Below are positions 1 to 64,000 of a stretch of DNA of 64,000 nt, one piece after another; positions within the stretch are counted from its first letter, which is position 1; every line of letters starts with the position of its first letter. Made by a program: the position numbers and the translations under genes. The DNA is taken from the NCBI GenBank assembly GCA_965648905.1, contig CBFGIT010000001.1, positions 32,001 to 96,000 on the forward strand, given 5' to 3'. The notes below the pieces were generated by a model, which was given only the letters and a program-made list of their open reading frames with translations, had not been told where the DNA came from and made no database searches. This DNA comes from a candidate division WOR-3 bacterium. GTDB lineage: Bacteria; Hydrothermota; Tepidihabitantia; Tepidihabitantales; Tepidihabitantaceae.

Positions 1-567
1 GGACCAACTCTCGTCCTCAGTTCATTAGGCCTCGGTTCTACCCAATTTATAACGAGTCTTATACAGGCCATCAGCCCGAATGCCTCGTCTAACTGACGAG
101 TTGATAAGAAGATACGATGAACGGCGCATCCCGTCCTCCTGCCTTCCCGGTACTATCTGACACAGCATCGGTCATGTCATCGTCCAACCCATGCTGCACG
201 CGAATTCCAGTGCGACCCCAACGGGCGAGGCGCAACGCATGCTGTCCAGTATCATGCTGACCATGCCACCTGCGGTTCCAAAGAGCACAGCGCCCCGCAC
301 CCGGCATTGCGCCGGCACCTGCACCCGAAACGCTACGGCCGCCTCCGCTCGTAGCCGCATCAGCAGCAGCACGGCTGACGACGCGCTGAAATCCAAAGGC
401 CGACTCGTGCCGAGCCCAGATTGTGTGTCGCCGGCTTCGTCATTGTGCAGACGTGAATTGCGGCATAGCCTTTTCTGCACCTGCAGTCTGGCGGTACCGT
501 GGCCGGTGCGGCAGCAACGGCCGCAGTCTATCTCTTGACCTTTTGTTGGCCGCGGCTACGATGGCCG

Positions 568-1881
568 GTGGTCAAGCACTTCGCCCCGGTGCTCAAGATC
601 CGCAACTTCGCACTGCTCGTTTCAAGCGCCAGCGTTTCCCAGTTCGGAGACCGGTTGACCCACATGTTGCTGATTACGGTCATCGGCGCCACCCGGCCGG
701 GCAGCCTGCTGGCGTTTTCTGCCGGGTCGCTTGTCTTCATCGTTCCGACCATGGTTCTTGCACCGCTGGCCGGGGTGCTGGCCGACCGCTGGGACAAACG
801 CCGGGTCGTGTTTCTGGCTCACTTCGCCCAGTCTGCTCTGCTTGTGGTTGCCGCCCTGCTGATTGCCTGGTCGGGAAGCTTCGCACCTTTCTGGGTCGCC
901 CTGTTTCTGTTCTTCGGACTGGACGTGTTCAACAACACCGCTCTGCCTGCGCTTGTACCCGGGATTGTTGCCCGGCGCAAGCTGCTCTTGGCCAACTCGG
1001 TGAATCTGACGTTTGGCCGGGTCGCAACTATTCTCGGCATGGTTGCGGGCGGGTTTCTGCTCCGCTGGACCGGCTGGAAGTACGGGATGTTCATCAATGC
1101 GTCTACCCATCTCTGCGCCGGGCTGCTGGCATTCTCCATGTCCGGCGGTACGCGAAAGCGGGGACAGTCCCAAGGAGCGCGAGAACGCGCGGGACCGGCC
1201 CGCCTGCGCGCGACGCGCGGGCAGGCCCCGCTTTCGACCGGCTTGGCCGGACTGGTGCGCGATTCGGTCCGACGACTGGTCTTTGACCTGGCCGAGCTGG
1301 TTCGGGTCGTGGCCGTGAATCGGGTGGTCGCGTTCGTCATGGCTTCGGTCGTTGTCGCCACGTTTGTCTCTTCGGTTTCGTACACCGTGCTCGTGTTCGT
1401 GGTCCAGCAGGTACTCGGACTGGGCACTGCGGGCGTGGGCCTGGCCGCCGGGGTCATGGCGGTCGGGATGGTGGCTGGTGCCGCGGGCATGGGTCTGCTC
1501 CGGGCAAGGGTGAACCGGCCGATGGTTGTGGTTGTAGTCATTGCCGGGTATGGGCTGTTGTTCCTTGCCGGCCCGCTGCTGCTCTCGATTCCTTTTGTCG
1601 TGGTTGTCGCCCTGGCTGCCGGAGTGATGTTCTCTTTGCTGGGCATTGTGCAGAACACGATGCTGCACGAGACGGTCGAGCCCGAGGTTCAGGGCCGGGT
1701 CTTCTCAACCCGGGAGTTCGTGGTCAATCTGACGTTTCTTCTGAGCACGCTTCTGGTCGGCGCACTCGGCGACCTGACTTCCTATCGGGTGGTCTTTGTT
1801 GTTATCGGGCTGGTCTTGACCGGGCTTGGTGTGCTCGGCTGGTTTGCAGCCCGGAAACTGGGACGGGCCGGGTACGGATGA
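568..1881 (+). CDS. MFS transporter
   Basis: About 12 hydrophobic segments, 'SQFGDRL' and motif A 'GVLADRWDKRR'. Start moved from 499 to GTG 568, 5 nt after TTGACC-16-TACGAT (535-562). Confidence 0.88.
   Translation: MVKHFAPVLKIRNFALLVSSASVSQFGDRLTHMLLITVIGATRPGSLLAFSAGSLVFIVPTMVLAPLAGVLADRWDKRRVVFLAHFAQSALLVVAALLIAWSGSFAPFWVALFLFFGLDVFNNTALPALVPGIVARRKLLLANSVNLTFGRVATILGMVAGGFLLRWTGWKYGMFINASTHLCAGLLAFSMSGGTRKRGQSQGARERAGPARLRATRGQAPLSTGLAGLVRDSVRRLVFDLAELVRVVAVNRVVAFVMASVVVATFVSSVSYTVLVFVVQQVLGLGTAGVGLAAGVMAVGMVAGAAGMGLLRARVNRPMVVVVVIAGYGLLFLAGPLLLSIPFVVVVALAAGVMFSLLGIVQNTMLHETVEPEVQGRVFSTREFVVNLTFLLSTLLVGALGDLTSYRVVFVVIGLVLTGLGVLGWFAARKLGRAGYG
1153..1236. repeat. 84-nt MITE/REP-like insert with 11-bp terminal inverted repeats, in frame in the MFS central loop
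   Basis: CGAAAGCGGGG (1153-1163) ... CCCCGCTTTCG (1226-1236), containing GGGACAGTCCC; length is 28 codons. Confidence 0.5.
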
Positions 1882-2710
1882 TGGTGTTGTCAATCAGACG
1901 GGTGCTGCCGAAGCGGACTGCCAGGGCGATGAGGACCCTGCCTTTGATTCGGGCTACGGGCCTCAGTTCGTCAGTGTCCACCAGCTCGATATAGTCAATC
2001 CGGCCGCTGGACCGGCGCTCGATAAGCCGCCGCATTGCCGCCTTGATTGTCCCGGGTCGCTCGACCCCGCGCCGAACCATCTTGCGGGCAAGGACAAGGG
2101 AGTGATACAGGACCGGTGCTTCGGCCCGCTGAACCGGAGTGAGATAGGTGTTACGCGAGCTCATGGCCAGACCGTCCGGCTCGCGCACGGTCGGCACGAT
2201 AACGAGCTTCAGGTTGTAACCCAGGTCGCGAACCATACGCCGAATGACAAATGCCTGCTGCGCGTCTTTCTGGCCGAACACGGCAACATCGGGTTGCACG
2301 ATGTTGAGCAGCTTGGCAACGATGGTTGTCACCCCGCGGAAGTGGCCGGGCCGGGACCGTCCGCAAAGGCCTTGGGTGAGTCGTTCGACTTCGACAAAGG
2401 TAGCATATCCGGCCGGATAGACGTCGCGGACAGTCGGACAGAAAAGGATGTCGGCGCCGGCCTGCTTAAGGAGCGTGCGGTCACGGGCAACGTCGCGGGG
2501 ATAGCGCTCGTAGTCCTCGTTCGGGCCGAACTGAGTTGGGTTGACGAACAGCGAGACGACGACAAGGTCGGCGTGGCGACGGCATACCCGGACCAGTTCG
2601 AGATGGCCTTGGTGCAGGTAGCCCATGGTCGGGACCAGGCCGATGCGGCCGCGGCAGCGTAATGCGCGGGAGCGGCGCTGCATCCCGGCAACCGTTCGAA
2701 CAACAATCAA
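1802..2710 (-). CDS. panC: pantoate--beta-alanine ligase
   Basis: VPTMGYLHQGH, FVNPTQF, FGQKDAQQ, GLAMSSRN, RLIDN. Start TTG 2710 just after the panB stop. Confidence 0.96.
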   Translation of the reverse strand: MIVVRTVAGMQRRSRALRCRGRIGLVPTMGYLHQGHLELVRVCRRHADLVVVSLFVNPTQFGPNEDYERYPRDVARDRTLLKQAGADILFCPTVRDVYPAGYATFVEVERLTQGLCGRSRPGHFRGVTTIVAKLLNIVQPDVAVFGQKDAQQAFVIRRMVRDLGYNLKLVIVPTVREPDGLAMSSRNTYLTPVQRAEAPVLYHSLVLARKMVRRGVERPGTIKAAMRRLIERRSSGRIDYIELVDTDELRPVARIKGRVLIALAVRFGSTRLIDNTIIRTRPVPVSGLQTSRAHQARSRPAR

Positions 2711-2714
2711 GGCT

Positions 2715-3554
2715 TCAGGGCTGTCTGGAGGGCGGGGTGTGGAAAGTATGTTCTTCGTCGGGAAAACGTCCACAGCGGACGTCGTCGCAGTAGCGTGCGA
2801 CCGCAGACTCGATTTCCGGCCCGAGCCGGGCGTACTGGCGCACAAACTTGAGCGGCGGGGAGTCAGACAGGCCGAGCATGTCCTGGAGTACGAGTATCTG
2901 GCCATCGCACTCAGGTCCGGCGCCGATGCCGATTACCGGAATCGCCAGCTCCTTGGTCACCCGGGCCGCGGCCTCGGCCGGCACCTTTTCGACTACGATT
3001 GAGAAGCAGCCGGCGGCCTGCAGCTCTTTAGCGTCGGCAACAAGCCGGTCCTGCTCCTCGAGGCGGCGGGCCTGGAGCCGGTAGCCGCCCAGTTGATGGA
3101 CCGACTGCGGCGTCAGGCCCAGATGTCCCATGACCGGGATGCCGAGCGTGACCAGGCGCTGGACCGCAGGGAGAACCGGGCCCGCGCCTTCGAGCTTAAC
3201 CGCCTGCGCACCGACCTTGAGCAGCCGGCCGGCATTGTCGACCGCAGACTCAAGAGACACCTGATAGGAAAGAAAAGGCATGTCGGCCACAACCAGGGCC
3301 CGAGCCACGGCCGAAGCCACGGCCCGCGTGTGGAAAAGCATCTCTTCCATGCCGATGGGTAGAGTCGTTTCCATGCCGTGCCAGACATTGGCCGCCGAGT
3401 CACCGACAAGAATGAGGTCAACCCCGGCCTGGTCGAGAATCCTCGCGGTCGGATAGTCGTAGGCGGTGAGACAGGCGAGTTTCTCGCCCCGTCGCTTCTT
3501 ACGGACCAGCTCGACCGTGGTCAGTCGTTCTGGTTTCTGCTCGTGAGTTGACAT
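2715..3554 (-). CDS. panB: 3-methyl-2-oxobutanoate hydroxymethyltransferase
   Basis: LTAYDY, ILVGDS, VADMPFLSY, AVKLEG, GHLGLTPQSV, IGIGAG. Confidence 0.97.
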   Translation of the reverse strand: MSTHEQKPERLTTVELVRKKRRGEKLACLTAYDYPTARILDQAGVDLILVGDSAANVWHGMETTLPIGMEEMLFHTRAVASAVARALVVADMPFLSYQVSLESAVDNAGRLLKVGAQAVKLEGAGPVLPAVQRLVTLGIPVMGHLGLTPQSVHQLGGYRLQARRLEEQDRLVADAKELQAAGCFSIVVEKVPAEAAARVTKELAIPVIGIGAGPECDGQILVLQDMLGLSDSPPLKFVRQYARLGPEIESAVARYCDDVRCGRFPDEEHTFHTPPSRQP

Positions 3555-3576
3555 CGTGCCGTGCCCTGGTGCAGTC

Positions 3577-4209
3577 TCATCCCCGGCTGCGCGGTGAGTA
3601 GAACCGGCGTCCGGTCTTGGTCGTCTCGATCGCCCGGAACAGCTCTTCGAAGTCGTCACGGTTGGTGACAATGTCAAGCCGCTCGGTATTGACGATGAGC
3701 AGCGGGGTTGAGTCGTAACGCAGAAAGAAATGGTTGTAGGCATCGGCCAGCCCGGCCAGGTAGTCATAGTCGATTGCGACCTCAAACCGTTGCCCACGCT
3801 CGCGGATTCGAGCCATGAGCACGTCAACGTGCGCCTGGAGGTAGATGACCAGGTCCGGCCGCGTCACCTCGGCAATCAGTGCCTGGTAGAGCCGTTCGTA
3901 CAGAGCGAGCTCATGGTCGGTAAGGTTGTAGGCCGCGTAGATGCGGTCTTTCTCGAAGAAGTAGTCGGTGACAACGTTCTGGTCGAACAGCTCGGGCTGT
4001 CTGAGCTCCTGCTGCTGCTTGTGGCGCGCAAGCAGGAAGAACACCTGGGCCTGAAACGCATAGCCGCGCATGTCGGCATAGAACCGCTCAAGGAACGGGT
4101 TCTCTTCAGTTGCTTCCAGAATCAGGCGGGCATCAAGACGCTTGGCCAGCAGTTGAGCCAGGGCGGTCTTGCCTGCGCCGATCGGCCCCTCAACCGCGAT
4201 GTACTTCAT
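3577..4209 (-). CDS. deoxynucleoside kinase
   Basis: P-loop EGPIGAGKT, NPFLERFY, PDLVIYLQA; usual position next to folK and panB. Confidence 0.93.
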   Translation of the reverse strand: MKYIAVEGPIGAGKTALAQLLAKRLDARLILEATEENPFLERFYADMRGYAFQAQVFFLLARHKQQQELRQPELFDQNVVTDYFFEKDRIYAAYNLTDHELALYERLYQALIAEVTRPDLVIYLQAHVDVLMARIRERGQRFEVAIDYDYLAGLADAYNHFFLRYDSTPLLIVNTERLDIVTNRDDFEELFRAIETTKTGRRFYSPRSRG

Positions 4210-4679
4210 CAGGTGACCACCCGCCGCACACCGCTGGTCCCGGTCTGTGCCAGGAGGGCCTGCACCGAGAGACCGAGCCGGGGATGGCAGAGCTCTGGTG
4301 CCAGCTCGGCCAGGGGCACGAGTACGAAGGGCCTGGTGTGCATGCGCGGGTGAGGCAGAACCAGACCGGGCAGGGCAAGGACCGAAGATTCGTAGAGCAG
4401 CAGGTCGATGTCTATCACCCTTGGACCCGGGCCCGGCACACGACCAAGACGCTGTTCAATCGCTTTGGTACTTTGGAACAGGCCCTCAGGCGCAAGCCCG
4501 GTTGTCAGTTGGACCACGCCGTTCAGGAACAGTGGGGCACCCGGCATGTCGACCGGCTCGGTCTCGTACCAGGACGAACGCCGGGTCTGGCCCAGGCTGC
4601 CGAGCTCGAGCACGGCTCTTTCAAGGGTGGCCTGACGGTCGCCAAGGTTGGCGCCCAGGCCCAGATACGCTTCGGCCAT
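4209..4679 (-). CDS. folK: 2-amino-4-hydroxy-6-hydroxymethyldihydropteridine diphosphokinase
   Basis: YLGLGANLGD, YETEP, PRVIDIDLL, LPHPRMHTRPFVLVPL. Confidence 0.96.
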   Translation of the reverse strand: MAEAYLGLGANLGDRQATLERAVLELGSLGQTRRSSWYETEPVDMPGAPLFLNGVVQLTTGLAPEGLFQSTKAIEQRLGRVPGPGPRVIDIDLLLYESSVLALPGLVLPHPRMHTRPFVLVPLAELAPELCHPRLGLSVQALLAQTGTSGVRRVVT

Positions 4680-4685
4680 GAACTA

Positions 4686-4713
4686 AGAGTAGACAGCCGG
4701 AAGCAACTGTCAA
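4686..4713 (-). promoter_or_regulatory. sigma70-like promoter of the folK operon, probably leaderless
   Basis: TTGACA-16-TACTCT, 6 nt before ATG 4679, no SD. Confidence 0.65.
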
Positions 4714-4719
4714 ACCCGG

Positions 4720-4929
4720 CTAGGACTGCTCAATCGGCCGGACCTTGAGGGCCCTCGGGCCACGCGGCGTGTCGGTCGTCTCGAACTGAACCCGCTGCTT
4801 GGGTTCAAGCGGCCTGTACTCCTGGCTGACCAGGTCGCCGAAGTGGACAAACACTTCGCGGCTGCCGTCATCCGGGGCGATGAAGCCGTAACCTTTCTGG
4901 GCATCGAACCACTTCACTGTTCCAGTCAT
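4720..4929 (-). CDS. cspA: cold-shock protein
   Basis: TGTVKWFDAQKGYGFI and EVFVHF (RNP1/RNP2). Confidence 0.95.
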   Translation of the reverse strand: MTGTVKWFDAQKGYGFIAPDDGSREVFVHFGDLVSQEYRPLEPKQRVQFETTDTPRGPRALKVRPIEQS

Positions 4930-4958
4930 TCGGAGGTGTGCCTTTCGGTACAGCGCCT

Positions 4959-5034
4959 ACTCTAGACGACCGGCCCGCGAAGTCAAGAACTGCCTTCGGC
5001 GAACGGTTGACCGCTCACGGCCCGCCCCTATAAT
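4959..5034. promoter_or_regulatory. back-to-back divergent sigma70-like promoters (cspA / nnr)
   Basis: Minus strand TTGACT(4986-4981)-16-TAGAGT; plus strand TTGACC(5007-5012)-16-TATAAT(5029-5034). Confidence 0.7.
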
Positions 5035-5043
5035 CTGACCTGT

Positions 5044-6609
5044 ATGATGCAGCGTATCGTTACCACCGAAGAAATGAAGGGAATTGACCGTCGGGCCACG
5101 ACCAGTTGGCACATTCCGGGCATGGTCCTGATGGAGAATGCGGGCCGCTCAGTCGCCGATGCAGTTGAGCGCACATTCGAGAACCTTGCCGGCCACGCGG
5201 TTCTTGTAGTCTGCGGCAAGGGGAACAACGGCGGCGACGGCTTTGTCGCGGCCCGTCATCTGGCCAATCGTGGGATTCTGGCTCACTGCATCCTGCTCGG
5301 CCGGGCCAGCGAGCTGCGTGGTGACGCCCGTGCCAACTACGATATCCTCGTTGCCGGCGGGGCTGAGGTTACCGAGCTCGACTCGGCCGATGACCTTGTG
5401 CCGGCTCTTGTTCTCCACACGGTTGTGGTCGACGCCATCCTCGGCACCGGCCTGGACAAACCGCCCCGCGGACTTGTTGCCCAGGCGATTGAGATGATTG
5501 ACGGTGCCGGCCTGTTCACGGTCGCGGTCGACGTTCCGTCCGGTCTCGATTCGACCACTGGCGCAGTTCCGGGCGTTGCCGTCCATGCCGACCTGACCGT
5601 GACCATGGGCCTAGCCAAGACCGGGCTCTGGCTCTACCCGGGCCGCGAATACGTCGGTCAACTCGAACTGGCTGACATCGGCATTCCGGCGCCCCTGCTT
5701 GATGGCGGCGACACGTTCCTGCCTGATGACGAGGCGGTTGCCGAACTGCTGCCGCAGCGCACCCGCCACGGTCACAAGGGTACATTCGGTACCTGTCTTG
5801 TGGTTGCCGGTTCCCAGGGATTCTCCGGTGCGGCGTCTCTTGCCGGAGCAGCCGCGGTCCGCTCCGGCTGCGGTCTGGTTCGACTGGCGATTCCGTCCGG
5901 CATCGCGCCAATCGTCGAGGCGCGAGTGTTCGAGCCGGTGAAGCATCCGCTGCCCGAGACCAGCCTCCATACCATCTCGTCGGATGCAGTTCCGCTCGTG
6001 CTCGAACTTGCCCGGTCGTGCGACGCGATCGCGGTCGGCCCGGGCATCGGCACGAGTGATGAAACCCGCGACTTCCTGCTTCAGCTCCTTCCTGAACTGG
6101 ATAAGCCGGTTGTGCTCGACGCTGATGCCCTCAATATCGTCGCCCGTAACCGGGACGTGCTGCGCAGAGTCCGGGCACCGGTTGTCCTCACGCCCCATCC
6201 CGGAGAGTTCAGCCGGCTTACCGACCTTGCGCCGGATTCAATCAATGCCGACCGCATCGGCATCAGCCGCCGGTTCGCCACTGAAAACGGCGTCGTGCTG
6301 GTGCTGAAGGGTGCTTCGACCGTGGTCGCCGGCCGCGACGGCCAGGTCATCATCAACCCGACCGGTAACTCCGGGCTGGCTTCCGGCGGCACCGGTGACG
6401 TGCTCACCGGGCTGTTGGCCGGTCTGCTTGCCCAGGGCATGAAACCGCTCGATGCCGCGACTGCTGCGGTCTATCTCCACGGCCTTGCGGCCGACATCGC
6501 GGCCAAAGATACCACCGAGTACTGCCTCGCTGCCGGCGACCTGCTCGCATTCCTGCCCGACGCCTTCCAGGCGGTCCTCCGTCGTCCCTCTGAACCGCTC
6601 GACTCCTGA
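5044..6609 (+). CDS. nnr: bifunctional NAD(P)HX epimerase/dehydratase
   Basis: LMENAG, CGKGNNGGDG, VDAILGTG, HKGTFG, LTPHPGEF, GGTGDVLTG. Confidence 0.96.
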   Translation: MMQRIVTTEEMKGIDRRATTSWHIPGMVLMENAGRSVADAVERTFENLAGHAVLVVCGKGNNGGDGFVAARHLANRGILAHCILLGRASELRGDARANYDILVAGGAEVTELDSADDLVPALVLHTVVVDAILGTGLDKPPRGLVAQAIEMIDGAGLFTVAVDVPSGLDSTTGAVPGVAVHADLTVTMGLAKTGLWLYPGREYVGQLELADIGIPAPLLDGGDTFLPDDEAVAELLPQRTRHGHKGTFGTCLVVAGSQGFSGAASLAGAAAVRSGCGLVRLAIPSGIAPIVEARVFEPVKHPLPETSLHTISSDAVPLVLELARSCDAIAVGPGIGTSDETRDFLLQLLPELDKPVVLDADALNIVARNRDVLRRVRAPVVLTPHPGEFSRLTDLAPDSINADRIGISRRFATENGVVLVLKGASTVVAGRDGQVIINPTGNSGLASGGTGDVLTGLLAGLLAQGMKPLDAATAAVYLHGLAADIAAKDTTEYCLAAGDLLAFLPDAFQAVLRRPSEPLDS

Positions 6610-8039
6610 CCATCCTCCTTCTCGTCGCCATCCTCGGCCTGTATCAGCCCGAGCTGTGGCAGGTCTATCCTTCGATGGACGAGATTCGCTGCATCTCAAC
6701 CAGCCCCAGCCGCCTGTTTGTCGCCGTGCCTCAGGGTGTCTACATCCTCAACCGGTTTGACTACTCCTATGTCCGCTGCCTGAACCGCGCCGACGGCATC
6801 GACGGCGATGTGGAGCTCTGTGCCTGGAACCCGGGCCGCGGGAACCTGCTCGTCACCACGGCCGACCGCGTCTACGAGTACTCCGACGTTTCCGACCGGG
6901 TCAGTCAGCTCTTCCCGCCCTTTTCCGAAGTCCGTTCCATCGGCATTGCCGACGCGGCGTACTTTGATACCGACAAAGGGCTGTTCAGGAAACACCGCAC
7001 TCTACCCGAGTTCACCCCGGTCCAGAACTTGCCGCGTGAAGTCGCCTGGTACGGTGAGCGCGACACCTCCCGACCTCAGGACTATGTGTTTCTCAACCCC
7101 TACTTCGTCGCCGACGAGCACCTCAACCAATACACAATCTCCCAGGTCAGGCCTGACCCGGTGCGCCGCAAGCTCTTTGTCGTGGCACCGGGCTACGGGC
7201 TCCTGGTGTACAGCCTGTCTTCCGGAACTCGTGAAACACTCATTCGGCTTGGACCGGCTGACCGGGCGCGCAACTTCATCCGCTTTGACGGGCAGCTCTG
7301 GTTCCTGACCCCGAACCGCAGCACGGCGCTCGACCCGCTCGGGCATTGGCGCTACTTCCTCACCCGGCCCGGGGACCCACCCCAGACTGCATCCCGCCTC
7401 CTGCAGCGCGGCGTCACCGACCTCATCCGTAACGAACGCCTGTTCTGTGTTCTTTCTGAGTCCGGTCTGCCAGCTCTTGATTCCTCGAGTCATCCTCCTC
7501 TGCTCGTCGGTACCAGTGATGGCATCTATCGCCTTGACGGAAAAGGCAGACTCAGCTCCGTACTCAAGCTCAATCGACCGGTCTACGCGCTCGCCCGGCT
7601 TAGAGACTCGGTGCTTGTCGGCACTGATGTCGGTCTCTTTCTTCTTACCGGCGACTCTCTGCTCAGTATCACCGACCCGTTCGGCCGCTCTGACTGGGGC
7701 GTGTACGACATCGTGCAGAGCCGAGCCGGCCTCTTACTTGCCAACCTCGGCGGCGTCACGATGCGCGCGCCGGACGGAACGTGGCTGCGCCTTGTCCCAC
7801 CCGGTTTCGACCTGTCCCAGCCGGTTCGGGCCCTTGCCCAAGGCGGCCACTACCTGTTCGCGGGCACGCCTGCCGGCCTGCTCGCCTGCAACACCAAAGA
7901 CCAGTCCTGGACCGTGATTGACTCGAGTCTGGGTCTGCCCGCGCCGGACATCATCGGCCTCTCTGCCGACGACCACTATCTCTGGATTGCCTCGCCCGGC
8001 CTGCTCGCCCGCTTCGACTATACGAAAGCTCTCAAGTAG
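6606..8039 (+). CDS. secreted beta-propeller-like hypothetical protein
   Basis: Repeated 'VGT.GI/L' blades. The frame is open upstream of ATG 6675 to CTG 6606, which overlaps the nnr stop and gives a signal-like LTILLLVAILG. Confidence 0.7.
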   Translation: MTILLLVAILGLYQPELWQVYPSMDEIRCISTSPSRLFVAVPQGVYILNRFDYSYVRCLNRADGIDGDVELCAWNPGRGNLLVTTADRVYEYSDVSDRVSQLFPPFSEVRSIGIADAAYFDTDKGLFRKHRTLPEFTPVQNLPREVAWYGERDTSRPQDYVFLNPYFVADEHLNQYTISQVRPDPVRRKLFVVAPGYGLLVYSLSSGTRETLIRLGPADRARNFIRFDGQLWFLTPNRSTALDPLGHWRYFLTRPGDPPQTASRLLQRGVTDLIRNERLFCVLSESGLPALDSSSHPPLLVGTSDGIYRLDGKGRLSSVLKLNRPVYALARLRDSVLVGTDVGLFLLTGDSLLSITDPFGRSDWGVYDIVQSRAGLLLANLGGVTMRAPDGTWLRLVPPGFDLSQPVRALAQGGHYLFAGTPAGLLACNTKDQSWTVIDSSLGLPAPDIIGLSADDHYLWIASPGLLARFDYTKALK

Positions 8040-8277
8040 GTCCGGCTCCTGCTCGCCCTTCTACACCCTGACCTTTGGCTTGCGCGTCGGGCGCACCGTG
8101 TCCTCTGGTTCAATTTCGGATTCCGTGTGCGACTTGAGCGCCACTCCCAACCCGAGTATAATTATCTGCCAGTCCGCGGGGTGACACTGCGGCTGGCACG
8201 GCGCGTGCGCGAGCAGCAGCGCGGGGCTGCCGTAAGTCGCAGGCGCTCTGGGTCTGCATCCGCATCTGGAGTCTGTC

Positions 8278-11200
8278 ATGCCGAGAACCTTCTCCGCTTG
8301 GCTTGTCTGCACTGTCTGTTTTTCCTCGGCGCTCGCCTTGCCGGGCGCACGTTACCTGATAATCACCGCTGACGCTCTGGCCGGTGCGGTTCAGCCGCTG
8401 GCCGAGTGGAAGACGACAAAGGGAATGGCGGCAAGAGTCGTGCCGCTTTCCGAGGCCGGAACCACGCCCGCCGCAATCAAGGCATACATCCTCAACGCGT
8501 ATCAGAACTGGCCGGTTCGACCCGAGTTCGTGCTGCTGGTCGGCAGTCCGACCCTGGTACCAAGCTATCAGAGCTGGGATGACGGCTACTATGGGAACAT
8601 GGTCGGTAATCGGCTGGTCGAGTTGCCGGTCGGCCGTCTGCCTGCGGCGACCGCGCGCGAGTGCAGCACCATGGCCGCCAAAATCCTGGCCTATGAGAAC
8701 CCCGCACCCGGTGCTGATTCAACGTGGTATCTTAAGGGCACGACCGTGGTGCGCGAAGACGTGCCGCCTGATGCTTACTACATGGCCGACGCCCGGCTCG
8801 TGCACAACTGGTGGCTCGGTGCCGGTTACACCATGGTCGAGAGTCTGAGCAACGTCTACGGTGATTCCAGCACTGACGTCAATGCGGCCGGAAGTGAAGG
8901 TCGGGCCTTTGTGCTCTATCGCGGTCAGGCAACGGCAACCTGGTACACACCATTTCACCAGGTCACTTTTGGTAGCTGGACCAATGGCACCAAACTGCCA
9001 GTCATTGTCAGCGCGACCTGCTATACCGTGACCTTAGCACCGGGCGAGTCGTTCTACGGCGACCAGGCAGTGCGGGCCGGGACTCCGGCTGTGCCCGCGG
9101 GCGCAGTCGCATTCTTCGGCCCAAGCCGTGGTGCGAGCAGCGTGTCGCGCTACCGCAGCGCGGCCGCGCGCGGGTTCTTCCGCGCCCTGTTCGAGGAGAA
9201 CAGGTTCCGACTGGGCGACGCCTGTCTGCGCGGCAAGTTCGCGGTTGATTCGCTCTACGGCGACTCGGTCCGCTACATCGAGTGGAACCTGCTCGGCGAC
9301 CCGGAGCTGAACGTCTGGACCGGTGTACCGCGGCGACCGACTGTTGTTCACGACACGGCCGTGTCTAGAGACAGCACTGTTTTTCAGGTTGAAGTTCGGG
9401 CCTCGGGCGCACCGGTGGCCAATGCCCTGGTCTGCGTCGCCATGGACTCAACGGTCTACGAGTACGGTGAAACCGACGACGCCGGTCGGGTTCAGCTTGT
9501 CATCTGTCCGCTCCATTCCGGCAACCTGACTGTCACTGTGACCGGCCGGAACCTGAGGCCTTATCAAGGCACCTGCCGCGTGACCGGTCAGGACATTGCG
9601 TGCACCAGGGTTGTGGCGCCGGTCGGCGTGATTGACTCGGGCACGGTTGTTACTCCCGAATGTGAGCTGTTCAACGCCGGCAGCACAACAGAAACCTACC
9701 CGGTGCGGATGCGCTTTGGCGGCACGTATGACCAGACCGTGGTCGTGGTCGGACACCCGGCCGGAACGACGCGTCGGGTCCAGTTCGCGAGCTGGACCGC
9801 CCTGCGCCGGGGCACGTTTGCGGTCCGTTGCTCGTGTTCTTTGACCGGTGACCGGGACAGCACCAACAATCTCGCGGTTGACTCGGTCTCGGTCCGAGTC
9901 AGAGATGTTGGTGTCGCCGTGCTTGTTGCCCCGCGCGGCGGAGTTCTTGTCGGATTGCCAGTGGTACCGGCCTGTACGGTGCGTAACTACGGGACCAGTA
10001 CTGAAGACTACCAGGTGCGGATGACAATCGGTGCCGATTACTGCGAGTCGGTTGCAGTTGCCGGACACCCGGCCGGCACAAGCCAACTAGTCCAGTTTCC
10101 GACCTGGCTGGCCGGCCCGCCCGGCGCGCTGGCCGTGCGTTGCTCTACCGAGCTCGGGCCGGACCAGGTCAAGGCGAATGACTGGGCCACCGCCCTGATT
10201 GCGGTCGACTTCGTGGATGTGATGGTGAAGGCGGTACTGCGGCCCTTTCTCGTCGGCCGCGTCGGCCAGGTGGTCATTCCGCGTTTGCGCATCGGCAACT
10301 CCGGCGGTGCTGCCAGCGTCTGCGGCCTCAGAGTCGAGATCTATGACCCGGCCAACGTTCTGGTCTATGCTGCGGCCGACACCGGACTTGTGGTTGAACC
10401 GGCTGCGGTGCTGGAGCACGATTTTGCCCGGCCCTGGGTGCCGGCCGCAACCGGTGCCTATCGGATCGTCGCTTTCGTCAGCGCAATGGGCGATACCTGC
10501 CAGGCCAACGATACCCTGCGCTCAACCTGCACGGTTCGCACCGGCACAATCGGCTGGCAGTCCGGCCCGGCCCTTGTGTCGGGTGCCGGCCCGGTTGGTG
10601 CCGGTGGCTGGCTGGCCGGCGCCGAGGGCGACCTGCGCTTCTACGCAGCCAAGGGTAACCGCACCGCCGAGTTCTACTCCTTTGACCCAGTCAGCATTGC
10701 TTGGACCACTCGGCAGTCACTACCGGCCTTGCCGGACGGACAGCTTCCGGGAAAGGGAGCCGCCGGCTGTTCCGACGGTCAGGGCTGGGTCTATGCTGTC
10801 AAAGGCAACAATACCCTGAGCTTCTACCGATACCGGACCAGCGCCGACTCCTGGCAGACACGAGCCGACGTGCCGCTGGGTACCTACCGGAAAAAAGTCA
10901 AGGCCGGAACCGACCTGGTGTTTGCTCCTGGGCCGGACTCGTCCGGGCCCGGCTCTGTCTACCTGCTCAAAGGGCCGAAGGATGAGTTCTATCGCTACGA
11001 CCCGGGCCGCGACGCCTGGCAGACACTCGCCTCACCCCCGGCTGGCCGGGCTCCGAAGTGGAACCTCGGGTCCTGGCTGGTCTCTGACGGCGACAGCCTG
11101 ATCTACGCGCACAAGGCCAAGTACCACGACTTCTGTGTCTACAACCTGAAGAACAATACGTGGAGCAGCAAACCCTCGGGCATGCCGCTGGTCAGCCGGA

Positions 11201-11799
11201 TTACGGGCAAGAGCAAGGAATCCAAGGACGGCGGCTGCGCAACGTGGTTCGAGTCGAGCATCTATGCGCTCAAAGGCGGCAGCACCCAGGAGTTCTGGCA
11301 GTACACGCCGCGTTCCGACTCCTGGCATGAGCTTGACACCATGCCTCAGGTCGGCACAGGCGGCAAGAAGAAGAAAGTCAAGGCCGGGGCTGACATCGTC
11401 GGATTGGGTGGAGTCCTCTACGCCCTCAAGGGCAACAAGACTCTCGAGTTCTGGCAGTACGTGCCGCAGACGCTGGACGCGGTACGCTTGACGCCCGACG
11501 CCGGCGGGGTGGTAACAAACGTGATGCGTGACGCGTCTGATTTCGTGCGTCTGTCACCCAACCCGCTGCGCACCGGCTGCACGACACTGAGGCTGAGTCA
11601 ACGGCTGACCCAGTATTCCGATGGTCCGCTAGAGGTCAGTATCATTGACGTCTCCGGTCGTCTCGTTTTCCGTTCGTCATTCGCCACTCGGACTTCGTCA
11701 TTGCCTCTTGACCTGCGTGGTTTGAGCGCCGGCGTCTACGCCGTGCGTCTGTCCAGCGGCAGCAACTCGGTGACAAGGAAGCTCGTGGTCCAGCACTGA
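8278..11799 (+). CDS. peptidase C25 (gingipain-like) + CARDB repeats + Kelch-like propeller + T9SS-type CTD
   Basis: Signal peptide; YLIIT, LAEWK..KG, VGRLP, WNLLGDPEL; three DV.V..I.AP Ig-like units; YALKG..T.EFW blades; C-terminal PNP...IIDVSGR...GVY...KLVVQH. Confidence 0.9.
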   Translation: MPRTFSAWLVCTVCFSSALALPGARYLIITADALAGAVQPLAEWKTTKGMAARVVPLSEAGTTPAAIKAYILNAYQNWPVRPEFVLLVGSPTLVPSYQSWDDGYYGNMVGNRLVELPVGRLPAATARECSTMAAKILAYENPAPGADSTWYLKGTTVVREDVPPDAYYMADARLVHNWWLGAGYTMVESLSNVYGDSSTDVNAAGSEGRAFVLYRGQATATWYTPFHQVTFGSWTNGTKLPVIVSATCYTVTLAPGESFYGDQAVRAGTPAVPAGAVAFFGPSRGASSVSRYRSAAARGFFRALFEENRFRLGDACLRGKFAVDSLYGDSVRYIEWNLLGDPELNVWTGVPRRPTVVHDTAVSRDSTVFQVEVRASGAPVANALVCVAMDSTVYEYGETDDAGRVQLVICPLHSGNLTVTVTGRNLRPYQGTCRVTGQDIACTRVVAPVGVIDSGTVVTPECELFNAGSTTETYPVRMRFGGTYDQTVVVVGHPAGTTRRVQFASWTALRRGTFAVRCSCSLTGDRDSTNNLAVDSVSVRVRDVGVAVLVAPRGGVLVGLPVVPACTVRNYGTSTEDYQVRMTIGADYCESVAVAGHPAGTSQLVQFPTWLAGPPGALAVRCSTELGPDQVKANDWATALIAVDFVDVMVKAVLRPFLVGRVGQVVIPRLRIGNSGGAASVCGLRVEIYDPANVLVYAAADTGLVVEPAAVLEHDFARPWVPAATGAYRIVAFVSAMGDTCQANDTLRSTCTVRTGTIGWQSGPALVSGAGPVGAGGWLAGAEGDLRFYAAKGNRTAEFYSFDPVSIAWTTRQSLPALPDGQLPGKGAAGCSDGQGWVYAVKGNNTLSFYRYRTSADSWQTRADVPLGTYRKKVKAGTDLVFAPGPDSSGPGSVYLLKGPKDEFYRYDPGRDAWQTLASPPAGRAPKWNLGSWLVSDGDSLIYAHKAKYHDFCVYNLKNNTWSSKPSGMPLVSRITGKSKESKDGGCATWFESSIYALKGGSTQEFWQYTPRSDSWHELDTMPQVGTGGKKKKVKAGADIVGLGGVLYALKGNKTLEFWQYVPQTLDAVRLTPDAGGVVTNVMRDASDFVRLSPNPLRTGCTTLRLSQRLTQYSDGPLEVSIIDVSGRLVFRSSFATRTSSLPLDLRGLSAGVYAVRLSSGSNSVTRKLVVQH

Positions 11800-11850
11800 C
11801 CCCGGACTGCCGGTTGCTCACGCCGGACCGAGGTCAGGGCGGCGCTTCGC

Positions 11851-13569
11851 TCAGCGGGTCAGTCGGCCGAATGTGGCAGGGTCGTGTTCGAACGGCACCT
11901 GCCAGACCGCGATGTCGTTGAGCCGGGACTGGAATCGAACCGCGTTCGCCGCCCAGTCTTTGCCGACCGGACCGAACTCAGCGAGCGGACAGGAGAGCTC
12001 GGCAGTCCAGAAGTCCTTGTCCCGGTGCGTAACGACGCACCAGTTGCCGTCCCACCCGTAGTCCTTCCTGCTTTGACTTCCTTGCATGACGCAGCGGCGG
12101 TCCGCGATTGCGCCCGCGGCATTGACGAACAACTGGTAGTACTCACGGTCTGACCCGAAGCTGAGTACGAGGTTGACGTGGTCATCATCGCTCACCCGGC
12201 TGTCGCGCTCGGTGGCGGTGGTTCTGATACGGGCGGTATCTGATTCCTGACACCGGATTGCCATAAAGAGCAGACTGTCATCCGCGCCGAGCCAGACTTC
12301 GACCGGCTCGATGGCCCGGCGTGCCCCAGTTCTTGCGCCGAAGCCGCGCAGGGACGCAGGAGTCTGCCAGCAGGGGTCGTCGAGCCTGCCGTCAAGCAAA
12401 GGGCGTGCACATACCTGAATCAGCCGGGCCTCGCGCCGGACCGGCAGGCAGGCGCTCAGTTCGGTTCGCCTCCCCGGCAGGTACTCAAACGGCATGGTGT
12501 ACCAAGGGAGCGGGTAGGTAATGTCCGACCCGGGCAGGCTGAGCAGAAATGATTGGCTGAGACTGGCGTGGGGTGCCAGAGCAAAGCCCATCCGGCCAGG
12601 AAGGACCTTCCAGGCGCTCGCTGAGTCGTGCCAGACAAACTCGCCCGATGCATGCGCTGCCGTCAAGTTGCGAAGCGTTACCTGCGCGGATGTCGACAGG
12701 CGGTCAGCCTCGGGCACACTCAGACGCTCGATCGTCACAACCTCGCGCCGGGCCTGGTCTAGTGCCTGAACTGCTTCCCATGTCACGACGCTTGCTGGGA
12801 GTGGTGCGTAGCGGCCCGGCTCGCGCACCGTGATGGTCACGGTGTCACCGTTGATGCGGCACCAGAGGTAGTTCTGGAACCCACCCTGTTCCCGATTGTC
12901 GAATCGCTTGGTGCGGCTGCCGGACGGCCCGACCTGGATGTATCGGATGCTGTCCTGAGTGTGGGTGCAGTAGAAATGGTCGTGGCCGGTGAAGACGTAG
13001 TCAACACCGTAGCGCAAGAACAAGTCATGCATCGCGTCAGGTTGTCCGGTCTCAAGCGCATGTCGCCACCAGGGCCGGTGCATCAGGACGAACGTGTGCC
13101 GGCTGCGGCGGGCCCGGGCAAGCTCGGATTCAAGCCCGCGCAGCTCAGAACCGGGCATGGATTCAAATGCGGGCCAGCGGCTGTTGTCAACAACGACGAA
13201 GCTGGCGTTACCGAGGCGAATGGTTCGCCGCCGCGGCCCGACCCGTCGAGCAAAGACCGTCTCGCTCGCCGCATCAAAGATGTCGTGGTTGCCCGGGCAG
13301 GCGTAGAACGGCACCCCGACCGAGCGGACCAGACCAAGCACCGAATCCCACTCCTGATTGAGCGCAACCCCATCCTTGGTGTAGCCTTCAATCAGGTCTC
13401 CAACGCTGAGAACGAAGTCCGGGCCAAGCAGTTTGACCTCGTCGAGTATCTGAGCAAAAACCCTGGGCCGGGCACTGCCGGTTCGGTCGCCGAGCACGGC
13501 AAAGGTGAGTGGAGCTGCAGCGAGGGACCAGCCGCAGGTCAATAGGAGCAGTGCGCTGCGTTTGGGCAC
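11851..13569 (-). CDS. secreted calcineurin-like metallophosphoesterase with C-terminal CBM9/DOMON-like domain
   Basis: GDRTG, VGDLIEG, PGNHD, MHRP, FTGHDH; C-terminal 'PLLDGRLDDPCW...WTAELSCP'. Confidence 0.85.
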   Translation of the reverse strand: MPKRSALLLLTCGWSLAAAPLTFAVLGDRTGSARPRVFAQILDEVKLLGPDFVLSVGDLIEGYTKDGVALNQEWDSVLGLVRSVGVPFYACPGNHDIFDAASETVFARRVGPRRRTIRLGNASFVVVDNSRWPAFESMPGSELRGLESELARARRSRHTFVLMHRPWWRHALETGQPDAMHDLFLRYGVDYVFTGHDHFYCTHTQDSIRYIQVGPSGSRTKRFDNREQGGFQNYLWCRINGDTVTITVREPGRYAPLPASVVTWEAVQALDQARREVVTIERLSVPEADRLSTSAQVTLRNLTAAHASGEFVWHDSASAWKVLPGRMGFALAPHASLSQSFLLSLPGSDITYPLPWYTMPFEYLPGRRTELSACLPVRREARLIQVCARPLLDGRLDDPCWQTPASLRGFGARTGARRAIEPVEVWLGADDSLLFMAIRCQESDTARIRTTATERDSRVSDDDHVNLVLSFGSDREYYQLFVNAAGAIADRRCVMQGSQSRKDYGWDGNWCVVTHRDKDFWTAELSCPLAEFGPVGKDWAANAVRFQSRLNDIAVWQVPFEHDPATFGRLTR

Positions 13570-13575
13570 AGGCGG

Positions 13576-14220
13576 TCAGGGGACGATGACATGCACGGTG
13601 CGGGACACAGACCAGTCGCCGAAACCGTGCGCCTCGTCTCGTACCCGCACCCGGACCTGATATGCACCCGGTTCGCGCCAGACATGGACTGCCCGACAAA
13701 TTGCGCCCGAGGCATAGCCGGCCGCAACATAGGTCTCGCCATCACCCCAGTCGAACTCATAGGTGACAAGGTCGGATTCAGGGTCAGTGACCGTGGCTGA
13801 GTACTCGGTGATTGTGTCAAGAAACGTCGTGTCCGGGCCGAGCACACGCCCGGGCGTGCCCGGAGCGGAATTGATGACCGTGACGGTCAGTGCTTCAGAC
13901 CAGTCTGAGAGCCGGCCCGTGTTGTCGAGCGCCCGGGCACGCACTGGAAAGCAGCCCGTGTCAGCCCAGGCGTGGTCGAACCAGACCGTGTCGCCCGAGC
14001 GTACTGCCGGGCCGGTATCCACCGTGCCGTCACCCCAATGGCAGAGATACTGCACCCGCTCCGGTCTCTCGCTTTGCCCCGTGATTCGAAACCGGCCCAG
14101 TGCCCGCTGACCCAGGGTGTCGGGCCCGACCGGCCGGTAAGGCATGCTCGGCAGCCTGGTCTGGCAAGAGGGCAGGAGCGCTGCCCAGATGAGCAGCGCT
14201 CCTGCAACTAGCTGACGCAA
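13576..14220 (-). CDS. lipoprotein with two PKD-like domains
   Basis: Lipobox LPSC; two WGDG...H.W...G.Y units. Confidence 0.8.
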   Translation of the reverse strand: MRQLVAGALLIWAALLPSCQTRLPSMPYRPVGPDTLGQRALGRFRITGQSERPERVQYLCHWGDGTVDTGPAVRSGDTVWFDHAWADTGCFPVRARALDNTGRLSDWSEALTVTVINSAPGTPGRVLGPDTTFLDTITEYSATVTDPESDLVTYEFDWGDGETYVAAGYASGAICRAVHVWREPGAYQVRVRVRDEAHGFGDWSVSRTVHVIVP

Positions 14221-14232
14221 GCGAACCCGCGC

Positions 14233-16380
14233 CTAGCGCCGGCCTCCGTACTTGCCGGTATGGCGGACGTCGTGCCGGAACATCGGCCACGGGGTCGTTG
14301 CCAGACCTTGGTTGAGTCGGCCGGCAATCGCAAAGATGCCGGATGAGGCCGAGATGTAGATGATACCGTACTGGTCAACCATTGCCGACGGTTGGCCGTC
14401 AAAACCCAGCCGCCGCGGTTGCGGGGTCTTACCGTTCCGGCGCATCATCGCAGGAACAACCAGGTCGAGCGCCCAGCGCTGGGTACCATCGGAGTTGATG
14501 GCCCGCAGGGTGTCGGCGTCGTCGGCCACGTAGAAGACGCCGTCGAGGCAAAGGCACGGCGTCGAGCTGATTGACCAACTGCTGATTGTCGCCGGCCAGC
14601 CGGGCACGGTGTCGTGCGTTGCCGGGTCAATCCGGTACAGCCTGCCGTCGTCCGCGGCAAAGTAGACGTGACCATCGGTGCCGAAGATGGGTGAAGATGA
14701 AATCGGGGTGCGCGGGCTGGGTGGATTCCACGGAATCTCAAAGCTCCAGAGAACCTGGCCATCCTTGATGGCGTGCAACCGTCCGGCCTCGGTTCCGACA
14801 TAGATGGTGCCGTCGGTCCAGACCGCGGGCGAGGAAACGACCCCGGCCGAATCGCCGGTCCAGACAGTCCAGTTCTCATCGCCGTTCGCCGTGAACGAAT
14901 AGACATAGCCCGAGTCGTCACAGACGACGATGTTGCCCGAGGGGTCCATGACCGGCGAGGAGATAAGCTCGCTGCGCAGGGTCTTGCTCCACGGCTCGGT
15001 CCAGCTCGAACCGTTGTCAATCACCTTGTGGAGCTTCTTGTCTTCACCGCCGAAGTAGACCGCATTGCCGTCAACCAAGGGCGAGGTCGCAACGTCGTCG
15101 CCGGTCAGGGCCGTGGCCGGCCAGTGCCAGATGGTGTCTCCGGCCGGGCCAAAGGCATAAAGCGCGCCGTCGCCGCAGCCGGCGTAGAACCGACCGTTGG
15201 CACCGACCGCGGGCGAGGAGCTGAACGCATCCGGGTCGGCCGTGGTCCACTCGTTGAGCAGCTCGGACTGGTAGGCATCGAAGAAGTACATCTTGCCTTC
15301 GTCGCTGCCGCAGACTATGCCCGGCCAGGTGCCGCCGTGGGCGTTGAGGGTAGTCAATGCCGGCGAGGCGAAGAACGCATCGTCCAGGGCCCAGATAATC
15401 TGGCCTTCATCAACGATGATGAGCGTATCGACCGCCGGGTTCTGAACCGCGGCGCCGAGTTGGTCGACCGCCCGCACCCGGTACTCATACGCGCCCGGCG
15501 CGCCGGTCGGCAGCCACTGCGCAACCGCGTAGGCACCCGATGCGGTAAGCGGCGAGACGACCGAGTCGCCGGTCGGGAAGTAGAACGTGTAGCGGATGCT
15601 GTCACCCTGCAGGTCGGTTGCCTGGGCGTAGAACCGGTAGGTCGGGCCGTTGGCGATGCCGCGGCGCGGATTGGCGCTGCGGACGAACCCGAGGTTAATC
15701 GGCGGAGTGTTCACCGCGTCGATGTAGATGCTCTCCGGTTCAGACCAGGCCGACGTATCGCCGGCCGGGTCGATCGCCATACAATAGACCTTCTTGCTGC
15801 CCCGTATGCTGTAGCGTATGGAATCGCGGGCTTCGGCGCCGCTGCGCACCAGCCGGGTGGTAGTAACCATCCCATCACCCCAGTAGAACTTGATGCGCAC
15901 CGAGTCGCCATCCGGGTCGGTCGCCGAGGCCCGGGCATAGACCAGCGAGTCGATCCAGAACTTGCCGCTCAGCGCCGGCTTGGTCGGCCGGTTCGGCGGT
16001 TCGTTCACGCCCGGCGTGGTATCGCCGACCACGCGCACCGTGCACGGGTCAGACCAGTCCGCCGACCAGTTGCCCTTGGCGTCCTTGGCTTTGACGCGAA
16101 TGGCGTAGTAGCCGGCTTCAGTCCAGGCGTGGGTCTTGCTCATTGTGTCGCCGGACTTGATGAGGTCGCTCGTATCAAACGAGCCGTCTTTCCAGTCGAA
16201 CACGTAGAGAATGTCATCCTTGTTCGGGTCGGTCGTCACCGACTTGTAGGTGGCGCTGTCGTCAACCTGAACAAGCACCGGCCCAATTGGCTTGGCCGGA
16301 ATGCGAGGCGGCTTGTTCTTGCAACCGGTGAGTGCAACCAGGGCCACAAGGACAAGCACGACGGCAAGGCTTCTGCGCAT
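14233..16380 (-). CDS. lipoprotein with PKD-like repeats and PQQ-like beta-propeller
   Basis: SD GGAGG, ATG 16380, lipobox LTGC; FDWKDG/FYWGDG; repeated SSPA...G.IY.G..DG.L.A; C-terminal WPMFRHD..HTG. Confidence 0.88.
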   Translation of the reverse strand: MRRSLAVVLVLVALVALTGCKNKPPRIPAKPIGPVLVQVDDSATYKSVTTDPNKDDILYVFDWKDGSFDTSDLIKSGDTMSKTHAWTEAGYYAIRVKAKDAKGNWSADWSDPCTVRVVGDTTPGVNEPPNRPTKPALSGKFWIDSLVYARASATDPDGDSVRIKFYWGDGMVTTTRLVRSGAEARDSIRYSIRGSKKVYCMAIDPAGDTSAWSEPESIYIDAVNTPPINLGFVRSANPRRGIANGPTYRFYAQATDLQGDSIRYTFYFPTGDSVVSPLTASGAYAVAQWLPTGAPGAYEYRVRAVDQLGAAVQNPAVDTLIIVDEGQIIWALDDAFFASPALTTLNAHGGTWPGIVCGSDEGKMYFFDAYQSELLNEWTTADPDAFSSSPAVGANGRFYAGCGDGALYAFGPAGDTIWHWPATALTGDDVATSPLVDGNAVYFGGEDKKLHKVIDNGSSWTEPWSKTLRSELISSPVMDPSGNIVVCDDSGYVYSFTANGDENWTVWTGDSAGVVSSPAVWTDGTIYVGTEAGRLHAIKDGQVLWSFEIPWNPPSPRTPISSSPIFGTDGHVYFAADDGRLYRIDPATHDTVPGWPATISSWSISSTPCLCLDGVFYVADDADTLRAINSDGTQRWALDLVVPAMMRRNGKTPQPRRLGFDGQPSAMVDQYGIIYISASSGIFAIAGRLNQGLATTPWPMFRHDVRHTGKYGGRR

Positions 16381-16469
16381 ACGTCCTCCAGATTTGATGC
16401 TTACAGGTGCCAATTTGATATAGAACATACCCAATCGTCCACCGGAGTCAATAGCGACCGAGGCCCGGA

Positions 16470-17093
16470 TTACGGGGCTACCAGCTCAACGCTCTCAATC
16501 CGCTCCCACACCCGGCCGTCACGGGTGCGCGTGCGTCGGTGTTCCCACCTGACCGGACCGCGCTCAGGCGCGAACCAGATAGAACCGGGCCAGGCTTCTT
16601 CCGCGGTGTGAACTAGGACTCTGAGGCAGTCGGCGAACCTGCCGGCCGGGACCAAAACGGTCTGGCGGCCCACGACCTCGAAAAGCTGCTCGCGCCGGGC
16701 GTTGCCGAACCATGCCCGACCCGACCGGGGCCGCGCCGCCAAGAGCAGAATCCAGTCCGCATCGGCCGAGCCGAAGTCGGTGACAAGCCAGGGCAGGAGC
16801 AGGAAGACACCGGCCGGACGTCGCTGGAAGAAAAGAGTGTAGAGCTGGGTCGGGCCGCGACTGATTTCCATGACAAAGTAGTGGCCGAGCTGCTGCTCGT
16901 TTCGTTCCGCGACAATCTGTGCTGCACCAGGCAAACGTGAGACCTCGACCGTCTCACCATCGGCGACCTCGCAGGCCCGGAACAGCAGCTCCCAGTGCGA
17001 GTTGCGGGTGAGCGGGAAGTAGTCAGGCTGCCGGCAACCAGGGCCCGTGAGCACGACCGAAAACAGGACGGCCAGACGAGCACCGCAACTCAC
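16470..17093 (-). CDS. hypothetical lipoprotein
   Basis: Lipobox-like GPGC then DYFPL; 'VPAGRFADCL...WFAP..G.V' tail; TTGACT-17-TAGGCT lies 6 nt upstream. Confidence 0.7.
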   Translation of the reverse strand: MSCGARLAVLFSVVLTGPGCRQPDYFPLTRNSHWELLFRACEVADGETVEVSRLPGAAQIVAERNEQQLGHYFVMEISRGPTQLYTLFFQRRPAGVFLLLPWLVTDFGSADADWILLLAARPRSGRAWFGNARREQLFEVVGRQTVLVPAGRFADCLRVLVHTAEEAWPGSIWFAPERGPVRWEHRRTRTRDGRVWERIESVELVAP

Positions 17094-17188
17094 AGACAGA
17101 GCCTAAGCCGCCGCGGTACAGGAGTCAACACCGCCGGAAGCAACGCAAGTGTTCCTTGACTTGGCCCGGGCCGCGGGTTGAATTAGAC

Positions 17189-18568
17189 ATGCGTGTGCTC
17201 GGCTGCCTGGCTCTGGTGGTGTCAGTCGCGTTGAGCGACTTCGAACCCGATTGCCAGATCGATAGCGGCCTGGTCAGTGCCTTCAGTGCCGCGGCTGACC
17301 CAGCCGGCAAGGTCTGGGTCGCGGTTGCCCGTGATAACGGCGAGGTGCGTTTGCTGCGGTCCGCGGACTACTGCCGGACCTGGGATAATGTCTTCCAAGT
17401 TCAGTTCGATTCAGGAGTGGGTCAGCTCCAGGTCCTCCCGGTATTTGGCGAGTCGAGTTTCATCCATGTGTTTGTGCTCAGCCGACAGGGTTCGGGCGAC
17501 CTCTGGCTCTGGCGCGTCCGGCCTGACGATTCGGACTGGGAATTGCTGCCGCTGGCGGTTGGTCCGGACACGGTCGATGACTTCTCGACAACTGCGGACA
17601 AGGACAGCTTCTACTACTTGTACTGTCTCTACGCCAACGAACATCGCACTGGTCAGACCGGCCGATTCGTCCGTTCCACTGATTTCGGCCGGACCTGGGG
17701 CATGGCGACCGACTGGTGGAACTGCTGGGACCCATACATCAGCCATACCCGAGGTTCGACCATCCACTGCGTCTGGCGCTACGCCTTGACCGGAACCGAG
17801 ATTCACTATCAGTCGAACCGGCACTACGGTGCTGCCCGTTACTGGTCGCCCAGGCGCGTGCTGTCGAGCGGTCACGACCGATGCTGGGACCCGGTTGTGG
17901 TTCAGGCCGATACTACCGACGAGTGGGATGCAACCGTCTGGGCGTTCTACACGGTAGGGCGGCGCGACACAAGTCACACCGACATCGGCTACGCAAGAAG
18001 CTGGAACTGCGGCTGGGACTGGACCCCCGGCCGTTCTTTCAGTGACCCCTACCGGGACGAGAGCCCGGCCGATGCAGCGATGGGGCTCGCCGGTGCTCGT
18101 GGTTTCGCGAGCCTGCTCTACGCCTTCGGCGGCGACCGCTACGGTGACACGGTCGTCCTCTGCCGCCGCGTATCCTGCGCTCTCCATCCGACCGTGTGGT
18201 CGGCACCGGTTCAGGTAAGTCAGATACCGGTGGCTCGAGGCCCGGCGTCAGTCAAAGCGCAACTGGTCCACTGCCCAGGAGCACCCGACCCGCTTCCGGT
18301 TGTGTTCTACTGCGGACAGAGTCAGGATGGCCCGCGCGGCGTCTACTGCTCGGCCCCGTGGCTCGAGCGCATGCCGGACCAGTCCGGACGCAGCCCGACT
18401 GCCCTCGGGCGTCGGTCGCCGGTGCTGTCCGGCCGAGTATACGATGTCAACGGCAGACTGGTCGGCCGCGTCCTGCCCGGCGCGCGGCAGTGCGCTCCGG
18501 TGCTGCGGCCGGGTGTCTACATTGTGCAGGACAACACCAGCCGTTCCCGGCTGACAATCGTGCACTGA
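17189..18568 (+). CDS. secreted Asp-box/sialidase-like propeller protein with short CTD
   Basis: Asp-boxes RSADYCRTW, RSTDFGRTW, RSWNCGWDW; tail 'VYDVNGRLV...PGVYIV'; signal peptide from ATG 17189. Confidence 0.78.
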   Translation: MRVLGCLALVVSVALSDFEPDCQIDSGLVSAFSAAADPAGKVWVAVARDNGEVRLLRSADYCRTWDNVFQVQFDSGVGQLQVLPVFGESSFIHVFVLSRQGSGDLWLWRVRPDDSDWELLPLAVGPDTVDDFSTTADKDSFYYLYCLYANEHRTGQTGRFVRSTDFGRTWGMATDWWNCWDPYISHTRGSTIHCVWRYALTGTEIHYQSNRHYGAARYWSPRRVLSSGHDRCWDPVVVQADTTDEWDATVWAFYTVGRRDTSHTDIGYARSWNCGWDWTPGRSFSDPYRDESPADAAMGLAGARGFASLLYAFGGDRYGDTVVLCRRVSCALHPTVWSAPVQVSQIPVARGPASVKAQLVHCPGAPDPLPVVFYCGQSQDGPRGVYCSAPWLERMPDQSGRSPTALGRRSPVLSGRVYDVNGRLVGRVLPGARQCAPVLRPGVYIVQDNTSRSRLTIVH

Positions 18569-18576
18569 ACCAGACG

Positions 18577-20388
18577 GTGCGCCCGACCGCGAACCGCCTG
18601 ATTATCCCGCCCATGTCGGCCGAGGAGATGGCGGCGCTCGGCTGGAACCGATGTGATGTAATAATCGTCACCGGTGATGCCTTTGTTGACCACCCGGCAT
18701 TCGGCAGCGCGGTCATTGCCCGTGTGCTTCTCGCCGCCGGATACCGGGTCGGCATCATTGCCCAGCCTGACTGGCGCAAGCCTGATTCGGTCACGCAACT
18801 CGGTCGGCCCCGGCTCTGCTTCGGCGTGACTGCGGGCAACGTCGACTCAATGCTCGCCAATCGCGGCCCATCGTCCGTACCCCGGCGCAAGGACGACTAC
18901 TCGCCTGCTGGCCAGCCTCTCAGACGGCCGGACCGGGCAACCCTGGTCTACTGCAATCTGCTCCGCCAGGCCTACAGAGACGTCCCCCTGGTCATCGGCG
19001 GTATCGAAGCCAGCCTGCGCCGGCTCGCCCATTATGACTACTGGGAAGATGCCGTGCGCCGGTCGATACTGCTCGATGCGCGCGCCGGTATCCTGCTCTA
19101 CGGTATGGCCGAGCGGTCAATGGTCGAGGTCTGCCGGCGCCTGGCCGTTGCCCGGGAAGCCGACCTCACCGGCATCCCTGGTTCGGTCGTTGCTCTGAAG
19201 AACCTGCCGACGAACCTGCGGCACGTGCTGATTCCCTCATATGATGAATGCAGCGCGAACAAGGACCGGTTCAATCAAGCGTTTCAACGCTGGCACCGCG
19301 AGGCCGACAATCCGGCCGGCAGCGCGGTTGTCCAGCCGCACGGTGACCGGCTGGTTGTTCAGCACCCTCCGCCTGCGCCGATGACCGAACGCGAACTGGA
19401 CGCGGTCTACGACCTGCCTTTTACCCGGCAGCCACACCCGAGCTATCATGACCGGATTCCGGCGCTCGAGACGGTCAGGTTCTCAATCACCTCGCACCGG
19501 GGCTGTGTCGGCTCCTGCACATTCTGCTCACTTGCTGCTCATCAGGGCCGCATCATTCAACGCCGCAGTCCTGGCTCGATTGTCCGTGAGGCCGCGGCGA
19601 TTGTGCAGATGCCTGAGTTCAAGGGTCACGTCACCGATGTCGGCGGTCCGACCGCGAACATGTACGCGGCAACCTGCCGACCGATGGCAGCCGGCCGGGT
19701 CTGCCCGGAACGAAGCTGCACCTGGCCCAGACCCTGTCCGAACTTGAGACTCAACCTCAAACAGGAGCTCGCGGTACTTGAGGCGGTGCGGCGCGTGCCC
19801 GGAGTGAAGAAAGTCTCGGTTGGAACTGGTGTCCGTTACGACCTGCTTGCCGACCAGGCCGGAGAAAGCTACCTTGAACAACTGTGCCGCCGGTTCGTGT
19901 CTGGTCAGCTTCGCGTCGCGCCCGAGCACGTCTCGAACCGCGTGCTCGCGGCAATGCGCAAGGCAGACCACGCAAGCTACCAGCGGTTCCGGTCGCAGTT
20001 CAGCCGGCTGAACCAGAAGCTCGGCCAGAAGCAGTACCTGATACCGTACTTCATCTCCGGCCATCCGGGTGCGACCCTCGACGATGCGGTTGAGCTGGCC
20101 GAGTTTCTGGTTCGCATCGAACGGTTCCGTATTCGCCAGGTCCAGCAGTTCACACCCCTGCCGATGACCGCAGCCGCGGCGATGTACCATACCGGCAAAG
20201 ACCCGTTCACTGGTCAGGCGCTGCACGTTGCCGGTGAACGGGAACAACGCCTGCAGCGTCTTCTGCTCCAGTTGCACTCGACCGACGACATCGAACGAGC
20301 AACGCGGGCGCTGCGTGCCTTTGGCCGGCCCGACCTCGCGGCAAGAATCGGTCGGCTGTGGTCAGCCCGCACCCGGCCCCGACATTGA
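18577..20388 (+). CDS. ygiQ: YgiQ (UPF0313) family radical SAM protein
   Basis: IVTGDAFVDHP, GNVDSM, GGIEASLRR.AHYDYW, CxxxCxxC (CVGSCTFC), DVGGPTANMY. Start is GTG 18577 or ATG 18613. Confidence 0.93.
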   Translation: MRPTANRLIIPPMSAEEMAALGWNRCDVIIVTGDAFVDHPAFGSAVIARVLLAAGYRVGIIAQPDWRKPDSVTQLGRPRLCFGVTAGNVDSMLANRGPSSVPRRKDDYSPAGQPLRRPDRATLVYCNLLRQAYRDVPLVIGGIEASLRRLAHYDYWEDAVRRSILLDARAGILLYGMAERSMVEVCRRLAVAREADLTGIPGSVVALKNLPTNLRHVLIPSYDECSANKDRFNQAFQRWHREADNPAGSAVVQPHGDRLVVQHPPPAPMTERELDAVYDLPFTRQPHPSYHDRIPALETVRFSITSHRGCVGSCTFCSLAAHQGRIIQRRSPGSIVREAAAIVQMPEFKGHVTDVGGPTANMYAATCRPMAAGRVCPERSCTWPRPCPNLRLNLKQELAVLEAVRRVPGVKKVSVGTGVRYDLLADQAGESYLEQLCRRFVSGQLRVAPEHVSNRVLAAMRKADHASYQRFRSQFSRLNQKLGQKQYLIPYFISGHPGATLDDAVELAEFLVRIERFRIRQVQQFTPLPMTAAAAMYHTGKDPFTGQALHVAGEREQRLQRLLLQLHSTDDIERATRALRAFGRPDLAARIGRLWSARTRPRH

Positions 20389-20420
20389 CAGGCGACCGGT
20401 TTCCAAGGATATTACTGATT

Positions 20421-21050
20421 ATGAAGTCGCGTCAACTCGTATTCCTTGTTCCGGTCCTGTTGGCCTTTGTCGCCTGCGACGAAATGGTGCCGGACGACGG
20501 CCTCACCGACCTGACCGGCGATCCGTTCAACCTGAACAGCAACATCAACGTCGTAGCGATTACCGGCAATGCCGGCTTGAGCCCCAAGGGTCCGTTCACG
20601 CTCGGCATGACCATCTCATCGAAGAGCTCCAATGTCGAGACCGATGTGCTGCCCGCCGGTCTGCTGCTCAAACGGCGCAAGAGAGATACGCAGCACATGC
20701 TGCTCCTCAAGGCACATACCGTGACAACCGGCACCGGCACCAAGACCGAACTGCTCGGAACGTTCTGCTGCAACAAGAACCGGCCCTCGCCCGACGCCGG
20801 CGATACCTTTGACCTCGGGCCGGTCACCAACAACGCCGGACTGAAACAGATCGTCAATCTCGTGCAGGACAAAGACATCTCCGGGGGCACGGCGATGTGG
20901 CTGGTGCAGCGCGCCGTGTACCTGGTGACCGATTCGACCGGCCTGACTCAGGCCTACATCGATTCACTCGAGGCATTACCTGACGAAAACAGGCAGGCGC
21001 GCCGGTACGACGCGGTCGTCAATTCACCCGGGCGTGCATGTTTTCGTTGA
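20421..21050 (+). CDS. hypothetical lipoprotein
   Basis: Lipobox FVAC; TTGACA at 20385; FCCN motif. Confidence 0.75.
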   Translation: MKSRQLVFLVPVLLAFVACDEMVPDDGLTDLTGDPFNLNSNINVVAITGNAGLSPKGPFTLGMTISSKSSNVETDVLPAGLLLKRRKRDTQHMLLLKAHTVTTGTGTKTELLGTFCCNKNRPSPDAGDTFDLGPVTNNAGLKQIVNLVQDKDISGGTAMWLVQRAVYLVTDSTGLTQAYIDSLEALPDENRQARRYDAVVNSPGRACFR

Positions 21051-21074
21051 CAAGCGCGCCAGGATTCGTAATCT
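21047..21074 (+). promoter_or_regulatory. sigma70-like promoter upstream of the poly-Lys micro-ORF
   Basis: TTGACA-16-TAATCT. Confidence 0.6.
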
Positions 21075-21218
21075 TACCGCGATGGATTCTACGACCCCGA
21101 GCCTGCGGGTCGCATCTGGACCGCTCCTTAGCTCTGACATCACGCACGACAATTGTCCGTTCCGTACGACCGCAGCCGCGAGTGCGGCGCGGTCAAGCTC
21201 TAAACCAAAGGAGGTCTG

Positions 21219-21263
21219 ATGCCTGTAAAGAAGAAGAAGGCCGCGAAGAAAAAGAAGAAGTAG
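21219..21263 (+). CDS. 14-aa lysine-rich micropeptide MPVKKKKAAKKKKK
   Basis: Strong SD AAAGGAGGT (21207-21215), ATG 21219, TAG 21261-63, downstream hairpin. Confidence 0.65.
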   Translation: MPVKKKKAAKKKKK

Positions 21264-21280
21264 GCTGCTCGAAAGCAGAC

Positions 21281-21325
21281 GCCGCTCGCCGGTGTGGCCG
21301 AGGCCACCAAGGCGAGCGGCCGTTT
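21281..21325 (+). terminator. GC-rich hairpin after the micro-ORF
   Basis: GCCGCTCGCC...GTGGCC GA GGCCAC...GGCGAGCGGC followed by CGTTT. Confidence 0.55.
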
Positions 21326-21369
21326 CTACCATGTCCTGCGCTGCGGGCCTTCTGTCCTGATTCGGTTCC

Positions 21370-21813
21370 GTGAGCCGCATCCTCTGTCTCGACTACGGTG
21401 AACGCCGCACCGGTGTGGCCGTGTCCGACGAAACCGGAACGATTGCCCGGGGTCTGTCGACCATAGCCTGCCGGTCCGATACCGAGCTGCTCAATGCAGT
21501 TCAGCAACTCGTCGCCGACTACGCCATTGCCGAGATTGTCCTCGGACTGCCGCTGAGCCTTTCGGGAAAGCCGAGCGCCCGCTCGGAAAAGGTCAAGGCC
21601 TTTGCCGCACGACTCACTCAGTCAACCGGAATCCGAGTGACGCTGGTCGACGAGCGGCTTACGACCGCGATGGCGAATCGGGCACTTTCAGAAACGCAGC
21701 AGCCGGAGCAGAGTCGCGAGAAGCGTCGTGTACGGTCCAGGCCGCGCGGCGATGCCGACCGGGTCGCTGCCACGATCATTCTCGAAGATTATCTGGCCCG
21801 GATGAGAAGCTAG
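21370..21813 (+). CDS. ruvX: YqgF/RuvX family nuclease
   Basis: RILCLDYGERRTGVAVSD, IVLGLP, VDERLTT, D.VAA.IIL. Confidence 0.95.
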   Translation: MSRILCLDYGERRTGVAVSDETGTIARGLSTIACRSDTELLNAVQQLVADYAIAEIVLGLPLSLSGKPSARSEKVKAFAARLTQSTGIRVTLVDERLTTAMANRALSETQQPEQSREKRRVRSRPRGDADRVAATIILEDYLARMRS

Positions 21814-22758
21814 ATGAGATTCGTTCGCCTGGTTCAGTTGGCTGCGTTCCTGCTTGCCTGCCGGACAACCAGTCCGCAACCCGGACCCCGGGTCGAAGTT
21901 CGGGTCCGGGCCGGGATGTCCGCAACTGAACTGGCTGACACCCTGCTCGCCCGCGGGGTCATCAGGAACCGGTTTCGGTTCATGACCCTGGCACGCTTCC
22001 ATTCCTATGAATCGCGCATCGTCTCCGGCCGGTACCACCTGCGCCTGGGAACAGATGAAGCGCGGGTCCTGCGACTGTTGAGCCGGGAAGTGCCGGCACT
22101 GGTGATGGTCACTGTTCCTGAGGGACTCACCTGCCGGCAGGTGGCCGAGCTTCTGTCAGAATGCGGCATCTGTCGTGCCGAGCAGTTCCTGGCCGCCTGC
22201 TTCGACACCGTGCTGCTGCGCGAACTCGGCATTCCGGCAACTTCGGCCGAAGGTTTTCTCTTCCCGGAAACCTACCAGTTAAGCACAACTGAGCCGCCGG
22301 CCGACATCATCCGACGGATGGTGCAGCAGTTCTTTGCCGTACTCAAAGACTCATCCGGCCCAGACCTGCTCGCCGCGGTCACGCTCGCCTCGATTGTCGA
22401 GAAGGAAGCGCGGTTGCCCGAAGAGTTCCCGCGGATTGCCGGCGTGTTTGTCAACCGGCTGAGACGCCACCTGCCTCTGCAATCCTGCGCCACGGTTCAG
22501 TATGTGCTGCCTGAGCGCAAGAACGTGCTCGCAGTTGAGGACACCAGGTACCCCTCACCCTACAACACCTATCTCCACGTCGGACTGCCGCCCGGCCCAA
22601 TCTGCAATCCGGGGCGGCGTGCGCTGGCCGCAGCCAAGAATCCCGAGCGTCACGACTACGTCTTCTTTGTTGCCCGCGGAGACGGCAGTCACGTCTTCTC
22701 CCGCACTGCGGCCGAGCACGACGCCGCCTGTGCCCGTGTGCGCCGCGGTCGCTCTTAG
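21814..22758 (+). CDS. mltG: endolytic transglycosylase
   Basis: EGFLFPETY, TLASIVEKEA, SPYNTY..GLPPGPICNPG. Confidence 0.95.
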   Translation: MRFVRLVQLAAFLLACRTTSPQPGPRVEVRVRAGMSATELADTLLARGVIRNRFRFMTLARFHSYESRIVSGRYHLRLGTDEARVLRLLSREVPALVMVTVPEGLTCRQVAELLSECGICRAEQFLAACFDTVLLRELGIPATSAEGFLFPETYQLSTTEPPADIIRRMVQQFFAVLKDSSGPDLLAAVTLASIVEKEARLPEEFPRIAGVFVNRLRRHLPLQSCATVQYVLPERKNVLAVEDTRYPSPYNTYLHVGLPPGPICNPGRRALAAAKNPERHDYVFFVARGDGSHVFSRTAAEHDAACARVRRGRS

Positions 22759-22812
22759 GTCGTTGTCGACTTCTGGGCTTGACCAACTGCGAGTTGGGCC
22801 TAATATGGAGCA

Positions 22813-24153
22813 GTGAAGACCATCCGCGACGCGGTCCACGGTGACCTTGATTTCACTGACGACGAGCTTCAGGTCATCAACACCGCCTGCTTCCAGCGCC
22901 TGCGCGGCATCAAACAGCTCGGCGCCGCGTATCTTGTCTACCCGAGCGCAACCCATACCCGGTTCGAGCACAGCCTGGGTACGTGCGGTGTCGCCCGACA
23001 GACAATCGCCCATATCCGGCGCAACTGCGGGGCACGGTCGGTGAGCGCGGACGACGAACGGCTCATCGCCATCTACGCCCTGGTCCACGACCTGACCCAC
23101 ATCCCGTTCGGGCATACCATCGAAGACGAACGTCGGGTGTTTCCCCGTCACGACCAGAACACGGCGCGGATTGACTACTTCCTTACCCGGACCGATACCG
23201 GCCGCGCTCTAGCAAAACTCGGCTTGGCACGACCGGTCGAAGAGCTGATGAAACGCAAGCGGCTGGAGAGGGGTGGGCCGACGTTCCACTACGACATTGT
23301 GTCGGGCACAATCTGTGCAGACCTGCTCGACTACCTCGAGCGCGACTCCTACTTCACCGGGCTCTCTCAGAGGTACGATGAGCGGCTCTACAAGTACTTC
23401 GTCATTGAACAGGGCGGTCTGGCAATCAACCTGATTCGTTCCGGATTGTTTCGCACGGACGGACTTTCCGAGACCCTGAACGTACTCCGCATGCGCTACG
23501 TCCTCTCTGAGCGCTGCTACTACCACCCGGCCAAGAACGCCGCCTCGGCCATGGTCTCAAAGGCGCTCGAGCTGTGCGTTGACTCGGGCAAGATGCGGCT
23601 TTCCGAACGCTCGTTCTACGATGTCGGCGACGAAGGGTTCCTGCGCATCCTCCAGGCCGGGCCTGGCCCGGCAAAGTATCTGGTTGATGCCTTTCTTGCC
23701 CGGCGGCTGTACAAGAAAGTCTATCTTGTGTCGCGCCGGAGCATCCCTTCAACCGAGCGGTTCGCTGCTTATCATCTCGACCCGGGCAAGCGGGCCGAAG
23801 CCGAGGCCTGGCTGGCGCGTAAGCTCAAGGTGCCGTTCCGCTCTGTGGTCGTCTACTGCCCCTCCTCCACGATGCAATTGCGCGAGGCGAATGCGCAATT
23901 CAAGCTCGCTCCGGGCGAACCGCCGCGCCGACTTGAAGGCAATCAGGAAATCGAGAACCTCAAGCGCCAGCAGGAGAATCTCTGGAAGTTCTTTGTTTTC
24001 CTCGACCCGGCGCACGCGGACAGATCCGCAACTGCTGGTCAACTGTGTGAAGAGTATTTCGGGCAGGCCAACGAACTGCCTGAGCTGGGCCTGGCTCAAC
24101 CCTGTGGCCCAACCGATCCGTTACGCAAGAACAGAACCGAAACGGAGGTCTAG
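22813..24153 (+). CDS. HD-domain phosphohydrolase (SAMHD1/dNTPase-like)
   Basis: FQRLR.IKQLG, VYPSATHTRFEHSLG, HDLTHIPFGH, ADLLDYLERD; promoter TTGACC-16-TAATAT 6 nt upstream. Confidence 0.9.
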   Translation: MKTIRDAVHGDLDFTDDELQVINTACFQRLRGIKQLGAAYLVYPSATHTRFEHSLGTCGVARQTIAHIRRNCGARSVSADDERLIAIYALVHDLTHIPFGHTIEDERRVFPRHDQNTARIDYFLTRTDTGRALAKLGLARPVEELMKRKRLERGGPTFHYDIVSGTICADLLDYLERDSYFTGLSQRYDERLYKYFVIEQGGLAINLIRSGLFRTDGLSETLNVLRMRYVLSERCYYHPAKNAASAMVSKALELCVDSGKMRLSERSFYDVGDEGFLRILQAGPGPAKYLVDAFLARRLYKKVYLVSRRSIPSTERFAAYHLDPGKRAEAEAWLARKLKVPFRSVVVYCPSSTMQLREANAQFKLAPGEPPRRLEGNQEIENLKRQQENLWKFFVFLDPAHADRSATAGQLCEEYFGQANELPELGLAQPCGPTDPLRKNRTETEV

Positions 24154-24539
24154 TGCACTGTCGAAGTTGTGGTAAAGAGGTCGTTGACACGGCCGAGGTC
24201 TGCGTCGGCTGCGGTAGCAAGCCCAATGCCGGCACCAAGTACTGCCAGAACTGCGGGGTCGAAACCGATCCCAGGGCCGAAGTCTGCGTCAAGTGCGGGG
24301 TCAGACTCGCGACCGCGGCGGCAGTTCAGAAAGAAGGCAAAGACTGGCTCGTGGCCCTGCTGCTTTCCATCTTCCTGGGTAAGCTGGGTGTGGACCGGTT
24401 CTATCTCGGCTACATTGGTCTTGGAATCCTCAAGCTCGTCACCGTGGGCGGCTGCGGCATCTGGTGGCTTGTTGACCTGATTCTCATCGCCTCCCATAAG
24501 CTGAAGGATTCAGACGGGCGAGAACTGGTCAGGAAGTAG
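24153..24539 (+). CDS. zinc-ribbon + TM2 domain protein
   Basis: Four CxxC pairs; 'LLSIFLGKLGVDRFYLG...GIWWLVDLILI'. Confidence 0.92.
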   Translation: MHCRSCGKEVVDTAEVCVGCGSKPNAGTKYCQNCGVETDPRAEVCVKCGVRLATAAAVQKEGKDWLVALLLSIFLGKLGVDRFYLGYIGLGILKLVTVGGCGIWWLVDLILIASHKLKDSDGRELVRK

Positions 24540-24552
24540 CAACCGCCGGAGA

Positions 24553-24885
24553 GTGTCAAGAACGACAAACGGTTCCAGGCCCGGAAGACTTGTTCTCGGC
24601 CTGGTCCTGCTTGCCGTTCTTGCCGCCCTGGCTCTGGTTCCGGTTGAGCTGGTCGAGCGCCTGCCTTCTCTCTGCCTGAACCGCCGCCTGTTCGGATTCT
24701 GCCCAGGCTGCGGTACAGTGCGTGCGCTCTCGCACCTGCTCCACGGCGACGTAGCCGGAGCACTCAGATACAACCTCAACTGCCTGATTGTCGCGCCGCT
24801 CCTGGTCGGACTCGCGGCTTGGCATGTCGTGACTGCCATGAAGCCGCGCGACCCGAGAAGAAAGGCTCAAATACCCGCAGCTTGA
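24553..24885 (+). CDS. DUF2752 family membrane protein
   Basis: 'C...LFGFCPGCG.VRAL..LLHGD...A..YN'. Confidence 0.85.
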   Translation: MSRTTNGSRPGRLVLGLVLLAVLAALALVPVELVERLPSLCLNRRLFGFCPGCGTVRALSHLLHGDVAGALRYNLNCLIVAPLLVGLAAWHVVTAMKPRDPRRKAQIPAA

Positions 24886-25448
24886 GTTCGGCCAGTGCGC
24901 CTTGGTCGCTCGCGCCCGGACATGACCATTGACCGACCGCCATCCGGCTTTGTTTCTGCTCGCGTCATCTGGTCCAAGGTGCAGCGATAGCCCGCGTCAG
25001 CACTGAAACCGAAGCCGCGACGCACGCCAAGACAGCGACCGGTCCAAACAGGCAAGAACCGGCACGCACAACTGCCTGAGCAACTGCTTGGGCAGCGGGC
25101 TCGGCGTTTGCTTCTGCCACCGCGCGCGATGCCGCTGGCGACAACGCCCGAAGTAGCTGTCCGACTTGCACTTGCGGCATCACGCCGCGCACGACCCAGA
25201 AGAGCGCCTGCCCAACTTCACTTCTTTTCATGCTAGCAGTCATGGCGTGGGGGACGGCCTCCCCCCTGTCCACCTCCACGGTAGTATGAAGAAACAGCGG
25301 CAAATCCGGCCCACAGAACCGTATAACACAGTGAAGACACCGGGACACGACCGGAAATGCGCGGGACTGTGCCTTGGTCTGGTGCGTCCAACGCACTGGC
25401 TGTCCCGCAAGTTCCGCACTGACCTGACCCGACTGGAGAAGTAACATC

Positions 25449-25829
25449 GTGAACAACAAAGACAGGCCGTTTCCCTCACCCGCAGCCGAACGCGCGGTGA
25501 ACCGCTATGCCGCAAAGCTTGAACGCGGACTCGCCGACACACGCAGCGACCGGGACCTGGCCGCTCAGACCGGGCGCTATCGCGCCGCCGCCGAACACGC
25601 CGACCTGCGCACCGTGCAACTGCGCCGGGTCCTGTGGGACATGGGCGTGCATTCCACGCTCTACTGCGTCTACCGTGCCTTCACTCTGCACGTCGACAGA
25701 CAGGTCCGCAACTACGAACACGAGACCCTGCGAATCCTGGTCAACCACGCCATCGAGCGCTGGACCCGCCGCGGCTGCGACCCGGTTGTACTGAAGGCAA
25801 TCTGCGTCCGCGTCTTCGCGTTGGGATGA
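25449..25829 (+). CDS. hypothetical protein resembling SIRV2-fold (Adnaviria) major capsid protein
   Basis: SD GGAG before GTG; basic helical 126 aa with VL..G+.....Y..F.L...R and P.VL.AI pattern (by-eye comparison). Confidence 0.55.
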   Translation: MNNKDRPFPSPAAERAVNRYAAKLERGLADTRSDRDLAAQTGRYRAAAEHADLRTVQLRRVLWDMGVHSTLYCVYRAFTLHVDRQVRNYEHETLRILVNHAIERWTRRGCDPVVLKAICVRVFALG

Positions 25830-26323
25830 GTCGAGGCTTCAGTACCGCCGAGCTCGGGTCTGAGACTTGACTGGCCACTGGCGCTTGTTCCTTGGTCATT
25901 CCCCGCATTCTGCCCGTTGACCTGCCTCCTCGCCTCTCGCTCTCTGCCATCTTGACCTTTGATACTTACCCTTTGCCCTTTGACTTATCTCCTCGCCCTT
26001 CCACGCCGGGTTCTCTGCCCAGAGCGGATTCAGGAGCCCCGGCCCAGACCGCAGCCGCAGTGACTGGCGCAGTGCCGGGCGCAGCGACAAGCGAAGCTCA
26101 AGCGGAACCAGCGGCCCCAACTTCTTCTCCGGCCAGCGCACCGATTAGGGCAACCCTGACCGTCTGGGTAGCCATGCAGGGAATGGTCACGCCGGCCCGC
26201 GTGAAGTCGGCGCGCTCGGTTAGAACGTCTGGTGGCGTTCAAACGCAGACGGAAGAGAGGACTCACGTAGCTGAAACTGCCGCCGCGCCCCAGCTTCCTT
26301 CACTCAGTCCGGGCGCTGACGGG

Positions 26324-26349
26324 TCGGGGCGGCCCGAAGGCCGCCCCGA
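26324..26349 (-). terminator. GC hairpin with UUCG tetraloop 3' of the S8 protease gene
   Basis: TCGGGGCGGCC-TTCG-GGCCGCCCCGA on the minus strand; identical copy at 47404-47429; no clear U tract. Confidence 0.6.
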
Positions 26350-26376
26350 ATGAATCGGCGTCCGTGTCGGTTCGAG

Positions 26377-29300
26377 CTAGCGCTGGAGCACGAGTTTCTG
26401 ACTGACTGAGTAAACGCCTGCGTTCAGACGCACCGTGTATACGCCGGCACTCAAGCCACGCAGGTCGAGCGGCAATGACGAAGTCCGAATGCCGAATGAC
26501 GAGCGGAGGACGCGGCGGCCTGAGGCGTCGTAGATGCTGATGCTCGGGACACGATCCGAAATGCCGGGCACTTGGGTCATGTCCCAGCACAGCGTGGCGA
26601 AGCCGGAGCGGAGCGGGTTGGGCGTGATGGTGAACCCGGCCGGTCGCCTATCGAACGCCGAGGCCAGTACGCCAGACCGGGCTGCCCGGCCCGTGGCCAG
26701 GGGCAGTACGGTTGAGCCCGGTGTGTACATCCAGAACTCCTGGGTCTTGTTGCCCTTGAGCGCAAAGCACATGCCGGATCGGCCTGATACGTAGGGCGTG
26801 ATGTCGCCGCCGAGCTTGACCTTCTTCTTCTTGCCGGTCGAGCCAAGCTCGGGCATCGCTTCCTGTTCCTGCCAGGAGTCGGCGGCAGCCAGGTATTTCC
26901 ACAGCTCGGTTGTGTTACCGCCTTTGAGCGCGTAGACGCCGTCGTGCAACCACGCACCGGCCGCGCCGTCTTTCGACTTCTTGGACTTGCCCAGTCGGCC
27001 GATGAGCGGCATGCCCGGCCGATTCGGACCCCAGGCATCGTCGATGATGTCATAGGCGAAGAGGACGTGATACTTGGCCTGGTGCACAAACACGGTCCGG
27101 TCGTCGTCATAGACCGCAAACGAGCCCGGGCCGAGCTTAAGTACGGGCGCGGGAATTGAGGCAAGTGGAGTCCAAGAGTCACTCACCGGGTCATAGCGGT
27201 AGAACTCGTTCTTGTCGCCCTTGACAAGGTAGACCTTGCCCTGGGCATACGCGACATCAGCGCCGCCTTTGACCCGCCGGTTTGAGGTGCCGAGCGGGAC
27301 CGGCTCAAGGGCTGACCAGGAGTCGTGTGCCGCATCGTACCGGTAGAAGCCCTGGGTGTTGTTGCCTTTGACCATGTAGACCAGGCCGTTACCGTCAGCG
27401 CAGGCATTGGCGCCTTTGCCGACCAACTTGTTCTCAACTCCGGCCGGAATCGGGCGGCGTGCGCTCCAGGAGTCGCCGACCGGGTCATAGGCGTAGAAGT
27501 CCGCGGTCTTGCCCCCGGCCGCAGCGTAGACCTTCATCGTTGCCGGCTCACCGACAACAAACGCACCAGCCTTGGCCGCAAGGGGCAGGCGGGCACGTTC
27601 AAGCCAGGGCGGCGGCGGCGGCCCGGTGATGAAGCTGAACTGACCGGTGAGCGTATCGTTGGCCGGGTTACCGTCGTAGGCAACACTGGTCGAGCAACGA
27701 GTCGTGTAGCTGCCTGGATCGTGTGGTTTGGGCAGAGTATCAAAGCCTACCATCACCGAACTGCCCGGAGCCAGACTGGTGACCGTGCGGCTGCTTGAGT
27801 AGATGACCGAGTTGGCCTGGTCCAGAATCCGGAAGAACACGGTCGGCGCAGCGGCAAAGTTGCCCTGGTTGCGCACGGTTGCTGCCGGCACAACGACTGC
27901 GCCGGTATCGACACTGCCGACCGGAGAGTTGATTGCGCTCACGCCCACGTCCACCCGGCCGACGGTGAATGCCTGAGCTAGCGAATCGTTCGCCGGCACT
28001 TGATCACCGCTCATCCTTGAGCGGCAGACCGCAGTGTACGATCCGGTCCAGGCATCCCAGTTCGGGAAGGTCGCGGTTGTATCGACACCCGAGGGCAGAC
28101 CCAGAGGCAGGTCCAGGCTCTCAAGATACGCGGGCGATGAGTTGATGGCGAAGAACAGGCGGACCGGGTCGCGCTGCGTGCCGTAGTTGTGCACGACCGC
28201 GGCTGGCATGGTCGGCCCGGGCGGCACCATGCCTGAGGGCGACACAATCTGCGTTACACCGACATCACGCACCGCAACATAGACCGTGCCAAGCACCGTG
28301 TCGTTCGCGGCTACCATGTCTGCGGCGAGCATGGTCGTGCATCTTGTTGCTAGGGCACCGCGCTGGAGCGCGGTCCAGGACGCAAAGTTCACCGCCTGCG
28401 ATGCACCGGCAGCCAGATTGGTCACGGTCTGGGTGTTCGAGTAGCCAGAGCCGATGTTGAGCCGGACATTGAACGTCGCCGCCTGAGTCCCGTTGTTCCG
28501 GACTGTGGCCTGGGGCGCAATCACTGCGCCCGAATCGACCGTGCCGGTCGGAGCATTGATCGATACTGCCTCGGCGTCGAGCACGCGGACAAACACGTTC
28601 CCGGTCGCGATGTTGTTAGCCGGAACCATGTCACCAGTCAGCATCGTGGTGCATCTTGTCGCCAGAGTGCCGCGCTGGAGCGCGGTCCAGGACGCAAAGT
28701 TCACCGCCTGTGACGCACCGGCGGCCAGATTGGTCACGGTCTGGGTGTTCGAGTAGCCGGAGCCGATGTCGAACCGGACATTGAATGTCGCCGCCTGAGT
28801 CCCGTTGTTCCGGACTGTGGCCTGGGGCGCAATCACTGCGCCCGAATCGACCGTGCCGGTCGGCACATTGATTGATACTGCTTCAGCATCGAGCACGCGC
28901 ACAAGAACTGACCCGGTGTCACGGTCATTAGCCGGGGCAATGTCACCCGGGAGTTCGGTCGAGCATCGCACCACCTGGATACCGCGCGGCCAGTTCGAGC
29001 CGGCCAAGAAGGTCACATAGCGTGCCGTGCCCGGCGCATGAGCGGTGATGGCTGCGATCTGGTTGTAGCTCGACCCGATTCTCATCCGCACCTGGTAATC
29101 AACCGTGCTCGAGCCGTAGTTGTACACTGTGCAGGCCGGAACCACCGACTGGGTCGAGTCGATCGTGCCGGTTGGTACTATGATGCGGCGCACGCCGACG
29201 TCGCCGACCTGGCGGCTGACGTCACCGGTAATGGTCCAGGCAAAGGGCTGGCGCGCGCTCGTTGCCACTTGGAAACCGTAAACCCGGATCGTCCAGACCC

Positions 29301-31308
29301 CGGTCGCCGGTGAGTTGACGCGGACGCACTCCTCAACGTTCAGCGTATCCCAGACAGTCGGGTTCGGCGTTGACTGGCCCCCAGAATACTGGTTGCCGCG
29401 ATAGACTGTTCCGCCCGGAGCAATCACTTCGAGGTTCAGGTTGTTGACCAGGGTGCGCGACGCGCTGGGCGCGGCTGCAGTGTCGGTCCAGGCCAGGGCA
29501 ACTCGCAGCGGAATCGAGGAGTTCACCACGAACTGCTCTTCCTTGTACTGGCCGGTGCTCACGCCCGAGGTGTCGTCTTTGATAATCAGCTTGCGCGTAT
29601 CACCAGCAAAATAGAGCACCGAGTCAGCATCAATCCGGCCCCAGCCGATATCGAAGCTAGGCACGACGTACGACCCGATGTTCGGGTCAGCCGAAGCAAC
29701 GGCCATCGAACGCAGCAGGGCCGCGCTGATATACGAGATGCTGTCAGCCGGGTTCGCAGTTCCGGTCGGATAGTAGCCCTCACGCAGATAGCAGCGCATC
29801 AAACCGACCGTGCCGTTGACTGCTGGCGTTGCCATTGAAGTTCCGGACATCTGCTGGTAGGTATTGGTCCCGGACGACGTCGCCGAGTACAGATTCACCC
29901 CTGGCGCGCAGACCGTCGGCTTCAGCCGATTGTCCGCGGTCGGCCCGCGGCTGGAAAAACTGGCAATGGCGTTCGACGAAGTGCCGTTCTGGGTCGCACC
30001 GACCGTAATCACGTTCTTGGCAATACCGGGATTGCGGATCCGCCGCGTGCTCGTCTCGTTGCCGGCAGCCATGATATTGAGGAAATCCTTGTATACCCAG
30101 GAGTAGTTGTCGGTCGAGGCGTCCATCAGCAGATAGGTTCCGCTCGAGTTGGACCAGCCCCAACTTCCCGAGTGCTGACGAATCGGCCGCAGCGAGTCAG
30201 GCAGACCCCGGCCAAGATAGACCGAGTCCCAGAGCGGAGTCAGGTCATCGCTGATGACGAAGGTCCCGGAGCTGTTGGTCAGGTCAACAAAGTAGAGGCG
30301 TCCCTTGATTGACATGCCATCGTAGTAGCTGGTCCCGCCCGTGACCGAGTCGTCGCCCGCCACCGTGCCGTTGACGTGGCTGCCGTGGTAGGGCGTTTCA
30401 CCCTGTTGTGCGCCCTGATACAGCTTGAACGCAACGACTTTGCGGTGCGTCGGCCATATCCCGGGCGCAGTCACCGACAGGTTCGGGTCACGGAAAAGGT
30501 TATGGCCAAGGTTCAGTCCGGTGTCGGTCGTTGATAGAATCACCCGCTGGCCGCGCACACCTTTCGCCCAGACCTTGCGCGCCGTCATGCTCGTGTCCGG
30601 CGGCGCAGTTGACTGCCAGCCGGTCTGCACGACCCACTGGCAGTTGTTGTTACACAGCTCAGGCTCGGTCCAGAGCTGAACCCAGATAACCTCCTGCAGC
30701 CGGGCAATCGCCGGTATTGCCGAGGCCGGAACCGTCACCGTTATCGACGTGCAGAACTCAGACTCGACCACATCGGCATACGCCGCACCCTGGTCAGCCA
30801 GCACCTGAAGAATGGGTCGGTGCTCCTCGCCCGGGGTCACGACGATGACCAGTTTGACGCTGCCCGAAGCACTAAGCAGTACGTCCTGTAACTTGTACGC
30901 CGGCTGAAACAGACCGACCCAGTGCACCATCGGCAATGCCTGGACTGCGGCCTTCTGGGCCGGTTCGAGCTTGGCCAGAACCGCGTAGCTCGGCAGGTAG
31001 CCGAAAGGCCGGACATCAATTCGCCTGAGCTCCTGATACCACTCCGGCCTTATCGGGCCGTTGAACTGGATGATGTGGTAGGCAGGGCCGGGCTGGTGTT
31101 CGGAAAGCGCCAGCTCCGGCGGGATTGCAGACACGCCGGTTCGGGTATCGACCACGAACCCGTTGGAAAAACTGACTTCGTTCAGCTCATTTCCTGCCAC
31201 CGGGTCAAAGTGCCGCGCCGGGCCCATGCTGTAGTGCGATGACGGTCGGGCAGAACCGTTGCTGGCCAGCGCGCAAAGAACGGACAGGCAAACGACGAGC
31301 GCTTTCAT
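26377..31308 (-). CDS. S8 subtilisin-like protease + P-like domain + CARDB repeats + Kelch-like propeller + T9SS-type CTD
   Basis: Catalytic motifs DTG, HGSHVNGT, GTSMATP; AAGN; SD GGAGG before ATG 31308 (MKALVV signal); C-terminal PNP..IYDASGR..GVY..KLVLQR. Confidence 0.93.
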   Translation of the reverse strand: MKALVVCLSVLCALASNGSARPSSHYSMGPARHFDPVAGNELNEVSFSNGFVVDTRTGVSAIPPELALSEHQPGPAYHIIQFNGPIRPEWYQELRRIDVRPFGYLPSYAVLAKLEPAQKAAVQALPMVHWVGLFQPAYKLQDVLLSASGSVKLVIVVTPGEEHRPILQVLADQGAAYADVVESEFCTSITVTVPASAIPAIARLQEVIWVQLWTEPELCNNNCQWVVQTGWQSTAPPDTSMTARKVWAKGVRGQRVILSTTDTGLNLGHNLFRDPNLSVTAPGIWPTHRKVVAFKLYQGAQQGETPYHGSHVNGTVAGDDSVTGGTSYYDGMSIKGRLYFVDLTNSSGTFVISDDLTPLWDSVYLGRGLPDSLRPIRQHSGSWGWSNSSGTYLLMDASTDNYSWVYKDFLNIMAAGNETSTRRIRNPGIAKNVITVGATQNGTSSNAIASFSSRGPTADNRLKPTVCAPGVNLYSATSSGTNTYQQMSGTSMATPAVNGTVGLMRCYLREGYYPTGTANPADSISYISAALLRSMAVASADPNIGSYVVPSFDIGWGRIDADSVLYFAGDTRKLIIKDDTSGVSTGQYKEEQFVVNSSIPLRVALAWTDTAAAPSASRTLVNNLNLEVIAPGGTVYRGNQYSGGQSTPNPTVWDTLNVEECVRVNSPATGVWTIRVYGFQVATSARQPFAWTITGDVSRQVGDVGVRRIIVPTGTIDSTQSVVPACTVYNYGSSTVDYQVRMRIGSSYNQIAAITAHAPGTARYVTFLAGSNWPRGIQVVRCSTELPGDIAPANDRDTGSVLVRVLDAEAVSINVPTGTVDSGAVIAPQATVRNNGTQAATFNVRFDIGSGYSNTQTVTNLAAGASQAVNFASWTALQRGTLATRCTTMLTGDMVPANNIATGNVFVRVLDAEAVSINAPTGTVDSGAVIAPQATVRNNGTQAATFNVRLNIGSGYSNTQTVTNLAAGASQAVNFASWTALQRGALATRCTTMLAADMVAANDTVLGTVYVAVRDVGVTQIVSPSGMVPPGPTMPAAVVHNYGTQRDPVRLFFAINSSPAYLESLDLPLGLPSGVDTTATFPNWDAWTGSYTAVCRSRMSGDQVPANDSLAQAFTVGRVDVGVSAINSPVGSVDTGAVVVPAATVRNQGNFAAAPTVFFRILDQANSVIYSSSRTVTSLAPGSSVMVGFDTLPKPHDPGSYTTRCSTSVAYDGNPANDTLTGQFSFITGPPPPPWLERARLPLAAKAGAFVVGEPATMKVYAAAGGKTADFYAYDPVGDSWSARRPIPAGVENKLVGKGANACADGNGLVYMVKGNNTQGFYRYDAAHDSWSALEPVPLGTSNRRVKGGADVAYAQGKVYLVKGDKNEFYRYDPVSDSWTPLASIPAPVLKLGPGSFAVYDDDRTVFVHQAKYHVLFAYDIIDDAWGPNRPGMPLIGRLGKSKKSKDGAAGAWLHDGVYALKGGNTTELWKYLAAADSWQEQEAMPELGSTGKKKKVKLGGDITPYVSGRSGMCFALKGNKTQEFWMYTPGSTVLPLATGRAARSGVLASAFDRRPAGFTITPNPLRSGFATLCWDMTQVPGISDRVPSISIYDASGRRVLRSSFGIRTSSLPLDLRGLSAGVYTVRLNAGVYSVSQKLVLQR
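26546..26585 (-). repeat. palindromic element copy in the protease CTD
   Basis: GGGACATGACCCAAGTGCCCGGCATTTCGGATCGTGTCCC on the coding strand. Confidence 0.75.
28311..28903 (-). repeat. tandem 312-nt duplication of a CARDB unit
   Basis: Near-identical blocks offset by 312 nt (e.g. 28369 and 28681). Confidence 0.9.
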
Positions 31309-31458
31309 GGTGCCTCCTGGATTATTGCTCTGGACCGGGTGAAGTAATCCTACCGGGCATACCATGAAGTGTCAAAATCGGCCGGGCCGATGTTGAACCT
31401 CTGCCGGACTTGGCTAGAATCGCTTTCTATCCGCCGAACCTGCCCGAAAGGACCACTC

Positions 31459-32913
31459 ATGCGACCCGTACTGCGCCTGTTATCCGACAGCCTGGTTGAA
31501 CAGGTCCTGGCCGAAGCCCGGACTCTCCTCTGCGGTCTGGGAATGATCGTGCACAACGACGCGGTGTTGCGACTGCTTGGTGAGCACGGTGCCGAAGTTG
31601 ACCTTGCCCGCCACCATGTTCGGTTCAACAACGACATTATCGACTATGGCCTCAAATCCGCTCCCCGCTCATTCAAGCTGTTCGACCTGCTCGGCAACCA
31701 GACCCATGAGTTTGCTGGCGACAACGTCTATTTCACCCCTGGCTCGGCCGCCTTGAATATCCTTGACTCCAGCACCGGCCAGATGCGGCGACCGAAGACT
31801 CCGGACTATGTCGAGTACGTTAAGCTCGTAAGCGGGCTTGACCACCTTGCGGCTCAGAGTACGGCGCTGATTCCTGATGACGTGCCGGAGCGCATCTCGG
31901 ACAGCTATCGGCTGTATCTGAGCCTGCTCTTTGGCGAGAAGCCGGTTGTCACCGGCTGCTTCACTATCGAGTCGTTCGCGGTGATGCGTGACATGCAGGT
32001 CACGGTCCGGGGTTCAATTGAGGCGCTTGCAGCCAAGCCGCTCACCATTTTCTCCTGCTGCCCGACTGCCCCGCTCAAGTGGAGCGATGTTACTTCTCAG
32101 AACCTGGTCGACTGCGCAACCTGCGGCATTCCGGTCGAGTTCATCTCGATGCCTTTGTCCGGGTTCATGGCTCCGGTCACGCTCGTGGGAACACTGGTAC
32201 AGCACACGGCTGAGACCCTGAGCGGAGTAGTCATCAGTCAACTTGCCCGGCCGGGTACGCCGGTCCTCTATGGCGGCTCGCCGGCAATCTTCGACGTGCG
32301 GCGCGAAACCACGCCGATGGGTGCAATCGAGACGATGATGACCGACTGCGCTTACTCGGAAATCGGCAAGCATCTTGGCCTGCCGACCCAGGCCTATATT
32401 TCCTTGAGTGATGCCAAACTGCTCGATGCGCAGGCCGGACTTGAGACCGGGGTCGGCGCAATTCTCGCTGCCCTTTCTGGGATCAACAGCGTCTCCGGCC
32501 CGGGTATGCTCGACTTCGAAAGCTGCCAGAGCCTTGAGAAGCTCGTGCTCGACAACGAAGTCTGCGGCATGGCTGTGCGTCTTGTGCAGGGCATCGAGCC
32601 GAAGGACGACTTTCCAGCGCTGCCGCTCTTTGAGGAGCTGCTCAAAGAAGGTCATCTGCTCATCAGCCGCCATACCCGGCGCTGGCTCAAGACCGAGCAC
32701 TTTTTCCCGGGTCCGGTTATTGATCGCGCCAACCACGGCCGCTGGCTTTCCGAGGGTGCTCTGACTCTGGCTGAGCGTGCCCGGCAGGAGAAAGAGCGTA
32801 TCATCAGTCGCTGGCAGCCGACAAGACTGCCTGAGGATGTGAAGAGAGAGCTGACCCGTCTGATGAGTGCTGAAGCCCGTCGCTGCGGGATGGAGCGCCT
32901 GCCCGCACTGTGA
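31459..32913 (+). CDS. trimethylamine methyltransferase (MttB) superfamily, non-pyrrolysine
   Basis: PL.W, MAPVTLVG.LV...AE.LSG, QL..PGTPVLYGG, D.K..DAQAG.E, GPGML; no in-frame TAG. Confidence 0.92.
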   Translation: MRPVLRLLSDSLVEQVLAEARTLLCGLGMIVHNDAVLRLLGEHGAEVDLARHHVRFNNDIIDYGLKSAPRSFKLFDLLGNQTHEFAGDNVYFTPGSAALNILDSSTGQMRRPKTPDYVEYVKLVSGLDHLAAQSTALIPDDVPERISDSYRLYLSLLFGEKPVVTGCFTIESFAVMRDMQVTVRGSIEALAAKPLTIFSCCPTAPLKWSDVTSQNLVDCATCGIPVEFISMPLSGFMAPVTLVGTLVQHTAETLSGVVISQLARPGTPVLYGGSPAIFDVRRETTPMGAIETMMTDCAYSEIGKHLGLPTQAYISLSDAKLLDAQAGLETGVGAILAALSGINSVSGPGMLDFESCQSLEKLVLDNEVCGMAVRLVQGIEPKDDFPALPLFEELLKEGHLLISRHTRRWLKTEHFFPGPVIDRANHGRWLSEGALTLAERARQEKERIISRWQPTRLPEDVKRELTRLMSAEARRCGMERLPAL

Positions 32914-33632
32914 GAGCTATCTGCCGATTCGCTGCCACCGACTGCATTCCAGACCGGAGAGACGTGCTTTCAGCCGAAGGCATGGCTGGTTCGAGCCCGG
33001 CTTCAGCCGTGACCGAAGAGCTTCTTACCCGCGCCTTGGCCATGTTCAGCGCGAAGGCAACTCCGGTCGGTGTCTACGCCGACATCAGTATTCCAGAGTT
33101 CAGCGCGGTCTTTGCCGGCGAAGGTCAGAACGACCCTGAGGCGCCGCTTCGTAATATCTTCCCGAGAGCAGACAAGCTCGCCTTGTTTGCCTGTACGGTC
33201 GGCCCAGAGCTGAACCGGCAAATAGCTGACCTGTTCGAGCAGCACGAGTACGCGCTCGGGTATGTGCTTGACGCGGTTTCATCCTGCGGTACCGAGCGTC
33301 TTGCCGACCTGGTTCAGGCTGGCTGGGCGCGGGACATGAACGAATTGTCCGACAATTCGTATCGTGTCCCAAGCCCGCTGGTCGCCCTCGCCTACAGCCC
33401 GGGCTACTGCGGCTGGCACGTTTCTGCTCAGCGGCAGCTGTTCCGGTTTCTGAGGCCGGAGGAGATCGGCATCACCCTCAGGGAAAGCTGCCTGATGGAG
33501 CCGCTCAAGTCGGTTTCGGGCGTGTTCGTTCTTGGCCCGAGAGAGATTCACCAGTTCGACAACACTCTTGGTTTCTGCACCGAGTGTCGGTCTGCCACCT
33601 GTCGCGGCCGGCAGCAATCAGCAAAGGAGTAA
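32910..33632 (+). CDS. standalone B12-dependent methionine synthase activation-domain protein
   Basis: FACTVG, YSPGYCGW...Q..LF, IGITL.ESCLM.P.KSVSG, terminal CxxCxxxxC. Confidence 0.85.
   Translation: MRAICRFAATDCIPDRRDVLSAEGMAGSSPASAVTEELLTRALAMFSAKATPVGVYADISIPEFSAVFAGEGQNDPEAPLRNIFPRADKLALFACTVGPELNRQIADLFEQHEYALGYVLDAVSSCGTERLADLVQAGWARDMNELSDNSYRVPSPLVALAYSPGYCGWHVSAQRQLFRFLRPEEIGITLRESCLMEPLKSVSGVFVLGPREIHQFDNTLGFCTECRSATCRGRQQSAKE
33331..33370 (+). repeat. palindromic element copy, in frame
   Basis: GGGACATGAACGAATTGTCCGACAATTCGTATCGTGTCCC. Confidence 0.75.
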
Positions 33633-33633
33633 G

Positions 33634-34269
33634 ATGGAACTACTAGCTCAACTTGGTCAGGCACTGGAGCAGGGCGATGAAGAACGCACTGCCGAACTTG
33701 CCCGGCAGGCGGTCGCAGCCGGCATCCCGGCCAAAGCAATACTCAACCAGGGGCTGATTGCGGGCATGAACAGCGTCGGCGTTCTGTTCCGCGACGGCGA
33801 GATATTCCTGCCTGACGTGCTGCTTGCGGCCCGGGCAATGTATGCCGGACTGGACGTAGTCAAACCTCTGCTCGTCGAACAGAAGGTCGAGCCGCTCGGC
33901 CGGGTTGTCATCGGCACGGTTCAGGGCGACCTGCACGACATCGGCAAGAACCTGGTCGGCATCATGCTGCGGGGCGCCGGGTTCGAAGTCATCGACCTGG
34001 GCAACGACGTTGCACCCGAGCGGTTTGTCGACACGGCGGAAAAAGAAGGCGCACGGGTCATCGGCCTCTCGGCTTTGCTGACGACCACGATGCCGGTGAT
34101 GAAAAAGGTATGCGACCTGGTGACGCAGCGCAACCTGCACGACCGCATCAAGGTCATCATCGGCGGCGCACCGGTGACCGAGGAGTATGCCCGACAGATA
34201 CAGGCTGATGCCTACGGCTTTGACGCCGCAGCCGCAGTCGATCGGGTCAAACAGCTCATGGGGACATGA
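33634..34269 (+). CDS. corrinoid (B12-binding) protein
   Basis: GDLHDIGKNLV (DxHxxG), SALLTTT, IGGAPVT; SD AAGGAG. Confidence 0.95.
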   Translation: MELLAQLGQALEQGDEERTAELARQAVAAGIPAKAILNQGLIAGMNSVGVLFRDGEIFLPDVLLAARAMYAGLDVVKPLLVEQKVEPLGRVVIGTVQGDLHDIGKNLVGIMLRGAGFEVIDLGNDVAPERFVDTAEKEGARVIGLSALLTTTMPVMKKVCDLVTQRNLHDRIKVIIGGAPVTEEYARQIQADAYGFDAAAAVDRVKQLMGT

Positions 34270-34304
34270 CCAAATCTCGCCTGGGAGATTCGGATCGTGT
34301 CCCC
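34260..34304 (+). repeat. palindromic element copy at a gene junction
   Basis: GGGGACATGACCAAATCTCGCCTGGGAGATTCGGATCGTGTCCCC; contains the ATGA start/stop overlap. Confidence 0.8.
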
Positions 34305-35222
34305 GGACCGCTGCTTGCTGACGGCGCGCTCGGTTCGTTGCTGATGGAGCGCGGACTTGCGCCTGGTGAGCCGCCTGAGACGTTTTGCCTTTTTCGACCG
34401 GACGTGCTGACCGAAATCGTGCGCCAGTACGCTGCCGCTGGTGCTAAGGTGTTCCAGGCCAACACGTTTGGTGCTTCGCCCTTGAAGCTCGCCCGTCACG
34501 GACTCGAATCCCGCTGCGAAGAAATCAACCAGACAGCGGTTCGTATCGTGCGCGAAGCAGTAGCCGGCAAAGGTCTTGTCTGGGCCTCAGTGGGCCCGAG
34601 CGGTTGCCTGCTTAAGCCATACGGTGACACCGACCCGGAGCGTGTCTGCAGGAGCTTTCTTGCACAGGCGCAGGCACTGGCTCGGGCCCGGCCTGATATC
34701 GTCGCGGTCGAGACCATGACCGACCTTGCCGAAGCAGTACTGGCAGTCAGGGCAGTGCGCACAGCCATGCCGGCGGTGCAACTGGCAGCAACCATGGTCT
34801 TTGACAAGCGCAGGCGAGGCTTCTTCACGGTCATGGGCAACACGATTGCGGACTGTGTGCAGGCACTGGCTGACGCTGGTGCGAACATGGTCGGCTCCAA
34901 CTGCGGCAACGGTATCGAGACCATGGTACAAATCGCCCGCGAGTTCAGGCAGGTGACCAGCCTGCCGCTTGTAATTCGCCCGAACGCCGGCCTGCCCCAG
35001 GTCACTGCTGGCAGGGACACGGGAGACATGCCCGAATCTCGCCCGGGAGATTCGGATCGTGTCCCCGGAACGCACAAGGTGACGTATCCTGAGACACCGG
35101 AATTCATGGCTGCGCACCTGCCGGAGCTGCTCGAACAGGGCCTGGCGATTGTCGGCGGCTGCTGCGGCACAACACCAGACCACATCCGTGCGTTCCGCGC
35201 CGTGCTCACGGGAATGTCCTGA
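34266..35222 (+). CDS. homocysteine S-methyltransferase family protein (MetH N-terminal domain)
   Basis: DGALG, ANTFGA, ETM, GSNCG, PNAGLP, GGCCGTTPDHI. Confidence 0.93.
   Translation: MTKSRLGDSDRVPGPLLADGALGSLLMERGLAPGEPPETFCLFRPDVLTEIVRQYAAAGAKVFQANTFGASPLKLARHGLESRCEEINQTAVRIVREAVAGKGLVWASVGPSGCLLKPYGDTDPERVCRSFLAQAQALARARPDIVAVETMTDLAEAVLAVRAVRTAMPAVQLAATMVFDKRRRGFFTVMGNTIADCVQALADAGANMVGSNCGNGIETMVQIAREFRQVTSLPLVIRPNAGLPQVTAGRDTGDMPESRPGDSDRVPGTHKVTYPETPEFMAAHLPELLEQGLAIVGGCCGTTPDHIRAFRAVLTGMS
35014..35066 (+). repeat. palindromic element copy, in frame
   Basis: GGGACACGGGAGACATGCCCGAATCTCGCCCGGGAGATTCGGATCGTGTCCCC. Confidence 0.8.
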
Positions 35223-35256
35223 CTGCGGCTGCGGTATATCGCCGCGGAGGTAGTCA

Positions 35257-37605
35257 ATGCTCATACTGAAAAAACTCGTGCCCGTGCTCGGCCTGTTCCT
35301 GGGCAATCTGGCCCTGGCCCAGTTGACCGAACTGTCAGAAGAAGACAAGACCCTGTCGCCCTATTTCTTTGTCCAGAGCGACGACCCGTCAGTTGACCGA
35401 CTGCCGCTGCTCAAGACCGAAGCGACAGTTGACATCGCCGGCGTCATCGCCGATGTGAAAGTCACCCAGGTTTACAAGAACGACGGCAAGCGGCCGATTG
35501 AGGCAGTTTACACGTTCCCGGCCTCGACCCGCGCCGCAGTCTACGCCATGAAGATGACCATCGGTGACCGGACCATTGTTGCCCGGATCAAGGAACGTGA
35601 TGAGGCCCGCCTCGACTACGAAGCGGCCAGACAGCAGGGCAAGAGCGCCTCGCTCTTAGAGCAGCAGCGGCCCAACGTGTTCCAGATGAACGTGGCGAAT
35701 ATCATGCCCGGCGACTACATCAAAGTCGAGATGAGTTATACTGAGCTGCTCGTGCCTGTCTCCGGCGTGTATGAGTTTGTCTACCCGACCGTGGTTGGCC
35801 CGCGCTACAACGGCAAGGCCGGGTCCGAGTCGCACAAGCCAGAGCAGTGGGTCAAGAGTCCCTACACCCGCGAGGGCGACGCACCGAGCTACGAGTTCGG
35901 CCTGACGGTCAATATCGTGGCCGGGATGCCACTACAGGACGTCTCCTGCCCGACCCATAAGACAATGATTGCTTTCAACGGCTTGAATGAGGCGAGCGTG
36001 CGGCTCGACCCGTCAGAGAAAGCCGGCGGCAACCGCGACTTCATCCTGCGCTACCGACTCGCCAGCAGCGGAATCCAGACCGGCCTCTTGCTCTACCCGG
36101 GCAAGGACGAGCAGTTCTTCCTCCTTATGCTGCAGCCGCCCAAAAGGGTTGAGGTCAGCCAGATTCCAGCGCGCGAGTACATCTTCATACTCGACGTGTC
36201 CGGCTCGATGCACGGGTTCCCTTTAGACATCTCCAAGAAGCTGATGCGGAACCTGCTCTCCAACCTGCGGCCCAAAGACTGCTTCAACATCCTGTTCTTC
36301 TCCGGCGGCAACTTCGCACTTTCGGAAAAGTCGCTGCCTGCGACCGAGAAGAACGTTGCGGATGCGCTTGCGACAATCGAAAAGCAGCGGGGCAGCGGCG
36401 GAACTGAACTCTTGCCCGCGCTCAGGCACGCGCTGGCGCTGCCGCGTACTGAAGGCGCGTCGCGCACCGTGGTCATTGCCACCGACGGCTACGTGACGGT
36501 CGAAACCGAGGCGTTCGACCTGATTCGGGACAATCTGGACAAGGCCAACCTGTTTGCTTTCGGCATCGGCTCCAGCGTCAACCGGTACATCATCGAAGGC
36601 ATGGCCCATGTCGGAATGGGCGAGCCATTCATCATCGACAAGCCGGAACGAGCCGAGGCCCAGGCCGAGAAGTTCCGAGCGTACATCGAAACTCCGGTGC
36701 TCACCGGTATCGACATCGACTTCCCCGGATTCGACGCCTATGACGTCGAGCCGAAGACTGTTCCGGACGTGACTGCGGACCGGCCCATCATCGTCTTCGG
36801 CAAGTACCGCGGCAGAGCCTCGGGTGCAATTACGGTACGCGGCTGGGCTGGCAAGGGCGGATACTCTGAGGCCGTCAAAGTCACTGACTTCCCGCCGGAC
36901 AAGAGGAACGCGGCCTTGCGCTACCTCTGGGCGCGACACCGGATTCAGCTTCTTGCTGACTACAACAACCTCGACGAGGACAAAGAGCGGGCCAAGGAAG
37001 TCACCAGGCTTGGCCTTGAGTACAACCTGCTGACCCGATACACCTCGTTTGTTGCCATTGACCAGCAGGTGCGTAATGTCGGCGGTAGACCAGAAGTTGT
37101 GGAGCAGCCGCTGCCCATGCCCGAAGGCGTATCCGACTATGCAGTCAGTGGCCGTGGGGTTGCCGGGTACTCTGGTTTGTACAAAGTCGGACGTCCATTT
37201 CTCGGTTCCACCAGTGCGCCGACCAGTGGTGGAGCGCTCATGCCCGAACCTGAAGCCGCATCCCAGTCCCCGGTGCTGCGTGGTACAGTCCGGCTTGTCA
37301 AGCTCGAGGCAATTGGCGGTCGGTCCGAGCAGTCGGTCAAAGGCGTCATCGAGAAGAAGCTTGCGGACATCCGGGCCGCATACGTACAGGAGCTTGCGAC
37401 CGACCCAACGCTCGCGGGCAGGCTCGCGCTTGAGTTCACCATCGGGCCTGACGGCACGGTACGCGAAGCCAGGGCGGTGCGCAACGAACTGAGCCCCGGA
37501 CTTGAGCGCAAGGTGCTCGAACTCGTGAGAAGCCTTCGCTTCCAGAAGTTTCAGGGCCGCACTACAACCGTATCGCTGGCCCTTGATCTAAGGCCATGGC
37601 CATGA
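35257..37605 (+). CDS. secreted VIT + vWA protein with TonB-C/AgmX-like C-terminus
   Basis: VIT (IEAVYTFP, LLEQQRPNVF), MIDAS DVSGSM, TDGYV, FGIGSSVN, YTSFVAID; 'GRLALEFTIGPDGTV'. Confidence 0.9.
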   Translation: MLILKKLVPVLGLFLGNLALAQLTELSEEDKTLSPYFFVQSDDPSVDRLPLLKTEATVDIAGVIADVKVTQVYKNDGKRPIEAVYTFPASTRAAVYAMKMTIGDRTIVARIKERDEARLDYEAARQQGKSASLLEQQRPNVFQMNVANIMPGDYIKVEMSYTELLVPVSGVYEFVYPTVVGPRYNGKAGSESHKPEQWVKSPYTREGDAPSYEFGLTVNIVAGMPLQDVSCPTHKTMIAFNGLNEASVRLDPSEKAGGNRDFILRYRLASSGIQTGLLLYPGKDEQFFLLMLQPPKRVEVSQIPAREYIFILDVSGSMHGFPLDISKKLMRNLLSNLRPKDCFNILFFSGGNFALSEKSLPATEKNVADALATIEKQRGSGGTELLPALRHALALPRTEGASRTVVIATDGYVTVETEAFDLIRDNLDKANLFAFGIGSSVNRYIIEGMAHVGMGEPFIIDKPERAEAQAEKFRAYIETPVLTGIDIDFPGFDAYDVEPKTVPDVTADRPIIVFGKYRGRASGAITVRGWAGKGGYSEAVKVTDFPPDKRNAALRYLWARHRIQLLADYNNLDEDKERAKEVTRLGLEYNLLTRYTSFVAIDQQVRNVGGRPEVVEQPLPMPEGVSDYAVSGRGVAGYSGLYKVGRPFLGSTSAPTSGGALMPEPEAASQSPVLRGTVRLVKLEAIGGRSEQSVKGVIEKKLADIRAAYVQELATDPTLAGRLALEFTIGPDGTVREARAVRNELSPGLERKVLELVRSLRFQKFQGRTTTVSLALDLRPWP

Positions 37606-38144
37606 ACGGACCAGACACAAACGACCTGATTGTCGGGTTCTACTCAGGCGCGTGCCCTGATCATGCTGGCCGCACATTGGACCAGATTCTGGGCTGGGAC
37701 GATGAACGCCTGGAAGAAGTCCACGACTACATCCAGTGGCTCTTTCCCATGGAACAGCCCAGCCCGGTCAACCCATCTGCTCCAGTGGTTCGGGAGGGGA
37801 CCCGGCGTGCGTTCAAAACAAGCCCGCTCCTGCGCGACAACCTGTGTCGCGCCTGTGCGCGGATGCTTGCCTTCTACGGTCTTGAGTGCGACCACGATGC
37901 TCTGAGTCCAGATGTCGTGCCCGGAGAAGACTTCGCCGACAAGTCGGGCCACTGGATGCATCCCGGTAACCACAATCTGCTCCGGCTTACAAGGATTCTG
38001 ACCAGTCTGCGCCTGCTCGGCCGAAGTCAGTGCTCAAAGAGCATCCATGCATGCTTGTCCCGACTCGCTGCCGAACACCCCACGCGCATCCCGACTATGA
38101 CCTTGCGCTTCTGGGATAGCACCCAGTCAGCGCCCGAGCCGTAA
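37602..38144 (+). CDS. opioid growth factor receptor (OGFr_N)-like protein
   Basis: LE.VHDYIQWLFP, HNLLRLTRIL.SL. Confidence 0.85.
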   Translation: MNGPDTNDLIVGFYSGACPDHAGRTLDQILGWDDERLEEVHDYIQWLFPMEQPSPVNPSAPVVREGTRRAFKTSPLLRDNLCRACARMLAFYGLECDHDALSPDVVPGEDFADKSGHWMHPGNHNLLRLTRILTSLRLLGRSQCSKSIHACLSRLAAEHPTRIPTMTLRFWDSTQSAPEP

Positions 38145-38177
38145 GCTCCGGGTGACCCGGCGCGGTCTAGACCAAGA

Positions 38178-40028
38178 CTACAGCTTGACCAGCGTTACCG
38201 GACCTGGGCGAGCTGCTGAATCGACGCGGCGCACAACATAGGTGCCGGCAGGAAGTTCACTCAGGTCCAGCTCGATGCTGACGTCAGTTCCAGAACAGCC
38301 TACTGCCATGAGGAGCTGGCCGGCTATGTCGTAGATACCGAATGTCTTGCGGCCTGGCCCGGTCACGCGCAACAGAGCGCGCGACCCAGTGACCGGGTTG
38401 GGCCAAAGCGATAGCCGCTCCGGCCGAGTCGGGGCAGCCGGTGCTTCCACGCCGGGCACCGGACCAGCAATAACCAGCTTGCCATAAGCCGATGACGCAA
38501 GCAGGGAGTCTCCAGACAGCTCGGTCCGCCACCAGCCCGGCCAGGTACTGTCGCCGAGCATGCCGAGGAAAGCAACTCCAACCGTATCGCCGGTCGGGTC
38601 AATGTCCAGCTTGTACGGCAAAGTGCCGACGGGAACCGCGGCCTCGAACACAAGGCTTCCACCCGCCACGCTCACCGCAGCCTGTGAGCCCGCGACCGGC
38701 GAAGGCGGCCCCATGACACCGGCGCGGACATAGCGGTACAGGAGCTGGCTGACGCCCTGCTCGTTCACCAAGGCAAAGTAAGCGCCCTCGCTCATGTCAG
38801 CCGGCCACCGGCCGTCGTTGTTCTCATCGCAGAGCAGGACCACCTGGTCGAACGTGTCACGCCGATGCACTGCTGGCATCTCCGCGGCGATGTAGAGGTA
38901 AGCCGAATCGTGCACGGACCAGCCGCGGACACTGCCAGCCGGGAACGAAAGTCCGTAGACACCGCCGACATTGGAGGCGTCAAAGAAAGCTGCCTGGTCC
39001 CATTCATCCGGCATGAGCACGCCGTCAATCAACGGCGCCGGGCCCGCCGAGAATGAGGAACCGATAGTATCGGTCGAGACCATCAAGTGGGTTCGCATCG
39101 TGTCGTTACCCGGAACCTGGTCGCCAGGCAAACTGGTGAAGCACTCGACCTTGTATCCGGACCAGAGCTCGGCATTGGGAGTCCATGTGCCGGTGCACGT
39201 GACCACGGCCGAGTCAGAAGGCGCAATCGAGCCCAGGACCAGGTTCTCGCTGAATATCCGGTTGCCGGCTGAGTCGATGCGTACCGTTACCGGCACGTTG
39301 GTCTGGGCCGCAGTGCCGAGGTTCGCCACCAGGCAGCTCGGCGTAACCGGAATGCTGCTGTGGAGCCGACCGCCTGCAGGTGCGATGATGCGGCTGACGG
39401 CAACGTCGTTGGCCGGACGGGACAGAATGATGTCGTCGGCGAAGACCTTCGCCCAGGGCGTCCCTCAGCCGCCGCTGGTCCAGGCGTACAGCGCGACCCC
39501 GACCTTGCGCACCCGTGCACGGCTGACTCCGCGCAGATTCTGCGCCAGCTCGTCAGCCAGATTCATCTCGTACTGCTGCCAGCCCGGATTGGTCACTTCA
39601 ATCAGATGGAAGGTATCGGACGGGGCCCACGTGCAGTACTGGTTGTGGTAGTAGAAGTAGGTTTCACCCAGGACCGCGCCGGAAGAGTCAAGAAAACTGA
39701 CCATGATGCTTGCGACCGGCCAGCACGTGGACGAACCGCCACCCAGTTCGAATGCTGCCCAGAACGACAGGTCCATGGACAAAGTCGTGACCGGCACGAC
39801 CTGACGCAGAGCCAACCAGCCTGGCCCGGCGTAAAGGTAGCCTTGAGCTTCGTAGTCCGGGTCAGGATGGTAGGTGACGTCGCGGCCGAACGTGACCGTG
39901 CCGCTGCCGCCCTGTTCCTGATTCCAGCCCACGGTCAACTCCTGCTCAAAGTCACCGTTGGTGAGCAGATTCTGGGCTGGGGTCAGGCCCAGAGCGAGCA
40001 ACGAGCAGACGATTACTCGGGCAATCAT
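38178..40028 (-). CDS. secreted CTD protein (CBM-like + CARDB + CBM9-like) with in-frame TGA at codon 188; putative selenoprotein, 616 aa
   Basis: ORFs 39465-40028 and 38178-39329 share a frame and are joined by an open stretch after one TGA (39467-39465). Signal peptide lies only in the 5' part and the CTD only in the 3' part. Confidence 0.8.
39419..39464 (-). promoter_or_regulatory. bacterial SECIS-like element
   Basis: TGA + 11 nt + GGCGAA-GGTC-TTCGCC hairpin (39453-39438); lower stem GGGAC/GTCCC. Confidence 0.7.
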
Positions 40029-40091
40029 AGAACCTCCAGTAGCATCTCTAGGACTCTATGCCGGTCCGGTCGGAAGTCAACTGCGGAAGGT

Positions 40092-40664
40092 CTACTTCTT
40101 CTGGCTTCCTCGACCCGGTGCTTCGAGCGGTACGCCGCTCCGGCACAAGGGACACCGAGCCGGCTCAAAGGTCGCGACCGGCTGCCGATACGCGGCAAAG
40201 AACGGTACGCCGAAATCTACGCCCGTACTCCGGTCAATGTACACGCCGACGCCTGCGATATTGGTCGGGAACGACTGAAGCGCTTCCATGGTCTCCCTGA
40301 TTGACCCGCCTGTGGTCATGACATCATCAACCACGAGCACACGGTCGTGCGGCCCGACCTCGAACCCACGGCCAATCCTGCGGCCGGTCTCAGCCTTTTC
40401 CGCAATAATCGAGCGGCAGCCAAGCTGACGGGCGACTTCGTAGGCGATGATGATGCCGCCGGTGGTCGGCCCGCAGACCACGGTGATGCCTGAGGCGCGG
40501 AAGTGCTCGGCGACCGAGCGGGCAAACTGCTCGCACACCGGCGGGTGCTCGAGAATCCGGAACTTCTCGAAGTACTTGTCCGAATGCCGACCCGAGGTCA
40601 GAAGAAAGTGACCCTCGCGCAGCACGCCATACCGCTTCATCGCCTCAATGAGTGCGTCACTCAC
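40092..40664 (-). CDS. pyrE: orotate phosphoribosyltransferase
   Basis: GHFLLTSGRHS..Y, VLVVDDVMTTGGS. Confidence 0.96.
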   Translation of the reverse strand: MSDALIEAMKRYGVLREGHFLLTSGRHSDKYFEKFRILEHPPVCEQFARSVAEHFRASGITVVCGPTTGGIIIAYEVARQLGCRSIIAEKAETGRRIGRGFEVGPHDRVLVVDDVMTTGGSIRETMEALQSFPTNIAGVGVYIDRSTGVDFGVPFFAAYRQPVATFEPARCPLCRSGVPLEAPGRGSQKK

Positions 40665-41358
40665 CTGCACCTCCGAGTTGTGCTCGAATCTCAGCCACTG
40701 CCTTGAGCGGGTCAGGCGCGTCGTAGACTGGTCGGCCCACGACGATATAGTCGGCTCCGGCCCGGGTTGCCTGGGCCGGAGTCATGGTCCGCGCTTGGTC
40801 GTCCTTGCCGCCACCAAGCCTGATGCCCGGGGTGACAATCTTGAAGCCCGGCCCACACGCGTCGCGTACCACGCCAATCTCATGCGGCGAGCAAACCGCA
40901 CCGTCACAGCCTGACTCGTAGGCCAGCCGCGCCAGCGCCCGCACCCGCTCTTCAACCGACTGCCGACAGCCGGTTACCTGTTCAAGCTCATTTGCGTCAA
41001 GGCTCGTGAGCACGGTCACGCCCAGAATCAGGGGTCGCTTGTCGCCAAACTCGGCTGATGCTCGTGCCGCCTCAGCCATCATCTTCGCACCACCAAAGGC
41101 ATGGACAGTCAGCAGTCGCACGCCCATCTCACCCGCAGCCCGGACTGCGCTGCCGACCACGGACGGAATGTCGTGGAACTTCAGGTCAAGGAACACCTCG
41201 ACCCCGGTGGCTGCGAACTTCCTGATGAACTCGGGCCCGCCCCGGCCGAAAAGGTCCATCTGCAGTTTGTAGCAGTCAACGCTCCGGCCAAGTCGGCGTA
41301 GCCATTCGAGAGCCTTGTCAGTGTCAGCAAGGTTCAGAGCCAGTGCCAGCTTGGTCAT
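40657..41358 (-). CDS. pyrF: orotidine-5'-phosphate decarboxylase
   Basis: FLDLKFHDIP, VTVLTS, VTPGIR, IVVGRP. Confidence 0.96.
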   Translation of the reverse strand: MTKLALALNLADTDKALEWLRRLGRSVDCYKLQMDLFGRGGPEFIRKFAATGVEVFLDLKFHDIPSVVGSAVRAAGEMGVRLLTVHAFGGAKMMAEAARASAEFGDKRPLILGVTVLTSLDANELEQVTGCRQSVEERVRALARLAYESGCDGAVCSPHEIGVVRDACGPGFKIVTPGIRLGGGKDDQARTMTPAQATRAGADYIVVGRPVYDAPDPLKAVAEIRAQLGGAGE

Positions 41359-42209
41359 CAGTGTATTCTCCTGTCTGCGAGGTCTGCAACAACCGACAAT
41401 GCCACGTGCGGGTTGACCAGGCTCGCAGTCCCGACCTGCACCATCTGCGCACCGGCACGCAGGAAGTCCTGCGCATCCCGGCCGCACATGATTCCGCCAC
41501 AACCGATGACCGGAATCTTCACCGCGCGGCTGACCCGGTCAACGCAGTACAGGGCGAACGGCTTGAGCGCGGGCCCGGAAATGCCGCCGGTCCGGCCGCC
41601 GAGAAAAGCCCGGCCCGAATCGTCCATGGCCATGCCGAACAGAGTATTGATCACCGTCACCGCATCGGCTCCGGCCGACTCGGCCGCACGCGCGGTCTCA
41701 GCCGGGTCAACGAAGTTGGCAGTGAGCTTGACGATAATGGTTTTCTCAGTTGCCCTGCGTGCGCGCCGCGTTATCTGTTCGACCAGTTTCGGGCTCTGGC
41801 CGAACGCTGCGCCGCCTTCGTTCACGTTGGGACACGAGACGTTCAGCTCAATCGCATCGACCCGCTCATGGTCCAGTCCGAGTACCAGCTCACGGTACTC
41901 GTCGACTGTGAAACCGGCAACGTTCACCACCACGCGACACTTGAGCCGGCCCAGTGACGGCAGGACACTATCCCGGAACGTCTGAAGTCCTGGGTTCTCA
42001 AGTCCGACCGAGTTGATGATTCCGCCCGGGAACTCATAGATTCTGGGCGGTGGATTGCCCGGCCGTGGCTCAAGTGTTATGCCTTTGGTGACCACGCCGC
42101 CGAGCCGGTTCGCAACAAAAGGGAACTGCAGGCCAAAGCCGAACGTGCCCGAGGCAGCCAGCACCGGGTTGGCGAATGTGGTCCGGCCGATGGTCACGCT
42201 GCGGGTCAC
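41358..42209 (-). CDS. pyrD: dihydroorotate dehydrogenase family 1B catalytic subunit
   Basis: NPVLAASGTFG, NSVGLENPG, ELNVSCPN, GGISGPALKP. Confidence 0.96.
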   Translation of the reverse strand: MTRSVTIGRTTFANPVLAASGTFGFGLQFPFVANRLGGVVTKGITLEPRPGNPPPRIYEFPGGIINSVGLENPGLQTFRDSVLPSLGRLKCRVVVNVAGFTVDEYRELVLGLDHERVDAIELNVSCPNVNEGGAAFGQSPKLVEQITRRARRATEKTIIVKLTANFVDPAETARAAESAGADAVTVINTLFGMAMDDSGRAFLGGRTGGISGPALKPFALYCVDRVSRAVKIPVIGCGGIMCGRDAQDFLRAGAQMVQVGTASLVNPHVALSVVADLADRRIH

Positions 42210-42925
42210 AGCTCAACCTCGTTCAGTTGCACGACCGGCCCTTGTTCGCAGAAGCGCACAAACCCGCCGCCCTTTTTGGGCAGGGCGCAGCAGTAGCAGA
42301 TGCCGGTACCACAGCCCATCCGTTCCTCGACAAATCCCCAGACCGAAACCGGGTCAACTCGTCTCACCAGGTCGGCAAGCATCGGTCTGGGCCCGCACGC
42401 GAAAACAACCGGTTGCGATATTTTCTTGATACCGGGTTCGGCCAGTTCGGTCACCGGCCCGGCATACCCTAGGCTGCCGTCGTCGGTCGCGACGCGGACC
42501 GGAACTTCAAGCGCACGGAAGTCGCGCACTAGTATCAGTTGCTTTCTGGTCCGCGCACCGAGGAACACCCGGACACGATTAGAATGTGCCGACTGCCGAC
42601 ACAAGAACAGCAGCGGTGCTGCGCCGACCCCACCGCCGACAAGAAAGACATCACGGCCCTCAAACATCGGGGCCGGCTTACCCAGAGGCCCGAGCACGTC
42701 AAGCTCACTTCCCTGACCCAACGTTGCCAAGGCTGCCGTACCCCGGCCCTTGACCTGAAACACAAGCCGCAATCGGTCCTGTTCGACATCAGCCACGGAA
42801 ATCGGCCGCCGGAGCAAAGGGTCCGGGCCGGCCGACACCTTCACGTTGAGGAACTGCCCGGGCCTCACCCTGCGGGCGAGGTGCGGCTCTCTTATCCAGA
42901 ACGAAAAAATGCCCGCGGCGAGCAT
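42206..42925 (-). CDS. pyrK: dihydroorotate dehydrogenase electron transfer subunit
   Basis: PGQF, LRRPISV, GGGVG, CGP, EERMGCGTGICYCC...C..GPV. Confidence 0.95.
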   Translation of the reverse strand: MLAAGIFSFWIREPHLARRVRPGQFLNVKVSAGPDPLLRRPISVADVEQDRLRLVFQVKGRGTAALATLGQGSELDVLGPLGKPAPMFEGRDVFLVGGGVGAAPLLFLCRQSAHSNRVRVFLGARTRKQLILVRDFRALEVPVRVATDDGSLGYAGPVTELAEPGIKKISQPVVFACGPRPMLADLVRRVDPVSVWGFVEERMGCGTGICYCCALPKKGGGFVRFCEQGPVVQLNEVEL

Positions 42926-42957
42926 GCGGGCGTCGACAATCCTCGCCTGATGCTGGC

Positions 42958-44982
42958 CTAGCGGGTGCGCGATTCCACCCTCCGGTCCAGCCAGTACTCC
43001 TCAGGTCCGGTCGAACGCAGGTCCTGCTTTCCTCGGCTCCGCACCGTGATGCGCGTCTCGGCGATACCGGCATCAACCAGATATTTCCTTACTGCCTGTG
43101 CCCGACGCAGCCCGAGCGCCATGTTGTACTCGTCTGTGCCGCGTGGGTCGCAGTGACCGACCAGTTCGACCCGGACGTCCGTGTTCGCTTTCAGGAACGC
43201 GACCAGTGCCTCGAGGCTGTCGGCCTCGCCGCGGATGGCCGCACTGTCGGTCTCGAAGTACGCAGCAATCCGGCGGCTCGTATCCGCTGACGGTCTCGCC
43301 ATTGTACTCTCGGCTTTGAGCTCGGAACTCGACGTCTGGGACACGGCAACCGCGGTGTCCGGCTGGGAGACCTGGGTTTGCGGTTCGGGCTTTGGTGTCC
43401 TGGGCTTCTGTTGCTCCTCGACCGGTTCGGGCATGAACTGGGCAGTGCCGGTTGCCTCATCCACGCGCTCACGCATCCGGTCGCGGCCGGGCATTTTCGG
43501 CCGGTGCGGGAACGCATCCGGCTCTCCGGGCACCAGTCCGGCGTGTTCCTCGATTTCCTCCAGTCTCTGTTCACGAGTCGCGGGCGTCTTGCCAGCCTGT
43601 GACGCCAGTTTCATGGTGTCGGCCCGGGTCGTGTCCGCTCGGGGCTCAGGCTTTTTCTTCTCCCGTTTGGGAACCGGCAGACCAAGCCAGGCCCTTGACG
43701 CATCAGCATACTCGGTCTCGGGAAACTCGGCGATGACCTTGCGCAGCAGTGGTTCGGTTCCAGAGGTGTCGTGCTTGACGTTGCGCAGAATCCACGCTTT
43801 CGCAAACAGCCCTTTGGCTGCCCACTCGGTACCGGGGAACGAATCGTAGACCTTCTGGTACAGCTCGATTGCTCCGTCATAGTCGCCAAGGTTCAGGTTG
43901 TGAACTTCGGCCAATAGAAACGCCGCCTCAGCCGGCTCACGCTTGCCCGCCTGCTGCTGAGTGAAGGCGTCGAGCAGGGAGAGGCGCTTGACCGCAAGCA
44001 CGCCGTAGTCGGAGTCGACCCGTCGCAGCCGGGCAGTGTCGTAGTAGGCTCGAGCCTTTTCGAACTCACTGCTCTCCTCGTAGTGCTTGCCGATACGGAA
44101 GTTCGCCTCAGCGCCTTTGTCATTAGCACCCCGCACCCTGGCCCAGGCGGCAATTGCCTCGCTCGGCCGGCCTGACCGGTCGTGCGACTTGCCCAGAATC
44201 AGGTTCGCCTCATCGTCGAGCTCGCTGTACCTGCCCAAGAGGTCCTGCACCTGCCCAATCGCCTCGTTGTACCGGCCCAGCTCATACCGGCAGGCCGCAA
44301 TCCTGAGTCGGGCAAGCGCCCGCTCTTTCGGGTCCTGAGCGAGGCGCACGTACCGCGTATACCACTCCTCGGCTTCGGCAAACCGACCGAGGTTCAGGCA
44401 GGCGTCGGCGAGCAGTTTCACCGCTTCGCGCCGGCGAACCGACTTCGGATACCGCTCGTAGAACCGGGCCAGTGAGTCAACCGCCTGTTCGGGCTCGTCC
44501 CGGTCCAGAAACGACCGGGCCAGGGCGAAAGCTGCCGCGTCGGCCAGGCGCCGATGCCGGGCCCTGACTTCGTCGAGGCGGACACGGGCCGGGCCGTACT
44601 GCTTGTCGGCAAGCAACGCAAGCCCATAGTGAAGCTCGGCCTCCGGCACCAGCCCGGAACCGGAAAAAGCCAGGCTCAACTGGTCGAAGTGACGTATTGC
44701 CTTCGAGTAAGCTCCCTGCTGGTAGTAGCTCATGCCGATAAGAAAGAGCGCATCGTCGGCCCAGCGCGAGCGGGGCCAGCGCTTCAAGACCAGGGCGGAC
44801 TTCTCGATTGCCTTCTCGAATTTGGCTTTGGCCTGAGTGTTCTGTTCTGCCGCTTTCAGCTTCAGCCCGTCCCGGTAGCAGCCCTGGGCATTGTAGAAAG
44901 TGTTGAAATAGGCGCAGGAGGAAACCAGCGCCAGCGACAGCGGCAGCAGTCGCAGAAAAATGGTCCGGGGAAAACTGGTCAA
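42958..44982 (-). CDS. TPR lipoprotein with C-terminal OmpA/Pal peptidoglycan-binding domain
   Basis: Lipobox VSSC-AYFNTFYNA; many TPRs; GHCD.RGT.EYN.ALG.RRA..V, DRRVE. Confidence 0.88.
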   Translation of the reverse strand: MTSFPRTIFLRLLPLSLALVSSCAYFNTFYNAQGCYRDGLKLKAAEQNTQAKAKFEKAIEKSALVLKRWPRSRWADDALFLIGMSYYQQGAYSKAIRHFDQLSLAFSGSGLVPEAELHYGLALLADKQYGPARVRLDEVRARHRRLADAAAFALARSFLDRDEPEQAVDSLARFYERYPKSVRRREAVKLLADACLNLGRFAEAEEWYTRYVRLAQDPKERALARLRIAACRYELGRYNEAIGQVQDLLGRYSELDDEANLILGKSHDRSGRPSEAIAAWARVRGANDKGAEANFRIGKHYEESSEFEKARAYYDTARLRRVDSDYGVLAVKRLSLLDAFTQQQAGKREPAEAAFLLAEVHNLNLGDYDGAIELYQKVYDSFPGTEWAAKGLFAKAWILRNVKHDTSGTEPLLRKVIAEFPETEYADASRAWLGLPVPKREKKKPEPRADTTRADTMKLASQAGKTPATREQRLEEIEEHAGLVPGEPDAFPHRPKMPGRDRMRERVDEATGTAQFMPEPVEEQQKPRTPKPEPQTQVSQPDTAVAVSQTSSSELKAESTMARPSADTSRRIAAYFETDSAAIRGEADSLEALVAFLKANTDVRVELVGHCDPRGTDEYNMALGLRRAQAVRKYLVDAGIAETRITVRSRGKQDLRSTGPEEYWLDRRVESRTR

Positions 44983-45162
44983 ACTGCTCTCGTGGTAAAG
45001 TTATACCGGAACTGTCTGGTGAGTCAAGGGACACTGTCCTGGCGTCCAGCCTGGGAAGTCGCATCCGGGTCGGTTTGACTCCGCCCTTGCGCCGTCTTAC
45101 AATACTAGCCTGTGCGTTGTTGACGGTCGACCCAGTCTAGAAACGACGCCAAAGGAGTCTAC

Positions 45163-47376
45163 TTGAGGAAGAAACTGTCTGTTCTGTTTGTCCTGTTCGC
45201 CTTGTGCGCGCCGCTTGCCGCGCAATGGGTAAGCATCGGCCCGCACGGCGGCCCGGTCTACTGCGGCACGGTTACGCCCGGAACCCCGCCCGCGCTGTAT
45301 TTGGCCTCGACCAACACCAGCTATCCGCTGCTCAAGTCCACCGACTACGGTGCGACCTGGGCCACAACGACTGCTGCCCTGGCCAATTACCCGAGAATGC
45401 TAGTTTCCCATCCGACCGACCCAAACCGGCTCTACGGTATCGTCAGCAGCACGTTCTACCGCACGACCGACGGCGGCGCGAGCTGGCTCACGTCTTCGCT
45501 CGGCTCGAACACGAACGGCAACGACATCGCCGTCAATCCGCTCAACCCGGATGTCATCTACGTCGTCTGCTACAAGTACGACGGCGCGGCCTGGAAGCCG
45601 ACCGCCGCCAAGAGCACGAACGGCGGGTCCACCTGGGTGACGACCCAGCTCGACACGCTCACCAGCAGCACGATGTACTCCTGTGCGGTTGACCCGGTCG
45701 ACACAAACGTCGTCTACATGGGCGGCTATGTCAACGGCATGACCGCGGTCTACAAGTCGACCGACTGCGGCTCAACCTGGACCCTCTGCACTTTCCCGGC
45801 CAACTACAACTACGTCTATTCGCTGTTCGTCAGCCCGGTTGACCACAACATCGTCTTCGCCGGCGTGCTCTCCGGTATCTGCCGCTCGACCGACGCGGGC
45901 GCGACCTGGACCCGAATGAGCACCGCAAGCTACAACTACCGCATCGTGGCCGCGCCGGATAACCCGGATATCATGTACTCGGCGGCCTACTCAAACGTCT
46001 ACCGCTCGACCAACGGCGGCCTCAACTGGGCGGTCGCGGGCTCTGGTATCCAGGGCACGACGATTCGCACCGTGCTTGCCCCACCGGGCGCTGACGGCAC
46101 GGTTCTTGCCGGTTCGACTGCCGGCATGTTCAAGTCCACCGATTACGGCGCGACCTGGACCGCAGCCAACTCCGGCATTACGATCGGCAAGATCCCGGTC
46201 GTCGCAGTCAACCCGCATGAACCCGCAACCGTTCATGCCGAGTTCACCGACAACGACGTCTTCAAAACGACCGACGACGGCCTGACCTGGACGCCGCAGA
46301 ACACTCCGCTCTCATGCGGCAGTGTCTGCGCCATCGCGTTCGACCGTAACAACTCGCAACGCATCTGGATGCTCGAAGGGTCCGGCTGAGGCACCGCCGA
46401 GCTCTTCAAGAGCACCAACGGCGGCGCCGCTTGGACAACAATCGAAAGCTGGATGAACGACGGCGGTTACATGGCCGTCTCTCCCCACAGCTCTGATATC
46501 ATCTTCTGCGTCGGCAACGTTTACAACTCGGCCTACTTTTTTGCCGTGTCGCATACGTCGGACGGCGCGACGTTTGAACACGACACCATCGCGCTCGGTA
46601 CGCGCGGCTGGACAGTTGCCTTCGACCCGGTTGACCCAAATCGGGTCTATGTCGGTGGCGACTCGGCCTACAGCTACCCGTGCCTGCTTGTCACCACCGA
46701 CTGCGGCACGACCTGGACCATGAGCCGCACCGGGCTGGCCGGCGCGGTCTGGACAATTGCCGTTGACCCGACCGACCCGCAGCGGGTCTACACCGGCACG
46801 AACAACGGGGTATTCCGCTCCACCAACGCCGGCGCAACCTGGTCTGCAACCAGCCTGACCCAGCAGACAAGGTCTCTTGCCGTCGACCCGAACCACCCGG
46901 AGAACATCTTTGCCGGAACCTACGGCCAGGGCGTGTACGCTTCGACCGACCGCGGCGCAACCTGGACCCCGATGAACGAAGGCCTGACCAACCCAAGAAT
47001 CCTCTCCGTGTCGCTGCGGCCGGGCATCGAGAATACGGTCTTTGTCGGCACTGAAGGCGGCTCGGTCTTCCGCACCTCGCTCCCGACCGCCCTGTCCGGA
47101 CCTTCGTGCTTCGGACTTCGGCCTTCGGACTTCACCGTCACGCCCAACCCGCTCAGAGCCGGCCTGGCAACGCTGAAGCTGAGCGGGCAAGCGGCCCGGG
47201 GTCCGGTGACGGTCAGTATCATCGACGTCTCCGGTCGCCTCGTTCATCACTCGTCGCTCATCACTCATCGCTCCGCCATCCCTCTTGACCTGCGTGGCCT
47301 GAGCGCCGGGGTCTACACGGTGCGTTTGACCGCCGGCGGTTGCTCGGTCAGTCAGAAACTCGTACTCCAGCACTAG
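45163..47376 (+). CDS. secreted BNR/Asp-box propeller CTD protein with in-frame TGA at codon 409; putative selenoprotein, 737 aa
   Basis: ORFs 45163-46389 and 46453-47376 share a frame. After the TGA the sequence continues GTAELFKSTNGGAAW, an intact Asp-box. SD AAAGGAG before TTG; CTD only in the 3' part. Confidence 0.8.
46390..46428 (+). promoter_or_regulatory. SECIS-like or read-through stem-loop
   Basis: GGCACCGCCG / CGGCGGCGCC lower stem; GCTCT-TCA-AGAGC upper hairpin starts 11 nt after the TGA. Confidence 0.5.
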
Positions 47377-47403
47377 CTCGAACCGGCACGGGCGCCGACT
47401 CAT

Positions 47404-47429
47404 TCGGGGCGGCCTTCGGGCCGCCCCGA
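47404..47429 (+). terminator. GC hairpin with UUCG tetraloop
   Basis: TCGGGGCGGCCTTCGGGCCGCCCCGA, identical to 26324-26349. Confidence 0.6.
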
Positions 47430-47760
47430 CCCGTCTTGCCAAGACCGGATGCTGGCCCGGCTGTCAAGCTCTGCGCTGACCGCCCCGCTTTCGTCGGTTG
47501 GCTGGTCGCGGCTCGCAGGTTCGCGGCCGGCGTTGTCACTATCGATCGGCGGCTCAGAACTGTCACTGCCACCATCGTCGGCTTGCCCGGCCGGAGCAGT
47601 CCGGCTGGAGCCGTGACGCCACGCCTCACCGCCTGCCGCTGCAGCGCAACTTAGGTTACGGCATGTGGCTCTGAGAATTCCTAGGGACGCGGGCGTGGTC
47701 GCGGTGTCCCGGAATGACAAGTGGCGGCACAAAGGCCGCCACTTGGAGCCTTGCAGCGGA

Positions 47761-50157
47761 CTAGCGCTGGAGCACGAGTTTCTGACTGACCGAGCAACCG
47801 CCGGCGGTCAAACGCACCGTGTAGACCCCAGCGGACAGAGCGCGCAGGTCAAGGGAAAATGACGAAGTCCGAATGACGAATGACGAATGCAGCACGACGC
47901 GGCCGAGGACGTCGACGACCGAAAGCGTCGCGGTCTGGCCGGGCGGGACGTGAGTGTGCAGCAGGGCCTGGCCCCGCACCGGGTTAGTGCCGAGGCGCAA
48001 CAGGACGCGCTCCGGAACCTCGCCGGCCTCGACGCCGACGAGGTCGTCGCGGTAGACGGCCAGCCTGTCCTCGCGGTCGCTGGCAAAGACGCGGTTGTCG
48101 ATGATGTTCCACGCGAAATTGTAGGGGCCACTGAGACCGCCGAGGCTGGCGATGACTGAGTCGGTACGGCAGTCAACGACGTTCACACCGCCCAATGAGC
48201 CGAGATAGAGCTTGTCGTTCCGATCGTTCATCAGCCCGGCCTGGTTGACGCCGGCCAGGATGGTGCGGATGAACGTATTGGTGTTGCAGTCGAGGACAAG
48301 GGTCGAGCTCAGGCGGCACAGGTAGGCTTTGTTGAGCGTGCGGTTCCAGAACAAGGTGTCCACGTCAAAGGCGAGCGTCTCCAGGCGAACCAGGGTGTCG
48401 GCCCGTGAGTCGAAGATGTAGAGCCGGTTGTCGCGGTCATTCGCAACGTAGACCAGCGCGTTGGCGGGGTTGGCAAACATCCTCATGCCGCGGCTCTGTC
48501 TGCCGGCCGGAACCCGCGCAGTCACGGCACAACTGACCGGGTCGATGACGGCAACGGTGGGCGCGGCCGACGAGTACACCCCGCAGTAGAAACGGTTGAC
48601 CGTGGGCTGGTACGCCGCGCATGGCACGTTGTTGCCCAGCTCGATGGTGGCGACGAATGAGTCGCGCAGGCAGTCGTAGACGAAGACCGCACTGGCGTCC
48701 CGCCGCGGGAAGACGAAGACGCGGTTCAGGTCCTGGTGCAACAGCGCAATCGGGTCGTCCACTGCGCCCATCGGCACCGACCGAAGCAGGCTGTCCTGGT
48801 TGCAGTCGATTACCCACAGGCTGCCGCGGTCCGCGATGTAGAGCCGGTTGAGAGCCGGGTTGAGCACCGGATAGGGTCTTGTGTCGACCAGCCCGACCGG
48901 GATGTCTTTGAGCACCTGGTTGTCCGGACCCAGCACCCGCACGATGTCAAGAGTGGGCATCAGAAGATACAGCTTGTTGCCGGCCGGGTTGTGGATGAGA
49001 TTTCGAATCTGGTAGAAGACGTAGTCGATGTACGCCTTGACTGTGTCGCCTGAGCCGTCGATGATGGCAGCGTAGTCGCGGGAGAACGCCGAGTAAAGCT
49101 CGTTGCGCAGGGCCGAGAACTGAACTACTTGCGGCGTACCGCGCGTTGTCGGAATGACGGCGGCAACGGTGTCGGTAGAGTCGACGATGGTCACGTAACG
49201 GTCATCATACGTGCCGAGATAGATACGGCCGTCGGTCGGGCTGCAGGTGATGCTGGTTGCGGCCCAATCCAGTTCGAGTTCGCGGCGAACCGAGTCGGTG
49301 GCTGCGTCCACGATGTTCAGGGAGTAGTCTTCGTACGCCGTTGAGTACAGCCGGTCATAGATTGGGTTGTACACAAGGAGCCGGGTCGGTTCATGGGCCT
49401 CGATTGAACGCAGTAGACGCATGGAGTCCACGTCGACCACGAGTATCTGGAACCCGTCGCCCTGGCCGCAGTAGAGCTTGCGTGCCGAAGGCTTGGCCGC
49501 AAAGCTGTAGACGTTCTCTTCTCCGCCCGAAACGCAGCCGACCAGTGTGTCGGCCGAGCAGTCGAACACGAGCAGGTCTGAGGTGTCGCTGGTCCCGGCG
49601 ACATAGAGCCGGTTGTTCAGCTCTTCCCAGAAGATGCCGGTCGGGTCGTTGTCGAAGTCCAGGCCAGCAATGAGCGTGTCGGCCTCGGCGTCGAATGCGA
49701 CCACCGAAAAAGACTGGGCCGGATTGAACGAGAGGTAGAGCTTGCGCGAGGTCGGACTGTACGCCATGCCGGCAAGAGAGCCGAAGTCTTCGATGTCGAG
49801 AGCACGAACCACGGTATCGGCGCGCGCATCAACGACCAGGATACTGTCGCTGTAGAATCCGCCGAGGTAGACTTTCTCGACGCCCGGGCAGTAGAGGGCA
49901 CGGTCGAACTCGCCCGGGATGAGCGGCAGCTTCTCGCCGGTCGCAGGGTCGAAGCGCAGCGTACCATACGAGAAGTCATTTCGGTTCATGACATACACCC
50001 GACCGGTGAGTGGATTCTCAAGCACCTGCGACGGAGAAAGCAGATAGCCGGTCGAATCGGAGAACTTGATGATGGTGTCGAGCCACTGGGCGTGGACCGG
50101 GAATGGGAGGATGCACCCGAGGAAGAGAGCGAGCACGAAAGCACGAAGTGCTCTCAT
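47761..50157 (-). CDS. YncE/YVTN-like double beta-propeller with T9SS-type CTD
   Basis: Repeated 'NP..NKLY...V.D...D.V' blades; signal peptide; SD GGAGG; tail ..VDVLGR..GVY..KLVLQR. Confidence 0.88.
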   Translation of the reverse strand: MRALRAFVLALFLGCILPFPVHAQWLDTIIKFSDSTGYLLSPSQVLENPLTGRVYVMNRNDFSYGTLRFDPATGEKLPLIPGEFDRALYCPGVEKVYLGGFYSDSILVVDARADTVVRALDIEDFGSLAGMAYSPTSRKLYLSFNPAQSFSVVAFDAEADTLIAGLDFDNDPTGIFWEELNNRLYVAGTSDTSDLLVFDCSADTLVGCVSGGEENVYSFAAKPSARKLYCGQGDGFQILVVDVDSMRLLRSIEAHEPTRLLVYNPIYDRLYSTAYEDYSLNIVDAATDSVRRELELDWAATSITCSPTDGRIYLGTYDDRYVTIVDSTDTVAAVIPTTRGTPQVVQFSALRNELYSAFSRDYAAIIDGSGDTVKAYIDYVFYQIRNLIHNPAGNKLYLLMPTLDIVRVLGPDNQVLKDIPVGLVDTRPYPVLNPALNRLYIADRGSLWVIDCNQDSLLRSVPMGAVDDPIALLHQDLNRVFVFPRRDASAVFVYDCLRDSFVATIELGNNVPCAAYQPTVNRFYCGVYSSAAPTVAVIDPVSCAVTARVPAGRQSRGMRMFANPANALVYVANDRDNRLYIFDSRADTLVRLETLAFDVDTLFWNRTLNKAYLCRLSSTLVLDCNTNTFIRTILAGVNQAGLMNDRNDKLYLGSLGGVNVVDCRTDSVIASLGGLSGPYNFAWNIIDNRVFASDREDRLAVYRDDLVGVEAGEVPERVLLRLGTNPVRGQALLHTHVPPGQTATLSVVDVLGRVVLHSSFVIRTSSFSLDLRALSAGVYTVRLTAGGCSVSQKLVLQR

Positions 50158-50349
50158 AGTGCCTCCAGGTTCTGGCGCGGCACGAGCCGCGTCGCTTGAC
50201 TGAACGCCTGGGCGAGTCCCGGGCGCGGCGGGCTGACGGTCAGAGGCCGGACCGGCCCGGAGTTGCCCCTGTCAACACATAATGATGCCGCCGTTTGTCG
50301 GCATTGTCAATCGGGACGAGTCCGGCGCACGCGGCCCAGGCCAGCATCA

Positions 50350-50377
50350 TTGACTGACCGCAGTCTGCCGGTAGAAT
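50350..50377 (+). promoter_or_regulatory. sigma70-like promoter of the holA-leuS operon, probably leaderless
   Basis: TTGACT-16-TAGAAT, 5 nt before GTG 50383. Confidence 0.7.
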
Positions 50378-50382
50378 GGGCC

Positions 50383-51438
50383 GTGCCTAAGAGTCCAGCC
50401 GGTTCGACCGGTGTCCGCCCGGCCCGCAGTCCTGAGCCGGTGTATGTGCTGCTTGGTGATGACCGCCGGGCGGCAGATGAGTTCATTCAGGAGATGAAGA
50501 AAGCACTGGTCGCGCCCGGGTTCGAGCCTTTTGACCTGGAGGAGTTCCACGCCGAGGACGTCCCGGTCCAGCAGGCGCTGCAGCACATGCGCCAGCCGCC
50601 GGTCGGGTCAGCCCGGCGGCTCGTGGTCATGCGCTCGGCCGACACGCTCGGCAAGTCGGCTCTTACCGAGCTCGTCCGCGGTCTGGCCCGGCTGCCGGCC
50701 GGGTCGTGCACCGCGGTCGTGACGTGCGCGTGGAGCCGGCCCGTGGCCGATGCGCTGGCTGCGGCCGGGCTGGCTCGGTCGGTCGTGAATCTGAAGCCGC
50801 CCCAGGGCAGTGAGCTGGTCAGCCGGGTCAGGAGCTGGGCCACCGGGCTTGGTCTTGACATCGCGCCCGACGCGGTCGGGCTGCTCCTCGAGCTTGCGGG
50901 CAGCGATACGACCCTGCTCTGGGGTGAGCTTGAGAAGCTCGCGACCGCGGTTGAGCCCGGAACCCGAATCGACGCCGCGACGGTCCGGCGACTGGCCGGC
51001 CGGTCGCGCGACTTCGAGCTGAAGGAGTACATCGATAGCCTGGCACAGGGCAAGCCGGCGCGGGCGCTTGCGGTGCTGGCCCGGCTCGAGGCCTGGGGCG
51101 AGCAGCCGCACCAGATTGTCGGCTGGCTCGTCACCAGCCTGCTCCGACGGGCCGAAGACCTGACCCGCGGCCGCGAAGAAGAGCGGCAGGCAGAGCTCAC
51201 CCATGTCCGGCGGATGATGCACCAGCTCTACGACGTCAACCGGGCCCTGCTGTCCGGCCATCCCGAGCCGTTTGTGCTGCTTTCGCTGTTCACGGTCTGT
51301 TCCTGCTGCCTGGACCGCGGGCCGGCCTGCCGGCTGAGCAGCCACGGCAGAGTGCCGGACTTCTGTCTGCGCCGTCAGCAGTGGCGAAGCAGGAGGGGCA
51401 GGCGAGGCAAGAGGCAGAAGGCGGAGTGCCAAGCGTAG
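50383..51438 (+). CDS. holA: DNA polymerase III subunit delta
   Basis: PVYVLLGDD, RRLVV, 'ELEKL', adjacency to leuS. Confidence 0.85.
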   Translation: MPKSPAGSTGVRPARSPEPVYVLLGDDRRAADEFIQEMKKALVAPGFEPFDLEEFHAEDVPVQQALQHMRQPPVGSARRLVVMRSADTLGKSALTELVRGLARLPAGSCTAVVTCAWSRPVADALAAAGLARSVVNLKPPQGSELVSRVRSWATGLGLDIAPDAVGLLLELAGSDTTLLWGELEKLATAVEPGTRIDAATVRRLAGRSRDFELKEYIDSLAQGKPARALAVLARLEAWGEQPHQIVGWLVTSLLRRAEDLTRGREEERQAELTHVRRMMHQLYDVNRALLSGHPEPFVLLSLFTVCSCCLDRGPACRLSSHGRVPDFCLRRQQWRSRRGRRGKRQKAECQA

Positions 51439-51451
51439 AAGGAACCGAAGA

Positions 51452-53962
51452 ATGACCGAATCGGACAAGCCCCGCGCCGTTTACCCGGTGAAGGAGGTCG
51501 AAGCGCGCTGGCAGCGGTACTGGCATGAGCGCGGAGTTTTCCGCACCAACCCGAACCCGGTCCGGAAGTACTACGTGCTCGAGATGTTCATCTATCCTTC
51601 CGGGGACATGCACATGGGCCATGCCCGGAACTACACGATCGGCGACGTCATCGGCCGGTTTCGGAAGATGCAGGGCTATGACGTGCTCCACCCGTTCGGC
51701 TGGGATGCGTTCGGCCTGCCCGCAGAGAACGCGGCGATTGCCCACGGCAACCATCCGGCTGAGTGGACGTTCGCCTCGATCGACCTGTGCAAGCGCAACC
51801 TGAACCTGATGGGCATCGGCTACGACTGGGACCGGGAAGTGACGACCTGTCTGCCCGACTATTACCGCTGGGACCAGTGGCTGTTCCTGCAGTTCTACAA
51901 GCGCGGCCTGGCCTACCGCAAGGAGGCACTGGTCAACTGGTGCCCGAGCTGTCAGACGGTGCTGGCCAACGAGCAGGTGGTCGATGGCCGCTGCTACCGG
52001 AGCACGTGCAGCGCCCCGATTGAGAAACGGAAACTAACCCAGTGGTTCTTTCGGATTACCGACTATGCTGATGAGCTGCTCGCTGACATTGACAAACTCG
52101 AAGGCTGGCCTGAGAGCGTGCGGACGATGCAGCGCAACTGGATCGGCCGGTCTGAGGGGATCGAGGTCGATTTCACGCTCGAAGGCGACGGCCGCAAACT
52201 GCCGATCTTTACGACCCGGCCCGACACGCTCTGGGGTGTGACGTTCATGGCTCTGGCACCGGATGCACCGCTGGCTGAGGAGCTCGTCGCGGGCACGGCG
52301 CGTGAGGCCGAGGCTCGAGAGTTCATCCGCCGGGTGCTCTTGAAGCCTGAGGTCGAGCGCGCCGCCGAGGGCCGGGACAAAGAAGGGTTCTTCACGGGTC
52401 GGTACGCAATCAATCCGGTGAACGGCGAGCGGGTGCCTATTTATATTGCCGATTTCGTGCTCGGCGGCTACGGCACCGGCATGATCATGGCGGTGCCCGG
52501 CCATGACCAGCGCGACTTCGAGTTTGCCCGGAAGTACTCGATTCCCATCAGGGTCGTTATCCAGAACGAGAAAGGCGACCTCGACCCGGCAACGATGGGC
52601 TGTGCCTGGACCGAAGACGGCGTGATGACCAGCTCGGGGCCGTTCGACGGCATGGTTGCGGGCAAAGGCCCGGCCGGAGCCGCGGGCGTCAGCAAAGTGA
52701 TGGACTGGCTTACCGAGAAGAAGCTCGGCCGCCGCACGGTCAACTACCGGCTCAAGGACTGGCTCGTCTCCCGCCAGCGCTACTGGGGTACGCCGATACC
52801 GATGATTCACTGCGCGAAGTGCGGTATCGTGCCGGTACCGGAGCAGGACCTGCCGGTTCTTCTGCCGCCGGATGTCAGAGACTTCAAGCCCAAGGGCACA
52901 TCGGTGCTTGCGTCGGTACCCGAGTTCTACGAAACCGTCTGCCCGCAGTGTCGGGGTCCGGCGCACCGCGACCCGGACACGATGGACACGTTTGTCAACT
53001 CGTCGTGGTACATGGTGCGCTATGCCGACCCGCATAACGACCGACTGCCGTTCTCGAAACCGGCGGCTGATGCCTGGCTGCCGATTGACGAGTACATCGG
53101 CGGGATTGAGCATGCCACCGGCCATCTGATTTTCTTCCGGTTCTTCACCAAGGTGATGGCTGATTTGGGCCTGCTTTCGTGCCGCGAGCCGTGCAGGGTC
53201 CTGCACACCCAAGGGATGGTCGCCTTCAACGGCGTAACGATGTCGAGCTCCAAGAACGTCGGGGTCTGGGTCGGTCCGTTCACCGCCGAGTACGGTGCTG
53301 ATGCAGCGCGACTGGCGGTGCTGTTCGCCGCGCCGCCGGACAAGAATATGGATTGGACCGATGACCTGGTGCGCGGGGTGACGCGGTTTCTTGGCCGGGT
53401 CTGGCGCCTGTTTGAGGAGCACGGCGCGCGGGCGCGGCTTGAGCCGCCGGAGACCGGTCGCTTGGCCGGCGCGGAGCGCGAGCTTTACATCCGGCTGAAC
53501 CGGACCGTCAGACAGGTGACGGCCGATATCGAGTCGTTCCAGTACAACACCGCGATTGCGGCCCAGATGGAGTTTCTGAACGAGCTGGTCGCTTTTCAGG
53601 ACCCGTCTGCGCCGGTCTTCGGCTTTGCCCTCGGCCGGCTGCTGTACCTGCTGGCGCCGTTTGCGCCCCACCTGGCCGAGGAGCTCTATCACCGTCGCCA
53701 TCCGGCCCGGGGCAGCATCTTCGAAGACACATTCCCGGTGCCCGACCCGGAGTTTCTCGCCTTTGACGATGTCGTGATACCGGTGCAGGTCGATGGGAAG
53801 CTGCGCGACCGGGTAACCGTATCCCGAACCGCCGGTGAGCAGGAAGTCAAAGACAAGGCTCTCGCTGCGCCGGGCGTCGTCCCTCACCTCGCCGGCCGGA
53901 CCGTCGTCAAGGTTATCTACGTCAAGGGCCGGATGGTTTCAATCGTCACCCAGGGGAAATAG
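51452..53962 (+). CDS. leuS: leucine--tRNA ligase
   Basis: YPSGDMHMGH (HIGH-like), GWDAFGLPAENAA, SRQRYWGTPIP, YIGGIEHA, TMSSSK (KMSKS-like). Confidence 0.97.
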   Translation: MTESDKPRAVYPVKEVEARWQRYWHERGVFRTNPNPVRKYYVLEMFIYPSGDMHMGHARNYTIGDVIGRFRKMQGYDVLHPFGWDAFGLPAENAAIAHGNHPAEWTFASIDLCKRNLNLMGIGYDWDREVTTCLPDYYRWDQWLFLQFYKRGLAYRKEALVNWCPSCQTVLANEQVVDGRCYRSTCSAPIEKRKLTQWFFRITDYADELLADIDKLEGWPESVRTMQRNWIGRSEGIEVDFTLEGDGRKLPIFTTRPDTLWGVTFMALAPDAPLAEELVAGTAREAEAREFIRRVLLKPEVERAAEGRDKEGFFTGRYAINPVNGERVPIYIADFVLGGYGTGMIMAVPGHDQRDFEFARKYSIPIRVVIQNEKGDLDPATMGCAWTEDGVMTSSGPFDGMVAGKGPAGAAGVSKVMDWLTEKKLGRRTVNYRLKDWLVSRQRYWGTPIPMIHCAKCGIVPVPEQDLPVLLPPDVRDFKPKGTSVLASVPEFYETVCPQCRGPAHRDPDTMDTFVNSSWYMVRYADPHNDRLPFSKPAADAWLPIDEYIGGIEHATGHLIFFRFFTKVMADLGLLSCREPCRVLHTQGMVAFNGVTMSSSKNVGVWVGPFTAEYGADAARLAVLFAAPPDKNMDWTDDLVRGVTRFLGRVWRLFEEHGARARLEPPETGRLAGAERELYIRLNRTVRQVTADIESFQYNTAIAAQMEFLNELVAFQDPSAPVFGFALGRLLYLLAPFAPHLAEELYHRRHPARGSIFEDTFPVPDPEFLAFDDVVIPVQVDGKLRDRVTVSRTAGEQEVKDKALAAPGVVPHLAGRTVVKVIYVKGRMVSIVTQGK

Positions 53963-53963
53963 C

Positions 53964-54374
53964 ATGAGAACCATTTTCTGGCTGCTGATGCTCGGTGTCA
54001 CTGGTCTGCTCGGGTACCTGCTTCACTCATTCATCGAGCACCGTAAGACCCAGGTCGAGTTCTACCGTTATGACGTCAGCGCGGAAGTGATTGCCGGGTA
54101 CGCGGCCAAGGCCGACTCGCTCCGCCAGCAGGCCGACTCGCTCCGGGCGCGGCTGGAAGGCGCGGGTCTGCTCCGGCGCCGGGCAGTCCAGGCCCACCTG
54201 ACCCTGCTTGAGGACGAGATCGTCGCGCTCGAGCGAACGGTCGAGAAGTGGGTGAAATCGAAGCGCAGCCGCAGCGACGTTGACATCGAACGTCAGGTCA
54301 TCCTGCTCTACGGCGAGGCCTCGGCCGCAGCCCAGGCTCTGGCTGCCGATACGCTGCTCGAACGCGAACCATAA
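53964..54374 (+). CDS. hypothetical membrane-anchored coiled-coil protein
   Basis: N-terminal TM segment; paralogous to the next gene. Confidence 0.75.
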   Translation: MRTIFWLLMLGVTGLLGYLLHSFIEHRKTQVEFYRYDVSAEVIAGYAAKADSLRQQADSLRARLEGAGLLRRRAVQAHLTLLEDEIVALERTVEKWVKSKRSRSDVDIERQVILLYGEASAAAQALAADTLLEREP

Positions 54375-54383
54375 GGAAGAGAC

Positions 54384-54785
54384 ATGAAAACACTTGCCTG
54401 GATTCTTGGGGTCATTGCCCTCGGCCTCCTGGCCTACGTCGTCTATGTCCTGGTTGCATCCCGCAGCCAGCGGTCAGACTACATCTCATCGGCCGAAGTC
54501 AGCGCCGAGTCGATACGAGTTTACATTACCAGAGCGGCGGAACTGGAAGAGCGGGCCGACTCGCTGCGCCGGCGGCTGACCGAGCTGCGGCTTGTCGACC
54601 GGCCCGGGGTGCAGCTCCGCATCACCACTCTGGAGCGCGAGCTGGCCGGGCTGCGCCAGGCGATTGACGAGTGGCAGGCAGCACGCACCGGCATCGGCGG
54701 GCCGGCCGCATTCCGGCAGTGTGTGCTGCTCTACGGCCGGGCCTCAGGGGTGTGCGACGCCTTATCAATCGACACGCTCCACTAG
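54384..54785 (+). CDS. hypothetical membrane-anchored coiled-coil protein
   Basis: N-terminal TM segment; SD AAGGAAG; paralogous to the previous gene. Confidence 0.78.
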   Translation: MKTLAWILGVIALGLLAYVVYVLVASRSQRSDYISSAEVSAESIRVYITRAAELEERADSLRRRLTELRLVDRPGVQLRITTLERELAGLRQAIDEWQAARTGIGGPAAFRQCVLLYGRASGVCDALSIDTLH

Positions 54786-54802
54786 CCGGCTTCACACCCA
54801 GG

Positions 54803-56335
54803 ATGTTTGACCGCGTTCTCGTCCTCGACTTCGGCTCGCAGTACAACCAACTCATCGCCCGGCGGATCCGCGAGCTGGCGGTCTACAGCGAAATCGTTGC
54901 CCATGACATCGGGGCCGAGGAGGTTCTCGGCCGCAAGGCTCAGGCGCTGGTGCTTTCCGGCGGGCCGGCCAGCGTGCGCACGGCCCGGCCACCCCTACCC
55001 GACCCGGCAATCTTCAATCTCGGCATCCCGGTGCTCGGCATCTGCTACGGGATGCAGGCGATTGTGCAGATGCTGGGCGGCAGGGTTTCGGCCGGGCATC
55101 GGCGGGAGTTCGGGTTCGCGACGCTGAGCCAAACCCGGCCCAGCCCGCTGTTTGCCGGACTGCCCGGACGGTTCCAGGTCTGGATGAGTCACGGCGACAC
55201 TGTCACACGCCTGCCGCGCGGGTTCGCAAGGGTAGGCCTGACCGCGGACGTCGCCTGCGCGGCGTGCGCCGATGAGGAGCGCCGCATCTACGGGGTTCAG
55301 TTCCACCCGGAGGTTGCGCATACGCCGCTCGGTACGAGGCTGCTTGCCAACTTTGTGCTGGGGATTGCCCGGTGCCGGCCGGGCTGGACCATGCGGTCGT
55401 TCATCAAGGAGAAAACGCGCCTGATTCAGGAACTTACGGCCGGCGCGAAGGTGCTCTGCGCAGTTTCGGGTGGGGTTGATTCGTCGGTGCTGGCGGCGCT
55501 GCTGGCCCGGGCAGTGGGCCGGCGGCTGGCGGCCGTGTTTGTCGACAACGGGCTGCTCCGCCAGGGCGAGGCAGCCGAAGTCCGCCGCACCCTGGGCAGA
55601 CGGATGAACCTGCGCATCGTGAATGCTTCGGCCCGGTTCTACCGTGCGCTCCAAGGCGTCGCCGACCCGGAGCGGAAACGGAAGCTCATCGGCCGTGAGT
55701 TCATCAGGGTATTCGAAGAAGAAGCGGCGCGAACCGGCCCGGTCCGGTTCCTTGCCCAAGGCACACTCTACCCGGACCTGATTGAGTCCCGGTCGGCATT
55801 CGGCGGGCCGTCAGCAACCATCAAGACCCATCACAACGTCGGCGGGCTGCCGAGCCGGATGAAGCTTGAGCTGATCGAACCGCTGCGCGAGCTGTTCAAA
55901 GACGAAGTCCGCAGTCTGGGACGGGTTCTGGGGCTGCCTGAGTCCCTGATAAGGCGCCATCCTTTTCCCGGCCCGGGGCTGGCCGTGCGTATCATCGGCG
56001 CGGTGACGCCTGAGCGGGTCCGGCTGCTTAGGGCCGCGGACCACATCTTTATTTCGGAACTGCGCGAGGCCGGGCTTTACGACCAGGTGTGGCAGGCGCT
56101 TGCTGTGCTCTTGCCGGTTCGATCGGTGGGGGTGATGGGTGATAAGCGGACCTACGAGAACGTCGTCGCGCTGCGCGCGGTTACCTCACTCGACGCGATG
56201 ACTGCAGACTGGGCCCGGCTGCCCGAGGGTTTGCTCGCCCGGGTTGCCGGCCGGATTGTGAATGAGGTCCGGGGCATCAACCGCGTGGTTTATGATATCA
56301 CCTCAAAGCCGCCGGCAACGATTGAATGGGAATGA
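54803..56335 (+). CDS. guaA: GMP synthase (glutamine-hydrolysing)
   Basis: LDFGSQY, GICYGMQ, QFHPEV, SGGVDS, IKTHHNVGG, KPPATIEWE. Confidence 0.98.
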   Translation: MFDRVLVLDFGSQYNQLIARRIRELAVYSEIVAHDIGAEEVLGRKAQALVLSGGPASVRTARPPLPDPAIFNLGIPVLGICYGMQAIVQMLGGRVSAGHRREFGFATLSQTRPSPLFAGLPGRFQVWMSHGDTVTRLPRGFARVGLTADVACAACADEERRIYGVQFHPEVAHTPLGTRLLANFVLGIARCRPGWTMRSFIKEKTRLIQELTAGAKVLCAVSGGVDSSVLAALLARAVGRRLAAVFVDNGLLRQGEAAEVRRTLGRRMNLRIVNASARFYRALQGVADPERKRKLIGREFIRVFEEEAARTGPVRFLAQGTLYPDLIESRSAFGGPSATIKTHHNVGGLPSRMKLELIEPLRELFKDEVRSLGRVLGLPESLIRRHPFPGPGLAVRIIGAVTPERVRLLRAADHIFISELREAGLYDQVWQALAVLLPVRSVGVMGDKRTYENVVALRAVTSLDAMTADWARLPEGLLARVAGRIVNEVRGINRVVYDITSKPPATIEWE

Positions 56336-56340
56336 CGGGC

Positions 56341-56458
56341 GGAGAGCAGAAGGCTGAATGCAAGTATCAAAGTGCAAGCGGCGGACAGCGGGCATCAGGT
56401 CAAAGGTCAAAGTGCAAAATGGCGGAAGGCGAATGGCGAATAGCGAACGGCGAACGCT
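56341..56458 (+). repeat. degenerate heptamer tandem array
   Basis: AAGTATC/AAAGTGC/AAAGGTC and GGCGAAT/GGCGAAT/AGCGAAC/GGCGAAC units. Confidence 0.7.
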
Positions 56459-57236
56459 GGTCTGGATAGTGTTTGCCGCTGGTCTTATCGGGCTGTGGGG
56501 CTGCGGGGTTCATGAACAGGGTCTGGCCCTGGCTCCGCCCGAGTGGCAGGATGGCGAGCGGGCCGGGTATGAGGTGGTGCGGAATGACTCGGTGGTTTAT
56601 CGGACCTCGGTGAGGGTGGAACTGAGTGAGGAGGTCGCCGGGGTTGCCGGGGTCCGGGTCCCGACGGTTGTGGTGACGAGCGCGGTCGAGCCGGGCGAAG
56701 GCGGCGACTATTTTTTCGATTCGCTGACCGTGGTACTGCGCCGCGACAGTCTTCGGCCGCTCCGCTCGTACCGGAGCATCACGAGCGGGGTGTCGGAGCT
56801 TGAGGTGGCGGCCCGGTTTGAGCCGGGCCGGGCCGTGATTACGAAAACAACCGTCGACGGAGTGCAGGAGGGGTCGGTCAGTCTGCCCAGATGGTGTTAC
56901 AGCCAGGATGCGCTTGGGACCCTGCTCAGGGCGGTGCCCCTGTCGCCGGGAATGTCCTCGCGCACCAGCTTGGTTGTGCCGGTCGACTTCCGGGTCGTGC
57001 CGGTGAAGATTCAGGTCTTGGGAACGAAGCTCATTGCCACCGGGCTAGGTGATGTCCTGTGCCGCGAGGTTGCGGTATCGGCCCCGGGCCGGGAAACCCG
57101 GTTCTGGATTGAGCTGGCTGAGCCGCGCCGGTTCGTCGGCCTGCGCGACCTTCAGACCGGGATTATCCTGCGGCTTGTTTCGTATCAGCCCGGCGGTCAG
57201 GAGCCGACCAGTCAGCCGGCCCCTTCAACCTTCTGA
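56433..57236 (+). CDS. hypothetical lipoprotein (possibly DUF3108-like)
   Basis: Lipobox LWGC; beta-rich; start uncertain because it lies in the heptamer array. Confidence 0.7.
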   Translation: MANSERRTLVWIVFAAGLIGLWGCGVHEQGLALAPPEWQDGERAGYEVVRNDSVVYRTSVRVELSEEVAGVAGVRVPTVVVTSAVEPGEGGDYFFDSLTVVLRRDSLRPLRSYRSITSGVSELEVAARFEPGRAVITKTTVDGVQEGSVSLPRWCYSQDALGTLLRAVPLSPGMSSRTSLVVPVDFRVVPVKIQVLGTKLIATGLGDVLCREVAVSAPGRETRFWIELAEPRRFVGLRDLQTGIILRLVSYQPGGQEPTSQPAPSTF

Positions 57237-57291
57237 CCCCGCCCTCCTCCCCTCTGCATTCTGCCTTCAGCATTCCGTTATTCGCTGTCCG

Positions 57292-58299
57292 TCATTTTGC
57301 ACTTTGCCTTCTGCCTTCTGGTTTCTGCCTTCGGTATTCCGTCTTCTCCAGATACAGCAGCAGCCGCTCCATGTCCGCGGGCAGGGGCGATGAGAACTCA
57401 ATGTACTCCCCGGTTCGGGGGTGGTTGAATCCAAGCCGGCAGGCGTGAAGTGCCTGGCGTTTCATCAGGGTGAGGATGTGTCGGAACGCGGCCGCGTGGT
57501 CAGTTCGCGTGAGCACAGCCGGGCTGCGGCCGCCGTACTCCGGGTCGCCGACGACCGGGTGGCCGATGTGCTGGAGATGAACCCGGATCTGATGGGTGCG
57601 GCCGGTCTTGAGCCTGAGTCGGAGCAGGGTGCTGATGCCGTAGCGGCGGAAGACTTCGTAGTTCGTCAGGGCTTCGCGGGAGGCAAAGGGCGTGACCGCC
57701 ATCCGGGTCCGGTCGATGGTGTGACGGCCGATCGGTGCGTCGACAGTTCCTTCGTCGAGTTCGAGGTCGCCCCAGCAGAATGCGGCGTATTCGCGGACCA
57801 CGCTGCGGAGTTCAATCTGCCGGCCGAGCGCGCGCAGGGCCTGGTCGGTCTTGGCGAACATCAACAGGCCGGTGGTGTCTTTGTCAAGGCGGTGGACCAC
57901 GCCGGGCCGGCAGAGGGAGTCCGGGCGCAGGGGCAGGGTTTGACAGTGATACAGGAGTCCGTTGACGAGTGTATGATGCCGGTTGCCGCGGGCCGGGTGG
58001 ACGACGATGCCGGCTGGTTTGTCGAGCACGAGCACATCCTGGTCTTCGTAGACGATGGCGAGTTCGAGCGGCTCGGGCTCAAGGGTAAGCTCGGGCTCAG
58101 GTTCGTACTCGGCGGTGACGAGGTCGCCGGGTTTGACCCGGTAGCTGGGTTTGACCCGGCCCGAGTTTACCAGGACTCTTCCTTCGTCGACCAAGGCCGC
58201 GGCTTTGGTGCGTGAGAGACCGAGTCCGGAGAGGACGAGGTACTGATCGAGCCGCTTGCCCCAGAGTCGGTCGGACGCGACCCGCTCAAAGCGCTTCAT
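57292..58299 (-). CDS. rluD: RluA/RluD family pseudouridine synthase with S4 domain
   Basis: RLDQYL, KPAGIVVHP, VHRLDKDTTG, TGRTHQIRVH, RQALHA. Confidence 0.94.
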   Translation of the reverse strand: MKRFERVASDRLWGKRLDQYLVLSGLGLSRTKAAALVDEGRVLVNSGRVKPSYRVKPGDLVTAEYEPEPELTLEPEPLELAIVYEDQDVLVLDKPAGIVVHPARGNRHHTLVNGLLYHCQTLPLRPDSLCRPGVVHRLDKDTTGLLMFAKTDQALRALGRQIELRSVVREYAAFCWGDLELDEGTVDAPIGRHTIDRTRMAVTPFASREALTNYEVFRRYGISTLLRLRLKTGRTHQIRVHLQHIGHPVVGDPEYGGRSPAVLTRTDHAAAFRHILTLMKRQALHACRLGFNHPRTGEYIEFSSPLPADMERLLLYLEKTEYRRQKPEGRRQSAK

Positions 58300-59002
58300 G
58301 CGTCACTCGACCGATTGCCGCAAAGGCAGGCTGAACCCCGCGTTCGGCGCATTCCATGAGTTGACGAAACTCCTCCTGAGTCAAGGGCACCCGTTCGGCC
58401 GTGCACTGGACCTCGACCAGGCGTCCGCTCCGGGTGAGGACGAAATTTGCGTCCGTGTCGGCACGGGCGTCTTCTTCGTAGGTCAGGTCGACTAGGGTCT
58501 GGCCGGCAACAATGCCGCAGCTTATCCCGGCAACCGGTTCGATGACCGGGTTGCGTTCAATTGCCCCCTGTTTGAGCAGGCAGGCAACCGCCTGCTGCAG
58601 GGCAGCGAATCCGCCGGTTACGGCCAGGGCTCTGGTGCCGCCGTCAGCCTGAATCACGTCGCAGTCGACGATGAGCTGGGATTCGCCCAGGGCCGAGAGG
58701 TCGCATACCGCGCGCAGGCTGCGGCCCAGAAACCGTCTTATCTCCTGGGTCCGGCCGCCAGGGCCCGCGGTCTCGCGCGGGGTCCGTTCGTGCGTCGAGC
58801 GGGGCAGGAGGCTGTACTCCGCGGTCACCCAGCCCTGGCCGCTGCCGACGAGAAACCTCGGAACGCGGCGTTCAAAGGAGACCGCACAGAGCACCCTGGT
58901 GTTCCCGGCGACGGCGAGGCACGACCCTTCAGCATAGCGCAGAAACCCGCGCTCCAGACTGACCGGCCTTGGTTCGTCCGGCCTTCGTCCGTCCAGCCTC
59001 AC
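58286..59002 (-). CDS. rph: ribonuclease PH
   Basis: GWVTAEYSLLP, GRTQEIRR, DCDVIQADGGTR, DL.YEED. Confidence 0.96.
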   Translation of the reverse strand: MRLDGRRPDEPRPVSLERGFLRYAEGSCLAVAGNTRVLCAVSFERRVPRFLVGSGQGWVTAEYSLLPRSTHERTPRETAGPGGRTQEIRRFLGRSLRAVCDLSALGESQLIVDCDVIQADGGTRALAVTGGFAALQQAVACLLKQGAIERNPVIEPVAGISCGIVAGQTLVDLTYEEDARADTDANFVLTRSGRLVEVQCTAERVPLTQEEFRQLMECAERGVQPAFAAIGRVTHEAL

Positions 59003-59014
59003 TTACATCTCCGC

Positions 59015-59110
59015 GGTTCGCCGTTCGCCATTCGCCGTTCGCCATTCGCTGCCCGCCATCTTGCACTTTGATACTTGCACTTTGCCTTCTGCATTCAGCC
59101 CTCGCCCTGC
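59015..59110 (-). repeat. degenerate heptamer tandem array
   Basis: TTCGCCG/TTCGCCA repeats and TTGCACT/TTGATAC units; reverse complement shares TGCAAGTATCAAAGTGCAAG with 56341-56458. Confidence 0.75.
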
Positions 59111-59114
59111 CTCC

Positions 59115-59936
59115 TCAGTCCTCGCTCCTTGCCAGAGTCACGCGAACCGCATCACCGACCGGCGCGCCGAGAAACCGGCCGGCGACTTCTTCCAGACCAG
59201 GACTCAGGTCGGTCAGGTACACCCGCAACTCGCCCGGCGCCGTCCGCCTGGCGCCGTCCGCTTCGGTCGAATCGCCCACGACCAGTTGCGCCACGGTCTC
59301 GGCGGTCGCCGTGGCTGAGTCGACTACCCGCACCCCGTCCCCGACCACGCGGGCGACTACCGGGGCAAGCAGCGGGAAGTGCGTGCAACCAAGCAGCAGG
59401 GCGTCAATCCCTTCTTCAACAAGACCGCCCAAGTACTTCCGGCATACCTGCTCAACCACCGGCCCGTCAACCCAACCTTCTTCGGCCAGGGCAACGAGCA
59501 GAGGCGTCGCTTTGGCCACCACTTCAATCCCGGGTCTCATTCTCCGCACGGCACGTTCGTACGCCCCGGCCCGGATTGTTGCACTCGTGCCGATTACCCC
59601 GACCCGCGATGAGCGCGTGGCCTGCACCAGAGCCTGTGCGCCCGGCTCGACCACGCCGACTACCGGAACCCGCAGCCGCCGAACAAGCTCCGGCAATGCC
59701 ACCGAAGAGGCGGAGTGGCAGGCGACCACGATTGCCCTTGCTCCGCGCCTGAGCAGGAAGCCGGCGTCATCAAGCGCAAACCGGACAATTGTCTCCGCCG
59801 ACTTCGTGCCATACGGGAACCGGGCAACGTCACCCAGATAGTCGATGTCCTGTTCCGGCAACAGGCGCCGGAGTTCGCGCACGACGGTCAGTCCGCCGAT
59901 TCCTGAGTCGAACACGCCGAGCGGGCCGGGGTTCAT
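59115..59936 (-). CDS. murI: glutamate racemase
   Basis: GVFDSGIGGLTV, PYGTKS, VACHSAS, LGCTHFP. Confidence 0.96.
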   Translation of the reverse strand: MNPGPLGVFDSGIGGLTVVRELRRLLPEQDIDYLGDVARFPYGTKSAETIVRFALDDAGFLLRRGARAIVVACHSASSVALPELVRRLRVPVVGVVEPGAQALVQATRSSRVGVIGTSATIRAGAYERAVRRMRPGIEVVAKATPLLVALAEEGWVDGPVVEQVCRKYLGGLVEEGIDALLLGCTHFPLLAPVVARVVGDGVRVVDSATATAETVAQLVVGDSTEADGARRTAPGELRVYLTDLSPGLEEVAGRFLGAPVGDAVRVTLARSED

Positions 59937-61405
59937 TTCTCGCTCTTCGTCTCTTCTTGGTACCGACGGGCAAAGGTGATGATTCCGCGCGCGATGCCTT
60001 CGGCCAGGCGTTCGCGATGCGCCTCGGTGCGGAGGAGCTTGTCTTCGCTTCGGTTGCTCAAGAACCCGCATTCGACAAGGACCGCAGGCATGTAGGTATT
60101 CCGGAGCACGTAGAAGCCGGCCTGGCGCACGCCCCGGTCGAGAATCCGGGCATGGGCGGCAGTTGCTTCCTGAATCCGGGCGGCAAGTTCGCTCGACTCC
60201 CAGAGAAACTCGTTCTGTGCCAGGTCGGCGAGAATCAGGCCGACGTCGTCGCCCGGCCCGGGGTCGCTGGGGCCGCTCAGTTCCAGGGCGGCGTTCTCGC
60301 GGGCAGCCACCGCCCGCTCCCAGTCGGTCTTTGCCTCGGACAGGAAGTAGGTCTCAAGCCCGCACGCTCCCCGGTTCGGCGACGCGTTGGCGTGAATGCT
60401 CACGAAGACGCTGCCGTTCGCCTTGCGCGTTTCGCCTTTCGCCACGCGCTCTCCGCCGTTGCCAATCCGACTCCGCTCACCGAGACTGACAAACGCGTCC
60501 GAACTCCGGGTCATCACCACCTCAAACCCGGCTCGCTCCAGCTTTTTCCTGAGCCGGGTGGCGATATCGAGGACGATCCGCTTCTCCTGTGTGCCCCGAG
60601 CGCTCACCGCACCCGGGTCGGTGCCACCGTGCCCCGGGTCAAGCACGACGCGTTCCATCTTTCGGTTCGGCCGGGGCCACGCCGCGAAGCTGAATCCGGG
60701 CCGGTCGGCCAGCTCCAGAACTTGCACGTTGACCGGCCGGTCGAAGATGAACGTCAGTACGGTCGAGCGGGTTGTATCAGCCGCGACCCGCCGGACAAGA
60801 CCGTTGGTCTGGACTGGAACCTGGGCCAGCTTTCGCTCCACGCCCGAATCCAGCCGCGCGGCCAGACTCACCCGATACTCCAGACTCGACACCTGCTCCC
60901 CACCAGCCGTTGACCGTCCTTCCAGTCCCTCGGCGGCGAGCATCACCTCAACCACGGCAGTCTCGGCCCGACACCAGGCCCGTACCGACGCGAGTACCGC
61001 GCCGCTGCCGCCGGACAGAAGCCCCAGGGCTGATACCGGAACGAATAGCCTTCCGCCAAGTTCAACACAGGGTTCAGGCAGGCGCAGGCGCGCGCCCGCA
61101 ACATGAACAGAAAGAGAATCCGCCCAGAACACCCACTCACTGCTCCTGCTGCCCGGGCCGGGCACAACCGCCACAAAACTCCGGTCCACACACCACCACC
61201 TCCCGCCCACCGCACCCACAACATCGGCAAACCCCACGAACTCCCTGCCCGCCAGACGCAAGCAGGGCAGCTCGGCTCCGGCAAAACGCACAACCGCCGC
61301 ACCCCCGCCTGCCTCAACACCAGCCGGACCAAAGACCAGCAGGAACAGCACAAGACCAAAGGCGAACGGCGAAAGGCGAAAGGCGAAAGGCGAGCTGGCC
61401 ATCAC
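59933..61405 (-). CDS. amiC: N-acetylmuramoyl-L-alanine amidase (Amidase_3)
   Basis: VLDPGHGG.DPGA, EK, FVSIHANA, PAVLVECGFLSN. Confidence 0.9.
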   Translation of the reverse strand: MMASSPFAFRLSPFAFGLVLFLLVFGPAGVEAGGGAAVVRFAGAELPCLRLAGREFVGFADVVGAVGGRWWCVDRSFVAVVPGPGSRSSEWVFWADSLSVHVAGARLRLPEPCVELGGRLFVPVSALGLLSGGSGAVLASVRAWCRAETAVVEVMLAAEGLEGRSTAGGEQVSSLEYRVSLAARLDSGVERKLAQVPVQTNGLVRRVAADTTRSTVLTFIFDRPVNVQVLELADRPGFSFAAWPRPNRKMERVVLDPGHGGTDPGAVSARGTQEKRIVLDIATRLRKKLERAGFEVVMTRSSDAFVSLGERSRIGNGGERVAKGETRKANGSVFVSIHANASPNRGACGLETYFLSEAKTDWERAVAARENAALELSGPSDPGPGDDVGLILADLAQNEFLWESSELAARIQEATAAHARILDRGVRQAGFYVLRNTYMPAVLVECGFLSNRSEDKLLRTEAHRERLAEGIARGIITFARRYQEETKSEK

Positions 61406-62265
61406 TCCTCAAACAGAGCCCGGGCAAAGGCCGCCGGGTCGAACTCATCAAGGTCGTCGATCGTCTCGCCGGTACCGATGAACCGGATCGGTACACCGAG
61501 TTCCATGACCACCGGCACAAGCACGCCGCCGCGCGCTGTGCCGTCGAGTTTCGTGACCACGAGCCCGGTCAACCGGAGACGTTCGTTGAAAGCCTGGGCC
61601 TGACGCAGCCCGTTCTGCCCGACGGTCGCATCAAGCACGAGCCAGACGTCGTCCGGCGCACCGGGCTTGAGCCGGGCACACACCCGCTGAATCTTGACGA
61701 CCTCATCCATCAAGTCCTGACGGGTGTGGAGCCGGCCCGCGGTGTCGATGAGCACGATGTCGAGGTTTCGGCTGAGCGCTTTCTGGACCGCGTCGAACGC
61801 CACGGCGGCAGCGTCCTGGCCCTGAGCCGAGAACACGATTTCGACCTCGGCGCGCTCGGCCCAGACCCCAAGCTGGCGGGAAGCAGCGTCACGGTACGTG
61901 TCCGCCGCGGCCACGACCACGCGCCGGCCGTCACGGACAAAGTAGCGACAGAGCTTGCCGACCGTGGTTGTCTTGCCCGAGCCGTTGACACCGACCAGCA
62001 TGATGACACGAGGAACCGTAAGTGACGAGTCACGAATGACCGGCACGGAAGGCGTGAGCAGTCGGGTGATCTCGGCCTCGAGCGCGGCCCGCCGGTCCGA
62101 ACCGGCGTGTTCGATCCGGTCGAGCAGGAGTCCGGTGGCCTTGACGCCGACGTCGGTTGAGAGGAGCAGTTCCTCCAGCTCGGTCGTGTCAGCAGCAACC
62201 AGCAGACGCCGAAACGCCTTGCGGGTCCTGCTCAAGCCGGCTTTCAGCCGATCGAAAAGAGTCAC
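61402..62265 (-). CDS. ftsY: signal recognition particle receptor
   Basis: GVNGSGKTTT, DTYR.AA, DTAGRLH, TKLDGTARGG. Confidence 0.96.
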   Translation of the reverse strand: MTLFDRLKAGLSRTRKAFRRLLVAADTTELEELLLSTDVGVKATGLLLDRIEHAGSDRRAALEAEITRLLTPSVPVIRDSSLTVPRVIMLVGVNGSGKTTTVGKLCRYFVRDGRRVVVAAADTYRDAASRQLGVWAERAEVEIVFSAQGQDAAAVAFDAVQKALSRNLDIVLIDTAGRLHTRQDLMDEVVKIQRVCARLKPGAPDDVWLVLDATVGQNGLRQAQAFNERLRLTGLVVTKLDGTARGGVLVPVVMELGVPIRFIGTGETIDDLDEFDPAAFARALFEE

Positions 62266-62308
62266 CAGGCAGAAGTCAGAAGGCAGAAATCAGAAGGCAG
62301 AATGGCGG

Positions 62309-64000
62309 TCATGCGGGCGCTGGTTCGGGTTCGGGCGTGCGGTATCCGGCGAGTTTGACCGAGATGAGTTTCGAGATGCCCGGTTCTTCCGCGGTGACCC
62401 CGAAGACGACGTCGGCCCGTTCGACCGTCAAACGGTTGTGAGTGATGATGACGACCTGGGTGGCGTGGGCGATGCGGCGCAGGTAGTCGGCGAAGCGGGC
62501 CGCGTTGGCGTCGTCGAGCGGAGCGTCGACTTCGTCCAAGAAGCAGAAGGGTGCCGGGGTAACCTGGTAGAGGGCGAAGAGGAGCGAGAGGGCAAGGAGG
62601 GCTTTTTCGCCGTCGGAGAGCTGTTCGAGGCGTTTGGGGTTCTTGCCCCGAGGTTTGGCAATGATGGCGATTTCCGATTCGAGGGGGTTGGCTTCGTCGA
62701 GGAGAACCAGGTCGGCTTCGCCTTCGAGGAAGAGCTGTTTGAAGGCCTGCTGGAATCCGGCCCGGACGCCGGAGTAAGTCGCGAGGAACTGGTCGCGGGC
62801 GTGCTGGTCGATTTCGGCAAGGGTCTGGTTGAGGTTGAGCCGGGCCTGAGCGACGTCCTCGCGCTGGCGGCGGAGGTTCTGGAGGTCGAGCTTCTCCCGG
62901 CTGTAGTCGGTGTCGGCAAGGGGGTTGACCTGACCGAGTGCAAGGAGGCGCTGGCGCAGGGCAGCGAGGCGGGCGGCAGCGTCGGGCAGGGTCTGAGGCT
63001 GGAGCCGGGTGATGTCGGTGCCGCAGGTCGTTTTCGCCTCGTCGGCGATTGCCGCGAGGCGCAGGGCGATTTCGCGGAGCCGGAGCCGCTGGTCGAGGAG
63101 CAGGGATTGCTCACGTTCCTGGCCGGCGCGGAGTTCGCTCAGGTTCTGTTCGAGTTCTTCTTCGGACTGGGCAAGGTCGGCAAACTGGAGCCGGTCTAGT
63201 TCGGCTTCGAGGTGCAGAAGCTGGTGGCGGGCCTGGTCGAGTTCGAGCGCAGCGTCGGCGGTCTGGCGTTCGAGGGCGGCGGCATCGTCATGGCAGTTGG
63301 CGGCGGTGAGTTCGAGTTCGGCGATGCGGCGGCGCGCCTCGTCAATCTGACGTTTGGCAAAGGCGCTCTCGATTTCGAGGCGGGAGAGGGTCTCGCGCGC
63401 GCGGCCGAGTTCGGCGAGGAGTTCGGCCGATCGTTCGAGTCCGGCGCGAACCAGTTGTTCCTGGGCCGCGACGTCCTGACCCGACTGCTCGAGCAGTGCT
63501 GCCGTTGCCTCAACCCGGGATGAGTTCTGGGCGAGCCGGGTCTGGACATCGGAGAGTGAAGCCGGGGCAGAGCAGGACCGGCCCGGGCGGGCCTGGAGAC
63601 GTTCGTGTTCGCGTTCGAGTTCGTCAACCTGAGCCGCCAGGGCACTGCGGAGGGCGTCCTGGGTATGAGCCTGGCGCTGGAGGTCGGCCAGCTCGACCTC
63701 GCGCACGCCCAGGTCGTTCTCAATTTCGTCGCGGCGCTGAAGAAGCTGCGCTTCGTCGGATGAGAGCCGGGCCTGTTCGGTTTCGATTTCGGCGAGGCGG
63801 CGGAGATGCTCATCGCCGAGCCGCGGCGCGCCGAACGGGCCGGGACCGGTTCCGGCAATGATGAGTCGGCCATCGCTTGAGCGGCACCAGCCGTCCTGGG
63901 TTACGAAGGACCAGTCCGGATGAGCCGCGGCCAGGCGGTCAAGGTCGGCAACGCCGGCCACAACCAGACAGCGCCGAACCATGGCGACGAGGGGCGCAGG
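62309..64000 (-). CDS. smc: chromosome segregation protein SMC, C-terminal part (5' end outside the window)
   Basis: Long coiled coil; LG.VN..A, signature LSDGEK, Walker B/D-loop LDEVDAPLD, IITHN. Confidence 0.93.
   Translation of the reverse strand, partial: PAPLVAMVRRCLVVAGVADLDRLAAAHPDWSFVTQDGWCRSSDGRLIIAGTGPGPFGAPRLGDEHLRRLAEIETEQARLSSDEAQLLQRRDEIENDLGVREVELADLQRQAHTQDALRSALAAQVDELEREHERLQARPGRSCSAPASLSDVQTRLAQNSSRVEATAALLEQSGQDVAAQEQLVRAGLERSAELLAELGRARETLSRLEIESAFAKRQIDEARRRIAELELTAANCHDDAAALERQTADAALELDQARHQLLHLEAELDRLQFADLAQSEEELEQNLSELRAGQEREQSLLLDQRLRLREIALRLAAIADEAKTTCGTDITRLQPQTLPDAAARLAALRQRLLALGQVNPLADTDYSREKLDLQNLRRQREDVAQARLNLNQTLAEIDQHARDQFLATYSGVRAGFQQAFKQLFLEGEADLVLLDEANPLESEIAIIAKPRGKNPKRLEQLSDGEKALLALSLLFALYQVTPAPFCFLDEVDAPLDDANAARFADYLRRIAHATQVVIITHNRLTVERADVVFGVTAEEPGISKLISVKLAGYRTPEPEPAPA

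Follow-up and report, generated by a model that had tools for sequence, protein, structure and literature searches.

Filamentous viruses of the realm Adnaviria carry the closest described counterparts of the protein reported here. In two accounts of the realm, the 2025 ICTV profile and a review, the capsid protein is presented as the only gene common to all adnavirians, its fold is termed unique, and Adnaviria are described as restricted to archaea and unconnected to bacterial viruses (PMC12282232, PMC10848233). Rudiviruses, according to two sources, have one capsid gene, the product of which forms a homodimer, while other adnavirians have two paralogous genes, the products of which form a heterodimer (PMC7189273, PMC12282232). 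The viral dimers, as described in one of these, use their N-terminal helices to clamp DNA, with positive residues gripping the phosphates (PMC12282232). The nearest proteins to ours, at 17-21% identity, are the rudiviral capsid proteins (SIRV2 ORF134, 3J9X; the C-terminal domain from SIRV-YNP, 3F2E; SSRV1, 6WQ0; Pfam family PF12193; phrog_7510). The capsid pairs of the enveloped adnavirians are also close systems: AFV1 ORF140 and ORF132 (5W7G, 3FBZ, 3FBL), the genes of which are adjacent, SFV1 (6D5F), SIFV (6WQ2) and PFV2 (6V7B). A full-text search, which covered the subscription literature only partly, found no paper tying the SIRV2 fold or Adnaviria to bacteria or to WOR-3, and found PF12193 only in an archaeal virome preprint.

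We analysed a window of 64,000 nucleotides (C1:32001-96000) from the 3.01 Mb, 60-contig genome of a candidate division WOR-3 bacterium (G000). An earlier note, made by reading the letters of the window, had picked out one open reading frame (ORF) as resembling the DNA-wrapping capsid protein of archaeal filamentous viruses. The features at this locus are as follows.

25002-25390, no strand: non-coding repeat that occupies the greater part of the upstream gap and matches C2:134742-135117 at 76% identity across 390 nt
25287-25336, + strand: two-block conserved leader, promoter-like, with a 50-nt core about 110 nt 5' of the start
25435-25441, + strand: Shine-Dalgarno-like GGAGAAG, 7 bases 5' of the GTG start, read from the sequence
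25449-25829, + strand: the ORF, coding for a basic, all-helical protein of 126 aa that is a solo member of a bacterial Adnaviria-capsid-like family
25930-26194, no strand: downstream gap, a patchwork of short repeats common to other contigs (blastn to C55, C52, C1, C12 and C4)

The ORF has a GTG start, 126 codons and a TGA stop. Its frame is open from 25428 with no ATG, GTG or TTG ahead of the GTG, and the start is kept in relatives, the N-termini of which read MNNKD, MTNRD or MNNQD. The surrounding gap (24886-26376, 1,491 bases) is poorly coding apart from the ORF: third-position GC is 0.80 in the ORF and 0.63 and 0.61 in the two ORFs that fill its flanks, in which no Pfam family was found at E < 0.089. 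The gap also gave no tRNA, no credible Rfam match and no match to a sigma-70-type promoter. The gene is chromosomal and lies between a DUF2752 gene and a gene for an S8 protease of 1,662 aa with CARDB, Kelch and a type IX secretion (T9SS) tail. Pfam families in the neighbourhood (18196-33629) are radical SAM, RuvX, YceG, HD, TM2, DUF2752, S8 protease, MttB and a B12 methionine-synthase domain, and no integrase or viral gene was seen among the 12 ORFs scanned there. The earlier note had thus described the locus correctly as a basic helical ORF with its own Shine-Dalgarno sequence, in about 1.5 kb of poorly coding DNA and with no integrase or other viral gene nearby. The small membrane-protein pair upstream (24153-24885) consists of a zinc-ribbon and TM2-domain gene followed directly by the DUF2752 gene. 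In a sister species (G182, C25, L048) the contig with the orthologous HD and TM2 genes stops directly behind the TM2 gene, about 460 nt past the HD gene, so the assembly breaks near the site of the repeat-rich gap of the window; in another genome (G187) the HD gene is found without adjoining TM2 and DUF2752 genes.

We searched for relatives of the protein in a scan of 1.84 billion representative proteins, which gave 112 proteins at E ≤ 0.001 and 34 at E ≤ 1e-10. Besides these distant relatives there are three close ones (91, 62 and 61% identity), all from records of candidate division WOR-3 bacteria. An alignment of 87 rows (A2) was built from the query, proteins P0001 and P0002 and 84 of the 112; it leaves out P0004, short or partial matches and two-domain forms. 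P0004 (4,132 aa) was dropped as a relative, being a repetitive unrelated protein the score of which is the sum of 26 weak stretches. Near-invariant in A2 are M1, Q40, Y75, F78, W105, G109 and L115, and most paralogues share the motif RAxxRYxxxLxxGxxxxRxDGDxxxQxxxYR in the N-terminal third. The ORF protein has a pI of 10.0 and a net charge of +8, of which +4 falls to the N-terminal 45 residues, much like the SIRV2 capsid protein (pI 10.2, net +9). The pI exceeds 8 in 82 of the 87 members, the other five not being basic. A homologue search with the A2 profile returned seven proteins at near lengths and none among longer proteins; therefore, no helix-turn-helix (HTH) fusion of at least 325 aa was found. 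A search of the ESM Atlas gave no usable match, and a scan of genome contigs gave only two matches, both short and spurious (Bifidobacterium and Pseudogracilibacillus records).

Taken alone, the ORF protein has PF12193 (Sulf_coat_C) as its best Pfam match, at E 0.21 and 12.1 bits, below the gathering cut-off of 25.2 bits, and phmmer against the PDB returned only CsoR (E 0.13). Such a single-sequence match is a lead, not a result. With the A2 profile, hmmsearch of the PDB sequences gave 11 matches at E ≤ 10, and seven of the top eight were adnaviral capsid chains: 6wq0_A of SSRV1 (E 1.9e-4), 6d5f_a of SFV1 (E 0.0066, with a HMMER alignment spanning residues 11-125), 3j9x_A of SIRV2 (E 0.033), 5w7g_B of AFV1 (E 0.048), 3f2e_A of SIRV (E 0.057), and 5w7g_A and 3fbz_A of AFV1 (both E 0.12). 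The remaining entry is a SURP protein, matched over the N-terminal 53 positions only. PF12193 was matched by 28 of the 87 members at E ≤ 1 (best 2.3e-5), the next family by two; the best paralogue in this genome (C1:182463-182834) reached 24.9 bits, just below the cut-off. Among 38,880 PHROGs the same paralogue matched only phrog_7510 (E 0.0052) and phrog_18994, the AFV1 capsid (E 0.0091). Phrog_7510, the rudiviral capsid family that SIRV2 ORF134 itself matches at 1.8e-84, was the sole PHROG matched by two of the 87 members.

We compared A2 directly with an alignment of seven viral capsid proteins (A3: SIRV2 ORF134, AJ344259; four other rudiviral proteins; AFV1 ORF140 and ORF132). Hhalign gave 96.0% probability (E 4.5e-9, 90 columns, score 55.7), and 54.6% (E 1.2e-4) against SIRV2 ORF134 alone. 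The likeness is beyond chance, as the reversed viral alignment gave 0.2% and a score of 11.9, and 59 column shuffles gave at most 1.4% and at most 17.6. The invariant Tyr76 of the viral proteins (motif YxxF) aligns with the near-invariant Y75 and F78 of the bacterial family. The earlier note had aligned three strings by eye with SIRV2 strings, all of which are present in the real SIRV2 ORF134 (AJ344259). Two of these pairings, QLRRVLWDMGVHSTLYCVYRAFTLHVDR with NVSAVLTQYGITGPNRAIYQGFGLKVAR and GCDPVVLKAI with NANPQVLDAV, fall in the same register in hhalign. The remaining pairing, of RYAAKL with RYAKWQAKF, falls within none of the rudiviral alignments obtained; these cover residues 36-125 only (starting at 36-42). 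Its sole backing is the alignment that HMMER gave to the capsid protein of SFV1.

The predicted fold led to the same proteins. AlphaFold2 on A2 gave a model with a pLDDT of 93.1 and a pTM of 0.81, in which five helices are seen (residues 11-25, 37-64, 69-88, 91-107 and 112-123). As scored by VIA-align against 48,161 PDB representatives, ranks 1-7 were all adnaviral capsid proteins: 3f2e, the C-terminal domain of the SIRV coat protein (13.3; rmsd 1.2 Å over 76 of 83 residues), 6wq0_A, SSRV1 capsid protein (12.5), 3fbl, AFV1 ORF132 (12.2), 3fbz, AFV1 ORF140 (12.1), 5w7g_B, AFV1 ORF132 in the virion (9.3; residues 11-126 of the model), 6d5f, SFV1 capsid protein (9.2), and 6wq2, SIFV capsid protein (8.1). 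The first unrelated chain, 8j2w_B, followed at rank 8 (7.5). Foldseek placed the same adnaviral proteins at PDB ranks 1-10 with probabilities up to 1.00, none at E ≤ 0.001, and in the BFVD collection of viral structures the SIRV coat protein ranked first, again with no match at E ≤ 0.001. In the model, then, the SIRV2-type bundle of four helices is present at the C-terminus. The putative N-terminal arm (helices 11-25 and 37-64) also aligns with 5w7g_B; because the rudiviral sequence alignments cover only residues 36-125, its equivalence to the DNA-wrapping arm of the viral proteins rests on the model and the one SFV1 alignment.

Thus, the profile and structural matches to SIRV2-type capsid proteins that the earlier note had left to be checked were both found, the former in PDB sequences, Pfam, hhalign and PHROGs, the latter in the top ranks of VIA-align and, at E above 0.001, of Foldseek. 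It is highly improbable that the likeness reflects convergence on a common four-helix bundle. Identity to the viral proteins is indeed only 10-21%, helical bundles reach high structural scores by chance, and the single-sequence searches were not significant. However, four independent libraries (PDB sequences, Pfam, PHROGs and our own viral alignment) returned the same viral family and little else, the shuffle control was clean, and the viral Tyr76/YxxF meets conserved residues of the bacterial family. The clean structural ranking and the sequence evidence together carry the case for homology, and the ORF protein is very probably a homologue of the Adnaviria major capsid protein.

We examined how widely the family is spread. 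Of the 272 genomes of the phylum that were searched with the A2 profile, 65 had matches at E ≤ 1e-5. They are that of the window and, among the 65 others of its order, 64 (43 of 43, 10 of 10, 5 of 6, 2 of 2 and 4 of 4 by taxonomic family). The sole genome of the order without a match is 68% complete, and none of the 207 genomes of the phylum outside the order was matched. A profile search of six-frame ORFs of the window's genome turned up 11 ORFs at E ≤ 1e-7, and four more with weaker scores. The number of matches is 2-6 in each genome of 1.3-2.0 Mb and 13 to at least 15 in each of 2.6-4.7 Mb, the latter with 53-136 first-look candidates each. Conservation in relatives, on which the earlier note had made its proposal depend, and the number of paralogues, which it had asked to be counted, are therefore clear (three close and 112 distant relatives, 65 genomes; at least 11 copies in this genome and many in relatives). 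The ORF can be called lone, as it was there, only locally, because the genome carries these paralogues. The family is many-copied, chromosomally inherited and very probably not viral.

Many members come in pairs. Among the 48 members for which 900 nt or more of upstream sequence was available, 29 are immediately preceded by a diverged paralogue of the same orientation, and 19, including the ORF of the window, are solo. In three of 49 cases member and partner share one open frame, and the natural two-domain proteins (236-272 aa) have the partner before the member. This split into tandem and solo genes resembles the viral one between rudiviruses, with a single gene, and other adnavirians, with two. 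At our locus no remnant of a partner gene came to light when all six frames of 24401-26500 were searched with HMMs of the family and of the partner (best other match E 0.04).

To see the genes around other members, eight copies in this genome (93 ORFs in six regions) and 20 copies in 13 other genomes (130 ORFs) were scanned. No integrase, transposase, terminase, portal or other capsid family was found in the 29 neighbourhoods at the thresholds used. Several sites recur between genomes: members adjoin ClpB in two species of a single genus, and others precede the rplM-rpsI operon, are close to ThrRS or neighbour S8 proteases. Toxin-antitoxin or defence genes (HicAB, PIN, HepT, restriction-modification enzymes, AIPR, OLD with UvrD) are no more than about 3 kb away at about 10 of 28 loci. 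An ECF-type sigma gene lies between family genes in loci L051 and L037, and a copy in L036 has one at a distance of about 900 nt; in L054 and L068, HTH_31 genes abut two-domain forms. Roughly estimated, no link of this kind clearly exceeds chance. L036 (G000 C1:182463-193064) is a stretch of about 10 kb bracketed by a solo family gene and a tandem family pair. Within it are HicAB, a protein with sigma-70 region 4, an SF1 helicase that carries a restriction-endonuclease domain, DUF5131 and a DprA-like gene, and the stretch looks like a variable or defence island. In L037 (G000 C10:75384-83605) a family gene, the ECF-type sigma gene and an HPr-like gene lie beside a SNF2 helicase, an OLD-family ATPase and a UvrD helicase, which form a Gabija-like trio; the order family gene-sigma-family gene of this locus recurs in G187 (L051).

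The DNA flanking the ORF is made up largely of repeats. The upstream one (25002-25390) is also 67% identical over 272 nt to C11; it has no conserved frame, and its indels are not multiples of three. The leader core within it had, at E ≤ 0.001, three matches in this genome and seven in that of the sister species; the 42 remaining genomes of the taxonomic family gave none. Copies of the leader lie at 25287-25336 of the window, at L071, L073, L074 and L076-L079, and at G000 C2:134964-135073, and its second conserved block contains CGTATAAC. Four of nine placed copies are 88-230 nt 5' of family genes, and the remaining ones stand before genes for an acyl carrier protein, an HsdM-like protein or a membrane protein, or before nothing that could be recognised. 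The leader is a genus-specific repeated element and may be a mobile promoter-bearing repeat. Among the downstream repeats, the C52 match sits just 3' of another family gene. A 12-bp tandem repeat of 2.8 copies (26056-26088), 230 nt 3' of the ORF, is the sole period-12 repeat near it, and is probably there by chance because short period-12 rows are common in the genome (211 TRF rows at the same threshold). Further on, 59 bases (26318-26376) recur at 47377-47435 with 95% identity and contain GC-rich hairpin arms (26324-26334 and 26339-26349); the hairpin is placed after the S8 protease gene, and the segment may be a shared terminator or gene-end module. Elsewhere in the genome, a 24-bp tandem array of about six copies occurs at three places (C21:28640-28783, C10:637-795 and C12:19455-19613), one of them 95 nt from a weak family member (C21:28878-29237), and was not seen beside other family genes. 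A period-71 array (G000 C40:12935-14979; over 14 units, each a repeat of about 36 nt and a spacer) resembles a CRISPR array.

What the protein does can be approached through its viral relatives. Since its charge is like that of the SIRV2 capsid protein and the viral dimers clamp DNA, the bacterial proteins may act as dsDNA-binding dimers; the tandem paralogues and natural fusions of the family lend such pairing indirect support. The likeliest reading, which we hold tentatively, is that the ORF encodes a cellular homologue of the Adnaviria capsid protein that serves as a local DNA-coating or architectural protein, and, a shade more tentatively, that it does so as a DNA-clamping dimer. Two subunits would pair and clamp dsDNA between their basic N-terminal helices, following the viral relatives; the solo copy of the window would pair with itself, and tandem copies with the divergent paralogue whose gene directly precedes theirs. 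The protein's task would be to coat DNA locally or to play an architectural role, with low sequence specificity and no part in a virion. That the protein dimerises, binds and coats DNA and affects its conformation in any way is what we infer from the relatives; the homology, the fold, the basic charge, the size and spread of the family, the tandem and fused arrangement and the non-viral context come from the analysis itself. A domesticated DNA-coating or nucleoid protein, one of two origins suggested in the earlier note, would fit this evidence. A farther-reaching version, which we consider improbable, is that homo- or heterodimers of the proteins coat cellular or invading DNA in the manner of a capsid, possibly holding it in A-form. 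The family would then be either the cellular source that supplied the capsid of all Adnaviria, or an archaeal-virus capsid that a bacterial lineage captured and turned to cellular use.

The main rivals are sequence-specific regulation and a protein-protein role. The many copies in variable, defence-rich regions would suit a part in regulation or conflict no less than an architectural part. The fold could have become a lineage-specific set of transcription regulators that bind operators as homo- or heterodimers without coating, consistent with a copy number that climbs with genome size, with varied neighbour genes including those for HTH_31 and ECF-type sigma proteins, and with the conserved leader, which precedes four family genes in the genus. 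We regard this as unlikely, as the basic N-terminal arm is the most conserved part of the protein, where specificity should vary, a regulator is nearby at only about 5 of 28 loci (near chance by rough estimate), and no known DNA-reading motif is present. Equally doubtful is a reuse of the fold for protein-protein contacts off DNA, in a two-component module such as a sigma-factor partner or a toxin-antitoxin-like pair. The small genes of a pair abut or overlap and have many copies, toxin-antitoxin or defence genes are often close, and sigma genes are sandwiched between members; however, the pair genes are paralogues and are also fused, as the genes of a toxin and its antidote seldom are, solo genes make up 19 of 48 members, and the strongly basic charge is that of the viral DNA binders.

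The other origin suggested in the earlier note, a trace of a bacterial filamentous dsDNA element, is disfavoured, because the family occurs throughout one order, its chromosomal sites are conserved, and the 29 neighbourhoods scanned showed no genes of viruses or mobile elements. It is very unlikely that the ORF is a working or decaying capsid gene of an unrecognised filamentous dsDNA virus of bacteria or of another mobile element. The many copies, many of them matched within a few hundred bases of contig ends, the repeats that make up the flanks of the ORF, and islands in which some copies accompany restriction-modification and defence genes and a phage-type DUF5131 gene could all be expected of such an element. 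Yet scanning of 12, 93 and 130 ORFs in the three sets of neighbourhoods disclosed no integrase, transposase, terminase, portal or other capsid family; the family is in every adequately complete genome of the order, and several of its sites are conserved between genomes. Moreover, a paralogue searched by tblastn against 50,697 records of phages and archaeal viruses had no match, and the characterised adnavirians are all lytic according to the ICTV profile (PMC12282232).

The putative local DNA-coating protein can be set against what is known on either side. Compared with the rudiviral capsid gene, the bacterial one is chromosomal, lies among housekeeping genes, is present in at least 11 copies per genome and is known here from genes alone; its product has an N-terminal arm with its own motif, and its host phylum is not known to have been linked to Adnaviria. 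Presence on the genome of a filamentous virus, a trait of the realm, is not seen, the genes being chromosomal with no viral families in the 29 neighbourhoods. On the cellular side stand H-NS-like silencers and the small acid-soluble spore proteins, which give DNA an A-like form. The likeness to such nucleoid proteins would lie in the way of working: small, basic, oligomerising, with several paralogues and little sequence preference. By sequence and fold, these nucleoid and DNA-coating proteins are not known to be related to the bacterial capsid-like family; the H-NS C-terminal DNA-binding domain (PF00816, Histone_HNS) had matches in two of the 87 members (best E 0.037), the ORF protein not being one of them.

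The bacterial family, large and vertically inherited, would provide the first non-viral and non-archaeal members of the capsid fold. With bacterial relatives at hand, the origin of the capsid protein becomes testable, as a cellular DNA-binding protein recruited by viruses or a viral gene captured by cells. The family also supplies soluble, diverse proteins with which to test if the fold alone wraps DNA and alters its form, and it points to a possible new kind of bacterial chromatin or regulator protein.

Follow-up and report, generated by a model that had tools for sequence, protein, structure and literature searches.

An RNA hairpin that follows an in-frame UGA in this candidate division WOR-3 bacterium is very probably a functional bacterial SECIS element that specifies selenocysteine (Sec) at codon 188, and the gene that carries it appears to represent an uncatalogued family of exported selenoproteins. 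Sec would almost certainly be inserted at UGA188, judging from the conservation and covariation of the element, the Sec machinery of the genome, and Sec/Cys pairs among homologs. In the proposed mechanism, SelB with Sec-tRNA(UCA) would bind the GGUC-capped stem 11 nt downstream of the UGA, and decoding of UGA188 as Sec would yield a 616-aa protein consisting of a signal peptide, a Sec-containing jelly roll, an Ig-like domain, a third domain, and a T9SS tail. Termination by RF2 at the same codon would leave a product without the last strand of the sandwich or the sorting tail, so that folding and export would be expected of the Sec form alone.

An in-frame UGA divides the gene

The reading frame begins at ATG 40028 on the minus strand of the 64,000-nt stretch of DNA analyzed here (the window) and runs to TGA 39467-39465, beyond which 428 further codons are open up to TAG 38180-38178 (Table 1). 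Gene calls under table 11 divide this region into two proteins, one of 187 aa (39465-40028) and one of 383 aa (38178-39329). The initial annotation had proposed that UGA read-through fuses the two into a 616-aa protein, and translation bears this out, giving ...YAWTSGG-U-GTPWAKVFADDIILSRPANDVAV... with U at residue 188. A ribosome-binding site and start codon belonging to the 3' ORF had been named as evidence that would speak against the fusion; no start preceded by such a site was found. The first in-frame start past the UGA, GTG 39329, lies 46 codons downstream, and neither this codon nor GTG 39296 or GTG 39206 has GGAGG upstream of it. Ahead of the complete gene we found 1 promoter-like site, compared with 0.3 expected in shuffled sequences.

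Table 1. Features of the selenoprotein gene, with positions in the window.
Feature	Position	Strand	Basis or remark
Sigma-70-like promoter, TTGACT-16 nt-TAGAGT	40053..40080	-	Between the end of the pyrE-like ORF and the gene; consensus match
Shine-Dalgarno sequence GGAGG	40033..40037	-	4 nt ahead of the ATG; sequence
Complete gene, UGA read as Sec	38178..40028	-	616 aa; final TAG 38180-38178
N-terminal signal peptide, residues 1-18	39975..40028	-	Predicted by inspection: basic N-terminus, hydrophobic core, P-A/Q
Sec-containing CBM-like jelly-roll domain, residues 19-203	39420..39974	-	AF2 model and fold matches
Cys102 (SSTCWP), likely Sec partner	39723..39725	-	Loop between model strands E67-77 and E85-94; proximity inferred from topology
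Cys132 (YCTW), second candidate partner, less consistent	39633..39635	-	Absent in 42/121 UGA members
In-frame TGA, candidate selenocysteine U188	39465..39467	-	Read-through and homolog conservation
Spacer, 11 nt, GGGACGCCCTG	39454..39464	-	Sequence; variable in homologs
Bacterial SECIS hairpin GGCGAA-GGUC-UUCGCC	39438..39453	-	Overlaps codons (W)-A-K-V-F-A
Last jelly-roll beta-strand, residues 192-203 (model E173-184)	39420..39455	-	Made after read-through only
Ig-like, CARDB-like domain, about residues 206-317	39078..39413	-	Approximate boundaries; weak PF07705 match
Third domain, unassigned, about residues 318-520	38469..39077	-	Common to paralog C52
T9SS type A C-terminal sorting domain, about residues 541-616	38181..38408	-	TIGR04183, PF18962

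The signal peptide and the sorting tail lie on opposite sides of the UGA. At the C-terminus TIGR04183 scores 23.7 bits against a cut-off of 23, and PF18962 matches below its cut-off (E 7e-5). The genome encodes SprA and 14 PorV-family matches over cut-off, and export of the protein by T9SS is likely on these sequence grounds. Between the jelly roll and the tail, PF07705 (CARDB) matches residues 229-283 weakly (11.7 bits versus a cut-off of 22.7, E 0.31), and the third domain, which may be CBM9/DOMON-like in look, has no match in Pfam or NCBIfam.

The hairpin at this locus

The in-frame UGA, the spacer, and the GGCGAA-GGUC-UUCGCC hairpin reported earlier are all present on the minus strand, where stem arms GGCGAA (39453-39448) and TTCGCC (39443-39438) enclose the loop GGTC (39447-39444). 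In the bSECIS model, the apical loop has 3-9 nt with a G in its two leading positions and the upper stem has 4-16 bp (PMC13188914 Fig. 2A), with 16-37 nt from UGA to loop and an MFE of -7.5 kcal/mol or lower (PMC13188914). The element here has a GGUC loop on a 6-bp stem, the loop lies 17 nt from the UGA, and the 21-nt hairpin has an MFE of -8.9 kcal/mol; the bare 16-nt stem-loop without flanks, at -7.3 kcal/mol, is marginal against the cut-off. The UGA joins two coding segments in frame, as expected of a bSECIS gene, and both UGA homologs in other Sec users and Cys homologs exist.

Taken alone, the hairpin is weak evidence, being not strongly beyond chance. It forms in the MFE structure of 58-nt and 38-nt fragments and not in that of a 101-nt fragment, and a loose genome-wide scan gave 1143 hairpin matches among 93,297 TGA triplets. 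Compared with shuffled sequences, the local folding energy of longer fragments is within chance (z = +0.52, -0.65, -0.44, and -0.33), and that of the 21-nt hairpin gives z = -2.28 (6/200 shuffles). We therefore dropped local folding energy as proof of a SECIS element. A search of Rfam returned no match to a SECIS model and two chance matches (E 0.56 and 2.1). The significance of the hairpin comes from its conservation across homologs and not from its own energy.

Selection on the element across homologs

Among 125 distinct complete domains, 121 carry the UGA, and all 6 stem pairs form in 119 of these, with 5 of 6 in the other 2. Alignment of homologs, which the initial annotation had suggested as a check, thus finds both the hairpin and the downstream frame conserved, the latter over 15 residues past the UGA. 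The 121 loops are GGTC (106), AGTT (12), or GGTT (3), and the spacers measure 11 nt (59 domains), 14 nt (59), 17 nt (2), or 20 nt (1). In an alignment of 85 elements, pairing holds in 99.6% of 510 cells, as against 19-64% for slid controls; two-sided (compensatory) changes occur at 4 of the 6 stem pairs, for example A-U in 48 elements and G-C in 33, and the covariation score was reached by 0 of 500 shuffles, although genomes of the phylum are related rather than independent and kinship inflates such counts, as it does the co-occurrence counts given below. The A-U/G-C swap turns the encoded AKVFA into AEVSA; because a compensatory change in the stem alters the protein, the protein here follows the RNA. 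Third positions of three hairpin codons have an entropy of 0.52-0.56 bits, versus 1.38-1.94 bits at 20 other conserved four-fold codons.

The 4 domains without UGA keep 3, 3, 4, and 5 stem pairs. Three of these four, L127, L128, and L130 (L129 duplicates L130), have TGC exactly at the Sec position and a broken stem; they keep 3 to 4 of the 6 pairs, each is a single ORF, and they sit among Sec members in a quick version of the tree from which the Cys and Sec-loop columns were excluded. These sequences would fit loss of Sec to Cys followed by decay of the SECIS. A further paralog without UGA (L112, in genome G193) was set aside as a Cys homolog, its alignment at the Sec position being ambiguous.

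These patterns bear on one alternative, that the UGA is a true stop, with one gene for the 187-aa protein and another for the downstream ORF, or with a family made up of pseudogenes. Gene callers annotate the locus in this way, the genome has RF2, and the longer hairpin fragments fold within chance. Against this, every UGA-bearing domain examined has TGA, and never TAA or TAG, as this stop (85/86; in the remaining one a contig end intervenes). The frame past the UGA is conserved over 15 residues that complete the fold, no start preceded by a ribosome-binding site lies downstream, and the UGA would separate a signal peptide from its sorting tail. With TGC homologs that are single ORFs and wobble positions frozen in the hairpin, a true stop is extremely improbable, and the pseudogene reading was rejected on the same evidence.

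Sec machinery and the genetic code

The 3.0-Mb genome (99.6% complete) encodes a tRNA-Sec (72.2 bits) along with selA, selB, and two selD genes, all over cut-off; selA lies on the same contig as the gene, about 50 kb away, and both selD genes have an internal TGA. RF2 is present over cut-off and the sole UCA tRNA among the 54 tRNAs found is the canonical tRNA-Sec, so UGA is not reassigned genome-wide. TGA terminates 478 of 1082 stop-free stretches of at least 400 codons (non-coding frames included) and also the pyrF-like ORF in the window. A genome-wide code change was rejected on the presence of RF2, the use of TGA as a stop, and the tRNA set.

The same evidence weighs on a reading of the UGA as Cys, Trp, or Gly, whether by a change of code or by a tRNA of the selC* type, which is SelB-dependent and inserts Cys. 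From the TGC homologs it is clear that the Sec position can accommodate Cys, which lends this some plausibility. RF2, the terminating TGAs, and the single UCA tRNA stand against it, as do the presence of selA and selD and the co-occurrence of selA with the family, and we consider it very improbable.

A crude genome-wide read-through scan gave 303 candidates, 32 of them with a hairpin; it recovered 5 of the 8 paralogs described below, and its output serves as leads only. Among unrelated UGA-split secreted candidates in the same genome are TlpA-like proteins of the UxxC type, FG-GAP propeller-like proteins, and others.

Paralogs and distribution in the WOR-3 phylum

Eight further copies of the domain occur in this genome at 29-58% identity to this one, and each of the eight has its TGA in the equivalent position, carries a hairpin of 6-7 bp, and ends in TAG. 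One is a bare domain and 7 run on to a sorting-type domain at the C-terminus, recognized by a Pfam match in six and by sequence appearance in the C52 copy. The middle parts differ between paralogs, being absent, Ig-like, or Kelch. The initial annotation had missed that the gene belongs to a large paralogous family spread through the phylum.

Homolog names point to candidate division WOR-3 as this phylum. The family was matched in 107 of 272 phylum genomes, with up to 9 copies per genome, and a single TGA was found in 149 of the 150 matches listed (there are 110 weaker ones besides), the exception ending at a contig end; one member (L105) has a second TGA. The family is expanded within a single class and in a few further families of the phylum. 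The selA gene was found in 122 of the 272 genomes: 101 have both family and selA, 6 the family alone, 21 selA alone, and 144 neither. Put differently, selA is present in 101/107 genomes with the family, and the family in 6/150 genomes without selA; we give no P value for this co-occurrence because kin are not independent. In 4 of the 5 selA-negative family genomes tested (all but G160), selB or tRNA-Sec was detected. For G128 (96% complete), which has a UGA-bearing member, there was no match to selA, selB, or tRNA-Sec.

In a minority of genomes, family genes are linked to selA or selB. A family gene directly adjoins selA on its downstream side in G131, another lies less than 3 kb from selB in G133, and further UxxC-type candidates occur in the same region of G133 and G113. 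One locus was seen outside the phylum, on a 1980-bp contig in a bin labelled Desulfuromonadaceae; its sequence nests among those of WOR-3, and the contig may be misbinned. The 20 distant truncated representatives carry WOR-3 names or no taxon.

Public protein entries of the family stop at the UGA. Coverage of the query is 88-91% for the 120 of 302 hits that were listed; of 315 representatives 150 were listed, and most of these stop at profile position 160-170. Among database representatives of 170-215 aa, 70 of 101 end in Cys, directly before the presumed UGA. Hundreds of database entries are thus truncated at this codon. A word-indexed search for longer read-through homologs found none among 8000 candidates, which reflects the limited sensitivity of that search, since a full HMMER scan found some.

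Fold of the Sec domain and possible partners of Sec

An AlphaFold model of the domain built from an 85-sequence alignment, with U modeled as C, has a pLDDT of 97.4 and a pTM of 0.92; a single-sequence model of the first two domains (pLDDT 34) was discarded. U falls in a loop between strands 156-165 and 173-184, and because it precedes strand 173-184, the residues past the UGA form the last strand of the jelly roll. The suggestion that read-through completes this strand is therefore confirmed in the predicted model (E173-184).

The predicted model has the jelly-roll fold expected of a CBM, and it is on this fold that we use the label. The best fold match (VIA) is the C-terminal domain of 5w6h (Z 14.9, rmsd 2.3, 142 aligned residues), and the porphyran-binding CBM 8xmz matches with Z 13.6 and rmsd 2.4 over 131 residues. 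Further matches are to the beta-sandwich modules 2zew (CBM16), 1gui and 4bj0 (CBM4), 4d0q (a hyaluronan CBM), and 2xom (CBM61). By sequence the domain matches none of the Pfam CBM families; there is a weak match to a module of 5x7o (E 0.021), and NF033675 matches one paralog far below cut-off (E 0.066). None of the matched structures is known to carry Sec. A shared fold by itself shows no function.

From general jelly-roll topology, the loops bearing C102, C132, and Sec would converge at one end, near W103 and W134, which are conserved in 73/85 and 84/85 sequences, respectively. Either C102 or a Cys in the Sec loop is found in 120 of the 121 UGA members: C102 only in 59, a Sec-loop Cys only in 45, both in 16, and neither in 1. 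Two cysteines had been put forward as partners of Sec, and they fare differently. Among the 60 members without a Sec-loop Cys, C102 (SSTCWP) occurs in 59 and by this count is the better-supported partner, whereas C132 (YCTW) occurs in 26 and is less consistent. The alternation between C102 and the loop Cys mostly tracks two big clades, with 2-3 changes forced by well-supported branches. In the clade of this gene, the residue before U is Gly or Thr. Several distant read-through homologs (P0153, P0201, P0204, and P0243 among them) lack a Cys in the Sec loop, which makes a bridge dispensable for the fold, and no conserved His or Cys cluster is found across the family alignment.

What Sec may do in a binding module

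For Sec we tentatively favor a selenylsulfide bridge that would close at the tip of the loops in a binding module. Sec would occupy a surface loop at the sandwich tip and form a selenylsulfide with a neighboring Cys, which would be C102 in this clade and a vicinal or near-vicinal Cys in others. Se-S bonds withstand reduction better than disulfides, and a bridge of this kind would hold the aromatic-lined binding loops in place and tune them by redox in a module secreted into a reducing habitat. Three other roles, namely metal binding, catalysis, and a selenium-dependent switch, appear less probable, in that order.

Sec could instead bind a metal or metalloid (Hg, Cu, Ag, or As) at the cell surface with no structural or redox bridge. 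Cys-Sec pairs are common in the family, as the database representatives ending in Cys indicate, and CU motifs are known from the catalogued metal-related selenoproteins SaoL, SaoC, HgcA, and MbdU (PMC13188914 Table 1). In this gene's clade, however, Gly or Thr takes the place of that Cys and C102 is the only consistent partner, and the family combines the lack of a His/Cys cluster with a scaffold like that of sugar-binding modules. We regard metal binding as unlikely.

A catalytic or capturing nucleophile, engaged in thiol-disulfide exchange with an extracellular substrate, or in its covalent capture, as a small enzyme on a lectin fold, would account for the retention of Sec in 121 of 125 domains and would agree with most characterised selenoproteins being redox enzymes (PMC13188914). 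The secreted TlpA-like UxxC candidates of this genome could serve to reduce such a Sec. Against this, the residues around U vary freely, the partner Cys moves, distant homologs exist with neither Sec nor Cys, and there is no enzyme of such an arrangement among the fold matches, leaving a nucleophile distinctly unlikely.

It is also conceivable that the identity of Sec matters little and that UGA and SECIS together act as a selenium-dependent switch gating folding and export. The last strand begins shortly after the UGA, all architectures with a sorting tail place that tail downstream of the UGA, and homologs without Cys or Sec exist. Yet 120 of 121 members have a Cys close by, and where Sec was seen to be cleanly lost it gave way to Cys; both observations argue for chemistry at residue 188 and make a pure switch improbable.

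A broader picture, which we offer as speculation and hold to be somewhat doubtful, combines the favored selenylsulfide bridge with export. WOR-3 bacteria might have an extracellular selenoproteome in which the jelly-roll family and several unrelated UGA-split secreted proteins of this genome are T9SS cargo. Sec in these proteins would take over from ordinary disulfide chemistry, acting on non-enzymatic binding modules either as a clamp, by way of a selenylsulfide, or as a redox switch, and their folding and export would depend on selenium supply. If true, Sec would here have a structural or binding-site use on a lectin fold, apart from the oxidoreductase and metal-ligand roles that predominate in the catalogue.

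Novelty of the family

A catalogue of bacterial selenoproteins holds 119 families (PMC13188914 Table 1), none of which is named CBM-like, jelly-roll, or T9SS-cargo, and the terms "WOR-3," "carbohydrate," "T9SS," and "signal peptide" are absent from its text. NCBIfam provides models for many of these families, and a search of Pfam and NCBIfam at E up to 1 with the full protein and 4 paralog domains gave no match to a catalogued selenoprotein family; neither collection has a model that covers the jelly-roll domain. Judged by family names and by Pfam and NCBIfam models, the family is not in that catalogue. A literature search that covered few subscription journals found nothing on WOR-3 selenoproteins, on Sec together with T9SS, or on Sec in CBMs. 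According to the deep-Sep report, families lacking Cys homologs may be missed (PMC12013277); Cys homologs are rare in this family, and finders based on Cys pairs may have missed it for this reason.

The recoding mechanism is known; the protein family and its setting appear to be new. With them, a large, paralog-rich set of selenoproteins that combine a sugar-binding fold with a signal peptide and a secretion tail joins a catalogue in which oxidoreductases and metal-related proteins predominate. The family allows Sec to be tested as a reduction-tolerant bridge in exported proteins, and its 121 SECIS variants, whose stem is near-invariant while their spacers range from 11 to 20 nt, are a natural series for studies of SelB recognition.

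Comparison with known systems

With catalogued bacterial selenoproteins the family shares an in-frame UGA, a canonical bSECIS, and Sec/Cys pairs, the catalogue including CU and GU-G motifs; what sets the jelly-roll family apart from them are the family names and the Pfam and NCBIfam models. Like T9SS type A cargo, the protein has a signal peptide and a C-terminal sorting domain, in a genome with SprA and PorV-family genes. It differs in that the sorting domain is reached only via UGA read-through, and in that the organism lies outside Bacteroidota and export is predicted.

The domain shares its predicted fold with beta-sandwich CBMs and the tailspike C-terminal domain of 5w6h (Z 10.3-14.9, rmsd 2.3-3.5, 131-143 residues) and has conserved Trp/Tyr in common with these CBMs. 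Identity to them is only 14-22%, and it is the predicted fold that suggests sugar binding here.

The closest parallel for the RNA element is that of E. coli fdhF, taken here from NC_000913.3 as TGA, 11 nt, and GGTTGCA-GGTC-TGCACC. The likeness to fdhF claimed in the initial annotation, an 11-nt spacer and a GGUC loop, holds against that sequence in both respects, and the two elements further share a short stem, an A-GGUC-U apex, and a position within the ORF after the UGA. SelA, SelB, SelC, and SelD are encoded in the WOR-3 genome too. The E. coli loop starts 18 nt after the UGA, whereas here it starts at 17 nt on a perfect 6-bp stem. Neither this hairpin nor the family alignment has the bulged U that is found in the E. 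coli upper stem and is important for E. coli SelB, and about half of the family has a spacer of 14 nt instead of the 11 nt of fdhF. Unlike in E. coli, the protein that hosts the element is unrelated to formate dehydrogenase.

Genomic neighborhood of the gene

The gene lies immediately downstream of a same-strand operon that, judging by the appearance of its sequences, we take to be of the pyrK/pyrD/pyrF/pyrE type, and it has a promoter-like site of its own. Two ORFs converge on its 3' end, one of 782 aa, presumably of the VIT/vWA type, and one of 182 aa, which we assume to resemble an opioid-growth-factor-receptor-like domain.

Selenocysteine machinery and other UGA-split candidates

In 3 other genomes of the phylum, family genes are grouped with selB or selA, in clusters that also hold thioredoxin-like UxxC candidates (EDFUPFC, EETUASC, and EGUGSC); these clusters possibly represent a selenoprotein island. 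The source genome (G000) has 2 selD genes, each with a Sec-type TGA, and selB adjoins one of them.

G000 also encodes a pair of candidate secreted TlpA/ResA-like proteins with UxxC motifs, in which a hairpin with an AGTTA loop lies 16 nt past the TGA and read-through leads into a FlgD-like or sorting-type tail. Four further candidate exported proteins are split by UGA and have hairpins; an NCBIfam search of these 4 returned no match, and 3 of them appear from their sequence to end in a sorting-like tail. PorV-family matches over the cut-off number 14 in this genome, a large expansion.

Coordinates of the features discussed
Feature	Location	Strand	Motif at UGA
Presumed pyr-like operon	window 40092-42925	-	
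Convergent ORFs	window 35257-38144	+	
Family cluster L155	G131:C137		
Family cluster L156	G133:C1:1640500-1650000		
Family cluster L157	G113:C48		
selD	G000 C4:87631-88554		
selD	G000 C8:88040-88942		
TlpA/ResA-like candidate L160	G000 C3:95969	-	SGUQGC
TlpA/ResA-like candidate L161	G000 C21:22924	-	SSUPQC
Exported candidate L162	G000 C1:118060	+	STUGYC
Exported candidate L163	G000 C16:1978	+	NHCU
Exported candidate L164	G000 C8:33864	+	CGGU
Exported candidate L165	G000 C11:21813	-	SGUC
Two-TGA domain L105	G139:C196:4695-5246		
Family member L074	G253:C16		
Family member L111	G185:C6		

Variation within the family

The read-through ORFs of all 8 G000 paralogs end in TAG (TGA, 0 of 8); TGA or TAA does terminate family homologs in other genomes. 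At one locus (L129/L130), a Sec member adjoins a Cys (TGC) paralog whose hairpin is broken, and both Cys lineages have acquired an additional Cys (AEVC), located eight residues further along. One family member has a domain with 2 in-frame TGA codons (L105), which could reflect either a second Sec or a pseudogene. The spacer between UGA and stem reaches 20 nt in L074 and 17 nt in L111, with the stem intact in both, whereas the E. coli fdhF spacer is shorter, at 11 nt.
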